Source of the DNA: a virus
Virus record (IMG/VR): IMGVR_UViG_3300045988_126465
Coordinates: 8,657-40,656 of that record
Length of the DNA: 32,000 nt
Direction: 5' to 3' (one strand)
Shown here: in pieces, positions 1-32,000 of the stretch
How the letters are laid out: each line of letters opens with the position of its first letter
How positions within the stretch are numbered: the stretch's first letter is position 1
Made by a program: the position numbers and the translations under genes
The notes under the pieces: generated by a model
What the model was told of the DNA's origin: nothing
What the model saw: only the letters and a program-made list of their open reading frames with translations
The model's database searches: none

Positions 1-170
1 CTTACAAATTAACTCAATTTGAATATGATTTATTACAACATTTCTCGGTTGATTTTAAGTTCAAGGAAATGGGTTTACTAAAAGAAATGAAAGAAAAAGG
101 ACATTTCAAGAATATTAATGGTGACGAATTGATTAAAGATATTCTAGAAAGTTGTGAGGTAATCAAATAA
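1..170 (+). CDS. 3' end of a hypothetical phage protein (partial, starts upstream of window)
   Basis: Open frame from position 3 to TAA at 168-170. The stop overlaps the next ATG (TAATG), which is typical translational coupling. Confidence 0.4.
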   Translation, partial: YKLTQFEYDLLQHFSVDFKFKEMGLLKEMKEKGHFKNINGDELIKDILESCEVIK

Positions 171-400
171 TGCAGAAAGCTAGATTATTATATTTAGTTG
201 ATAAATACGAAAATGAATTGATTAGCAGTACTAGAAAATACAAAAGTTATTATGTAGGTAAGATTGGAAACGTAGTACACAAACAAAATATACGTGGAAT
301 TGTCAGCTCAAATGAATATTTATATGACATTGAGTTTGATGATGGTGCTAGATTTTGCGTAGACAGAGAACAGATTGAATTTGTTGAGGTAGATCAATAA
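170..400 (+). CDS. hypothetical phage protein (76 aa)
   Basis: ORF with a GAGGT Shine-Dalgarno upstream. It is start/stop coupled to both neighbours. Confidence 0.6.
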   Translation: MQKARLLYLVDKYENELISSTRKYKSYYVGKIGNVVHKQNIRGIVSSNEYLYDIEFDDGARFCVDREQIEFVEVDQ

Positions 401-600
401 TGATTTATTATATTGTTGGATTTTTTTTCGGTGGAATTATTGAAATGGTTCTGTATTCGGTTGTTGTATCTGGAAGAATCAACAATTTAGAATATCAGAA
501 CAAACAAATGATTTTTGAATTAGAGCGAAAGGAAAAGGAATTAGCTACATACAGATGTATGTATGCTAGTTCTTATGATGGATTTGAGGAGACGAAATAA
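400..600 (+). CDS. small membrane protein (N-terminal TM helix plus short coiled coil)
   Basis: ORF with a GAGGT RBS. The N-terminus is hydrophobic (IYYIVGFFFGGIIEMVLYSVVV). Confidence 0.6.
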   Translation: MIYYIVGFFFGGIIEMVLYSVVVSGRINNLEYQNKQMIFELERKEKELATYRCMYASSYDGFEETK

Positions 601-605
601 TCAGC

Positions 606-821
606 ATGAATGGATATCAACCAAAAATTGATAGAAGCAAAATAAAAGTACCAGAATATTTGAAAAAAAATAAAGAACCTGAATATGAATACAGAGTAAC
701 ATATGATTATTATAGTGAAGATGTTGAAGACTGGTTAAATAATGGATGGAGTATTTTTAATGTTATAAATCATTTGATTATTTTTAGAAAGGAAAAAGAT
801 GTTAAAGAAATACAGGATTAA
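606..821 (+). CDS. hypothetical phage protein (71 aa)
   Basis: ORF preceded by a GAGGAG RBS. Confidence 0.6.
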   Translation: MNGYQPKIDRSKIKVPEYLKKNKEPEYEYRVTYDYYSEDVEDWLNNGWSIFNVINHLIIFRKEKDVKEIQD

Positions 822-945
822 ATATATTAAAGACAATAATATTTGTGTGATTGAAGTTCATGAGGAATCAAAAAGTATGGCAATGTATAAGTTCTATATG
901 AAACACCCATCATGCAGCATTGAGGAAATTGAAGAGATTGCATAG
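799..945 (+). CDS. small hypothetical protein (48 aa, below ORF-track cutoff)
   Basis: ATG at 799 preceded by GAAAGGAAAAAG. The frame is open to TAG at 943-945 and fills the gap between annotated ORFs. Confidence 0.35.
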   Translation: MLKKYRIKYIKDNNICVIEVHEESKSMAMYKFYMKHPSCSIEEIEEIA

Positions 946-953
946 GAGAGAAA

Positions 954-1421
954 ATGAGTAAAACGGATTATGAAGAATATGTAGATGTTCAGGTGGATAC
1001 ACTGATTAAAAAACTTGAAATGTTCAGGATTTATGAAAGAAAGTTTAAATCGTTGGATGGAATCTTAAAGGATTTGGAGGTTCGCAAAAAAGAATTTTCA
1101 GATCCAAAATCTCCATCGTTTGAACAAAGGTTGGATTCAAAGAAAAATAAGGACATTACAAATGATGTTCTTGTAAAGTTTATTTCAAAAGAAAAAGTGC
1201 TTGAAGATGATAAGAATCTTATCTTAGGAAAGATGAGAGAAGTTGAAACAATTATTGATCTTATTCCAAATGATGATATTCGTTTATATATGAAACGTCA
1301 TTATATCAACGGAGAATCATTTGAAAAGCTTTCAGGAGAAAAGTACTGTAGCAGAATGAAAATGTATTACGCAATGAAGAAAGAGCTTAAAAAGCTCGTT
1401 ATGGGAGATTTAAGCAAATGA
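954..1421 (+). CDS. putative late transcriptional activator, RinA/ArpU-like (sigma region-4-like C-terminus)
   Basis: 155 aa with a TAGGAGAG RBS. The C-terminal segment DDIRLYMKRHYINGESFEKLSGEKYCSRMKMYYAMKKELKKL resembles sigma-70 region 4 and the RinA/ArpU HTH. The family assignment is from memory, not from a search. Confidence 0.4.
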   Translation: MSKTDYEEYVDVQVDTLIKKLEMFRIYERKFKSLDGILKDLEVRKKEFSDPKSPSFEQRLDSKKNKDITNDVLVKFISKEKVLEDDKNLILGKMREVETIIDLIPNDDIRLYMKRHYINGESFEKLSGEKYCSRMKMYYAMKKELKKLVMGDLSK

Positions 1422-1648
1422 TTGATATGCTAAAAAGAATAGGTGAATGGATTGGAGATTATATCTGTGAAATAATATTATTTGGTACGCTTATTATTAC
1501 AATTGTTTTAATTGTGTTGTGTGCAGTTGTTGTTTCTGATGACTCAAATGATACATCGTCTAATACATCATCACATTGCAGCACTACGTTGATACCTGTA
1601 TACAATGGAAGAATAACTACTTTAATTCCGATAACCAGGTGTTATTAA
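1418..1648 (+). CDS. small membrane protein
   Basis: ATGA overlap with the upstream gene. TM segment ICEIILFGTLIITIVLIVLCAVVV followed by a Ser/Thr-rich tail. Confidence 0.6.
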   Translation: MIDMLKRIGEWIGDYICEIILFGTLIITIVLIVLCAVVVSDDSNDTSSNTSSHCSTTLIPVYNGRITTLIPITRCY

Positions 1649-1685
1649 TTATATGGAGATTTGAATAAATAAGTGAGGACAAACA

Positions 1686-1955
1686 ATGCAGAAAGTAATC
1701 AGATCATACATTTTTGATGGGAAAAGTTTTGAAGAATTACAAAAAACATTAGATGAAGGCTATGTTGTTGTTATGGCAAATAAGGTTGGAAAATGTGATG
1801 ATGCTATTGAATACATTCTTGAAAAGAAAAACCAAGAAGTCTCGATTGATTCTATTGTTAAAGGATTAAGAGTGTATGCAACAACAAAAACGGATTTGTT
1901 TAAGGCAGGAGTTTTACAAGCGGCAAAGTTGATTGAAACAGGTGAAGTAAGATGA
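1686..1955 (+). CDS. hypothetical phage protein (89 aa)
   Basis: ORF with a GTGAGGA RBS. Confidence 0.6.
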   Translation: MQKVIRSYIFDGKSFEELQKTLDEGYVVVMANKVGKCDDAIEYILEKKNQEVSIDSIVKGLRVYATTKTDLFKAGVLQAAKLIETGEVR

Positions 1956-2104
1956 GGATATTATTTACAATGAAAAAGATTATTGCGTGGATTAAAAATA
2001 TAGATGTGTATGATATTTTAGATTTTGTGATGATATTGCTTATAGGATCGGTAGTGATATTTATAGGCATTATGAATATATATCTTTTTAAAAGATTATG
2101 GTGA
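1952..2104 (+). CDS. small TM protein (50 aa, below ORF-track cutoff)
   Basis: ATGA overlap with the stop of the previous gene. My translation is MRILFTMKKIIAWIKNIDVYDILDFVMILLIGSVVIFIGIMNIYLFKRLW, which contains one TM helix. Confidence 0.35.
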   Translation: MRILFTMKKIIAWIKNIDVYDILDFVMILLIGSVVIFIGIMNIYLFKRLW

Positions 2105-2110
2105 TTAACT

Positions 2111-2233
2111 ATGAAAAAATTAAGGTATATAGATAGATGGAATGTAATTTATTTTCTATGCTATCTTTTGATAGGTGAAGCAGTATTGTTTATAGATATG
2201 CTTATAATAGGTATCGTAACTGGTGCATATTAA
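2111..2233 (+). CDS. small TM protein (40 aa, below ORF-track cutoff)
   Basis: ATG at 2111. My translation is MKKLRYIDRWNVIYFLCYLLIGEAVLFIDMLIIGIVTGAY. It is hydrophobic and has no strong RBS. Confidence 0.3.
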   Translation: MKKLRYIDRWNVIYFLCYLLIGEAVLFIDMLIIGIVTGAY

Positions 2234-2236
2234 TCA

Positions 2237-2557
2237 TTATTTGAAGTGGTCAAAATATAAATTAAGTAGAGATATAAAAATTACAATAGCTGACATTATT
2301 GACGGAATCCAAAATTGTCGCTCTTGAAGTCTGCAATCCAACAAGAAACGTTCGCCTTCGATGCTTAAGAAAATATTTACTGTATGTGGATTTTGTTCTT
2401 CATCCCACTCTCCTTTACAGTGAATATATGTTTTGATGTTATTGAGTGTATCTCTTGCAGTTTCTTCGTCATTATTGAAACAGTCTTTGGCAAGTTGAGT
2501 AGAATCGCATTTTGGATGTTTCTCTATGTATTTTAAAATTTCTTTAGTTGATTTCAT
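2237..2557 (-). CDS. hypothetical protein with C-terminal TM anchor
   Basis: 106-aa ORF on the minus strand. The C-terminus WIPSIMSAIVIFISLLNLYF is hydrophobic. The gene is convergent with the upstream + genes. Confidence 0.55.
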   Translation of the reverse strand: MKSTKEILKYIEKHPKCDSTQLAKDCFNNDEETARDTLNNIKTYIHCKGEWDEEQNPHTVNIFLSIEGERFLLDCRLQERQFWIPSIMSAIVIFISLLNLYFDHFK

Positions 2558-2620
2558 GAGCTCATTATAGCATGGCTCAAAAATTCATAAAGTTTTTATT
2601 TTAGAAAAGTGTTACAAAGT

Positions 2621-2680
2621 AGCCTATTTACTAGGCTTTTAAAAGGTCTGTAGTTAGTCTGATAATATATAGTTATCGGA
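2621..2680 (+). repeat. copy A of a duplicated ~60-nt two-hairpin element (partner at 8253-8320)
   Basis: The blocks GCCTATTTA..AGGCTTTTAA and TAGTCT.ATAA.ATATAGTTAT..GAC are shared with 8254-8317. Hairpin 2 is GTCTGATAA / TTATCGGAC (2657-2681). Confidence 0.6.
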
Positions 2681-2697
2681 CATATGAAGGAGTTCAG

Positions 2698-2862
2698 ATG
2701 ATAAACAAAATTAAATGGTTTTTTAAAAGATTATTCTGCAAGCATGAATTTACTTGGTGTGTAAAGAATGATATGTTTTTTTCTCTCAGAGGTGAGACTC
2801 AGTATCTTGTGTGTTTGAAATGTGGGAAAGTGAAAGATACAAGATATGTTGAATTTGAATAA
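2698..2862 (+). CDS. small zinc-ribbon-like phage protein (54 aa, below ORF-track cutoff)
   Basis: GAAGGAG RBS followed by an ATG. My translation is MINKIKWFFKRLFCKHEFTWCVKNDMFFSLRGETQYLVCLKCGKVKDTRYVEFE. The CxH...CxxC pattern recalls DUF1660-type prophage proteins, but that comparison is from memory only. Confidence 0.45.
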   Translation: MINKIKWFFKRLFCKHEFTWCVKNDMFFSLRGETQYLVCLKCGKVKDTRYVEFE

Positions 2863-2902
2863 ATGTGTGCTTTATAGGATTGTCAAAGAAAAGAGGAATA
2901 AA

Positions 2903-3223
2903 ATGAATAAATTATATAAATTATTATCAATTGAACTAAATAAATTTCCTAAAATAGTATATAAATTATTAACGGTTGGAATGATTGGCGTTTCCTTATT
3001 TGGATGTGCATCTGTGGATCGTTGGGGTACTGATGTAAAATCTGATTTGAATGGTGGATTGAATAGGATAATCAATGTGTATACAGCAGATGGAAAAATT
3101 ATAGCAAGCTATGAAGGTAGAATTGATATTGAAACAAATGATGGTGGATATGTAAAATTTGATTATGATGGAAAAAGATATGTTTATTATAATTGTTTTG
3201 TAGAAACGATTGCAGATAAATAG
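2903..3223 (+). CDS. phage-encoded lipoprotein
   Basis: The internal ATG at 2903 has an AAGAGGAA RBS. The signal peptide ends in the lipobox SLFG|C (LLTVGMIGVSLFGCAS). Confidence 0.6.
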   Translation: MNKLYKLLSIELNKFPKIVYKLLTVGMIGVSLFGCASVDRWGTDVKSDLNGGLNRIINVYTADGKIIASYEGRIDIETNDGGYVKFDYDGKRYVYYNCFVETIADK

Positions 3224-3233
3224 GAGTGATAAT

Positions 3234-3806
3234 GTGGAAGATTTCATAAAAGAAGTTTTACTAGCGTTTGTTGCAGCTGGTGGATGTGGATATTTAAATT
3301 ATTATGTTTTAACATGCACAAATGTGATTGAAGAACAAGATCGAGCAGATAAAGAAAGATTGTATTTGATGATCTTATCCTTGTTTAATATTCTTGTTTG
3401 CTTTTTCTTTAGTGATTATTTGAAATGGAATATTTATAAAAGTGTTTTGATTACATTTTTATTAACATTAATAAGTTCGTTTACTGTGCATGCTCATGTT
3501 ATTAAGCTTTTTAGAACCTTAGTTAATTTGATTAGAAAAGGTAAAGGATTGTCTGAAATGACTTTTGGAACTATTCAAGAAGATGTTTTTGAAAGTGATA
3601 ACATGACAATTGGATATTTCTATACTAGAGAAGGAAGTTTTATTGCGTGTGGATATATTGAAATGCATTCAGAAAGAACTGGTGAATTTACTATAGCACC
3701 AAGAAAAAGTGTATCTGAGAAAAGTTTTTCAGAAGCTTGTGCATTGCCAGGAGCAAAAGTTTTTATTAATGATGAAATGAAAATAGTCACTATCGAACAA
3801 CGATAG
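3234..3806 (+). CDS. polytopic membrane protein with soluble C-terminal domain
   Basis: An in-frame GTG at 3234 lies 5-6 nt after AGGAGTG. There are several hydrophobic helices (LLAFVAAGGCGYL, LMILSLFNILVCFFF, VLITFLLTLISSF) followed by a hydrophilic C-terminal half. Confidence 0.55.
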   Translation: MEDFIKEVLLAFVAAGGCGYLNYYVLTCTNVIEEQDRADKERLYLMILSLFNILVCFFFSDYLKWNIYKSVLITFLLTLISSFTVHAHVIKLFRTLVNLIRKGKGLSEMTFGTIQEDVFESDNMTIGYFYTREGSFIACGYIEMHSERTGEFTIAPRKSVSEKSFSEACALPGAKVFINDEMKIVTIEQR

Positions 3807-3809
3807 TGA
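3786..3809. terminator. perfect 10-bp hairpin between convergent genes
   Basis: GTCACTATCG-aaca-CGATAGTGAC overlaps the stop of 3234..3806. On the minus strand it is followed by T-rich sequence. Confidence 0.5.
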
Positions 3810-3818
3810 CTATGGAGG

Positions 3819-3908
3819 TTATTTTCCGCCTTCTGATGGTATTTCTTTCTTGACTGTGCCTTTAGTTCTAGATTGAACACCATCATTACTTTTTTCATTT
3901 TCTGTCAT
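3819..3908 (-). CDS. 29-aa hydrophilic micro-protein (candidate)
   Basis: On the minus strand a GGAGGA RBS sits 7 nt before the ATG. My translation is MTENEKSNDGVQSRTKGTVKKEIPSEGGK. The longer track ORF 3620..3898(-) is in a different frame and overlaps 3234..3806. Confidence 0.3.
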   Translation of the reverse strand: MTENEKSNDGVQSRTKGTVKKEIPSEGGK

Positions 3909-4046
3909 TTTGTTATCCTCCACGATAATTATACAGAAATAAGTTTATTAGAAAAGTTTAAGGAGTAAAGAAAATGAAACACAAATTACCAAAGTTTTTA
4001 TATATAAAAACATATAAATATAGGTGATGAGCTTAATAAGCTGTTT

Positions 4047-4328
4047 ATGATCAATAATACACAAAGTTTATTTGTACAATACGGAGATCGTGTTGTATGT
4101 GTTTATATGGCAGATGAAAAGTTTTATAGGTGTAATTATGATAAGAATGGTATACTCGTTATTAAGCATTATATTTGTGAACCGCAATTCAAAAGTTTAT
4201 ATAGAAAGCTTTTAGATAATGAAATTGATTGCTTAAACTATGAAGACGTAATGAATGGCTGCAATAAGTTTTATCTAAGATCAGAAGAAGAATATAAAAA
4301 GTTTATGAGAATATTACTTGATGTGTAG
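4047..4328 (+). CDS. hypothetical protein, tandem paralog 1
   Basis: 93-aa ORF. It shares the pattern FV.Y ... KF ... C ... KF(Y/F)..S.E...K.F.IL.D with the next gene. Confidence 0.6.
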   Translation: MINNTQSLFVQYGDRVVCVYMADEKFYRCNYDKNGILVIKHYICEPQFKSLYRKLLDNEIDCLNYEDVMNGCNKFYLRSEEEYKKFMRILLDV

Positions 4329-4350
4329 AAAGTTTTTTAGGAGTGATGAA

Positions 4351-4638
4351 ATGGATGAAAATAAGTTTTCTTACAAAGAAGTTTTTGTGAAGTATGATAA
4401 TGTACAGATTGGTGTTATTTGTTCTAAGTTTGTTGAAAAAGTTTTTGAATACAATGCGCATGATGATGAAGATGTGCCTGTGAATTATGTTTATTATGTG
4501 AAGAAAGAAAAGTTTTCTCAGTTGCTGGAAAAGTTTTTTGATGGTTCGATTCTATGCAAGCATGAAAAAGAATCTCAAAAGTTTTTTCCAACGTCTCAAG
4601 AACAATTAGAAAAAGTTTTTCTAATCCTGGATAAATAA
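4351..4638 (+). CDS. hypothetical protein, tandem paralog 2
   Basis: The in-frame ATG at 4351 follows a TAGGAGTG RBS. It is collinear in similarity with 4047..4328. Confidence 0.6.
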   Translation: MDENKFSYKEVFVKYDNVQIGVICSKFVEKVFEYNAHDDEDVPVNYVYYVKKEKFSQLLEKFFDGSILCKHEKESQKFFPTSQEQLEKVFLILDK

Positions 4639-4675
4639 GTTTTTCAAAAGAAAGTTTTTCGGATATAATGAATGT

Positions 4676-5230
4676 ATGAATGATTATATAAGTTTTCTAT
4701 GCACATTATTAAATATAAAGATTCCAAAAGTTTACTTTAAAGCAAATGATAAGGTTTATGATCTTAAACATAAACCAGTCAATAAAGAACTTTTTCAAGT
4801 GAAAGATACAAGCGTATGCACATCCTACCCAAAAGAAAATGTGATTTGTGTAAACCTGAATACATCCATAATAGATACTAGTGTAGTTTATATATATCTT
4901 GCGCATGAAATAAGGCATTTATATCAATATTCATGTGTATATAATAAGAATCAAAAAGTATTTTCTATGGATGAAAGAAGTGTATCTATATGGAAAAAGG
5001 AACTTGAAAGTTATAAGGATTCAAGCAGCAAACACTATGAGAATCAGGAAATAGAAAAAGATGCAAACTTGTTTGCGAACTTTATAGCGATAGTGATATT
5101 TAAAAGAGTTTTGGATATAAAAGAAGTTGACAAAAAAGAATATGAGTTTAAAACTAAACTTTTCATGAACTTTTTCGCATCGAGTCCAGTCAAAAAAAAG
5201 CTGATTCAAAAAGAAATGAGAAGACATTAA
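4676..5230 (+). CDS. HExxH-motif protein (putative zinc metallopeptidase-like)
   Basis: 184-aa ORF. It carries the motif YIYLAHEIRHLYQY (HEIRH). No SD is present. A TATAAT at 4664-4669 ends 7 nt before the ATG, so the mRNA may be leaderless. Confidence 0.5.
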   Translation: MNDYISFLCTLLNIKIPKVYFKANDKVYDLKHKPVNKELFQVKDTSVCTSYPKENVICVNLNTSIIDTSVVYIYLAHEIRHLYQYSCVYNKNQKVFSMDERSVSIWKKELESYKDSSSKHYENQEIEKDANLFANFIAIVIFKRVLDIKEVDKKEYEFKTKLFMNFFASSPVKKKLIQKEMRRH

Positions 5231-5232
5231 AA

Positions 5233-5257
5233 AAAAGGACTTTTTACAAGTCCTTTT
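5233..5257. terminator. bidirectional intrinsic terminator
   Basis: AAAAGGACTT-tttac-AAGTCCTTTT forms a 10-bp stem with an A-run and a T-run on either side. It lies between convergent genes 4676..5230(+) and 5244..5801(-). Confidence 0.7.
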
Positions 5258-5801
5258 CAATTTGTTTAAATAGTGAAGCAGTTCCGCGTGGTGCACGTTC
5301 AAACTCTTTAATAATATGTATATATTTACCATTCAATGATTTTTTACCATTCTTGTAATATATCCATGATCCTTTTATTATGCCGTATGATTCTTTTTCT
5401 ATTGCTTTTGGATGCTTGCGTGTTCCGGCCCATTCAATATATGAAAACATGCATTTTTGAAGTTTTAAAATCTTTTTTTCTTTCTTCTCTTTTTCAAGAT
5501 CTTTTTTCTTCTTTTCAAGTACCTGGATTATTTCAATTTTTGATAGTTCAATAAAATCAGGATCTAAACTATAGAAATTGGTTTCGTTGAAATATGATCC
5601 CGTATGATGCCAAGAACTACAGACTAGAAAAACTTTTAAAACTTCTTTGCTATATCTATTCAATTCATTCTCGTTAAAATCATTTCTAACATTTAAAACG
5701 CATTCAATAATATCTTTTTTAGTCCATTTTGAAAGTGGCTTTTCACCACTTTCATATGCTTCATAAGCGCGTTCACTCATTTTATTACCAATATATCCCA
5801 T
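5244..5801 (-). CDS. hypothetical protein (last gene of ArdA operon)
   Basis: 185 aa with an AGGAGG RBS. It has a conserved-looking N-terminus MSERAYEAYESGEKPLSKWTK, a SWHHTGSYFNETNFY motif and a Lys/Glu-rich linker. Confidence 0.65.
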   Translation of the reverse strand: MGYIGNKMSERAYEAYESGEKPLSKWTKKDIIECVLNVRNDFNENELNRYSKEVLKVFLVCSSWHHTGSYFNETNFYSLDPDFIELSKIEIIQVLEKKKKDLEKEKKEKKILKLQKCMFSYIEWAGTRKHPKAIEKESYGIIKGSWIYYKNGKKSLNGKYIHIIKEFERAPRGTASLFKQIEKDL

Positions 5802-5814
5802 ATCTTTTTACCTC

Positions 5815-6393
5815 CTAAAATGGAAACTCTTCAAGCATTTCATTTAATCTTTGCTGATCTGTAAGCAGCTTTTTCTTTTTCCTTGGTGCTGCTTTTTCGA
5901 TACTCATCTTTTCGATTTTACCATTATTATACACATAGCTTTCTTTAAGCTTGTTTCTATTAAAAACATCTATAGTTTTTGAATTAGTATTATAAGTAAA
6001 AAGCAAGCTTTTTGATCCAGGTTTACAGATCTTAAAAAGATCTGTATTTAAGATGTCTATATAACACTTGTAAATTTTGAAGAAATAACAGATATCTTTT
6101 ATTTCTTGAATATCTGGTGTATATAACTCTTTTTTTGCTTCTGTATTATAAAATAACTGAATATCATAGTTGAAAAGCTTATCAAGATCATGAGCGACAA
6201 AAAGCCTTAATTCATTTGTTTGAACGGCTGCATACATGCATTTATTATGATCAAACTTAAAGCTATGATCTTTTAAAATTTTTTCAGTTGAAGCGCTGGG
6301 AGTTCCTAACGCTTCAACGTAAATGTGTGGTTTCTTTCGCTCATTTGTAATATAATAATTAAAATGAGCTTTTTCACGCTTCCATGTTGTCAT
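5815..6393 (-). CDS. hypothetical protein
   Basis: 192 aa with an AGGAGG RBS. It overlaps the upstream gene by 20 nt. Confidence 0.65.
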   Translation of the reverse strand: MTTWKREKAHFNYYITNERKKPHIYVEALGTPSASTEKILKDHSFKFDHNKCMYAAVQTNELRLFVAHDLDKLFNYDIQLFYNTEAKKELYTPDIQEIKDICYFFKIYKCYIDILNTDLFKICKPGSKSLLFTYNTNSKTIDVFNRNKLKESYVYNNGKIEKMSIEKAAPRKKKKLLTDQQRLNEMLEEFPF

Positions 6394-6604
6394 TTTTAAG
6401 GCCTCCTAAAATGTCTAAAATGCATAAAGTATTTACAAGCTGCCAAAGTTCACGCGGTTTAAGCATCCAGGCCACAACGTCAAGCCCGTAAGATAAATTA
6501 TATAAACCGTTTAAATGTTTTGTTATTGTGTAAGGTTTGCAGCTAGATCCATTTAGTTGATCTAGTTTTTTTTCTGTAAATTCAATATATTCTTTGTTAT
6601 TCAT
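6374..6604 (-). CDS. hypothetical protein
   Basis: The start was chosen at the ATG at 6604 (MNNKEYIEF...), which lies 8 nt after GGAGG. The track start at 6619 lacks an RBS. Confidence 0.55.
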   Translation of the reverse strand: MNNKEYIEFTEKKLDQLNGSSCKPYTITKHLNGLYNLSYGLDVVAWMLKPRELWQLVNTLCILDILGGLKNDNMEA

Positions 6605-6606
6605 TT

Positions 6607-6879
6607 TTAAAACCTCCATTCATTATCTTCAAAAATAGTTATAACAAGTGTATAAAGTTCTTTGCTTACTTGTTTAGAATCAACTAAAAGTTGATCATAA
6701 TAAACGCGTATAACTTTTTCATTTTCGAAATAAGCAAGATCATAAACAAATGATTCAATATGATCCGCTAAACACTCATAAAGAAAATCATACACGACAA
6801 AATTACCAGAAATAAGATCATTCATATATGATCTTATTCTTGCATATTTATGCAATAACTTAACTTCTAAAAGTTCCAT
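6607..6879 (-). CDS. hypothetical protein
   Basis: 90 aa with an AGGAGG RBS. Confidence 0.6.
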   Translation of the reverse strand: MELLEVKLLHKYARIRSYMNDLISGNFVVYDFLYECLADHIESFVYDLAYFENEKVIRVYYDQLLVDSKQVSKELYTLVITIFEDNEWRF

Positions 6880-6890
6880 TGTTTAACCTC

Positions 6891-7034
6891 CTAAATAATA
6901 TAAATAGCGCATGATATCGAAAAGATTGAAAGAATTAAAACGATTGAAAAAATAAAGTATTCAATCAATCTAATAAATGCAAGCGTGAGCACCTCAGCGG
7001 TGCTCATATTGTCAAGTTTTTTACGTGTTAGCAT
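6891..7034 (-). CDS. 47-aa TM micro-protein coupled to ardA (below ORF-track cutoff)
   Basis: Its ATG overlaps the ArdA stop (ATGCTAA). My translation is MLTRKKLDNMSTAEVLTLAFIRLIEYFIFSIVLILSIFSISCAIYII. Confidence 0.4.
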   Translation of the reverse strand: MLTRKKLDNMSTAEVLTLAFIRLIEYFIFSIVLILSIFSISCAIYII

Positions 7035-7528
7035 GTGTAAATAACCCCGTTTGAAGTTTCATAATAACCATCGAAACCAAGATCACGCGCGAATGCTTTA
7101 TAGTCAAAGTATGTTTGCGCAATTTCCGGAAGGTTGTAACATTCTTCTACAATTTCATAGGCCACATCTTCCAACGTCATACCTTCATAAAAAGTATAGT
7201 TTTCACTTTCTAAGTATCCTAATGCATCCGTATAGCTGCATACTTCCATTAATGCGGTGAATTCGCTTTCATTATCTTCTAATGCTTCAGCCACTTCATT
7301 AATATCGTCAATGTTTGGATATTCACCGAATGCATCATACATATCAAATAATGAGCAATCATAATCAGTAATAAACCATTCTTCATACATTGTATTTTCT
7401 TTCACTCCAATGTTTTCGAGTTCCTTTTTAAAATCATCTTCATCGATTGGAAAATCAATCCATTTACCAACTAAATAACCCTCGTTATACTTTCCTAAAT
7501 TTGTTATATAAGCTTTCATTTCACACAT
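7028..7528 (-). CDS. ardA: antirestriction protein ArdA (DNA mimic, anti type I R-M)
   Basis: An AAGGAGG RBS sits 8 nt upstream. The N-terminus KAYITNLGKYNEGYLVGKWIDFPID and the C-terminal YFDYKAFARDLGFDG match the hallmark ArdA signature (compare Tn916 Orf18 YIANLGKYNEGELVGAWFTFPID ... YIDYQAYGRDL). The protein is strongly acidic. Confidence 0.88.
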   Translation of the reverse strand: MCEMKAYITNLGKYNEGYLVGKWIDFPIDEDDFKKELENIGVKENTMYEEWFITDYDCSLFDMYDAFGEYPNIDDINEVAEALEDNESEFTALMEVCSYTDALGYLESENYTFYEGMTLEDVAYEIVEECYNLPEIAQTYFDYKAFARDLGFDGYYETSNGVIYTC

Positions 7529-7684
7529 GATCTTTACCTCCTTAATATTCTATAGATCCCATTTGTTTTTTAAGTAAAAAGCTAAACTAGTAAAATTTAT
7601 AAATAGTGAAACATACATGATAAAATCTTTCATTGTTTGCACCGCTTAAACATGATAAAATGTAAGTAGGTAAGCTATTTGGAG

Positions 7685-7837
7685 TTAACCAAATAGCCTA
7701 TCTAAAAGCCACTCAATGGCTTTGCTACCGGATGCGCATGCGATTGAAATTATTAGGTTGAAGAATAACAATTTGAAATAATCGCGTTCGCGTCTTTTTT
7801 GTTCATATTTATGAACTCTTGATAGCTTACGTTTCAT
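7685..7837 (-). CDS. 50-aa basic/TM micro-protein (candidate)
   Basis: GAAAGGAAAAAAC precedes the ATG on the minus strand. My translation is MKRKLSRVHKYEQKRRERDYFKLLFFNLIISIACASGSKAIEWLLDRLFG. Confidence 0.35.
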   Translation of the reverse strand: MKRKLSRVHKYEQKRRERDYFKLLFFNLIISIACASGSKAIEWLLDRLFG

Positions 7838-7926
7838 GTTTTTTCCTTTCTAGTCACTTAAGACACTTACAGAATAAAACAAACGTTTTACATTGTCAAG
7901 CAAAAAATGAAATGAATGTTTGGTTA

Positions 7927-7955
7927 TTGCAAAAAAACGTTTGATATTATAAAAT
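7927..7955 (+). promoter_or_regulatory. candidate sigma-A promoter of the HTH gene with AAACGTTT palindrome in the spacer
   Basis: TTGCAA (7927-7932), then 17 nt, then TAAAAT (7950-7955). The palindrome AAACGTTT occurs at 7935-7942 and again at 7881-7888. Confidence 0.35.
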
Positions 7956-7983
7956 GAATATAGAACGGGAGGGCGCATATTAT

Positions 7984-8190
7984 ATGAAAGAAAATCAAAT
8001 TATTGCAGCACTTGCTTATGCTCATAAGAATCAACAAGATATCGCGGATTCGTTTGGATGCACCAAACAAAATATAAGTACTAGAATTAAACGCGAAAAG
8101 TTCACGGATGAAGAGCTAGAAAAAATGGCGCAAGCGATAGGCGCAAGATACAAATGCTATTTTGAATTTGAAGACGGCACGAAAATATAA
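7984..8190 (+). CDS. small helix-turn-helix DNA-binding protein (Cro/XRE-like)
   Basis: The ATG at 7984 lies 10 nt after GGGAGGG. The HTH-like segment is QQDIADSFGCTKQNISTRIKREK. Confidence 0.6.
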   Translation: MKENQIIAALAYAHKNQQDIADSFGCTKQNISTRIKREKFTDEELEKMAQAIGARYKCYFEFEDGTKI

Positions 8191-8206
8191 ACCCGTCTTT
8201 TTTTTA
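8171..8206 (+). terminator. intrinsic terminator after HTH gene
   Basis: GACGG (8173-8177) pairs with CCGTC (8193-8197) and is followed by T8. Confidence 0.5.
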
Positions 8207-8252
8207 TACTCATTTTTTCAAAAAGCTTTTTGTTTTTAAAACGTGCACGCAA

Positions 8253-8320
8253 GCGCCTATTTAAAAGGCTTTTAAGCGTGTTCGGTTGTAGTCTTATAAG
8301 ATATAGTTATAAGACTTGTG
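8253..8320 (+). repeat. copy B of the duplicated two-hairpin element (partner at 2621-2680)
   Basis: GCCTATTTAaaAGGCTTTTAA, then TAGTCTTATAAGATATAGTTATAAGAC. Hairpin 2 is a perfect 9-bp stem, GTCTTATAA / TTATAAGAC. Confidence 0.6.
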
Positions 8321-8334
8321 TATATGTACTATAT

Positions 8335-8359
8335 GGACGTGGTGAGCGTCCTTTTTTTT
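8335..8359 (+). terminator. intrinsic terminator
   Basis: GGACG-tggtgag-CGTCC followed by T8. Confidence 0.7.
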
Positions 8360-8888
8360 GTGTGGTTTGCTTCAGCTCCAGGAAGACAAGCGACACGCTG
8401 AGCGCATGACATGGTGCATATAATCCAATGTATTGAAGTAGTGAAATGTTTATTGCATATATAAGAACGTGCGCGCGTGTTCTATTAATGTAGTCATGGT
8501 CATGGTATGAAAGAACGCTTACAACAAGACATGTTGAAAAATGTTTCAACACAATAATAAATATATGAATGTCATATGATTGAAGCTGTGAGCGGTGCGG
8601 TGTGGTGGTAGCTGCATAGGTTTGATTTTTAACCCTGAAAGCGCCCAGGGCTGGGATCAGATCAGCAGATACCCCCCTATCTTTCAAAAGTTTTTTGCGT
8701 TTTGGGGAACGGCGTGGGGAGTTTAAAAAAACTGGGTCATGAGTGCATGAGAGGGGGTAAAATCTGAATTTCTTCATTTTGTACAGTGTACAAAGAAAAA
8801 CCGTGATATTCTGTAGTCGTGAAGATTGGAAAACATCTTCTAGAACAAACAAGGTAGTTCTTGGATTGTTTCATTTTAGTGCCCGTTG
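8360..8888 (+). ncRNA. candidate large structured non-coding RNA (about 530 nt) and/or cos region
   Basis: There is no credible ORF. My hand count gives about 50% G+C over 8581-8760, against AT-rich flanks. Multiple local and nested helices are present (8532-8551, 8633-8650, 8689-8696/8726-8733, 8673-8678/8752-8757). The region is bounded by + strand terminators. Strand and identity are unverified. Confidence 0.3.
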
Positions 8889-8918
8889 AAAAAGACCTGT
8901 GGAAACATGGGTCTTTTT
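8889..8918. terminator. bidirectional intrinsic terminator
   Basis: AAAAAGACC (8889-8897) pairs with GGTCTTTTT (8910-8918). Confidence 0.6.
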
Positions 8919-9010
8919 CATATCACTGCATTCAAAGTGGTTACTGTTAGTTTTTGTCGTCCTTTAAATTTGTTAACTGTAGTTATGGTCAAAACTTTGA
9001 ATGTAGCGAT

Positions 9011-9397
9011 ATGAAAAAATATTATGGTTCAGAAGCAACAAAAACAGGTGCTAGAAATTATGCTAGAAAATTTTACTCAAGCAAGGCTTGGGAAAAGAAA
9101 AGCAAATCGTATAGAAAGGCACATCCACTTTGTGAAAGATGTTTGAAAAAAGGTATCTATACCAGGTCGACTTGTGTACATCACAAAGTACACATTGACC
9201 AGGACAACTATAGAGATGTACACATTCTATTTGGCGATTCTAATTTGGAAGCGTTGTGTGACTTATGTCATGCTGAAGAACATTCCAAACGTAAACCATC
9301 TTTTGAATTTGATGAAAACGGAATGCTTATAGGATGTGGAAGGGAGGATGATGAATGCAAAAAGGAGCATGGAAAAAAAGAATCAATTCACAACTAG
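9011..9397 (+). CDS. HNH endonuclease (terminase-associated, cos-type packaging)
   Basis: It contains CERC...CVHHKVHI...NLEALCDLCHAEEH (an HNH/zinc-finger motif) and lies immediately upstream of terS. The ATG at 9011 was preferred over the TTG at 8954, so the start is uncertain. Confidence 0.8.
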   Translation: MKKYYGSEATKTGARNYARKFYSSKAWEKKSKSYRKAHPLCERCLKKGIYTRSTCVHHKVHIDQDNYRDVHILFGDSNLEALCDLCHAEEHSKRKPSFEFDENGMLIGCGREDDECKKEHGKKESIHN

Positions 9398-9729
9398 AGA
9401 ATTTAGGCACATTTTCTCCTGAATATTCGGTTGCGGTTGATTCACTTGCAGATGCCTTGGCCCAATATGATTCAACAATGAAGCAATGGAGAGATTCAAG
9501 TAAAGCAAATGGCTACAAATCACTACAGATGGTTGTTGAATATACGAACAAGGGCGGTGCAACGAATTTATCGCGCTCACCATACTACATTATTACCGTT
9601 CAATTACGTGATCAAATTATGAAATACTGCAAAGAACTTGGCTTGTCACCTACTTCACTTTCAAAAACAACAGAAGTATCCGGAAAAAAAGGTGATGAAT
9701 TGGATGAGTTCATGAGCAGATTTAAATGA
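9355..9729 (+). CDS. terS: terminase small subunit (P27-like)
   Basis: 124 aa between HNH and TerL, with an ATGA overlap with terL. Its size and position are typical of the P27 family. The family call is from memory. Confidence 0.7.
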   Translation: MQKGAWKKRINSQLENLGTFSPEYSVAVDSLADALAQYDSTMKQWRDSSKANGYKSLQMVVEYTNKGGATNLSRSPYYIITVQLRDQIMKYCKELGLSPTSLSKTTEVSGKKGDELDEFMSRFK

Positions 9730-11384
9730 AATATCTAGACATTTATAAAGAACGTATTAAATCGGGTGAAGATGTAGTCGGTAAGTGGATAAAACTTAAT
9801 CTTCAATATGTTGAAAGAGGTTTAGCAAATGGAGATTTCTTCTATGATGAGAAAAAAGCGGAAATGCATATAGCGTTTATTGAAACGTTTTGTCATCACG
9901 TAGAAGGAAAAACAACAAAAGTAAAGCTTGAGCCTTGGCAAAAATACTATATTGCGTGCATATTCGGACTTGTTGATAAGAATGGAAAAAGGCAGTTTCG
10001 TGAAATACCTACGGTAATGGGCCGAAAACAAGGAAAATCATTTCTTTGTGCAGGTATTGAACTTGATGTTGGATTTACATCTGATGAAGCAGGTATGCAG
10101 ATATACAATATAGCTCCAAAGTTAAAACAAGCGCAGATCATTTACAATGTTCTGTATCAAATGATGGAACACTCTAAGGCATTGAGTCAAAGAGTAAAAA
10201 AACGTAGAACGGATATCTACATGAAACAGAATAACTGTAGATGGGAACCAATTGCCTTTGCATCTAAAAAATCAGATGGATTCAACCCATATTTGACGAT
10301 ATTTGATGAGTTTGCAGCCTGGGAAGGTGAAGCGGGTATGAAAATGTACAACGTTATGTTGTCGGCAGGTGGTGCAAGACCTGATCCACTTTATATTCCT
10401 GTAAGTACCGCAAACTATATTGATGAAGGATTATATGATGAATTATTTGTTCGTGGAACATCCGTTTTACTTGGTACGTCTGATGAAAAACAAATGTTGC
10501 CTTTCTTTTATATGATTGATGATATTCAAAAATGGGATGATCCTATTGAATTAAGAAAAGCAATGCCAAACCTTGGAATATCGGTTTCTTATGAATATTT
10601 GCAGAATGAAATTTTAAAAGCACATAGCTCACCGACATATAAGGCGGAGTTTATAACAAAATATGCGAATATCAAACAGAATTCAACGGAAGCGTTATTT
10701 AGTGCAGAAGATATTAACAAAGTTAAAGGTGAAGAACTTAGATTTGAAGATTTTGCACATACATATGCAGTTGGTGGAATTGACTTGTCACAAACAACAG
10801 ATTTAACAGCCGCATCTGTAGTTATACGAATTCAAGAACAGGACTACATATTTACTCATTTTTGGCTTCCAACATTAAAAATCAAGGAGCTAGAGGAAAG
10901 AGACAAGATACCATATACAAGATTTATTCAATTGGGATATTTAAGTCCAAGTGGGGAAAACTTTGTACGGTATGAAGATGTTACGGAATGGTTTGAAATG
11001 CTACGTAAGAAATACAAGATTTATTGCGTGGTCGTTGGATATGACCGTTATTCGGCTCAGTATCTTGTGGATGATATGAAGAAATATGGATACAAGATGG
11101 ATGATGTCATTCAGGGTACTAACCTTACACCGGTTATTAATGAATTTACAGGATACGTAAGAGATGGATTTGTTCATACAGGAACAAATGGATTATTACA
11201 AGCACATATGTCTAGTGTGGCATTAAAAAAAGTTGCGGAGGACAATCGTGTACGCATGATTAAAACTGATCCAAGAAAACATATTGATGGGTATGCATCT
11301 GTTATTGATGCATATACAGTAAGACAAAAATGGTGGGATACTTTTAAATACCGCCTTGAAAACAAGAAAAGGAAGGTGAATTAG
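9726..11384 (+). CDS. terL: terminase large subunit
   Basis: 552 aa. Walker A-like MGRKQGKS, the DEF(A) Walker B motif at IFDEFAAW, and a C-terminal nuclease region (GGIDLSQTTD...). The synteny is canonical. Confidence 0.93.
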   Translation: MKYLDIYKERIKSGEDVVGKWIKLNLQYVERGLANGDFFYDEKKAEMHIAFIETFCHHVEGKTTKVKLEPWQKYYIACIFGLVDKNGKRQFREIPTVMGRKQGKSFLCAGIELDVGFTSDEAGMQIYNIAPKLKQAQIIYNVLYQMMEHSKALSQRVKKRRTDIYMKQNNCRWEPIAFASKKSDGFNPYLTIFDEFAAWEGEAGMKMYNVMLSAGGARPDPLYIPVSTANYIDEGLYDELFVRGTSVLLGTSDEKQMLPFFYMIDDIQKWDDPIELRKAMPNLGISVSYEYLQNEILKAHSSPTYKAEFITKYANIKQNSTEALFSAEDINKVKGEELRFEDFAHTYAVGGIDLSQTTDLTAASVVIRIQEQDYIFTHFWLPTLKIKELEERDKIPYTRFIQLGYLSPSGENFVRYEDVTEWFEMLRKKYKIYCVVVGYDRYSAQYLVDDMKKYGYKMDDVIQGTNLTPVINEFTGYVRDGFVHTGTNGLLQAHMSSVALKKVAEDNRVRMIKTDPRKHIDGYASVIDAYTVRQKWWDTFKYRLENKKRKVN

Positions 11385-12658
11385 TGGCTAAAAGCAGAAG
11401 AAAAAGATTTGGTTTGCTAGGAAGTCTATTAGGACTAAATAAGCCAGCACCTAAACAAAATCAATTACACTCTATGTTTGCAAGCTTAGGTGGATATTCA
11501 CCAGTGTATTCATCATATGATGGTGGAATATATGAGATTGGACTATGCAGAGCATGTATCAATCGAATTGCTACATCATGTGGGAAGGCTTCACCTGAAC
11601 TGACAAACAAAGACTACAAAGCTAAGATATATAACTATTTGGTTAAGAAAAAGCCAAATCCTTATATGACAGCTAGTCAATTTTACAAAAGATTGGCAAC
11701 TATCTATTTTGCAGAAAACAATGCTTTCATTATTCCGATTGAAGATGAATATGGAATGATAAAGGGATTGTGGCCCGCAGTACCAAGTCAGTGTCAATTA
11801 AAAGAAATCAATGGTGTAGTTTATATTTATTTTAATTTCATCTATGGCGAAACAAAATTGATTGAATACAGCAAGGTAGGGCATTTAAGACAAATGCAGT
11901 ATAAAAATGATTACTTTGGTGATACCAATGATGCATTTGATACAACAGCTAAATTGATGCTTGCTCAGGAAGAAGGAGCAATTAATGCGATTAAGTCGAG
12001 TTCTATTGTTCGATTCTTAGCTAAAATTTCAACACCAATTGACGATGATGAGGATTATAAAGAACAACAAAACATGATCTTGAGAAATAACCTGAACAAA
12101 AATGAAACAGGTGTATTCCTTGTCGACAATCGATTTGATGAAGTAAAACCGATTGAAAGTAAACCACTATTAGTGGATGCCAAGCAGAAGCAGGCAATTG
12201 AAAATAGTGTATACAGCTATTTTGGAATTAGTGAAGCTATTTTACAAAATAAATATAAACCTGATGAATGGAATGCATTTTATGAATCAATTATCGAGCC
12301 TTTCTTTATTGAAGTTGGAGAAGTGTTGAGTGGAATGTTATATTCCGTAAATCAGATTATGAATGGTAGTGAAATCATTCTTACAAGTGATCGTTTACAG
12401 TATGATTCGACACAAACAAAATTAAATGTTGCGACTCAAATGTTCGATAGAGGAATGATTGATACAAACGGGGCATTAAATATTATGAACAAAGCGCCTT
12501 TACCAGATGATGAAGGTAAGAAACGTTTTATTCGAGGTGAATATATCCAGGTAACTAAATCGAATCAAGGAGGAATTGGTTACAATGGGGAAACCGAACC
12601 ACAGCAAAATCCAAATGCGCTCGATCCCGTTCCAAATGAACCCGGTGACGGAAAATAA
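11384..12658 (+). CDS. portal protein (HK97 family-like)
   Basis: 424 aa, starting at a GTG coupled to the terL stop. It sits between TerL and the prohead protease. Confidence 0.88.
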   Translation: MAKSRRKRFGLLGSLLGLNKPAPKQNQLHSMFASLGGYSPVYSSYDGGIYEIGLCRACINRIATSCGKASPELTNKDYKAKIYNYLVKKKPNPYMTASQFYKRLATIYFAENNAFIIPIEDEYGMIKGLWPAVPSQCQLKEINGVVYIYFNFIYGETKLIEYSKVGHLRQMQYKNDYFGDTNDAFDTTAKLMLAQEEGAINAIKSSSIVRFLAKISTPIDDDEDYKEQQNMILRNNLNKNETGVFLVDNRFDEVKPIESKPLLVDAKQKQAIENSVYSYFGISEAILQNKYKPDEWNAFYESIIEPFFIEVGEVLSGMLYSVNQIMNGSEIILTSDRLQYDSTQTKLNVATQMFDRGMIDTNGALNIMNKAPLPDDEGKKRFIRGEYIQVTKSNQGGIGYNGETEPQQNPNALDPVPNEPGDGK

Positions 12659-13196
12659 ACGGATTGATACTCAGTACTATGTTGAAGGATATGCTACAAC
12701 ATTTGAGCCTTATGTTCTTTATCGAGATTATGAAGGTAATGATGTATATGAGTTGATTGAGCGTTCAAGTTTGGACAACGCTGATATGAGTGATATCATC
12801 TTCCAATTTGATCATGGAGGAATGGTATATGCACGTACAAGCAATGGTTCACTTATTGTTGAAGTAGATGAACATGGATTGTTTGTTGCAGCAGATTTAG
12901 GAAGAACAGAAGCTGCAAAACGTTTGTACGACAGTATTCAGGCAGGAATGGTTACTCAGATGTCATGGCGATACATGGTGGATGAGGAATCATATGATAG
13001 AGATAAAAAGACGTGGACAACACGTAAAGTATCAAAAATTTATGATGTTTCGGCAGTCTCGATTCCTGCAAATGATCAAACGTCTATTGAAGCAAGGGCA
13101 AAGTCTTTAATGGATGAAGAACGGACTAAAAAAGAAAATGAAAAGAAACGAGAAAGACTGAGTTTGTTGTTGCAGATTAAGGAGGCTATTAATTAA
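12585..13196 (+). CDS. prohead maturation protease (HK97 family, S78-like)
   Basis: An AAGGAGG at 12567-12573 precedes the ATG at 12585. The segment YYVEGYATTFEPY...IFQFDHGG is typical of the prohead protease N-terminus. The C-terminus is Lys/Glu-rich. Confidence 0.82.
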   Translation: MGKPNHSKIQMRSIPFQMNPVTENKRIDTQYYVEGYATTFEPYVLYRDYEGNDVYELIERSSLDNADMSDIIFQFDHGGMVYARTSNGSLIVEVDEHGLFVAADLGRTEAAKRLYDSIQAGMVTQMSWRYMVDEESYDRDKKTWTTRKVSKIYDVSAVSIPANDQTSIEARAKSLMDEERTKKENEKKRERLSLLLQIKEAIN

Positions 13197-14509
13197 TGTT
13201 TACAGAGCAACAACTAGCAGCATTCAATGCAATGAATCACGAACAGATTCAAAAAAGATTTAAAGAAATTCAAGATGAGGTCAACAAAAACGATCCTAAT
13301 ACAAACTTGGAAATGTTACAGGCAGAATTTGATATCTTGCAAAAACGTGACAAAGAGTTACAAGGCAAGGTAGCAAAACGTCAGGCGTTCTTAGATACTA
13401 TGGCAAAATCTATTGTAGATGAAGATGAAGCTTTTGCTACACAACAGGAACAAGCTCGTAGCAAAGCACATCCATCAATGCCTACAAACTTGTCAGAACG
13501 TAAAAAAGGAATGGAAGACGATATGGAGTATCGTAGTGCGTTCATGGAATTCGTTCAAAAAGGAAAACAGTCAGAAATCTTAAGACAACGTAGTGCAGAA
13601 GCAGGTGTGGCAGCTGATCTAGGCATTTTAATTCCTGAAACAATTGTTCAGAAAGTAATGACTGAATTAAGTAAATCACGTGGTTACTTATACAATGCAG
13701 TATTACATACAAATTTCCGTGGTGGTGTTAAATATCCTATCGGTTCATTCAAGGCTACATTTAAACGTATCACAGAAACAACAGTATCTGATCGTCAAAA
13801 GGCCGGTTCTGTTACAGAATTTGTACAATTTGGATATTTGATTGGTGAAATTCGTTTAGCACGTACATTACTACAAACTGTATTGACTGTAAATGCATTT
13901 GAAACTGAATTAGCAAAAGTTATTGTAGAAGCTTATTTGGAAGCTATGGATCGTGAAATTTTAACAGGCCAATCTGAAAACAATGAGTGTGAAGGTATTT
14001 TAACAGAAGCTAATAAAGTAAGTGGACGTATTAAAGCAGATCACATTATTGAATTTACGGAAGCAGAAATGAAAGATTGGAAATCATGGCAAACAAAATT
14101 GTTCGCAAAGATTCCTTTATCAATGCGTAAATTAAAACCAGAGTTCGTAATGACGCCTGCTACATATGAAGCAAACATTAAAACGTTGGCCGATGATAAT
14201 AATCGTCCTGTTTATGCAGAAACATATAATCCTATTGATGGTGCAGAACGTGCAACATTCAAAGCTAGAACAGTTAATTTCGTTGAAAATGATACATTCA
14301 AAGATTTTGATGAAGCAAAAAACGGTGAATATTTCGGAATGTATTGGGTTGGAAAAGAAGCCTATGCGATCAACTCAAATATGCAGTTTGGTGTGAAGAA
14401 GTACTGGGATTATGAAAAGAATGAGGAAGTAACTCAGGCATTAGTTATCAATGATGGTAAAGTATTAGATCCTCAATACATCTTCTTGTTAAAAAAAAAA
14501 GTAGCTTAA
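13196..14509 (+). CDS. major capsid protein (HK97 fold) with N-terminal delta/scaffold-like coiled coil
   Basis: 437 aa with a TAATG coupling to the protease gene. The N-terminal ~100 aa form a coiled coil and are followed by a capsid-like body. The position is canonical. Confidence 0.88.
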   Translation: MFTEQQLAAFNAMNHEQIQKRFKEIQDEVNKNDPNTNLEMLQAEFDILQKRDKELQGKVAKRQAFLDTMAKSIVDEDEAFATQQEQARSKAHPSMPTNLSERKKGMEDDMEYRSAFMEFVQKGKQSEILRQRSAEAGVAADLGILIPETIVQKVMTELSKSRGYLYNAVLHTNFRGGVKYPIGSFKATFKRITETTVSDRQKAGSVTEFVQFGYLIGEIRLARTLLQTVLTVNAFETELAKVIVEAYLEAMDREILTGQSENNECEGILTEANKVSGRIKADHIIEFTEAEMKDWKSWQTKLFAKIPLSMRKLKPEFVMTPATYEANIKTLADDNNRPVYAETYNPIDGAERATFKARTVNFVENDTFKDFDEAKNGEYFGMYWVGKEAYAINSNMQFGVKKYWDYEKNEEVTQALVINDGKVLDPQYIFLLKKKVA

Positions 14510-14665
14510 GCAATGGAGATGTTACAAAAGATGAAAGTCAAACAGGAACACAATCATTAAATGATGAAGAACCTGTTGGAACTGATGATGAACCTATTTT
14601 ATTAGATGATGAGCCTAAGAAAACTACTCGAAAAAGCAGTGCGAAGAAAGCTTAGGTGATAGATA

Positions 14666-14968
14666 ATGGCGTTCAATATTTCTGAAAGCCTTCTAGAACG
14701 TGTTAGAACTGCTGCTACAAGAGCTAAATCACATGCTTATGATGATGAAATCAAAACGTATATCAATGCATGTTTATACGATTTGGATAGATTAAATATC
14801 TTATTTGATGAAGATGATTTAGAAGATGAAATTGTAGTAGCGGTAATAGCATATGTAATGTCAAAATTTGGTACAACGGATGCTTCAAATAAAGAATCAA
14901 TGGCTAAAACATATGAGGATTTACGTCAGATTCTTATGACAGATAAATCTCATAAGAAGGTGAAATAG
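14666..14968 (+). CDS. head-tail connector protein (gp6-like)
   Basis: 100 aa, the first gene after the capsid gene, with an AGGTGA RBS. The call rests on position and size. Confidence 0.5.
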   Translation: MAFNISESLLERVRTAATRAKSHAYDDEIKTYINACLYDLDRLNILFDEDDLEDEIVVAVIAYVMSKFGTTDASNKESMAKTYEDLRQILMTDKSHKKVK

Positions 14969-14969
14969 T

Positions 14970-15305
14970 ATGGCATATGAATATACTCGTGAGAATAATC
15001 TTTACTACGATGTGGCATATCTGATTGAAAAAGAAAGATATGTGGATGCAGATGGTGTGGAACGTGTTAATGAAACTGAGAAGGAAGTATTTTGCCGTGT
15101 CGGTGGAATTTATTCAAAAGAATTTAATGAAGCCTACCAGGCAGGCATACAGTTAGCGTATAAGCTTGTTATTCCTACTATTGATTACAATGATGAAACG
15201 ACAGTGAAATACAACGACAAAAAGTATGCGGTTTATCGTACATTCCCATCCGGAGATACGATTGAACTATATGTTCAACAGGATGCTGGAGAATGGAAAC
15301 AGTAA
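14970..15305 (+). CDS. head closure / head-tail adaptor protein
   Basis: 111 aa. Its position and pattern (...KEVFCRVGGIYSKEF...YAVYRTF...) resemble head-closure proteins. Confidence 0.5.
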   Translation: MAYEYTRENNLYYDVAYLIEKERYVDADGVERVNETEKEVFCRVGGIYSKEFNEAYQAGIQLAYKLVIPTIDYNDETTVKYNDKKYAVYRTFPSGDTIELYVQQDAGEWKQ

Positions 15306-15631
15306 GACAACAGATTGTAGCTAAATTCACTGAACTTTTAGGTGAAGGACAATTTGTATACGGAAGTTTCAAATCAAAACCCCATACCCCCTATGGGAAT
15401 TATGCATTGGATTATACAAATAATTACTTTGCAGACAATAGAACGTATTGTAAGATTGGAACTTACATATATAGATTGGTGACTGATCAAAAAGATTTTG
15501 AATTAGAAGCTAAAATCGAAGACATGTTTGATGAACTAGAAATACCATACCAAACCATCACAGATGAAGATATAAACACTCAAAAAGTACACTGTACAGA
15601 ATGGACGGTGACATTAGTTGGCCGTCAATGA
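15293..15631 (+). CDS. neck/tail-joining structural protein (unassigned)
   Basis: 112-aa ORF within the connector module, overlapping both neighbours. Confidence 0.45.
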   Translation: METVRQQIVAKFTELLGEGQFVYGSFKSKPHTPYGNYALDYTNNYFADNRTYCKIGTYIYRLVTDQKDFELEAKIEDMFDELEIPYQTITDEDINTQKVHCTEWTVTLVGRQ

Positions 15632-16028
15632 TGTATATTGCGATATGTCGCAGCTTGGGCCTGAAATTAGAAAGATGATTCAAGAATATAAAGAGCATTC
15701 TTTGGCACAGATTGATAGAGCAGTAGAAGAAACTACAAAAGATTCTAAAGACATTGTTAAAGCTAAGGCCAATGTAGACCATAGAAACACGCGTAGAAAA
15801 GGCAAGTATAAAAGGTCTATAACATATAAGATAGAACGTGAATTAGCCCATACACGCGGTGTTATTTATGCGAGTGGCCACGAATACTCATTAACTCATT
15901 TACTAGAAAACGGACATAATTTATGGAATTCTCCTAGACGTACACGTGCATTTAAGCATTGGAAAGATGGAGAAACAAACGCAATCAAGGAACTGCCAAG
16001 TTTAATCGAAAAATATTTGAAAGGATAA
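15618..16028 (+). CDS. HK97 gp10-family tail-completion protein
   Basis: The motif GKYKRSITYKI...VIYASGHEYSLTHLLENGH is typical of Firmicute gp10-like proteins. The start may be the TTG at 15618 or the ATG at 15645. Confidence 0.6.
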   Translation: MAVNDVYCDMSQLGPEIRKMIQEYKEHSLAQIDRAVEETTKDSKDIVKAKANVDHRNTRRKGKYKRSITYKIERELAHTRGVIYASGHEYSLTHLLENGHNLWNSPRRTRAFKHWKDGETNAIKELPSLIEKYLKG

Positions 16029-16033
16029 AAACT

Positions 16034-16678
16034 ATGGCAGAAAAAAACAAAGTACGATTCGGTCTAAAAAATGTACATGTATGTTCTATTACAGAAAGTG
16101 CAGGATCAATTACATATGGTACGCCTACTGCGTGGAAAGGTGCTAAATCATTAACTCTAGATCCAGAAGGAGATACAAATACATATTATGCAGATAACAC
16201 TGCGTATTTCACAACGAATACAAACAATGGATATTCAGGAAGTTTGGAAATGTCTGAGATTCCTGAAGAAATTGAAAAAATGATTTTCAATACAGTGACA
16301 ACAGAAGAAGGTAACTTAGCAGAAGATGCAAACGTATTGCCTAATAATGTTGCGCTTATGTTCCAATTTGAAGGTGATGTAAGTGCTACTAAACATATCT
16401 TCTATAAGGTTGTATTTGCACGACCAAATGTAGAAGGTGAAACAAAAGAAGAAAGCACTGATCCTACTACTACATCAATGGATATTACAGCAGTTCCCAT
16501 TGAGAAAGATGATCATCAATGGGTAAAGGCAAAATGTCGTAAAGGGGATACAAATTATGAGAGTTTCTTTACAACTGCTCCAACATTACCTACTCCAAAA
16601 GCTGGTGAAATGAGCCAGGAAGAAAGTACACCGGTAGTTGTACAAAGTGATGATGGAAAGGAAGTGAGCACATTATAA
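16034..16678 (+). CDS. major tail protein (phi13-like)
   Basis: The ATG at 16034 gives MAEKNKVRFGLKNVHVCSI..., which is in frame with the track ORF. It lies immediately upstream of the chaperone and tape-measure genes and is followed by a hairpin. Confidence 0.75.
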   Translation: MAEKNKVRFGLKNVHVCSITESAGSITYGTPTAWKGAKSLTLDPEGDTNTYYADNTAYFTTNTNNGYSGSLEMSEIPEEIEKMIFNTVTTEEGNLAEDANVLPNNVALMFQFEGDVSATKHIFYKVVFARPNVEGETKEESTDPTTTSMDITAVPIEKDDHQWVKAKCRKGDTNYESFFTTAPTLPTPKAGEMSQEESTPVVVQSDDGKEVSTL

Positions 16679-16697
16679 GAGGGGCAACCCCCTCTTT
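16678..16697 (+). terminator. hairpin / partial terminator after major tail gene
   Basis: AGAGGGG-caac-CCCCTCT followed by TT. Confidence 0.45.
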
Positions 16698-16707
16698 GTG
16701 AGGTTAT

Positions 16708-17136
16708 ATGGAAACAAAAATTAAGATTGATGAAAAAGAATATGGTGTTCTTTATAAAGGTAAGACAGCGAAAATCTATAGAGAATACTTCAATAGAGAT
16801 ATGTTGGTTGACACTCAGAAAGCACAGATGAAGTTCTCGGAAGCTATCAAAAAGAAAGTGGGAACAGATGAAGAAGATGAACCTGCATATTATGTATTGT
16901 TAGAAGCGAATGGTTCAGAATTCTTTGAACGTGTGTTGTGGGCATGTATCAAAGCATATGATGTTGTTCAAGGAAAAGAAACGGAAGATTTTTCAGATTT
17001 TATTGATAATGTTGTAGACTATGACACATTTGTCACAGTAGGTATTATGGTGTTTGAAAAAATCGTTTTTGCGAACAGTCCAACTATCGATAGTGAATCA
17101 GAAGATGTAGAAGAAAAAAACAAAAAAAAAGAATAG
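16708..17136 (+). CDS. tail assembly chaperone (gpG-like, short form)
   Basis: 142 aa and acidic, directly upstream of the tape-measure gene. It ends in an A-rich slippery run. Confidence 0.7.
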   Translation: METKIKIDEKEYGVLYKGKTAKIYREYFNRDMLVDTQKAQMKFSEAIKKKVGTDEEDEPAYYVLLEANGSEFFERVLWACIKAYDVVQGKETEDFSDFIDNVVDYDTFVTVGIMVFEKIVFANSPTIDSESEDVEEKNKKKE

Positions 17137-17327
17137 TTAGCTACTCTGATTTGATTATAGGGTGCATGAATTTAGGGCTCAAGATGAATGAAATAGATGA
17201 TATGGACATTGGAATGATGTTTGACTTGATCATAGCTAAAAGCAATATGAGTGCAAGAGCAGACAAACAATCTAGTAACAAAGTACATATCCGTAAAGCA
17301 ATCCAAAGCGACTTTGATAGATTTTAG
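16708..17327 (+). CDS. tail assembly chaperone, -1 frameshift long form (gpGT-like)
   Basis: The A9 run at 17122-17130 (A AAA AAA AAG) is the candidate slip site. The -1 frame is open from 17130 to TAG at 17325-17327 (RIVSYSDLIIGCMNLGLKMNEIDDMDIGMMFDLIIAK...DFDRF) and ends just before the tape-measure RBS. Confidence 0.6.
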
Positions 17328-17339
17328 GAGGTACTAAAA

Positions 17340-20300
17340 TTGTCAGGTTATAGTCAAATAAAAGGTATCTCCGTAAAGATTGATGGAGATACTACAGGAT
17401 TTCAGAAAGCGATAAATGAAATCAAAAGAGAAACATCAGGGTTAGACCAAACAATGTCTAAACTAAAAGCTTCAATGAAGCTAAATCCGAATGATTTCTC
17501 GTCATTTGCAACATACCAAAATCTATTAAAGGATAAGATTCAGAGCACTTCTAAGCAATTGGATGTCTATAACAAAAAGCTTAAAGAATATCCTAAAACA
17601 CAACAACAATGGGCAGATCAAGTTAACAAATCAAAAGACACGTTATCGCAATATCAGACTAAATTAAACAGTACTGAATCGGCGATGAGTGCCTTACAAA
17701 AAGAATATAAGACAAATCAAACTCAAATCCAAGCATGGAAAGATGCGATTGGCGATAGTTATCACACTACAGAACAATGTGAAACCGCAATTTCCACTCT
17801 AACTGCTAGAAATAAAGAACTTTCAGTTTCTATGAAGGCAAATAGTGCTTCACAAAAGGAATACAATGCAAAAATTGCGGAACAAAAGAAAAATCTTGTT
17901 GACTTAGGAAGCACGTATGAGGAATCGCAAAGGACGTTTAATGGTCTAAGAGCTGGTGCAGCAACGTTAAACAATGAACTAAAGAGCTTGAATAAAAGCT
18001 TTATTACAGATAATGAAAATATATTAAAATTATCACATTCATTTGGTGTTGCCAGTCAGAAAGCAAATCAATTTGCAGAAACTATTAAACCATTGTCTGC
18101 GTTGTCAGCAGCGGTTATTGTCGGAGCAACAAAAACTGCAATTGATTTTGAAGATGCATGGACTGGTGTTACAAAAACAGTAAATGCAACTCCTCAACAG
18201 TTTGAAAAAATCAATGCAGGCTTAAAAAATCTTGCACAAACTACATCGAGTACATATCAAGATATTGCACATTATGCAGAACTTGCAGGACAAATGGGTA
18301 TCCCTACAGATTCTATTGTTGGATTTACTAAAACTATTACAGAATTGGGTGATACTACAAATCTTGTTGGTGAAGAAGCAGCACAAAGTATTGCCAAATT
18401 CTCAAACGTAATGGTTTCACAGTCTAAAAAGACGAATACATATTATTCTCGTTTAGGTTCTACAATCGTAGATTTGGGAAATAAGTTCTCTACTACTGAA
18501 GCGGATATTATGGATATGGCTACTAGGCTAGGTGTTGCAGGAAAAATGGTTGGTTTGAATTCGAACCAAGTATTAGGATTATCAACTGCATTGTCTTCAT
18601 TAGGTATTGAAGCTGCTGCTGGTGGTAGTTCTGTTTCTAAAATGTTGAAGACAATTGATATATCTGTTTCTACGGGAGATAAGAAACTACAAAAGTTTGC
18701 AGAAGTATCTGGCATGACTTCAAGTCAATTCCAAAAGGCTTGGGGAGAAGATGCAGCGGGAACATTCTTAAAGTTTGTAGAAGGTATTGGTAAATCGGCG
18801 GATGTTACAAAAACATTGGATGAATTAGGCATTAAGGAAGTACGACAAGCACAGTCAATGGGTGCTTTGGCACAAAGTTCGGATGTATTGGCTAAAGCAT
18901 TAAATGTTTCTCAAAACGCATGGCAAGCGAATTCAGCCATGGCAACTGAAGCGGAAAAACGATATGGAACATTAAAATCTCAAATGTCACAGACATGGGA
19001 AGCAGTTAAACAAGCCGCTGATGAACTAGGCCAGGCATTTACACCTACTCTTACATCTATATTGAAGGTTGTAAAGAAAGCGGCTAATGCGTTCTCTAAT
19101 TTAGATGACAGTACACAAGAAACAATAGCAAAATTGTTGTTGGTGACTGCGGCTGCATATCCTACTGCAAAAGCAATCAGCAAGATTTCAGATGGACTGA
19201 ATTATGGAGTAGGGAAGATGGCGGGGTTCGCTAGAAATACAAAGAGCCTTGTAAAAGCAATCGAAAATACATTATCTCCAGCAAGCGAATTAACTGGTGC
19301 ACTTGCAGATGCTGGTACACAAGCTACGGTTACAGGTGGTGCTTTCTCGTCTACAAGTGTGTTATTGTCAGGCTTAGGCATTGCAGCAGGATTAGCGGTT
19401 GCTGAAATTGCTGTATTAGTTCCTATGTTTGAGAAGGTTAAGCAAAAGGAAATTGAAGATTTAAAAGCGAAAGATGCTTTGTATGAAGCTGATTTAAGAG
19501 TTATTGATGGTTTATCAAAATACAATGCTCAAATAGATAAATACACATCTAAAGCAGAAGGATATATTGATACATATAAATCAAATGAAAAGGTAGCAAA
19601 AAATTTAGTTACTCAGATTGAACAACTAAATGATGTTGAAAATAAATCAGAAACACAAAAAGAATTATTGCGTGAAAAGGTTGAACAGTTAAATGCTATT
19701 TATCCTGATCTTAATCTAACAGTAGATGAAAACAGTGGCAAGGTTGCTGATAATACTGGAAAAGTGTTTGAAAATGTTGGTGCTTTAGAAGAATATATCG
19801 ACAAAATTCAGGAAGCTGCTAAACAAGAAGCATATGCTGATGCAATTAAGACAACCACAAAGTCTATTGTTACTCAAGAATCCAAATATCAAGAACTAGG
19901 TGCAACTTTATACGATTTACGTGGTAAATACGTAGAATTACAACAAAAGCAAAAAGAAGCCATTGCAGATCATGACAACGAAAAGATTGCTCAATATACA
20001 GATCAATTAGGCATTGTAAAAGGACAAATGGATGAGGTCACTGCTTCATTAGGTAATATGGGTGAAAAGCTTCTTGAGTCTAATCAAAAATTAGCAGATT
20101 ATACAAACCAATTAGAAACGGGAGGTTTAAAAGAAATTGGTGATACTTTAAAAAGCCAATTGCAAGAAGTTGTAGATACGGCCGCAGAAGATGGCTACAA
20201 AATCCCTAAGAATTTGACAGACGGAATCATGAATGGAACAGAAAGCTATACAACTGCTCGTGATTTTATAACTCAGATGCTTACATTCCAACAATTAACA

Positions 20301-21176
20301 GAAAATGCTGGTCAAGCTGGTTTAGCAATACCTGCTGCAATCGCAGAAAGTATTGTTGAGAATGCAGGAAGTGTTAGTGAAGCAAATGCTCAATTGAATA
20401 ACATGATTGAGTTTAACGAAGCTGTTCAAAAGGCGGGATATGATGGATTACAAGTTTCACCTAAAGTTGCAGAAGCGATTGCAAGTAATCAAATATCCGT
20501 TTCTGATGCAATGAAAGCATTGGGAAAAGGTGGAGTTGATGAATTAGAGAAGCAGCTAAATAAAGGAAAAGATAAGGCATCAAAAACATCTAAAGAAACA
20601 GGTAAAGCTTTAAAAGACGGAGAATCCGATGGTATAGCATCAGGAAATTCAATGGGTGGTTCTAGTGGAAAAGCTTTGTTTAGTTCATATAGCAAATACG
20701 CAAAACAAACGATAGCAGCCGCTGAAAAAGTAAAAGAAGCATTAAAAGATGCACAAGAGTTTGCAAAAAATCATCCTATCATAATTACGCAAACGACTGT
20801 CAAAAAGACAAAAACTGAAAAACATTCTTTAGATAATTTATCTCGACCTGTTGTTGATTCTGATGTTGCACCTATGAGTGCTGATTCTATTGCAGCGTTG
20901 GCTGATACAAGCACATATGCAGTGGCTAGTGATGCTACTACATCTATTATGGGTGGTACAGTATCACGCTCTAATTCTACGGCATACAATTTAAACTTGG
21001 ATGGTATTTACAAAAGAATGGACAATTTAATGAGTGCTTTAAATGCAATAATGGATAGCAATATCACAATCAATCTACAACCTATGCAATTGGATGGAAA
21101 TGTTGTTACAGATACTGTACAAGAAATTATATCAATTCGAGATATGTTGAAATCATGGGGAAATGGAGGTTCATAA
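17340..21176 (+). CDS. tail tape measure protein
   Basis: 1278 aa with a TTG start after GGAGG. It has extensive coiled coil and the conserved TMP core (DFEDAWTGVTKTV...IAHYAELAGQMGI...). Confidence 0.93.
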   Translation: MSGYSQIKGISVKIDGDTTGFQKAINEIKRETSGLDQTMSKLKASMKLNPNDFSSFATYQNLLKDKIQSTSKQLDVYNKKLKEYPKTQQQWADQVNKSKDTLSQYQTKLNSTESAMSALQKEYKTNQTQIQAWKDAIGDSYHTTEQCETAISTLTARNKELSVSMKANSASQKEYNAKIAEQKKNLVDLGSTYEESQRTFNGLRAGAATLNNELKSLNKSFITDNENILKLSHSFGVASQKANQFAETIKPLSALSAAVIVGATKTAIDFEDAWTGVTKTVNATPQQFEKINAGLKNLAQTTSSTYQDIAHYAELAGQMGIPTDSIVGFTKTITELGDTTNLVGEEAAQSIAKFSNVMVSQSKKTNTYYSRLGSTIVDLGNKFSTTEADIMDMATRLGVAGKMVGLNSNQVLGLSTALSSLGIEAAAGGSSVSKMLKTIDISVSTGDKKLQKFAEVSGMTSSQFQKAWGEDAAGTFLKFVEGIGKSADVTKTLDELGIKEVRQAQSMGALAQSSDVLAKALNVSQNAWQANSAMATEAEKRYGTLKSQMSQTWEAVKQAADELGQAFTPTLTSILKVVKKAANAFSNLDDSTQETIAKLLLVTAAAYPTAKAISKISDGLNYGVGKMAGFARNTKSLVKAIENTLSPASELTGALADAGTQATVTGGAFSSTSVLLSGLGIAAGLAVAEIAVLVPMFEKVKQKEIEDLKAKDALYEADLRVIDGLSKYNAQIDKYTSKAEGYIDTYKSNEKVAKNLVTQIEQLNDVENKSETQKELLREKVEQLNAIYPDLNLTVDENSGKVADNTGKVFENVGALEEYIDKIQEAAKQEAYADAIKTTTKSIVTQESKYQELGATLYDLRGKYVELQQKQKEAIADHDNEKIAQYTDQLGIVKGQMDEVTASLGNMGEKLLESNQKLADYTNQLETGGLKEIGDTLKSQLQEVVDTAAEDGYKIPKNLTDGIMNGTESYTTARDFITQMLTFQQLTENAGQAGLAIPAAIAESIVENAGSVSEANAQLNNMIEFNEAVQKAGYDGLQVSPKVAEAIASNQISVSDAMKALGKGGVDELEKQLNKGKDKASKTSKETGKALKDGESDGIASGNSMGGSSGKALFSSYSKYAKQTIAAAEKVKEALKDAQEFAKNHPIIITQTTVKKTKTEKHSLDNLSRPVVDSDVAPMSADSIAALADTSTYAVASDATTSIMGGTVSRSNSTAYNLNLDGIYKRMDNLMSALNAIMDSNITINLQPMQLDGNVVTDTVQEIISIRDMLKSWGNGGS

Positions 21177-21177
21177 A

Positions 21178-21960
21178 ATGTATCATTTTAGATTTACACC
21201 TGAAAATAAACTGCGTTATACGCAAAATATTATGTATTTATTAAAGGTAAGTGAGCGCCCTGTTATTCCTATGGCAGAGGAAATTGTAGAAACATCTACA
21301 CTTGGTGACGGTACTACATCGTATCGTCATACAGGTGTATATCAAGATCGCAAAATTCCTATCAAATGCAACTTTGTTTTAAATAGCAAGAAAGAATATC
21401 TAGATCGTATCTATAAAATTCAACAATATTTTAATGGAAATAAAGGAATATTGGAGTTAACTAGTGATGATAGAGAACATTATTGGAAGGTAAAAAATGT
21501 AACGTTTGATATAGATTCTAGAGATTTTGGACGAGGAAGTGAATTTACAATCACATTTATTTGTGAACCTTACAGATACGTAAATAAGTATTCAAGACCA
21601 TACGATATTGTAAGTGGTAAAAAGGTAGAACTTGCGAATTATTATGAAACAGCATATCCAATCTATCGCTTATATAACACTTCCATGAATGCGAAAAACA
21701 TTACGATCAATTGTAATGGAAACAATTTTACAATCACAAATCCTTTCAATGGTACATCGGATATTTTGTATGTTGAAATCAATACAGAGAATTCTTATAT
21801 GAAAACATACTATAAAAATGGAACGTATAAATATGACACATTGAAAACAAGTGGTTCGTTTGATGGACTTAAATTTAATTATGGTTCAAATAATGTATTG
21901 ATCACAACGGATATTGGTGCTATTCGTGCAGAAATTATACGTAATTATAGGGAGAAATAA
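21178..21960 (+). CDS. distal tail protein (Dit)
   Basis: The ATG at 21178 follows GGAGG. It is the first gene after the tape-measure gene, about 260 aa. Confidence 0.65.
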   Translation: MYHFRFTPENKLRYTQNIMYLLKVSERPVIPMAEEIVETSTLGDGTTSYRHTGVYQDRKIPIKCNFVLNSKKEYLDRIYKIQQYFNGNKGILELTSDDREHYWKVKNVTFDIDSRDFGRGSEFTITFICEPYRYVNKYSRPYDIVSGKKVELANYYETAYPIYRLYNTSMNAKNITINCNGNNFTITNPFNGTSDILYVEINTENSYMKTYYKNGTYKYDTLKTSGSFDGLKFNYGSNNVLITTDIGAIRAEIIRNYREK

Positions 21961-21962
21961 AG

Positions 21963-23552
21963 ATGATTCATTTATTCTTTTCTAGAAAAAAAACAACATA
22001 TGCACAAATGAAAGAACGTAATGGAGATGTGATTTTAAAACATTGTATAAGTGCTAAGGCAGTGTTTGAAAGAAATTCTATTTGGTACGTAGAAATAGAA
22101 TTTCCAAAAAGTGATTTGATGGGTATGGAAATCAGTGATGAGTCCGTGTTTAAAGTGGATATAAATTTTGAAGAACCTCAGTTATATAGAATTGCGTATC
22201 CAAAATACAACAAACAAAGCGATACATATACATGCTATGCAACACATGTGTTCTTTGATTCTCAAAAAGAAGTGTTTGTGTTTGATGATCGTACTATGAG
22301 TGGTACGTGGCAAGATGCAGTGAATACCGCAAATGAGATTATTACAAATTCACGGCCCAATTATCCTTATAAAATTTATGGTCATGGGGAATATGCAAAT
22401 TATACAAATGTTAATGCAGAGGATGAAAAAATCATTTATTTCCGAAATGTTCAGAATAGTGGGTATTGTTTGGACGTTCCAAGCGCAAGTGAAGATGCAT
22501 CTATACAATTACAGACATATCAAAGAAACAGAACATCTGCACAGACTTTCATGTTGAAAAAAGTAGGGTCAGACAAATATGGAGATATATATGGAATTTT
22601 ATCATTATGTTCGTGTAGGTGGCTTAAATTGGATTCAGGAAAGGTTGTGTTAGGAAGTCTTTCCGAAAGCCCTTCAGATAATTCTGAGAAATGGTGGTTC
22701 ATTAAGAGTGGATCTAATTATGAAATTGCACCGTATATAAACATATATTATGGCATCTATACTAGTTCAACGAGTATTGGCAACGGCAACAAAGTAATTG
22801 TTGCTGATAGAGGTACTTCCGAAGTTGGAAATGCGTGTAAATGGATGATTGAAGATGTGGATTCTACACAAACGGCATATTGGGTTCGATATAATCTGAT
22901 TCAATGTTTGTTTGGCACAGAAGAAAATTCTATGATGAACAGATGGCCCGAATGTGAAAATAACAGATATGTTGCGATGTTCAACAATTATGACTGTTAT
23001 TTTGGAAATCAAGATTACTATGCTTCCAATTTGAAGCCAAATGGTTTCTTTATAAGTAATAAAGAAATGTCTGAATACACAAAAAAGAAGTCAATGGAAA
23101 ATGTAGTTACAGGAATCATACCGAAAGCGTACAATGGACGACTTCTACCGAATAACGAGATCGTTAAGGCTAGTAATTGGGATACAGATGAAATTCATAG
23201 AATTGATGTAAAAGAATATTCCGATATCAAATTGATTGCGGATGATTCACAAGCAAAGAAAACAACACTGGGCGTATTTACAAATGAAGTGAACCTAAGA
23301 AACTATCTTAGAATACAAGCTAAAAAATCTTTAGAAAAAGAGTTACAAGAACCTAATACAGAAACGTCTGTTAAATTTGAAGAATTATTTCCATACAATG
23401 TGCCGAATGCACAGACGTTAAAAATAAATGATTCAATTTTTGTAGAGACTGATTTTGGAAAACGAGAAAGGTTTTATTTAAACAAATTGACCTATAACTT
23501 GATTACGGAACGACCTGAAGATTTAGACCTTGTATTAGAAAGTGAGGTATAA
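21963..23552 (+). CDS. tail-associated protein (Tal-like) with inserted ricin-type beta-trefoil lectin domain
   Basis: 529 aa, the second gene after the tape-measure gene. The internal segment GYCLDVPSASEDASIQLQTYQRNRTSAQTF ... EKWWF ... ACKWMI resembles three QxW-type repeats. Confidence 0.6.
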   Translation: MIHLFFSRKKTTYAQMKERNGDVILKHCISAKAVFERNSIWYVEIEFPKSDLMGMEISDESVFKVDINFEEPQLYRIAYPKYNKQSDTYTCYATHVFFDSQKEVFVFDDRTMSGTWQDAVNTANEIITNSRPNYPYKIYGHGEYANYTNVNAEDEKIIYFRNVQNSGYCLDVPSASEDASIQLQTYQRNRTSAQTFMLKKVGSDKYGDIYGILSLCSCRWLKLDSGKVVLGSLSESPSDNSEKWWFIKSGSNYEIAPYINIYYGIYTSSTSIGNGNKVIVADRGTSEVGNACKWMIEDVDSTQTAYWVRYNLIQCLFGTEENSMMNRWPECENNRYVAMFNNYDCYFGNQDYYASNLKPNGFFISNKEMSEYTKKKSMENVVTGIIPKAYNGRLLPNNEIVKASNWDTDEIHRIDVKEYSDIKLIADDSQAKKTTLGVFTNEVNLRNYLRIQAKKSLEKELQEPNTETSVKFEELFPYNVPNAQTLKINDSIFVETDFGKRERFYLNKLTYNLITERPEDLDLVLESEV

Positions 23553-23553
23553 C

Positions 23554-24150
23554 ATGGCAATTGTGTACAATGATTTAACCGTTAGTTTAACGAAGCCAAA
23601 CGACAACTTGATTGTTGAAATGGTAAGAGCTGATTCGGGGCGAGGATTAAGAATTTTTGTAAGTGATGATGTGATTACTAGTAATAGCTCAAATGCTGAT
23701 GAATCTTTGCATGCGATTTTATGGACTAAAAAGCCGAGTGGATTAATGGTTAGCATTGGCTCTACATCTGTATCAAGGTTTGAAAACTCAAATGCATACG
23801 AAATTGAATTTTCAGATACAGAAGCTTTTCAAAATATTTTGGCCGAATTAGGGATTTGTGAATGCCAGGTGACATTAGAATCTAGTGGAACGTTTGTCAC
23901 TACTTTTAATTTTAAAATTAAGGTTGTTGATAATCTTGCAGCGCAGGAATCGTTAGAATCGACTGAAGAATACAAATCTATGATGGAATTGGTTGCGAAA
24001 GCAAATGCATATAAAAATGAATTAGAAAATTATGTGGCTCAATTTAAAAATCAACTGAAATTAACAGTTAATGTTAGATATGGTACTTCAGACCCTGTTG
24101 TACAAGATGGTGATAAAGCTGGAGATATCTATATCAAATATGAGGAGTAG
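23554..24150 (+). CDS. baseplate protein with BppU-like N-terminal Ig domain
   Basis: The ATG at 23554 follows GTGAGGT. VRADSGRGLRIFV ... GICECQVTLESSGTFVTTFNFKIKV resembles the BppU_N signature (QGDxxSR.l.f.l ... F.f.V). Confidence 0.5.
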   Translation: MAIVYNDLTVSLTKPNDNLIVEMVRADSGRGLRIFVSDDVITSNSSNADESLHAILWTKKPSGLMVSIGSTSVSRFENSNAYEIEFSDTEAFQNILAELGICECQVTLESSGTFVTTFNFKIKVVDNLAAQESLESTEEYKSMMELVAKANAYKNELENYVAQFKNQLKLTVNVRYGTSDPVVQDGDKAGDIYIKYEE

Positions 24151-24153
24151 TGT

Positions 24154-25200
24154 ATGACTGTTTTAGCAACATTACCATATAATCAGTATTTAATACTTAC
24201 GTTTGAATCTTACAATGAGCGATATGAAGGTTCATATCCGAATTTAAAATTTAAAGCGGATGTAAGGTTTAAATATACCGGAAACTTCAAAATCCAAGCA
24301 ACCAATGTTGTTACGCTTGGAGGACTTTCTAAAACTATTTCAAGATGGGATTTAAATTATATCCAGGATTCAGGATGGTATTATCTAGGACAAATAAATG
24401 AACCTATGTATTGCAATAGGCAACGGTCTTTTGAATGGGGTGCAAGTTGTCAAGGATGGCCTAATTTATCAGGAATAGCAAGATTGACTACACCTGAGAT
24501 TGATTTGCCAACGTATGAAGCAGAGATATCAGATATTAATAGTACCTCAATTTCTATTTATGGAAGGCTAAAAACAAATCCTTATAATTTGTATACTTTG
24601 CGTATTTATTCAAAAGCAACGCAAAAATTTATTTTGGATAGATTAAACGGAACACATATTGTAAGCGAATTGAAAGGTTCGACAAGTTATGAATTTCATA
24701 TTGAACCATTTATGACCGACTGTTCGGGATCGTATTTACTTCAAACAGTCTTAGAAGCAACGACATTGGAAGACTATAAAAAAATATCTGTTACGAGTGT
24801 AGATGTAACTATATCTCATATTGATGATAAGTATGATAAAGCAGTGTGCGTTGCACATACAACGGATGATGCACATGTTACAAAGAGTCATTGGGATTAT
24901 GATGGTATGGGAAGTGATTTAACTTCAGATAATCTTACAAAGGAATTTAAAGTTCCGAATGGGAATGAGCGTAGAATGCTTGTTTATGTAACAGATACTT
25001 TAGGAAGAACGAGTGATTGGTTTTACTTTTTTATCATTGCATCTGCATCTTTTAGAGAAGTATGGGTGTTTGATGGAAATAATTGGAAAAAAGGAAAATC
25101 ACTTGTTTTGAGTAGTGATGGAAAAACATTTGAGAAATGTAGACTTTATTGTGATACAGGACTCGAATGGAAAGGTGCAAAAAGATACGGAGAGGATTAA
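24154..25200 (+). CDS. tail/baseplate structural protein
   Basis: 348-aa ORF in the baseplate module. A central FN3-like segment (SISIYGRLKTNPYNLYTLRIYS...STSYEFHIEP) is inferred. Confidence 0.45.
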   Translation: MTVLATLPYNQYLILTFESYNERYEGSYPNLKFKADVRFKYTGNFKIQATNVVTLGGLSKTISRWDLNYIQDSGWYYLGQINEPMYCNRQRSFEWGASCQGWPNLSGIARLTTPEIDLPTYEAEISDINSTSISIYGRLKTNPYNLYTLRIYSKATQKFILDRLNGTHIVSELKGSTSYEFHIEPFMTDCSGSYLLQTVLEATTLEDYKKISVTSVDVTISHIDDKYDKAVCVAHTTDDAHVTKSHWDYDGMGSDLTSDNLTKEFKVPNGNERRMLVYVTDTLGRTSDWFYFFIIASASFREVWVFDGNNWKKGKSLVLSSDGKTFEKCRLYCDTGLEWKGAKRYGED

Positions 25201-25202
25201 AA

Positions 25203-25496
25203 ATGGAAATTAAAAGAGATCATATTTTCATAAATCAAGGAGATACCATCTATACAGATATTTTAATTAAGTATAAGAATGGACAAGTATTTATTCCTGG
25301 TAAGGATGATTCTTTAGAATTCATTATTTATAAAGATGGCAAAGAATATATCAGAATTCCTATTGATGAATCTTTGAAGGTGATTTGCCAAACGGATGAA
25401 CTTTCTGTTGGTGTTTATAATTGGATGGTTCGTATTGATGTAAATGGAATTAAAGAAACGCCATTAAAAGGAATTCTTCAAGTGAAAGGAGTTTAG
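25203..25496 (+). CDS. small structural protein (Ig-like)
   Basis: The ATG at 25203 follows GGAGAGG. About 97 aa and beta-rich. Confidence 0.45.
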   Translation: MEIKRDHIFINQGDTIYTDILIKYKNGQVFIPGKDDSLEFIIYKDGKEYIRIPIDESLKVICQTDELSVGVYNWMVRIDVNGIKETPLKGILQVKGV

Positions 25497-25498
25497 AT

Positions 25499-27397
25499 AT
25501 GGATGGATTGAAAGCAAGACTAAGTTTTGATGCGGTTGCTTATGATTATGATGACGAATATCTTACGATTGATACAGATACACATATAATTAATATTAAT
25601 AATGTTTCTCGTCTGTTTGGAGTGCAATATGATGGAAATTCTAAACTAATTAAATTTAGAATCAGTAACAAATTATCTGATATTCAAAAAATGCAAGATT
25701 CAATTGTATATATAAATTGGATTGATTCAAAAGGAGTGAAAGGTCAGTCCATTGCGATTGACAAAACAATTAGTAATGATATTTGTGAATTTGCATGGAA
25801 AGTACCATTTGATGCTTTGAAAAACTCAGGAGTTTTGCATTTTGTGATGAGTGCTGTAATTACTGAAAATAATTCAAGCGTGATTAATCAAAAATGGTCT
25901 ACACAAATTGCTTCAGTAACTACACCTGATGGAATTTATATTAAATCGTATACTCCTAGCAGTGAAGAAGAAGATAGAATTGCACAAATTTATAACGAAT
26001 TAACAAAGATGATAAATACACAAAGTGAAAATTTGCAAGCACAAGTTAATTCACTAAATGAGGATTTAGTTAAGCAAGGTGAAAATTTAGGTCTTGAAAA
26101 AGTAATTGGCACTTCTTTAAAATCATGGTATCAAGATGACTATCCAGTGACGGACATGAATAATGACTGGATATATACAGTTGGTGATTTTGCTCAAATT
26201 AATTCCAATGTAAAGAATGTAAATATGGATGTGTATTCAAACGGAGGTACTGGCACAATATTCATTACAGATGATAAATGGATTAATAGATATGTTCAAA
26301 CATATACATTTGTTAAAGGAATTAACCATATAGAAATTCCAGTCGAATCGCTTGCTAGTAAATATCCATTTATGAAAATAAGCTTATATTCTGATACCCC
26401 CGGAGCGTTTACAACACAAACATATGTAGATACATTGTTTCCGAATGGGGCAGTAGAAACATTTTACTCCAAATTTAACACAAAAGAATTAAATACTTAC
26501 ATGACTTTAGCACCATATCCTACATATTGGGATGGTAATATTAATGGGGTTAAGAATTATCCTTGTATTGATATTTATTTCGAGGAGAGAATAGAAAAAA
26601 GAAAAAAAGGGTTAATTATTGTGGCAAAAGATGGTACTGGAGATTATACTTCAATTAATGAAGCTGTTAGAAATGCTGGAGATATAAATAGTCCTACCAC
26701 AATACTACTAAGGGAAGGTATATACGATGAAGTTGTGTATTTAAAAAATAAGCACAATATATCTATTGTAGGTATTAATCGAGATCAGTGTATTATTATC
26801 AATAGAGATGGACAATATGGTAGTACGCCAGTAATGATAAATGGTAATTTTGAGTTAAGAAACTTAACTATTAAAATGACTGAAAAAGGTTTTTATCCAG
26901 AATATACAGATAATGTATTTACTACATATCCCGGTTATGCATTGCACATTGATAGTAATTCTAAAAATAAAGATGAGCAAACGATTGGTAGAGTTTCAAA
27001 TTGTGTTTTGTATAGTGAAGCATTTCCAGCAGTTGGCATGGGTGTTAATGAAAATCAAAAAGTTATTTTTGATAATTGCGAACTGATTAGAAATACAAAT
27101 AAGGAATATTTTAAAAAAGATAACTGGAAAGGTGCAATTTTATGTCATTCCTCAAACTATCAAAATGCGCCTAACCAAAAGTTAATAATGAAAGATTGTG
27201 TTATAAAATCTAACTATGGAAAAAGCGGACAAATTAGAGGTAATTTAGGTGATTCAAAATCATTTGAAGTTACAATGATAAACAACACTTGCTATTCTGA
27301 AGTAGAAGGATTTAATTCTTTTGAATATGAAAAAGGAGAAAGCACACTTAATGCAATTTCGCATGGAAACACTAGTACAAATTTAAATGCTAGTTAA
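25499..27397 (+). CDS. receptor-binding/tail-fibre protein: BppU-like N-terminus plus C-terminal right-handed beta-helix (pectin-lyase fold, pectinesterase-like start)
   Basis: 632 aa. The N-terminus DTHIININNVSRLFGVQYDGNSKLIKFRI is BppU-like. A central coiled coil follows. The C-terminal segment IIVAKDGTGDYTSINEAVRNAGD...ILLREGIYDEVVYL matches the N-terminal signature of CE8 pectinesterase and beta-helix proteins. Confidence 0.6.
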   Translation: MDGLKARLSFDAVAYDYDDEYLTIDTDTHIININNVSRLFGVQYDGNSKLIKFRISNKLSDIQKMQDSIVYINWIDSKGVKGQSIAIDKTISNDICEFAWKVPFDALKNSGVLHFVMSAVITENNSSVINQKWSTQIASVTTPDGIYIKSYTPSSEEEDRIAQIYNELTKMINTQSENLQAQVNSLNEDLVKQGENLGLEKVIGTSLKSWYQDDYPVTDMNNDWIYTVGDFAQINSNVKNVNMDVYSNGGTGTIFITDDKWINRYVQTYTFVKGINHIEIPVESLASKYPFMKISLYSDTPGAFTTQTYVDTLFPNGAVETFYSKFNTKELNTYMTLAPYPTYWDGNINGVKNYPCIDIYFEERIEKRKKGLIIVAKDGTGDYTSINEAVRNAGDINSPTTILLREGIYDEVVYLKNKHNISIVGINRDQCIIINRDGQYGSTPVMINGNFELRNLTIKMTEKGFYPEYTDNVFTTYPGYALHIDSNSKNKDEQTIGRVSNCVLYSEAFPAVGMGVNENQKVIFDNCELIRNTNKEYFKKDNWKGAILCHSSNYQNAPNQKLIMKDCVIKSNYGKSGQIRGNLGDSKSFEVTMINNTCYSEVEGFNSFEYEKGESTLNAISHGNTSTNLNAS

Positions 27398-27480
27398 CTA
27401 AATAAAACTTTTAATTAACTAAATAAGGTTTAGTGAATTATTGTATTTAAATAAAATTAAAACTTGAAAGGAAAACTAAT

Positions 27481-27774
27481 ATGAGTGGTGAATATCTTAG
27501 CGTTATTATTTCTGCATGCATGCTTGTAATTGCATTTATTACGTATAATCGTGGCACACGAAAGATGGATGGAGAGCAAATATCCAATATGGCATTTTTG
27601 AAGAATGAATTAGAACATATTAAATCGGATTTAGGTGATATTAAAGATTCAATTTCAGAAATAAAAAAAGGAAGCAATTCAATGGAAGTGGAGCTTTCAG
27701 AACTAAAACAACAAATAAAAACTTTGTTTAATCGTGTAGAAGCGTTGGAGGAACGTAATAAAAATGGATATTAA
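27481..27774 (+). CDS. N-terminally anchored coiled-coil membrane protein (BhlA/UviB- or XhlA-like)
   Basis: 97 aa with a TM helix (LSVIISACMLVIAFITY) followed by heptad-like coiled coil. It sits in the tail-fibre/lysis interval where such proteins occur in Firmicute phages. Confidence 0.45.
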   Translation: MSGEYLSVIISACMLVIAFITYNRGTRKMDGEQISNMAFLKNELEHIKSDLGDIKDSISEIKKGSNSMEVELSELKQQIKTLFNRVEALEERNKNGY

Positions 27775-27997
27775 AGATGCAAACAAGAAACTTCAAAATG
27801 TAGAAGAAAAAGTAGATAACATTTATGGTTTTTGCTCAAAATTAATTGATAGAAACTATAAAACAAGTAGAACGATTATTACGATTTTAATCCTTGTAAT
27901 TATTGTTCTTTATTCTACTATTGTTTGTCGTGTTTATTGGAAAGATGATCATGTGAATAATTGTTCTTGCAAAGCTAATTCAAACCAACGAATTTAA
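27764..27997 (+). CDS. small single-pass membrane protein
   Basis: 77 aa with a GAGGAA RBS and the TM helix IITILILVIIVLYSTIV. Confidence 0.5.
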   Translation: MDIKDANKKLQNVEEKVDNIYGFCSKLIDRNYKTSRTIITILILVIIVLYSTIVCRVYWKDDHVNNCSCKANSNQRI

Positions 27998-28005
27998 TTA
28001 AGGCG

Positions 28006-28239
28006 GTGGTTTATATTAACAAAGCTAACAGATTAAAAGAAATACGTCCTAATGATGCATTAATACTTATCAAATCTGTTGGATTAAGAAAGAAATATGA
28101 ACAGGTTTTGATTATGAGATACGTGTATGATATGTCATGCACGGAAATTGCAGATGCATTATGTGTGGAAGTACAAACCATAAGGAACAGAGTATGCAAA
28201 GCAAGAAAAATGTTCGATAAATATGTGAGCAATCTATAA
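28006..28239 (+). CDS. sigma-70 region-4-only HTH protein
   Basis: KKYEQVLIMRYVYDMSCTEIADALCVEVQTIRNRVCKARKMF matches the ECF/sigma-70 region 4 pattern (R.v..l.....s..EIA..l....gTV..r..rAr..l). The exact start is uncertain because the GTG at 28006 is too close to AAGG. Confidence 0.5.
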   Translation: MVYINKANRLKEIRPNDALILIKSVGLRKKYEQVLIMRYVYDMSCTEIADALCVEVQTIRNRVCKARKMFDKYVSNL

Positions 28240-28258
28240 TGGTTGCTCATTTTATTTT
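28226..28258 (+). terminator. intrinsic terminator
   Basis: TGAGCAA (28226-28232) pairs with TTGCTCA (28243-28249) and is followed by TTTTATTTT. Confidence 0.65.
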
Positions 28259-28337
28259 AGGTATTTTATGAGTATTATTCGAGTATTAAATTATTTGTTG
28301 CGTAACCATATAATTAAAGCGTAAAGAGGTGGTTGAA

Positions 28338-28778
28338 ATGTATAACAATTATAATCCAGCACAAGCACGAATTGACAGTTTGATGCAGCAAAGACAAATG
28401 ATAGATCAACAAATTCAGCAAGTACAACAGTATGCAAATATTCCACCTATCAACATTAATAATCAGATTACACCACAACAACAAGGTAATTTTGATTTTA
28501 ATGGAAAATGGGTGAACGATGAGCAGGAAGCTAGAAACTTTGCGAATGCAAATTTACCAACGATTTTATTTGATAACAATAAATCTATTTTTTATATGAA
28601 ATCTTTAGATGGAACATTTAAAAAATTTAAATTTGAAGAAATCACGGAAGATACTTCTAACAGTATCGAAAATCGTGTAAATGGAATCGAAAAGAAATTA
28701 GATGATTTGATATGTGCATTAAGCAAACCACCAAAACAAGCTAATGAGCAACCAAAGAAAGGAGCACAAACAAAATGA
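28338..28778 (+). CDS. Gln-rich hypothetical protein
   Basis: The ATG at 28338 follows AGAGGTGG. The N-terminal half is Q/N-rich (LMQQRQMIDQQIQQVQQYANIPPININNQITPQQQ). Confidence 0.6.
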   Translation: MYNNYNPAQARIDSLMQQRQMIDQQIQQVQQYANIPPININNQITPQQQGNFDFNGKWVNDEQEARNFANANLPTILFDNNKSIFYMKSLDGTFKKFKFEEITEDTSNSIENRVNGIEKKLDDLICALSKPPKQANEQPKKGAQTK

Positions 28779-29017
28779 ATCCTTTAAAAAGTATTATGGG
28801 TAATATGAATCCAATGAATATGATGAATATGGGGAATCCCCAACAAATGTTAATGAATATGCTATCACAGAAAAATCCACAAGCATTTCAACAATTTCAA
28901 ATGCTTATGAACAGTGGTCAAAATCCACAAATGATTTTAAATCAGATGATGGGTAATTTAAATCCACAACAAAAGCAACAACTTCAACAAATGGCAAAAC
29001 AGTTTGGAATCAGGTAA
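28775..29017 (+). CDS. Met/Gln/Asn-rich NPQ-repeat protein
   Basis: 80 aa with an ATGA overlap with the upstream gene. It has 16 Met and six NP dipeptides in repeats of the type NPQQMLMNML / NPQMILNQMM. Confidence 0.6.
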   Translation: MNPLKSIMGNMNPMNMMNMGNPQQMLMNMLSQKNPQAFQQFQMLMNSGQNPQMILNQMMGNLNPQQKQQLQQMAKQFGIR

Positions 29018-29058
29018 CAACGGATAAACCGTTATTATAGAAAGAAAGGAGAACATAT

Positions 29059-29682
29059 ATGATGGAAAATGGAATGGGAATTCAACCAACTTACAACTTA
29101 GCTGAAAGAGATGACGGCTTTGGAAACGGTGGAGGTTGGTGGATTTGGATCTTGCTAATCTTCGTATTATTTGGATATGGAGGATATGGAAATGGAAACC
29201 TAACAAATGATTCTTTATTAAATGAAGAATTCATTAAACGAGACATTTTTAACACAAACACAAATGTATCTCAAACAGGTTGTCAAACTCAACGTGATGT
29301 ATTAGAAAGTCGCTATACTAATCAGTTAGGACTTCAAAACTTGCAAGCTCAGCAACAAGAATGCTGCTGCAACACTCAAAGAGCAATTGACAATGTAAAT
29401 GCTCAAAGTTTCAAAAATACTTGTGACATTACAACAGCAATTCATTCAGAAGGTGAAGCAACACGTGCGTTGATCAATGCAAACACTATGCAAGAATTAC
29501 GTGATCGTTTAGCTGATCGTGACCGTGATTTATTGACGGCTAATTTCCAATTAAGTCAACAGGCACAATCAGCAAACATTATTAATACTTTGCAACCAAC
29601 ACCAAAACCAGCTTACATTACATGTTCACCATATTACGCTTATAACAACGGATGTGGATGTAATGGCTACAACAACTTATAA
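29059..29682 (+). CDS. Gly-rich TM / Cys-rich protein
   Basis: AAGGAG RBS. It has GNGGGWWIWILLIFVLFGYGGYGNGN (a TM helix flanked by Gly runs) and Cys clusters QQQECCCNTQ and NNGCGCNGYNNL. Confidence 0.6.
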   Translation: MMENGMGIQPTYNLAERDDGFGNGGGWWIWILLIFVLFGYGGYGNGNLTNDSLLNEEFIKRDIFNTNTNVSQTGCQTQRDVLESRYTNQLGLQNLQAQQQECCCNTQRAIDNVNAQSFKNTCDITTAIHSEGEATRALINANTMQELRDRLADRDRDLLTANFQLSQQAQSANIINTLQPTPKPAYITCSPYYAYNNGCGCNGYNNL

Positions 29683-29723
29683 TCTAGCACATATGTGATT
29701 AGGCAATTGCCTTTGGATTTAAT

Positions 29724-29751
29724 GGGATAGTCGAAAGGCTATCCCTATTTT
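29724..29751 (+). terminator. intrinsic terminator
   Basis: GGGATAG-tcgaaagg-CTATCCC followed by TATTTT. Confidence 0.6.
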
Positions 29752-29769
29752 AATAGGAGGATAAAAGAA

Positions 29770-30189
29770 ATGATTAATAGTATTGCTACGGCTGTTCAGA
29801 CAGTCGATAATTCAAATAATGTTTTGTTTCCTACAGATCGTGTAAGATCAAAATCATGCCAGTGTCCATGTAAAGGTTGGCTTGCTCATGATCTAGGAAG
29901 TGGATTGTTTACACTAACAAAGCCAGGCATATATGAAGTAACTTATACTGCGGATATTACGAGTGCAGTGGCAGGACAAGCTTCTTTAGTGCTTGAACTA
30001 AACGGAGAAGCAATTGGTGGAACACAATCTATTTATACTGTTGCAACTGCAAGTGCATACGGAAATGTGAGTGGAGACACTCTAATTCAAGTTCCATGTG
30101 GTGCATCTTATACAATTGCATTAGCAAATAACAGTGGTTTAGACTTAACTGTTCAAAATGCAAACATTATCATTAAAAAGATTGCGTAG
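29770..30189 (+). CDS. stand-alone TNF/C1q-like jelly-roll protein (BclA-CTD / BxpB / Ena-like pattern) with N-terminal CxCxC
   Basis: AGGAGG RBS. The pattern LFTLTKPGIYEVTYTADITS...SLVLELNGEAIGG...GNVSGDTLIQVPCGASYTIALANNS...VQNANIIIKKI is like exosporium BclA C-terminal domain and BxpB proteins. The N-terminal region carries SCQCPC. This is a motif-level call only. Confidence 0.45.
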   Translation: MINSIATAVQTVDNSNNVLFPTDRVRSKSCQCPCKGWLAHDLGSGLFTLTKPGIYEVTYTADITSAVAGQASLVLELNGEAIGGTQSIYTVATASAYGNVSGDTLIQVPCGASYTIALANNSGLDLTVQNANIIIKKIA

Positions 30190-30198
30190 GTGAAAAAT

Positions 30199-30672
30199 AT
30201 GCATAAAGCAATGGAAGTTAATGAAAAGATAATGCATGAGTCAGTAAACATGTTAGAGAAATATGGATATGCAGAATCTTATTTCCATGCATTATCTCAA
30301 GCTTTAGATAATATCAAAGACATTGAAACGATAGAAGCAATGAGAAATAAATATCAAATTGAGATAGGAAAAGATGGAGTTTCAACTGTTGCAAGATTAA
30401 AAGAAGATAATGATGGATATAATATTCATGATCCAGAAACAGAAGATATTGTTTATAAACTTGCAGAACATTTGAAAAAATATAAAGCGTTCAAAGAAGA
30501 ATATAAGCGTACAAAAGGTGAGATGGATTTAGAAAAGTCTCATCGTGAATTAGATAAGACTATGAAATGTATGCAACAAATCGTAACTATGATTCATGAA
30601 TGCGTTGATTCAGATGAAGAAAAAACAATGATTAAGACACATATACGAGACATGTTTAATATGTATCAATAA
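30199..30672 (+). CDS. acidic helical hypothetical protein
   Basis: The ATG at 30199 lies 5 nt after AGGTGA, in frame with the track ORF at 30190. Confidence 0.55.
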   Translation: MHKAMEVNEKIMHESVNMLEKYGYAESYFHALSQALDNIKDIETIEAMRNKYQIEIGKDGVSTVARLKEDNDGYNIHDPETEDIVYKLAEHLKKYKAFKEEYKRTKGEMDLEKSHRELDKTMKCMQQIVTMIHECVDSDEEKTMIKTHIRDMFNMYQ

Positions 30673-30698
30673 GGCCGTTAAATACGGTCTTTTATTTT
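30672..30698 (+). terminator. intrinsic terminator
   Basis: AGGCCGT-taaat-ACGGTCT (one G-U pair) followed by TTTTATTTT. Confidence 0.6.
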
Positions 30699-30751
30699 GT
30701 ACAGTGTATAAACGATTTAAATATTATTATTAGGATAGGAGGTATTTGTAA

Positions 30752-30976
30752 ATGAAAAAATATAGTAAAGAATGGTGGATTCAATATGGCTATTATGCAA
30801 GTATCAGAGCATTAAAGACAATTGCTCAAACTGCTGTTGGTGTTATTGGAGCATCTGCATTGTTGGAAGCCGTTGATTGGCGAGTTGTAATTTCATCAGC
30901 GTTTTTGTCAGGCATCGTTTCGTTATTGACTAGTATTGGCGGATTACCTGAAATTAGTGTACCGGAGGAAGAGTAA
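30752..30976 (+). CDS. holin
   Basis: 74 aa immediately upstream of the endolysin gene, with a GGAGG RBS. The motif RALKTIAQTAVGVIGA is followed by a second TM helix (VISSAFLSGIVSLLTSIG), typical of small Firmicute phage holins. Confidence 0.75.
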   Translation: MKKYSKEWWIQYGYYASIRALKTIAQTAVGVIGASALLEAVDWRVVISSAFLSGIVSLLTSIGGLPEISVPEEE

Positions 30977-31738
30977 ATGAATTATAATGATTTTAAAGAA
31001 AAAGTAATGGGTAAAGCCTATGACATTGATGGCTATTACGGCGCTCAATGTTGGGATGGAGCTATGAAGTACATGATTGATTTGGGGTACAAAGCAATCC
31101 ATTGTACGACAAGCACATATGTTAAGGATATTTGGAATAACCGTAAAACAAATGGTATCTTGAACTATTGTAACGAAGTCTCAATTATGCAACCTGGTGA
31201 CATTGCAGTATTCAAGGAAGTAGCAGGATGGACACCGTATTCACACATTGCAATTTTCGATTCAGACATTGATGGTAAGTTCGGTTGGTTTTTAGGTCAG
31301 AACCAAGGGGGTAAGAATGGAGCGTTTACACTTTGTAAATTGCCTTATTATGCAACATTTGATACCGCGTTCAGACCTAAATGTTTCGCAAATACAGGAG
31401 CAGCTAAACCGAGTATTCCACAACATGCAGAAGCGATTGACCAAATCTTGCATGCAGGTAGTTATGTGACATCAGTTCAAATGAAAATTGGAGATGAAGG
31501 TTTGAAACGAATCAATGGTGATTTGTGTGCTTATCTAGCTCAATTAGGTGGTTGGTTCCCAATCAGCTTAGTTGACAAGGTACGCAATTCAGACGGATAC
31601 AATGATAACGTATTGCATACCACAAATGCGATTGTCTACGTTACTAGAATTCGTGTTGATGAAGTCAATGTGAAAAAGGATCTCGCAAAGATTGGCGGAG
31701 TTTGGGTAAACTGTGGCCCATTGATTGAGATTCAATAA
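30977..31738 (+). CDS. endolysin, N-terminal CHAP amidase/peptidase plus C-terminal SH3b-like wall-binding domain
   Basis: DGYYGAQCWDG holds the catalytic Cys and YSHIAIF the catalytic His. TAAATG coupling to the holin gene. Confidence 0.88.
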   Translation: MNYNDFKEKVMGKAYDIDGYYGAQCWDGAMKYMIDLGYKAIHCTTSTYVKDIWNNRKTNGILNYCNEVSIMQPGDIAVFKEVAGWTPYSHIAIFDSDIDGKFGWFLGQNQGGKNGAFTLCKLPYYATFDTAFRPKCFANTGAAKPSIPQHAEAIDQILHAGSYVTSVQMKIGDEGLKRINGDLCAYLAQLGGWFPISLVDKVRNSDGYNDNVLHTTNAIVYVTRIRVDEVNVKKDLAKIGGVWVNCGPLIEIQ

Positions 31739-31765
31739 AAAAATAAATAAAAAATAAAAAAACGT

Positions 31766-31794
31766 TTGACATAATATGGTTTATACTGTATTAT
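31766..31794 (+). promoter_or_regulatory. near-consensus sigma-A promoter upstream of tRNA
   Basis: TTGACA (31766-31771), a 17-nt spacer, then TATTAT (31789-31794). Confidence 0.5.
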
Positions 31795-31946
31795 CTTTCT
31801 TGCGTGAAGCAGTGAGGTACATTTTGGGGTACAAAACAACAAAGTGCTATCAAAACACGTAGATAATGATGTAAATAACATCAAATATCAATATATATGA
31901 GGTATTTATATAATCCCCTCATCTGCTCCATTTAAAATTAAATATT

Positions 31947-32000
31947 GGTCCAGTGGTGTAGTGGTTAACATGCCTCCCTGTCACGGAGGAGATCGTGGGT
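31947..32000 (+). tRNA. tRNA-Asp (anticodon GTC), truncated at window end
   Basis: My manual cloverleaf: acceptor GGTCCAG, D-arm GTGT/ACAT, anticodon stem CCTCC/GGAGG with loop CTGTCAC, and the start of the T-arm GTGGG. Confidence 0.85.

Follow-up and report, generated by a model that had tools for sequence, protein, structure and literature searches.

A probable cos packaging site, flanked by transcription-control sequences, in the gene-free region upstream of the HNH and terminase genes of an uncultivated phage

A long stretch without believable genes directly upstream of the HNH endonuclease and terminase genes in this virus DNA raises the question of what such a region does. The initial annotation of the window (the whole 32,000-nt stretch of DNA analyzed here) had favored a single large RNA of about 530–750 nt of the ROOL/GOLLD class and had named a cos site as an alternative. 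Our analysis points to the latter: an uncultivated cos phage or prophage of the HNH-dependent kind (HK97-type module) quite probably has its cohesive-end packaging site here, with transcription-control sequences on either side.

The true gene-free gap spans positions 8191–9010 (~820 nt), from the end of a 78-aa HTH gene to the HNH start codon at 9011, and the earlier view that it contains no believable ORF was borne out. The reading frame at 8307–8852 on the minus strand is fully open in the window only; two homologs keep most of it open (174 and 157 codons), and breaks occur in the remaining ~50. It was rejected as a gene, given that it has no Pfam or PHROG match and that its frame is intact in the window alone. 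The G+C content over 8581–8760, estimated by hand as about 50%, is exactly 0.50, compared to 0.329 for the window. The genes around the gap are:

7954–8190, + strand: gene for a small HTH protein (78 aa), which closes the right arm
9011–9397, + strand: HNH endonuclease gene, the first gene past cos (Pfam HNH, PHROG 144)
9355–9729, + strand: TerS, P27-type (Pfam Terminase_4, PHROG 361)
9726–11384, + strand: TerL (Pfam TerL_ATPase/TerL_nuclease, PHROG 9)
11384–12658, + strand: portal (Pfam Phage_portal, PHROG 12)

Genes for HNH, TerS, TerL, and portal, as assigned by Pfam and PHROG across 9011–12658, thus adjoin the cos site. The 78-aa HTH protein gave weak Pfam matches to CI-repressor HTH and Sigma70_r4, both under the curated cut-offs, and falls in PHROG 38278. 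Its position is occupied by other genes in many relatives; in L150 and L154 a 68-aa gene lies there, and homology begins only at 8171–8199 in ~40 loci. DNA searches of INPHARED phages with the gap and with 7000–13000 returned no match, and the HNH protein is at most 47% identical to the HNH of any cultured phage.

The cos alternative had taken a G-rich tract as the cohesive end. That tract is real, its coordinates had been given one base off (8703–8720 rather than 8704–8721), and contig ends and adapter junctions place cleavage there. The elements at the site are:

8704–8721, unstranded: cos core GGGGAACGGCGTGGGGAG, defined by conservation across lineages
8710–8720, + strand: predicted 11-nt 3′ cohesive end 5′-CGGCGTGGGGA-3′, from the ends at 8709 and 8721
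8672–8677, unstranded: C6 run, left symmetric flank, 38 bp from the overhang center at 8715
8753–8757, unstranded: G5 run, right symmetric flank, 38 bp from 8715

Virion-derived DNA ends at 8709 and 8721. Left ends at 8721 to 8725 were found in six contigs, two of them adapter-fused and one from an independent lineage. Contigs L006 and L039 have their left end at the equivalent of 8721, L012 and L021 carry an Illumina TruSeq adapter fused to base 8721 (read-1 and read-2 types are both represented), and L149, which comes from an independent lineage and dataset (Logan assembly), starts at the homologous G. On the other side, L109, the opposite end of the 44,713-nt contig of L021, stops at 8709 and continues into an A-tail and adapter; a second adapter-junction search yielded no right end beyond this single example. 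All 27 metagenome homologs read through cos, and the 11 nt absent between the two ends are present in the read-through contigs. The ends are separated by a gap and do not overlap, which suggests that 3′ overhangs were removed in end repair; the 11 nt missing between the two blunted ends of a single contig, with one right-end observation, fit trimmed 3′ overhangs. That the coincident ends are assembly or library artefacts from a phage that is not of the cos type is very improbable: the A7 homopolymer directly after 8721 could break assemblies and one IMG/VR dataset (3300045988) supplies most of the evidence, but both adapter types are joined to one base, the far end of the same contig is also adapter-fused and 11 nt short, the independent Logan contig ends at the homologous base, and the site is the only sequence conserved across ~8 lineages, beside an HNH-TerS-TerL arrangement typical of cos packaging.

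Conservation also singles out this site. The core is near-invariant in ~55 close homologs and recurs with at most three substitutions in L142, L146, L148, L150, L154, L155, and L156, where the flanks are unalignable. Together with the C-run and G-run it recurs in ~8 HNH-TerS-TerL lineages: a run of 5–7 C residues lies 24–27 bp to the left of the core in ~8 lineages, and GGGGG(G)TA lies 30–31 bp to the right in six, with GGCGG in its place in L156. We know of no counterpart in lambda of these symmetric runs at ±38 bp. Assemblies of Solobacterium, Erysipelotrichaceae, and Eubacterium are the source of the related contigs. The earlier remark that cos alone rarely needs ~700 nt is fair, and the rest of the region consists of two upstream terminators, a fast-evolving spacer, and a separate, structured ~200-nt mRNA leader that runs to 9018, beyond the right boundary drawn earlier. 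In three lineages (L143, L153, and L157) this leader is present and the G-tract core is absent, which shows that cos type and leader are separable.

The two sides of the cut evolve differently. Mean pairwise identity is as low as 0.842 in the left gap (470 nt) and reaches 0.962 in the right gap; third codon positions lie between the two, at 0.89–0.92. Comparison of homologs indicates that the DNA right of cos, 8761–9018, is under purifying selection and that its + strand RNA folds into a 5′ stem-loop, an intrinsic terminator, and a 21–25 bp helix over the HNH start codon. From left to right, the features on this side are:

8758–8803, unstranded: highly conserved block with TGTACAGTGTACA (2 of 46 columns vary in 63 homologs)
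8804–8812, + strand: extended −10 promoter-like motif TGATATTCT (TGnTATNNT; 0 of 9 columns vary)
8821–8840, + strand: 5′ stem-loop SL1, GAAGAT/ATCTTC with a purine-rich loop (arm covariation)
8843–8872, + strand: second stem-loop, SL2, weakly supported (MFE fold)
8887–8920, + strand: intrinsic terminator between cos and HNH, an 11-bp perfect inverted repeat and U5
8914–8938, + strand: 5′ arm of the long helix, formed by the terminator U-tract and CATATCACTGCATTCAAAGT (comparative)
8994–9018, + strand: 3′ arm of the long helix, which holds the HNH ATG (9011–9013) and codons 2–3 (comparative)

Of the promoter-like motif, RTGATATNNTGTA occurs in seven lineages at a constant 6–7 nt ahead of the 5′ stem-loop, while anything between 100 and 205 nt separates it from cos, and it is also found in lineages without a GGGGAACGGCGTGGGGAG-type cos core. 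A generic sigma-70 scan did not list 8804–8812, which has no −35 element. TGATATNNTGTA was considered as a recurrent phage promoter and rejected, as the window contains only one exact copy and no more one-mismatch copies than chance predicts. SL1 is invariant within the close group (0 of 20 columns vary), and its arms covary between lineages (GTAAAGAA/TTCTTTAC, GTGGAGAA/TTCTCCAC, GTAGAGAA/TTCTCTAT, and GCGAAGAT/ATCTTCGT). SL2-like hairpins of other lineages do not align.

Two + strand terminators had been proposed, at 8335–8359 and 8889–8918. Both exist, the second mapping to 8887–8920, and each combines a hairpin, a U-tract, and compensatory change, as is characteristic of Rho-independent terminators. 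The terminator at 8887–8920 folds at −20.6 kcal/mol and was missed by our scan because its loop is longer than 8 nt. Its pair 8896/8911 changes from C-G to U-A or U-G within the close group, and a hairpin of −10 to −21 kcal/mol followed by a U-tract occupies the equivalent place in nine lineages, each time with a different sequence.

The long helix covaries between lineages. An ATG-anchored stem of 21–25 bp is present in nine lineages (z = 4.9–12.8 versus shuffles), and its arms differ completely among these lineages while complementarity is retained. Overall, 86.7% of cells are paired and 11 of the 21 pairs show double-sided changes, giving a covariation score of 0.43, compared to 0.21 in shuffles, that was reached by none of 500 shuffles. 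Cognate inner arms have a duplex energy of −18.6 kcal/mol versus −5.3 kcal/mol for non-cognate arms. Across lineages, G.U pairs exceed A.C pairs (20 versus 3), indicating that it is the + strand RNA that folds. Within the close group, 23 of 55 loop columns vary, as against 3 of 50 arm columns. This coding-strand helix over the start codon, conserved by covariation, is what a start-codon-occluding leader would be expected to contain. A pyrimidine-rich TCCTTTAAA-like motif is all that the loops have in common; neither a conserved leader ORF among the lineages nor a conserved IS10-style promoter inside the loop was found. Leader-peptide coupling through an ATGA overlap was discarded, the frame being open only in the window.

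A possible but not a likely reading is that 8758–9018 acts mainly as double-stranded DNA, with cosB-like TerS-binding and bending sites, and not as an RNA leader. Lambda TerS binds cosB, which flanks cosN (PMC13595911). Here, 8758–8803 is 96–98% conserved at 40–90 bp from the cut, and TGTACAGTGTACA combines a repeat and a palindrome, as is typical where proteins bind. A protein that recognizes double-stranded DNA selects for a sequence and not for complementarity, whereas in the long helix, SL1, and the terminator the arms have diverged among lineages and still pair. Furthermore, the surplus of G.U relative to A.C pairs is tied to one strand, which is the pattern that RNA would give, and the spacing between TGATAT and SL1 is constant while the spacing to cos is not, both elements persisting with a different cos. 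For 8758–8803 itself the two roles are compatible. We infer that this block is a candidate TerS (cosB-like) site, a promoter-upstream operator, or both. It is common to the L142 and L146 lineages and absent from L150 and L154. Similarity of TerS was uninformative as a predictor of its conservation, with identities from 31% to 49%.

To the left of the core, the features are:

8172–8207, + strand: probable terminator of the HTH gene, AGACGG...CCGTCT then T8 (read from the sequence)
8335–8359, + strand: intrinsic terminator, GGACGT...GCGTCC then T8 (scan; covariation)
8360–8669, unstranded: fast-evolving non-coding spacer at the right end of virion DNA (identity, MFE)
8532–8551, unstranded: 8-bp inverted repeat TGTTGAAA/TTTCAACA with a 4-nt loop (53 homologs)

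The first terminator coincides with a mosaic junction (8171/8198) and is the weakest of the three because its loop is 15 nt. In the second, pair 148–154 of alignment A1 (hairpin 8335–8351) is UG in 28 sequences, UA in 17, and GC in 7. The spacer shows pairwise identities of 0.75–0.88 compared to 0.89–0.92 at synonymous sites and contains no ORF conserved among homologs; ~8260–8477 is deleted in L046, L050, and L069, and the DNA left of the G-tract is unalignable in sister lineages. The TGTTGAAA/TTTCAACA helix proposed earlier did find comparative support, with a near-invariant stem and a variable loop in the 53 homologs, and a third half-site lies at 8517–8524.

Could the spacer itself have a function, as a lineage-specific sRNA, as Chi-like sites, or as cosQ-like signals that guard or process the first-injected genome end? 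Its + strand is G-rich (GC skew +0.15 to +0.28), and the window contains GCGCGTG and AGCGG, the Chi sequences of L. lactis and B. subtilis, respectively. The palindrome stem at 8532–8551 is constrained, and at least 300 nt of non-coding DNA is kept left of cos in all lineages. However, the motifs are not kept among the 53 close homologs, the segment diverges at or above the neutral rate, and it is partly deleted in natural variants. Neither G-skew nor k-mers are common to six lineages, and on these grounds Chi-like protection of the right end was rejected. We consider these functions of the spacer improbable.

Finally, the proposal of one ornate RNA of ~530–750 nt, transcribed between the terminators at 8359 and 8920, was not borne out and is extremely unlikely. 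The region is long, without genes, enriched in G+C, and in a phage, and gene-free stretches of 600–1270 nt lie upstream of HNH in every sister lineage, much as ROOL (RF03087) and GOLLD (RF01998) lie in long gene-free regions in phage or prophage contexts. ROOL RNAs have a mean length of 581 nt, and both families are defined by covarying multistem junctions and pseudoknots (PMC5737381). In contrast, the region here is bisected by a DNA end and lacks both a model match and the covarying fold of these families. A cmscan of the whole window against Rfam 15 at gathering thresholds reported only a partial tRNA at 31947. Even at E ≤ 10, 7900–9200 gave no ROOL or GOLLD match and only weak ones far under the gathering score, mostly to eukaryotic miRNA/lncRNA models together with a few unrelated bacterial sRNA models; the leaders of eight sister lineages likewise had no Rfam match. 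One candidate, the Streptococcus sRNA SSRC34 (25.5 bits, where the gathering score is 64), which sits upstream of a mannose PTS gene, was set aside as unrelated.

Covariation among homologs argues in the same direction and is almost absent left of the G-tract. In the RNAalifold consensus of 53 homologs of 8199–8725, the covariation term is only −1.88 kcal/mol and no more than 4 of the 83 pairs show double-sided change; most of these belong to two local hairpins, the clearest being the terminator at 8335–8351. Covarying multistem junctions and pseudoknots are absent from this consensus, on the strength of which we rejected a global RNA fold left of cos. Long-range pairs are invariant or changed on one side only. 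Divergence of the left part also equals or exceeds that of synonymous sites, some natural variants have lost a portion of it, and, the C-run aside, none of its k-mers recur in other lineages. The MFE z-score of 8360–8920 (+ strand) is −3.36, a value that derives from the terminators, cos symmetry, and leader; 8360–8669 by itself gives −1.61 and 8819–9030 gives −4.55. The individual helices listed earlier are all present in the sequence, AGAAC/GTTCT (8464–8483) included, with uneven comparative support: CCCTG/CAGGG (8633–8650) is broken without compensation in ~20 homologs, and CCCCCT/AGGGGG and AGTTTTTT/AAAAAACT flank the point at which DNA cleavage was mapped. The proposed unit is split by the genome end at 8709/8721.

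How does a cos site in this position compare to known systems? HNH-dependent cos packaging (HK97 gp74 with gp1/gp2) is attributed to many phages by Kala et al., 2014, as relayed in PMC13595911. As in HK97-type phages, the HNH endonuclease gene here adjoins TerS and TerL, and the genome would have fixed ends with short, G+C-rich 3′ overhangs. In HK97, it takes circularization to bring the HNH gene (gp74) next to the terminase genes (PMC13595911), which places the HK97 ends between HNH and TerS. Unlike in HK97, cos in this phage lies ~300 nt upstream of HNH, in the order cos-HNH-TerS-TerL. The arrangement also differs from that of the Lactobacillus phages iA2 and PLE2, which were the closest cultured relatives found (HNH <40% identical) and whose HNH gene lies at the far right of the genome, 21 nt short of the terminus.

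The lambda cos (cosQ-cosN-cosB) offers further parallels: the core that is cleaved has two-fold symmetric features, the DNA from the cut to the terminase genes is conserved, and the cut lies within several hundred bp of non-coding sequence. In lambda, cosB lies between cosN and the terminase genes. Lambda overhangs are of 5′ polarity, unlike the predicted 3′ overhangs here. They are 12 nt in length (PMC13595911), compared to a predicted 11 nt in this phage, for which no TerS or IHF sites were identified.

Late control provides a second comparison with lambda, which uses the PR′ promoter, 6S RNA, the tR′ terminator, and Q antitermination. In both phages an intrinsic terminator lies no more than ~100 nt past a promoter-like element and ahead of late or packaging genes; in this phage the putative promoter lies downstream of cos and not, as in lambda, upstream of lysis genes. 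The putative promoter motif and the terminator are kept at fixed geometry upstream of the packaging genes, and this order predicts a short terminated RNA unless antitermination occurs. No Q-like antiterminator family was found among nine neighboring ORFs (5244–12658; Pfam, PHROG). Tn916, a Firmicute mobile element that likewise has a terminator near one end, combines the insulating terminator T1 with the cis-acting RNA antiterminator canT; T1 blocks read-through into genes that are silent until circularization or activation, and the structured RNA bypasses T1 (PMC11658703). Compared to canT, antitermination by SL1/SL2 is purely hypothetical.

Start-codon-occluding mRNA leaders are known from IS10 fold-back inhibition and from RNase III-processed phage leaders. 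As in IS10, a long-range helix here pairs an upstream segment with the translation start, so that transcripts entering from upstream would be translationally silent. Unlike in IS10, no internal promoter that could make a helix-free mRNA was found in the loop, the helix is longer (21–25 bp), and its 5′ arm includes the U-tract of the terminator.

A cos site with flanking control sequences might work as follows. TerS/TerL and the adjacent HNH protein would nick the concatemer at predicted positions 11 nt apart, generating 3′ overhangs 5′-CGGCGTGGGGA. The segment 8199–8669 would form the right genome end, with two + strand terminators that close rightward transcription and then the spacer. From the putative extended −10 promoter at 8804–8812, transcription would start near 8819, and most transcripts would end at 8920, producing an RNA of ~100 nt. 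In the circular or prophage form, the terminator at 8887–8920 and the two upstream terminators may insulate the packaging genes from read-through across cos. Late expression would then require antitermination, and HNH translation would require opening or cutting of the helix (e.g., by RNase III). In this way, helix and terminator could keep a potentially harmful nuclease low until late infection. We infer that the function of the leader is insulation or antitermination together with translational gating.

A more specific proposal, which we regard as speculative and rather unlikely to be correct in full, is that 8804–9018 constitutes an undescribed RNA-based late switch of HNH-type cos phages. 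The promoter-proximal RNA of ~100 nt (roughly 8819–8920) would carry the covarying 5′ stem-loop, and SL1 would act in cis (put/canT-like) or as the target of an unknown factor to let polymerase pass the terminator. The 21–25 bp helix, of the kind that RNase III recognizes, would gate translation of the HNH nuclease, and the terminated ~100-nt RNA might also act in trans from a prophage.

The cos assignment replaces the call of a giant phage RNA with exact termini and a predicted overhang for a common uncultivated human-gut phage group. Genomes of ~44–47 kb can accordingly be oriented and their completeness judged, and cos-based satellites or transduction become easier to recognize. The leaders appear to form a small family of structured RNAs, absent from Rfam and present in at least nine lineages, in which a terminator precedes a start-codon-hiding helix; such a family suggests that expression of the packaging nuclease is insulated both transcriptionally and translationally. 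Each element involved, whether cos site, terminator, or occluding helix, is of an established kind, and for specialists the result is useful and unsurprising.

A minor observation concerns gene calling at this locus: over-extension of the HNH start upstream into the leader by gene callers is a recurrent error.

The gene-free gap between the genes for an HTH protein and an HNH endonuclease (8191-9010, ~820 nt) contains a cohesive-end packaging site (cos) and flanking control sequences, all known kinds of element. The window (G+C 32.9%) is an A+T-rich tailed-phage or prophage segment, and Pfam and PHROG place the packaging genes directly to the right of the gap.

7028-7528, - strand: ArdA antirestriction gene (Pfam E = 1e-34), part of a leftward operon adjoining the packaging region
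7954-8190, + strand: HTH protein gene (78 aa), 5' of the gap
9011-9397, + strand: HNH endonuclease (ATG at 9011)
9355-9729, + strand: P27-type small terminase (TerS)
9726-11384, + strand: large terminase (TerL)
11384-12658, + strand: portal

The homologous locus L154 also has ArdA in the same relative position. Neither the gap nor 7000-13000 has a DNA match in the INPHARED phage collection, and the nearest cultured-phage HNH is at most 47% identical. Names on related contigs are Solobacterium sp. (a MAG, HNH 95% identical), Erysipelotrichaceae bacterium, Absicoccus intestinalis, Eubacterium sp. TM05-53, and Waltera intestinalis. The close set comprised 63 IMG/VR loci with the same HNH (91-99% identity), and their gap DNA, at 85-93% identity, varies sufficiently for testing structure. 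More distant sister lineages were sampled at 53-76% HNH identity; every one retains a gene-free gap of 600-1270 nt.

The virion DNA ends are fixed. Two IMG/VR contigs (L006, L039) start at the counterpart of base 8721, a third (L023) starts four bases inside it, and L012 and L021 start with Illumina TruSeq read-2 and read-1 adapters, respectively, joined directly to the same G (GTTYAAAAAAACT...). A 26.7-kb Logan contig of another lineage and dataset (L149, HNH 65% identical) starts at the homologous G. The opposite end of L021's 44,713-nt contig (L109) terminates ...TTTCGGGGAA, equivalent to position 8709 of the window, and then runs into an A-tail and AGATCGGAAGAGC. Read-through contigs carry CGGCGTGGGGA between the 8709 and 8721 ends. 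Blunted ends separated by a gap, not an overlap, are the end-repair outcome of 3' overhangs. From this gap we therefore infer 11-nt 3' cohesive ends, 5'-CGGCGTGGGGA (8710-8720), with L109 as the single right-end observation; further searches gave no other right-end example. The initial annotation had offered cos, with a G-rich tract as the cohesive end, as its alternative reading, and contig ends and adapter junctions fall at exactly that place. The termini were mapped from public assemblies with unusual precision. The adapter remnants on contigs of sample 3300045988 (L012:1-36, L021:1-21, and, in reverse orientation, the last 14 nt of L109) are a contamination artefact; retained adapters mark true virion DNA termini, and mining them systematically could map phage ends.

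The core around these ends, GGGGAACGGCGTGGGGAG (8704-8721), is conserved and symmetric. It is near-invariant across the close group and is kept with at most three substitutions in seven lineages (L142, L146, L148, L150, L154, L155, L156) with no other relation between their flanking sequences. All seven carry a C5-7 run 24-27 bp left of the core, and six a G4-6 run 30-31 bp to its right; L156 has GGCGG there. The corresponding runs in the window flank the overhang centre at 8715.

8672-8677: C run, 38 bp from the centre
8753-8757: G run, 38 bp from the centre

All the short helices listed in the initial annotation are present in the sequence. Since the C and G runs are equidistant from 8715, the nested helices CCCCCT/AGGGGG and AGTTTTTT/AAAAAACT are symmetry elements of a DNA cleavage site. 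Just right of the cut, with the invariant core on one side and the G5 run on the other, 8739-8751 is hypervariable (alleles include CATGAGTGCATGA, CATGTGTGTGTGACA, and CATGCGCGTACGA). In Lactobacillus phages iA2 and PLE2 HNH lies at the extreme right genome end, whereas here cos is ~300 nt 5' of HNH.

The initial annotation had favoured a ROOL/GOLLD-class large RNA at 8207-8953. Its description of the region is borne out: G+C over 8581-8760, estimated at about 50%, is exactly 50%, and a terminator scan found a + strand terminator at 8335-8351 followed by T8. The sole long ORF, 8307-8852 (- strand), has no Pfam or PHROG family match. Across 55 aligned homologs the window alone has this frame fully open; two homologs keep most of it (174 and 157 codons), and it is broken in the rest. 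The claimed density of structure stands for 8360-8920 (+ strand against shuffles, z = -3.36). In the 310-nt non-coding spacer 8360-8669 alone, structure is not unusual (z = -1.61).

The region is not an RNA of this class; against that reading count the Rfam null, weak covariation, fast divergence, natural deletions, the ordinary structure of the spacer alone, and the lack of a sister-lineage alignment. A cmscan with Rfam 15 returned nothing in this region at gathering thresholds; at E<=10 it gave only weak matches far under the gathering score, mostly to eukaryotic miRNA/lncRNA models and a few to unrelated bacterial sRNA models. RNAalifold on 53 sequences (8199-8725) attributed only -1.88 kcal/mol to covariation; no more than 4 of 83 pairs had changed on both sides, and covariation was clearest in the 8335-8351 terminator. 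Mean pairwise identity of 8199-8669 (0.842) is below that of third codon positions in HNH (0.893), TerS (0.888), TerL (0.921), and portal (0.906), so this left part diverges faster than synonymous sites. Within ~8260-8477, natural variants (L046, L050, L069, L002) lack or have replaced some 160-200 nt, so the segment is dispensable. In sister lineages the left part is unalignable and shares no k-mers save a C-run.

Two smaller elements lie left of cos. Three 8-bp half-sites, TT(T/A)CAACA, TGTTGAAA, and TTTCAACA, occupy 8517-8551; the latter two form a palindrome with a near-invariant stem and a variable 4-nt loop. About 170 bp from cos, they could fold into alternative hairpins or bind a protein. 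The other element, at 8290-8316, is a palindrome with perfect 10-bp arms, AGTCTTATAA-N7-TTATAAGACT, flanked by the upstream terminators at ~8172-8207 and 8335-8359; it could be an operator or hairpin, and most homologs retain its outer AGTCT/AGACT arms only.

Between cos and HNH, in contrast to the left part, mean pairwise identity is 0.962 (8761-9012), well over synonymous sites. This leader is an RNA family without an Rfam entry, and modestly interesting as such; neither the window's copy nor those of eight sister lineages matched any Rfam family.

8804-8812, + strand: promoter-like motif RTGATATNNTGTA, fitting an extended -10 (TGnTATNNT)
8821-8840, + strand: 5' stem-loop SL1, beginning 6-7 nt past that motif
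8887-8920, + strand: intrinsic terminator with U-tract, across lineages -10 to -21 kcal/mol and of different sequence in each
8914-8938 and 8994-9018, + strand: arms of a long helix (21-25 bp, loop 18-94 nt), in nine lineages

The full architecture is common to at least seven lineages, and the terminator and long helix to nine. The SL1 arms covary across lineages (GAAGAT/ATCTTC, GTAAAGAA/TTCTTTAC, GTGGAGAA/TTCTCCAC, GTAGAGAA/TTCTCTAT, GCGAAGAT/ATCTTCGT). The second terminator of the initial annotation is borne out: a perfect inverted repeat of 11 bp precedes a U-run, and the hairpin folds at -20.6 kcal/mol. Its U-tract and the next bases make up the 5' arm of the long helix; the 3' arm finishes ...ATATGAAAA and therefore holds the HNH start codon. 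Covarying + strand RNA thus hides that codon right behind the terminator.

Between lineages the inner arms share only 28% identity, yet mean pairing energy is -18.6 kcal/mol for cognate arms versus -5.3 for non-cognate combinations. In each of the nine lineages the ATG-anchored stem outscores dinucleotide shuffles by 4.9-12.8 standard deviations. Loop-trimmed constructs, chosen by pairing, were aligned with MAFFT (two sequences off register); in count_structure_pairs 86.7% of cells were paired and both sides had changed in 11 of 21 pairs; the covariation score was 0.430 versus 0.209 for shuffles (0/500 as high), and slid controls were clearly lower. G.U pairs outnumber A.C (20 versus 3), which places the helix in + strand RNA. 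Variation inside the close group affects 23 of 55 loop columns versus 3 of 50 in the arms, and none in the extended -10 or SL1; terminator pair 8896/8911 changes from C-G to U-A or U-G, and 9004 from U to C opposite G8928. The leader at 8819-9030 has an MFE z of -4.55.

These features suggest how the locus might work. Terminase with HNH would nick at 8709/8710 and 8720/8721. In a circular, concatemeric, or prophage form, the terminators at ~8172-8207 and 8335-8359 would halt rightward transcription from the right arm. The putative promoter at 8804-8812 would fire, its transcript beginning near 8819. Were the majority of these transcripts to stop at 8920, late expression would need antitermination; in those reading through, HNH would stay translationally closed until the long helix was opened or cut. 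At 21-25 bp, such a duplex could plausibly serve RNase III as a substrate. Late expression under lambda PR'-tR'-Q has an analogous need for antitermination, and the pairing of a terminator with a cis-acting RNA antiterminator in Tn916 (PMC11658703) is an analogue of what the leader may do. For release of the HNH start codon, we found neither a conserved leader peptide among lineages nor a conserved promoter within the helix loop. The conserved block at 8758-8803 may double as a small-terminase site of the cosB kind, which is compatible with the RNA features.

The loop of the long helix carries a recurrent pyrimidine-rich motif (TCCTTTAAA, CTCCTTT, or ATCCTCCTC; window 8959-8968, and L142, L146, L153, L154, L157) in otherwise variable sequence. 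It looks like an anti-Shine-Dalgarno; the window's HNH start has no obvious Shine-Dalgarno. Gene callers push the HNH ORF 5' into the structured leader (window 8954-9010), for example from a TTG at 8954, and public HNH calls (P0001-P0006) span 138-189 aa; counted from the conserved start MKKYYG the protein has 128 aa, and sister lineages do not share the upstream extension. About 1.4 kb 5' of HNH in L150 (Logan ERR10101829_60060), positions 65-133 (- strand) match the full length of RF03160, the Rfam model of the type-P1 twister ribozyme, at 46.3 bits versus a gathering score of 67.2 (E = 2e-7). A partial tRNA gene at 31947-32000 (+ strand; 35.5 bits, no ARAGORN call), truncated by the window end, could be phage-encoded or lie near an attachment site.

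What the first reader, a model, noticed from the sequence alone, without database searches (positions are those of the whole stretch)
28338..30672. Pre-lysis cargo operon of Q/N/M-rich, Gly/Cys-rich and TNF-like jelly-roll proteins reminiscent of spore-surface or appendage components
Five + strand genes lie between the receptor-binding protein and the holin. They form two terminator-delimited units (terminators at 28226-28258, 29724-29751 and 30672-30698). A perfect TATAAT is present at 28309-28314.

None of the products resembles a standard virion or lysis protein:
- a Gln-rich protein (28338..28778);
- an 80-aa protein with 20% Met and six NPQ-type repeats (NPQQMLMNML, NPQMILNQMM), similar in style to eukaryotic STI1/ubiquilin Met/Gln repeats that bind hydrophobic segments;
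- a protein with a Gly-flanked TM helix (GGGWWIWILLIFVLFGYGGYG, like YjcZ-type sporulation peptides) plus Cys clusters (ECCC, CGCNG);
- a 139-aa stand-alone TNF/C1q-like jelly roll whose pattern matches BclA-CTD/BxpB exosporium proteins and which carries an N-terminal SCQCPC, reminiscent of the Cys-rich N-terminal connectors of disulfide-crosslinked Ena endospore-appendage subunits;
- an acidic helical protein.

The combination of a Cys-rich crosslinkable jelly roll, a Cys-rich membrane-anchored partner and Q/M-rich putative chaperones suggests a self-assembling surface structure. It could be a virion decoration, a host-surface or spore-surface modifier, or a superinfection barrier. I do not know of a described equivalent in phages.
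Basis: inference. Interest (0 to 1): 0.66.

Follow-up and report, generated by a model that had tools for sequence, protein, structure and literature searches.

The report
Mobile cysteine-rich phage accessory gene cassette
The five genes are real and belong to a very widespread, uncharacterised gene cassette that moves as a block between phages of gut Firmicutes; it appears to make a cysteine-rich protein assembly containing a BclA-like (TNF-fold) protein, and its function is unknown.

Summary
All five ORFs, the three hairpin terminators, the TATAAT box and the odd amino-acid compositions are present as described.

The genes are a conserved block, here called P1 to P5.
- The order is P1 (Gln-rich), P2 (Met/Gln-rich), P3 (hydrophobic helix, coiled coil, invariant CCC), a small beta protein in slot 4 (P4), then P5.
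- This order recurs in all 16 P3 sequence clusters (about 70% identity) among 196 loci.
- The block sits at different genome positions: after tail fibres, between holin and lysin, after the lysin, in the head module, and in early regions.
- It is often preceded by a small sigma-70 region-4 protein and a terminator. In the window that protein is X3 (28006-28239).

P4 is a complete stand-alone BclA_C/TNF-like domain (Pfam score above the curated cut-off). The P1 and P3 families each have at least 7,000 clusters at 90% identity, with no name, no Pfam domain and no structural relative.

The links to Ena, STI1 and YjcZ failed HMM tests. A spore-specific role is doubtful, because carriers include Butyrivibrio and Coprococcus phages and a likely virulent phage. 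No protein has an export signal.

My best reading (confidence 0.4) is an autonomous accessory operon that builds a membrane-tethered P3-P4 assembly. The main rival is a virion fibre or receptor-binding module.

The parts
27481..27774 (+). X1: 97-aa protein with an N-terminal transmembrane helix and a coiled coil (XhlA/'hemolysin'-like). A possible upstream member of the cassette.
   Evidence: KD19 hydropathy 1.96. Proteins of similar build (N-terminal hydrophobic helix plus coiled coil; no homology to X1 detected by jackhmmer) precede the sigma-r4 gene and cassette in head-module copies far from any lysis gene: L005 5679-6029 and L001 1351-1776.
27764..27997 (+). X2: 77-aa small membrane protein with a C-terminal CSC motif. 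Linked to the cassette only in close relatives.
   Evidence: KD19 hydropathy 2.83. Present with X3 in L004, L011 and L012.
28006..28239 (+). X3: 77-aa protein consisting only of sigma-70 region 4 (helix-turn-helix). Putative dedicated regulator of the cassette.
   Evidence: Pfam Sigma70_r4_2, E 5.8e-09, 35.9 bits against a cut-off of 25.7. PHROGs hits to sigma factor and Q-like antiterminator families. A small HTH protein of similar size and C-terminal sequence lies immediately upstream of P1, or one gene further in L001, in six further lineages (L012, L064/L189, L005/L013, L177, L174 and L176); jackhmmer links it to X3 only in close relatives.
28225..28250 (+). Intrinsic terminator overlapping the X3 stop codon. 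It insulates the cassette from the upstream late genes.
   Evidence: Folding energy -14.0 kcal/mol, z -5.0. A hairpin plus T-run lies at the same place in L189, L005, L177, L174, L001, L012 and L008.
28286..28314 (+). Promoter-like element TTAAAT-17 nt-TATAAT.
   Evidence: Sequence. The same TTAAAT-17-TATAAT element occurs in L012, which shares about 77% P4 identity. It is below the scanner's -35 threshold. In more distant lineages an extended -10-like TGnTAAAAT or CATAAT directly follows the terminator T-run (read by eye).
28338..28778 (+). P1: Gln/Asn-rich protein with an N-terminal helix, a disordered linker, a small novel beta domain and a C-terminal helix.
   Evidence: phrog_21718, unknown function. 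The family has at least 7,298 clusters at 90% identity, all unnamed. AF2 model: mean pLDDT 71, about 90 in the core at residues 57-98. No PDB structural match (best E 0.24). Only uncharacterised gut-phage proteins match in BFVD.
28775..29017 (+). P2: 80-aa Met/Gln/Asn-rich protein with NPQ repeats and a conserved C-terminal ...QFGI[KR] motif.
   Evidence: A 66-100-aa ORF with 39-57% M+Q+N+P sits between P1 and P3 in 14 of 16 P3 clusters. No Pfam family, including STI1, matches at E <= 0.1.
29059..29682 (+). P3: acidic N-tail, Gly-flanked hydrophobic helix, about 110 aa of helix/coiled coil with an invariant CCC, a TCSPY motif and a C-terminal GCGC.
   Evidence: invariant C102-104, C122, H129, C189, P191. 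The family has at least 8,000 clusters with no Pfam domain and no name. The AF2 monomer model is poor (pLDDT 46) but helical. The charge pattern (N-tail 0.6 K/R against 3.2 D/E) suggests an N-out, C-in topology.
29724..29745 (+). Hairpin terminator or attenuator (GAAA loop) between P3 and P4. There is no room for a promoter before P4.
   Evidence: Folding energy -15.4 kcal/mol, z -4.4. Conserved, with the loss of one base pair, in L189 as GGGTAGTCGAAAGGCTACCC.
29770..30189 (+). P4: stand-alone BclA_C / TNF-C1q-like jelly-roll protein of 139 aa, with a Cys-rich loop (C30, C32, C34).
   Evidence: Pfam PF18573, 42.2 bits against a cut-off of 38, E 9e-11. phrog_20016 matches full length, E 3e-18. 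Profile against PDB: the top five sequences are BclA, E 0.07-0.24, covering the whole domain. 983 clusters at 50% identity, almost all 130-150 aa.
30190..30672 (+). P5: acidic helical protein of 160 aa. The GTG start abuts the P4 stop codon; an ATG at 30199 is an alternative start.
   Evidence: Homologues occupy the slot after P4 in L001, L002, L005, L174, L177, L180 and L181. Other lineages have a DUF7841 protein or an R/G/Y-rich version there.
30671..30691 (+). Intrinsic terminator closing the cassette, upstream of the holin gene.
   Evidence: Folding energy -10.1 kcal/mol, z -4.1.

Best explanation
**What it is.** The region is a horizontally mobile, transcriptionally insulated accessory operon, moron-like, of temperate and some apparently lytic siphophages of Clostridia and Erysipelotrichia.

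**Shown**
- The block P1-P2-P3-slot 4-P5 is inherited as a unit and re-inserted at many genome positions.
- In the window and several lineages it is bracketed by terminators.
- It is frequently preceded by a small protein made only of sigma-70 region 4 (X3 in the window).
- P4 is a complete BclA-C/TNF-like domain.
- P3 carries invariant cysteines.

**Inferred mechanism**
- X3 activates the promoter that lies directly behind the upstream terminator.
- All products are made in the cytoplasm.
- P3 inserts its Gly-flanked hydrophobic helix into the membrane, N-out and C-in, and forms an oligomeric coiled-coil stalk.
- The Cys-rich distal part of P3 recruits the P4 trimer. In some phages an unrelated small Cys-rich beta protein takes P4's place.
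- The result is a split, alpha-helical analogue of the BclA design of anchor, stalk and TNF-like knob, held together by Cys-mediated links (disulfide or metal).
- Met/Gln-rich P2 shields the P3 hydrophobic helix before insertion.
- Gln-rich P1 and helical P5 act as scaffolds or adaptors.
- The attenuator between P3 and P4 sets the stoichiometry.

**Role.** The assembly serves the phage in the producing cell, at the cytoplasmic membrane. It is neither a spore-coat component nor a core virion part. Its ultimate role (for example control of the envelope or of lysis, exclusion, or material released at lysis) is not resolved.
For: **Co-inheritance**
- jackhmmer over 181-210 loci finds P1, P3 and P4 collinear in every divergent locus examined.
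- Across 16 P3 clusters at about 70% identity: 15 have P1, 14 have the small M/Q/N/P-rich ORF, 12 have a BclA_C-like P4 and 4 have another small protein in that slot.

**Portability**
- Between tail-fibre/XhlA-like genes and the holin: window, L004, L011.
- Between holin and endolysin: L189, L073.
- After the lysin: Ceridwen L003, L008, Dulem 33.
- Between an SPP1-gp7-like minor capsid gene and the scaffold gene: L001, L005-7, L013, L174, L210.
- After an integrase: L002.
- After KilA/antirepressor and before recombinase and thyX in C. perfringens phages.
- HNH homing endonucleases are inserted inside the block or immediately after P4 in three lineages.

**Insulation and regulator**
- Stable terminators.
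- The regulator-terminator-promoter arrangement recurs in other lineages.
- The window lineage is temperate, with the cassette next to the lysis-integrase end of the prophage.

**Cytoplasmic synthesis and membrane tether**
- No signal peptides are visible in the sequences.
- P3 has an acidic N-tail and a hydrophobic core (KD13 about 2.3-2.7) across 41 sequences.

**P4 fold and cysteines:**

**P4 is a stand-alone protein, not the tip of a longer fibre:** nearly all of the best 150 representatives are 130-150 aa.

**No match to known systems or other replicons**
- No defence-system match.
- No match to plasmids.
- No match to structural or lysis PHROGs.
Against: - No experiment or expression data exist.
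- The P3-P4 interaction, the oligomeric state and the topology are all inferred. The AF2 monomer model of P3 is poor, and no multimer prediction could be run.
- No Rosetta-stone fusion of P3 with P4 was found. The fusions seen look like deletions or chimeras.
- The hydrophobic core of P3 is short (about 12-13 residues; KD19 only 1.54), so it may not span a membrane.
- TNF-like jelly rolls are typical receptor-binding heads or knobs in phages.
- In many lineages the cassette directly follows tail-fibre genes.
- The abundant L064/L073/L189 lineage shows no other receptor-binding gene after a 337-aa Tal.
- Swapping of the slot-4 protein with P3 kept constant resembles the exchange of receptor-binding heads.
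- The promoter assignment rests on a consensus -10 box only.
Confidence: 0.4

Rival explanations
1. The cassette is a virion module. P3 (coiled-coil shaft) plus P4 (TNF-like head) would form a two-piece receptor-binding fibre, tail-needle-like tip or capsid decoration. P1, P2 and P5 would be assembly chaperones or adaptors. The cassette would be a portable adsorption device.
For: - TNF/C1q-like jelly rolls are common fibre knobs in phages (established knowledge; for example the Sf6 needle knob, PMC3741392, listed).
- The cassette lies directly after large tail-fibre or receptor-binding genes in the window, the L069/L085/L088/L166 group, L184 and L209.
- The L064/L073/L189 lineage (53 loci) runs TMP, Dit, a 337-aa Tal, holin, X3, cassette, lysin, integrase, with no other receptor-binding candidate.
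- In other phages it sits inside the head module.
- It is always on the strand of the late genes.
- Slot 4 alternates between unrelated beta proteins while P3 is kept.
- It is present in an apparently virulent phage.
Against: - The position is not fixed. It also occurs after the lysin, after an integrase and in an early/replication region. That is unusual for parts that must dock on a specific virion site.
- It is insulated by terminators and has its own -10 box and its own regulator.
- It contains hydrophobic membrane-type helices in P3, S, X1 and X2 and a low-complexity Met/Gln protein.
- P3 and P4 are strongly conserved, and evolve at equal rates, across phages assigned to different host families. 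That is unlike receptor-binding heads.
- No PHROGs or Pfam hit to any tail, baseplate or decoration family.
- P4 has no N-terminal shoulder or shaft.
Confidence: 0.25
2. The cassette performs lysogenic conversion of the spore surface. The proteins would be made in the mother cell of a sporulating lysogen and built into the coat or exosporium.
For: - The BclA_C domain.
- The only non-phage relatives of P4 found are chromosomal, monocistronic, extremely Cys-rich proteins. In the one long chromosomal contig recovered, a SpoIVB-type Peptidase_S55 gene lies about 6 kb away and an AC-16-CATAGAGTG motif, SigK-like by eye, lies upstream.
- No signal peptides, as for coat proteins.
- Compositional parallels with coat and exosporium proteins: Cys-rich, Gln-rich and Tyr/Arg/Gly-rich proteins and a ferritin homologue in related cassettes.
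- The window lineage is temperate, with the cassette at the lysis-integrase end.
- C. perfringens phages carry it.
Against: - Hosts include Butyrivibrio fibrisolvens, Coprococcus comes and a Solobacterium MAG. To my knowledge these are described as non-spore-forming.
- Ceridwen is reported as lytic and probably virulent.
- The promoter upstream of P1 looks sigma-A-like (TATAAT), not SigE- or SigK-like.
- HMM tests for Ena (DUF3992), F-ENA (DUF4183) and YjcZ were negative.
Confidence: 0.1
3. The cassette is a membrane-level superinfection exclusion, defence or lysis-timing device expressed from the prophage or late in infection.
For: - Moron-like architecture and a favoured position next to the lysis genes.
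- Several small membrane proteins: X1, X2, P3, and S in relatives.
- In one lineage the cassette is inserted between holin and endolysin.
Against: - No PADLOC match.
- Five to eight genes with Cys-, Gln- and Met-rich structural-looking products and a TNF-like trimer is far more elaborate than known exclusion or antiholin systems.
- Head-module and early-region copies lie far from the lysis genes.
Confidence: 0.1

Closest known systems
BclA C-terminal domain (PF18573; TNF/C1q-like trimeric knob of the Bacillus exosporium nap)
   Same: All of P4 aligns to this domain above Pfam's curated cut-off. BclA chains are the top PDB profile hits. Cysteine-rich partners occur in the same system, as in the exosporium.
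   Different: - P4 has no exosporium-targeting N-terminus and no collagen-like repeats. It is a stand-alone 139-aa domain.
- It is phage-encoded.
- It always travels with P1-P3, which have no counterpart in the BclA system.
- It carries a Cys-rich loop that BclA lacks.
Phage morons (transcriptionally autonomous promoter-gene-terminator inserts such as lambda bor/lom and the HK97 morons)
   Same: - Inserted between modules of the late region at positions that vary between related phages.
- Bracketed by intrinsic terminators, with a sigma-A-type -10 box.
- Often at the lysis-integrase end of a prophage.
   Different: - Much larger: 5-8 co-adapted genes with a dedicated regulator.
- Extremely widespread as a fixed block.
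- Also present in an apparently virulent phage.
- Expression from the prophage has not been shown.
Two-part or knobbed phage adsorption devices (lactococcal TP901-1 BppU/BppL baseplate; the TNF-like knob of the Sf6 tail needle)
   Same: A coiled-coil protein followed by a small jelly-roll trimer is encoded just upstream of the lysis genes. One lineage lacks any other receptor-binding gene.
   Different: - No sequence or HMM relation.
- P3 has a membrane-type hydrophobic helix.
- The cassette is insulated by terminators.
- It also occurs in head, early and post-lysin positions.
Cross-linked spore coat and exosporium proteins (CotY/ExsY, CdeC/CdeM, GerQ with Tgl, S/L-ENA subunits)
   Same: - Made in the cytoplasm without signal peptides.
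- Cys-rich, Gln-rich and Tyr-rich compositions.
- A ferritin-fold member in related cassettes.
- Chromosomal P4 relatives that look like coat proteins.
   Different: - No HMM membership in any of these families.
- The cysteines of P4 lie inside the jelly roll, not in an N-terminal connector.
- Hosts include non-sporulating genera.

Membership tests
BclA_C / TNF-C1q-like jelly roll (PF18573) | Sequence matches the family HMM above the curated gathering score, over the whole domain. | tested here: met
   42.2 bits against a cut-off of 38, E 9.1e-11; residues 39-139 align to model positions 33-128 of 128. Most close homologues carry the precomputed PF18573 annotation.
BclA_C / TNF-C1q-like jelly roll (PF18573) | Closest solved structures are BclA C-terminal domains. 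| tested here: inconclusive
   A profile of 28 homologues puts five BclA sequences (2r6q, 2z5w, 3twi, 3tyj, 1wck) among the top seven PDB matches, across the full domain, but at E 0.07-0.24.
BclA_C / TNF-C1q-like jelly roll (PF18573) | Forms a homotrimer. | not testable with these tools
   No multimer prediction is available.
BclA-type exosporium collagen-like glycoproteins | An N-terminal exosporium-targeting leader and collagen-like GXX repeats before the C-terminal domain. | tested here: not met
   P4 is 139 aa and the jelly-roll domain fills it. There are no GXX repeats. Nearly all of the best 150 representatives are 130-150 aa.
Endospore appendage subunits (S/L-ENA, DUF3992; F-ENA, DUF4183) | DUF3992 or DUF4183 domain, with an N-terminal connector or hook that precedes the beta-sandwich body. 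| tested here: not met
   No such Pfam hit at E <= 0.1 for P4 or for the alternative slot-4 protein. C30, C32 and C34 of P4 lie within the BclA_C-homologous body. F-ENA is defined by DUF4183 (PMC12357932).
STI1/ubiquilin-type Met/Gln repeats | Match to the STI1 domain model. | tested here: not met
   P2 gives no Pfam family at E <= 0.1. The resemblance is in composition only.
YjcZ family sporulation peptides (TIGR01732) | Match to the NCBIfam model; a tiny protein of about 50 aa. | tested here: not met
   No NCBIfam hit for P3 at E <= 0.1. P3 is 207 aa. Only the Gly-flanked hydrophobic stretch is alike.
Phage moron (autonomous insert) | Own promoter and terminator; inserted between genes of a late operon; position or presence varies among related phages. 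| tested here: met
   Stable flanking terminators and a consensus -10 box, and at least five different insertion contexts. This is met at the level of sequence pattern only.
Phage moron (autonomous insert) | Expressed from the repressed prophage. | not testable with these tools
   No transcript data are available.
Siphophage receptor-binding or baseplate proteins (Dit/Tal/BppU/BppL/RBP families) | HMM match to a tail, baseplate or RBP family. | tested here: not met
   PHROGs hits for P1, P3 and P4 are to families of unknown function only (phrog_21718, 16490, 9288, 20016); P2 and P5 have no PHROGs hit. Dit and Tal are found separately upstream.
Known anti-phage defence systems (PADLOC-DB) | HMM match of any component. 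| tested here: not met
   Only coiled-coil noise for X1, and nothing for P2-P5.
Ferritin-like superfamily (protein F of related cassettes; absent from the window) | Profile match to ferritins, and a conserved ferroxidase site. | tested here: inconclusive
   A profile of five F proteins matches many ferritins (best 1z4a, E 2.3e-05). The ferroxidase Glu and His positions look substituted in that alignment (read by eye).

The most novel reading that the evidence does not exclude
Many of the commonest siphophages of gut Firmicutes carry a portable kit for a previously unknown supramolecular structure. It would be a 'split BclA': a hydrophobically anchored, cysteine-linked coiled-coil stalk (P3) capped by a TNF-like trimer (P4). 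Gln- and Met-rich helper proteins would assemble it in the cytoplasm, under a dedicated regulator made only of sigma-70 region 4. This would be an exosporium-like nap built by a virus on a membrane, on virions, or as a matrix released at lysis.
Probability: 0.2. Interest if true: 0.85.

Novelty: categorically new. Interest (0 to 1): 0.62.

Why it matters
- **Abundance.** The P1 and P3 families each comprise at least 7,000-8,000 clusters at 90% identity in public metagenomes. The cassette is therefore one of the more abundant pieces of dark matter in gut Firmicute phages.
- **Signs of a co-adapted machine.** It is inherited as a fixed block, moves between genome positions, has its own regulator and insulation, and is invaded by homing endonucleases.
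- **Two possible pay-offs.** If it builds a cross-linked structure, it would be a new class of phage-encoded assembly. If it is an adsorption device, it would explain how an abundant phage lineage without a recognisable receptor-binding protein finds its host.
- **Testable now.** Cultured carriers exist: Butyrivibrio phage Ceridwen, C. perfringens phages CPD1, CPQ4, PMQ04 and 17DYC, and a Coprococcus comes MSK.16.63 prophage.

Tried and rejected
- **DNA similarity to deposited phages.** Only the endolysin matches.
- **Sequence-profile searches of the PDB.** For P1, P3, the alternative slot-4 protein and the peptidase-like protein there was nothing, or only noise. A 7-sequence P4 profile found nothing; a 28-sequence profile reached BclA only at E about 0.1.
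- **AF2 on P3.** pLDDT 46. Not usable, so no fold search was run on it.
- **Foldseek on the P1 model.** No PDB analogue. The BFVD hits are the same uncharacterised gut-phage family, with spurious automatic names such as 'Phosphoprotein' and 'zipper TF'.
- **F-ENA and A-ENA endospore appendages.** Read and rejected. F-ENA is DUF4183 and A-ENA is a helical hairpin with isopeptide bonds. Neither resembles any cassette protein.
- **Ena N-terminal connector, STI1 and YjcZ.** All rejected by HMM tests.
- **Defence system.** Rejected.
- **Plasmid carriage.** None.
- **Rfam and tRNA scans of the region.** Nothing.
- **Homology between BclA_C-like P4 and the alternative slot-4 protein.** hhalign probability 0.2, rejected.
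- **Rosetta-stone fusions.** The P1-P4 fusions (P0405, P0072) and the tail-fibre-P4 fusion (P0445) contain only partial domains. I read them as deletions or assembly chimeras.
- **Presence/absence in otherwise isogenic phages.** Attempted through the endolysin. Relatives with at least 79% identical lysin all carry the cassette, and those at 71% identity or less are different phages, so this was not informative.
- **Literature.** Seven searches found no description of this cassette.

Full report
**1. Observation**

The five + strand ORFs are present: P1 28338-28778, P2 28775-29017, P3 29059-29682, P4 29770-30189 and P5 30190-30672.

- P2 is 80 aa with 21% Gln, 20% Met and 16% Asn, no acidic residue and NPQ/NPM repeats.
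- P3 has 8 Cys, including CCC (102-104) and CGC (199-201), and the Gly-flanked core WWIWILLIFVLF.
- P4 has Cys at 30, 32, 34 and 110.
- P5 is acidic and helical.

Three terminator-like hairpins lie exactly in the intergenic gaps. Each is much more stable than shuffled sequence (z -4.1 to -5.0). TATAAT is at 28309-28314 with a weak TTAAAT 17 nt upstream.

The setting is the late region of a low-GC siphophage. Dit and Tal lie upstream. An r1t-type holin and a CHAP endolysin lie downstream. In a close relative, an integrase and a repressor follow the lysin (L020).

**2. A conserved, portable cassette**

*Initial evidence.* tblastn of P4 and P3 against deposited phages, together with protein look-ups, led to loci in very different phages with the same gene order.

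*Co-occurrence.* Iterative HMM searches over all ORFs of 181-210 fetched loci found P1, P3 and P4 collinear in every divergent locus. When 196 P3-bearing loci are grouped at about 70% P3 identity (16 clusters):
- 15 have a detectable P1.
- 14 have a 66-100-aa ORF with 39-57% Met+Gln+Asn+Pro between P1 and P3.
- 12 have a BclA_C-like P4.
- 4 have another small protein in that slot.

*Abundance.*
- P3: at least 8,000 clusters at 90% identity.
- P1: at least 7,298 clusters.
- P4: 983 clusters at 50% identity.
- None carries a name beyond 'hypothetical protein', and all contexts seen are phage or prophage.

*Insertion sites.*

| Position of the cassette | Loci |
|---|---|
| Between tail-fibre/XhlA-like genes and holin | window, L004, L011 |
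| Directly after 738-1052-aa tail fibres or a receptor-binding protein | L069, L085, L088, L166, L184, L209 |
| Between holin and endolysin | L189, L073 |
| After the lysin | Ceridwen L003, L008, Dulem virus 33 |
| Between an SPP1-gp7-like minor capsid gene and the scaffold gene | L001, L005-7, L013 (Coprococcus comes), L174, L210 |
| After an integrase | Dulem virus 39 |
| Downstream of KilA/antirepressor, before recombinase and thyX | C. perfringens phages CPD1, PMQ04, 17DYC |

HNH homing endonuclease genes are inserted inside the block or immediately after P4 in CPD1, Dulem virus 33 and Ceridwen.

**3. Extent and optional parts**

*Upstream regulator.* In the window the gene just upstream (28006-28239) encodes a 77-aa protein made only of sigma-70 region 4, and its stop codon overlaps the first terminator.
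- A small HTH protein of similar build (matching Sigma70_r4 only faintly), followed by a hairpin and T-run and then a -10-like element, precedes P1 in six further lineages: L012, L064/L189, L005/L013, L177, L174 and L176 (L001 has it one gene further upstream).
- In head-module copies, a protein with a transmembrane helix and a coiled coil, like window X1 (27481-27774), travels with it although no lysis gene is nearby.

*Members seen only in other lineages.*
- A 66-79-aa protein with a hydrophobic N-terminus and a coiled coil, here called S.
- A ferritin homologue, F. Its profile matches PDB ferritins at E 2e-05. The catalytic residues are apparently not kept.
- A 125-aa protein with invariant Cys, His and Asp, translationally coupled to P1 (phrog_3754).
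- Different proteins in slot 5: the window type, the same family with an Arg/Gly/Tyr-rich insert, or DUF7841.

*The P3/P4 hairpin.* The hairpin between P3 and P4 is conserved in L189 with the loss of one base pair. It leaves no room for a promoter, so P4 and P5 probably depend on read-through.

**4. What the proteins are**

*P4.*
- It is a complete BclA_C/TNF-C1q-like domain (Pfam score above the gathering cut-off). BclA is the best PDB match of the family profile.
- It is a stand-alone protein.
- Its Cys cluster lies in a loop just before an invariant G-W. It varies in pattern (SCQCPC, SCN-SCC, ACCGG, RRCACA) and is reduced in distant members.
- It is therefore not an Ena-type N-terminal connector.

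*P3.*
- It is under strong constraint, with 35 invariant positions among 34 sequences, including CCC, C122, H129, TCSP and the EFIKRDIF box.
- As a monomer it models only as low-confidence helices.
- Its N-tail is acidic and lacks the basic n-region of a signal peptide. The positive-inside rule then puts the helical, Cys-rich bulk in the cytoplasm. None of the other products shows a signal peptide either.

*P1.* It models as helix, linker, a small beta domain (pLDDT about 90) and helix. The fold is unmatched in the PDB.

*Negative tests.* The proposed links to STI1, YjcZ, DUF3992, DUF4183, known defence systems and tail or baseplate families all failed.

**5. Leads from relatives**

*Chromosomal P4 relatives.* The few long relatives of P4 (P0401, P0448, P0455) have extraordinarily Cys-rich N-terminal halves.
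- For P0401 and P0448, contigs were recovered; these genes are monocistronic bacterial chromosomal genes next to an Xaa-Pro peptidase gene. In the longest contig a SpoIVB-type peptidase gene lies about 6 kb away.
- An AC-16-CATAGAGTG motif lies upstream. I read it by eye as SigK-like; this is a weak point.
- The BclA_C-like fold joined to Cys-rich sequence may therefore be a coat-type module in spore-forming Clostridia.

*Against a spore-specific role.*
- Carriers include Butyrivibrio fibrisolvens phage Ceridwen, which was observed only in the lytic cycle and judged probably virulent (PMC7372960).
- Carriers also include a Coprococcus comes prophage and a Solobacterium MAG. To my knowledge these genera are non-sporulating.
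- The promoter looks sigma-A-like.

**6. Weighing the explanations**

*For a non-virion accessory operon.*
- The variable insertion sites.
- The insulation by terminators.
- The dedicated regulator.
- The membrane-type helices.
- The low-complexity Gln- and Met-rich proteins.
- The similarly high conservation of P3 and P4 across phages assigned to different host families.

*For a virion fibre or receptor-binding module.*
- The TNF-like fold.
- The frequent position after tail-fibre genes.
- The exchange of the slot-4 protein while P3 is kept.
- Above all, the abundant L064/L073/L189 lineage. It runs TMP, Dit, a 337-aa Tal, holin, X3, cassette, lysin and integrase, and has no other candidate receptor-binding gene.

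*Confidences.*
- Accessory, membrane-tethered P3-P4 assembly: about 0.4.
- Virion module: about 0.25.
- Spore-coat conversion: about 0.1.
- Exclusion or lysis control: about 0.1.
- The remainder is unassigned.

*Shown versus inferred.* The existence, extent, conservation, mobility and insulation of the cassette, the fold of P4 and the invariant cysteines are shown. Topology, the P3-P4 pairing, the chaperone role of P2, the regulatory role of X3 and the biological purpose are inferred.

**7. Novelty and verdict**

I found no library family with a known function, no solved structure apart from the BclA domain and the ferritin fold, and no paper in seven full-text searches that describes this cassette. 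It does not meet the defining features of any family it resembles. I therefore rate it as lying outside known kinds of phage systems, while stressing that its function is unresolved.

Interest is moderate to high. The cassette is very abundant and clearly co-adapted, and cultured phages that carry it make it testable. However, conserved unknown cassettes are common in phages, and an ordinary adsorption role remains possible.

Noticed in passing
L073 4439-13053; L189 1831-9762: An abundant temperate siphophage lineage (53 loci in the L064 cluster) has TMP, Dit and only a 337-aa Tal, followed by the holin. No tail-fibre or receptor-binding gene is visible. The cassette sits between holin and endolysin.
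   Followed up: partly
L205 8001-8780; L208 494-1585 (proteins P0401, P0448, P0455): For P0401 and P0448, bacterial chromosomal genes encode extremely Cys-rich proteins (CCNPCCC... and repeated NRRCDCDNSYS) fused to a P4-like BclA_C domain. They lie next to an Xaa-Pro peptidase gene. In L205 a SpoIVB-type peptidase gene lies about 6 kb away and a SigK-like motif (by eye) lies upstream. These look like undescribed coat or exosporium proteins of Clostridia.
   Followed up: partly
L181 4005-4655; L175 5401-5952 (- strand); L003 6377-7240: HNH-type homing endonuclease genes are inserted inside the cassette or immediately after P4 in three unrelated phages. Two of them lie between P2 and P3.
   Followed up: no
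L005 8444-9037; L001 4604-5197; L181 6322-6849; L210 11355-11957: An optional cassette member (phrog_17879) is a ferritin homologue (PDB profile E 2e-05). Its ferroxidase residues appear to be substituted.
   Followed up: partly
L003 4002-4379; L175 4325-4705; L179 700-1077; L178 4921-5340: A 125-aa protein (phrog_3754) with invariant Cys17, His97 and Asp108 is translationally coupled to Gln-rich P1 in four lineages. The order of the triad suggests a papain-like peptidase or a transglutaminase, reminiscent of Tgl acting on GerQ. There is no PDB or Pfam hit.
   Followed up: partly
L181 5364-5741; L184 5902-6285; L182 5309-5668: In C. perfringens phages and Dulem virus 36, slot 4 holds an unrelated protein of about 125 aa with an N-terminal Cys cluster (for example CNRRCNCCNRR) and a conserved ADQIRSR motif. 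It has no family or structure match.
   Followed up: partly
window 7028-7528 (- strand): An anti-restriction protein homologue (phrog_2059, E 9e-30) lies in a block of minus-strand genes (about 5244-7528, with a further minus-strand ORF at 8307-8852). GC skew changes sign at about 5000-8000.
   Followed up: no
Neither do the three ORFs before it (23542-25496).
   Followed up: no
L063 2744-3316: In one lineage the gene upstream of P1 encodes a 190-aa protein with N-terminal transmembrane helices fused to a C-terminal helix-turn-helix that resembles the small regulator.
   Followed up: no
proteins P0405, P0072, P0445 (metagenome representatives): Chimeric ORFs join the first ~130 residues of P1, or a tail-fibre N-terminal domain, to the C-terminal half of P4. 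They are probably deletions across the cassette or assembly chimeras.
   Followed up: no
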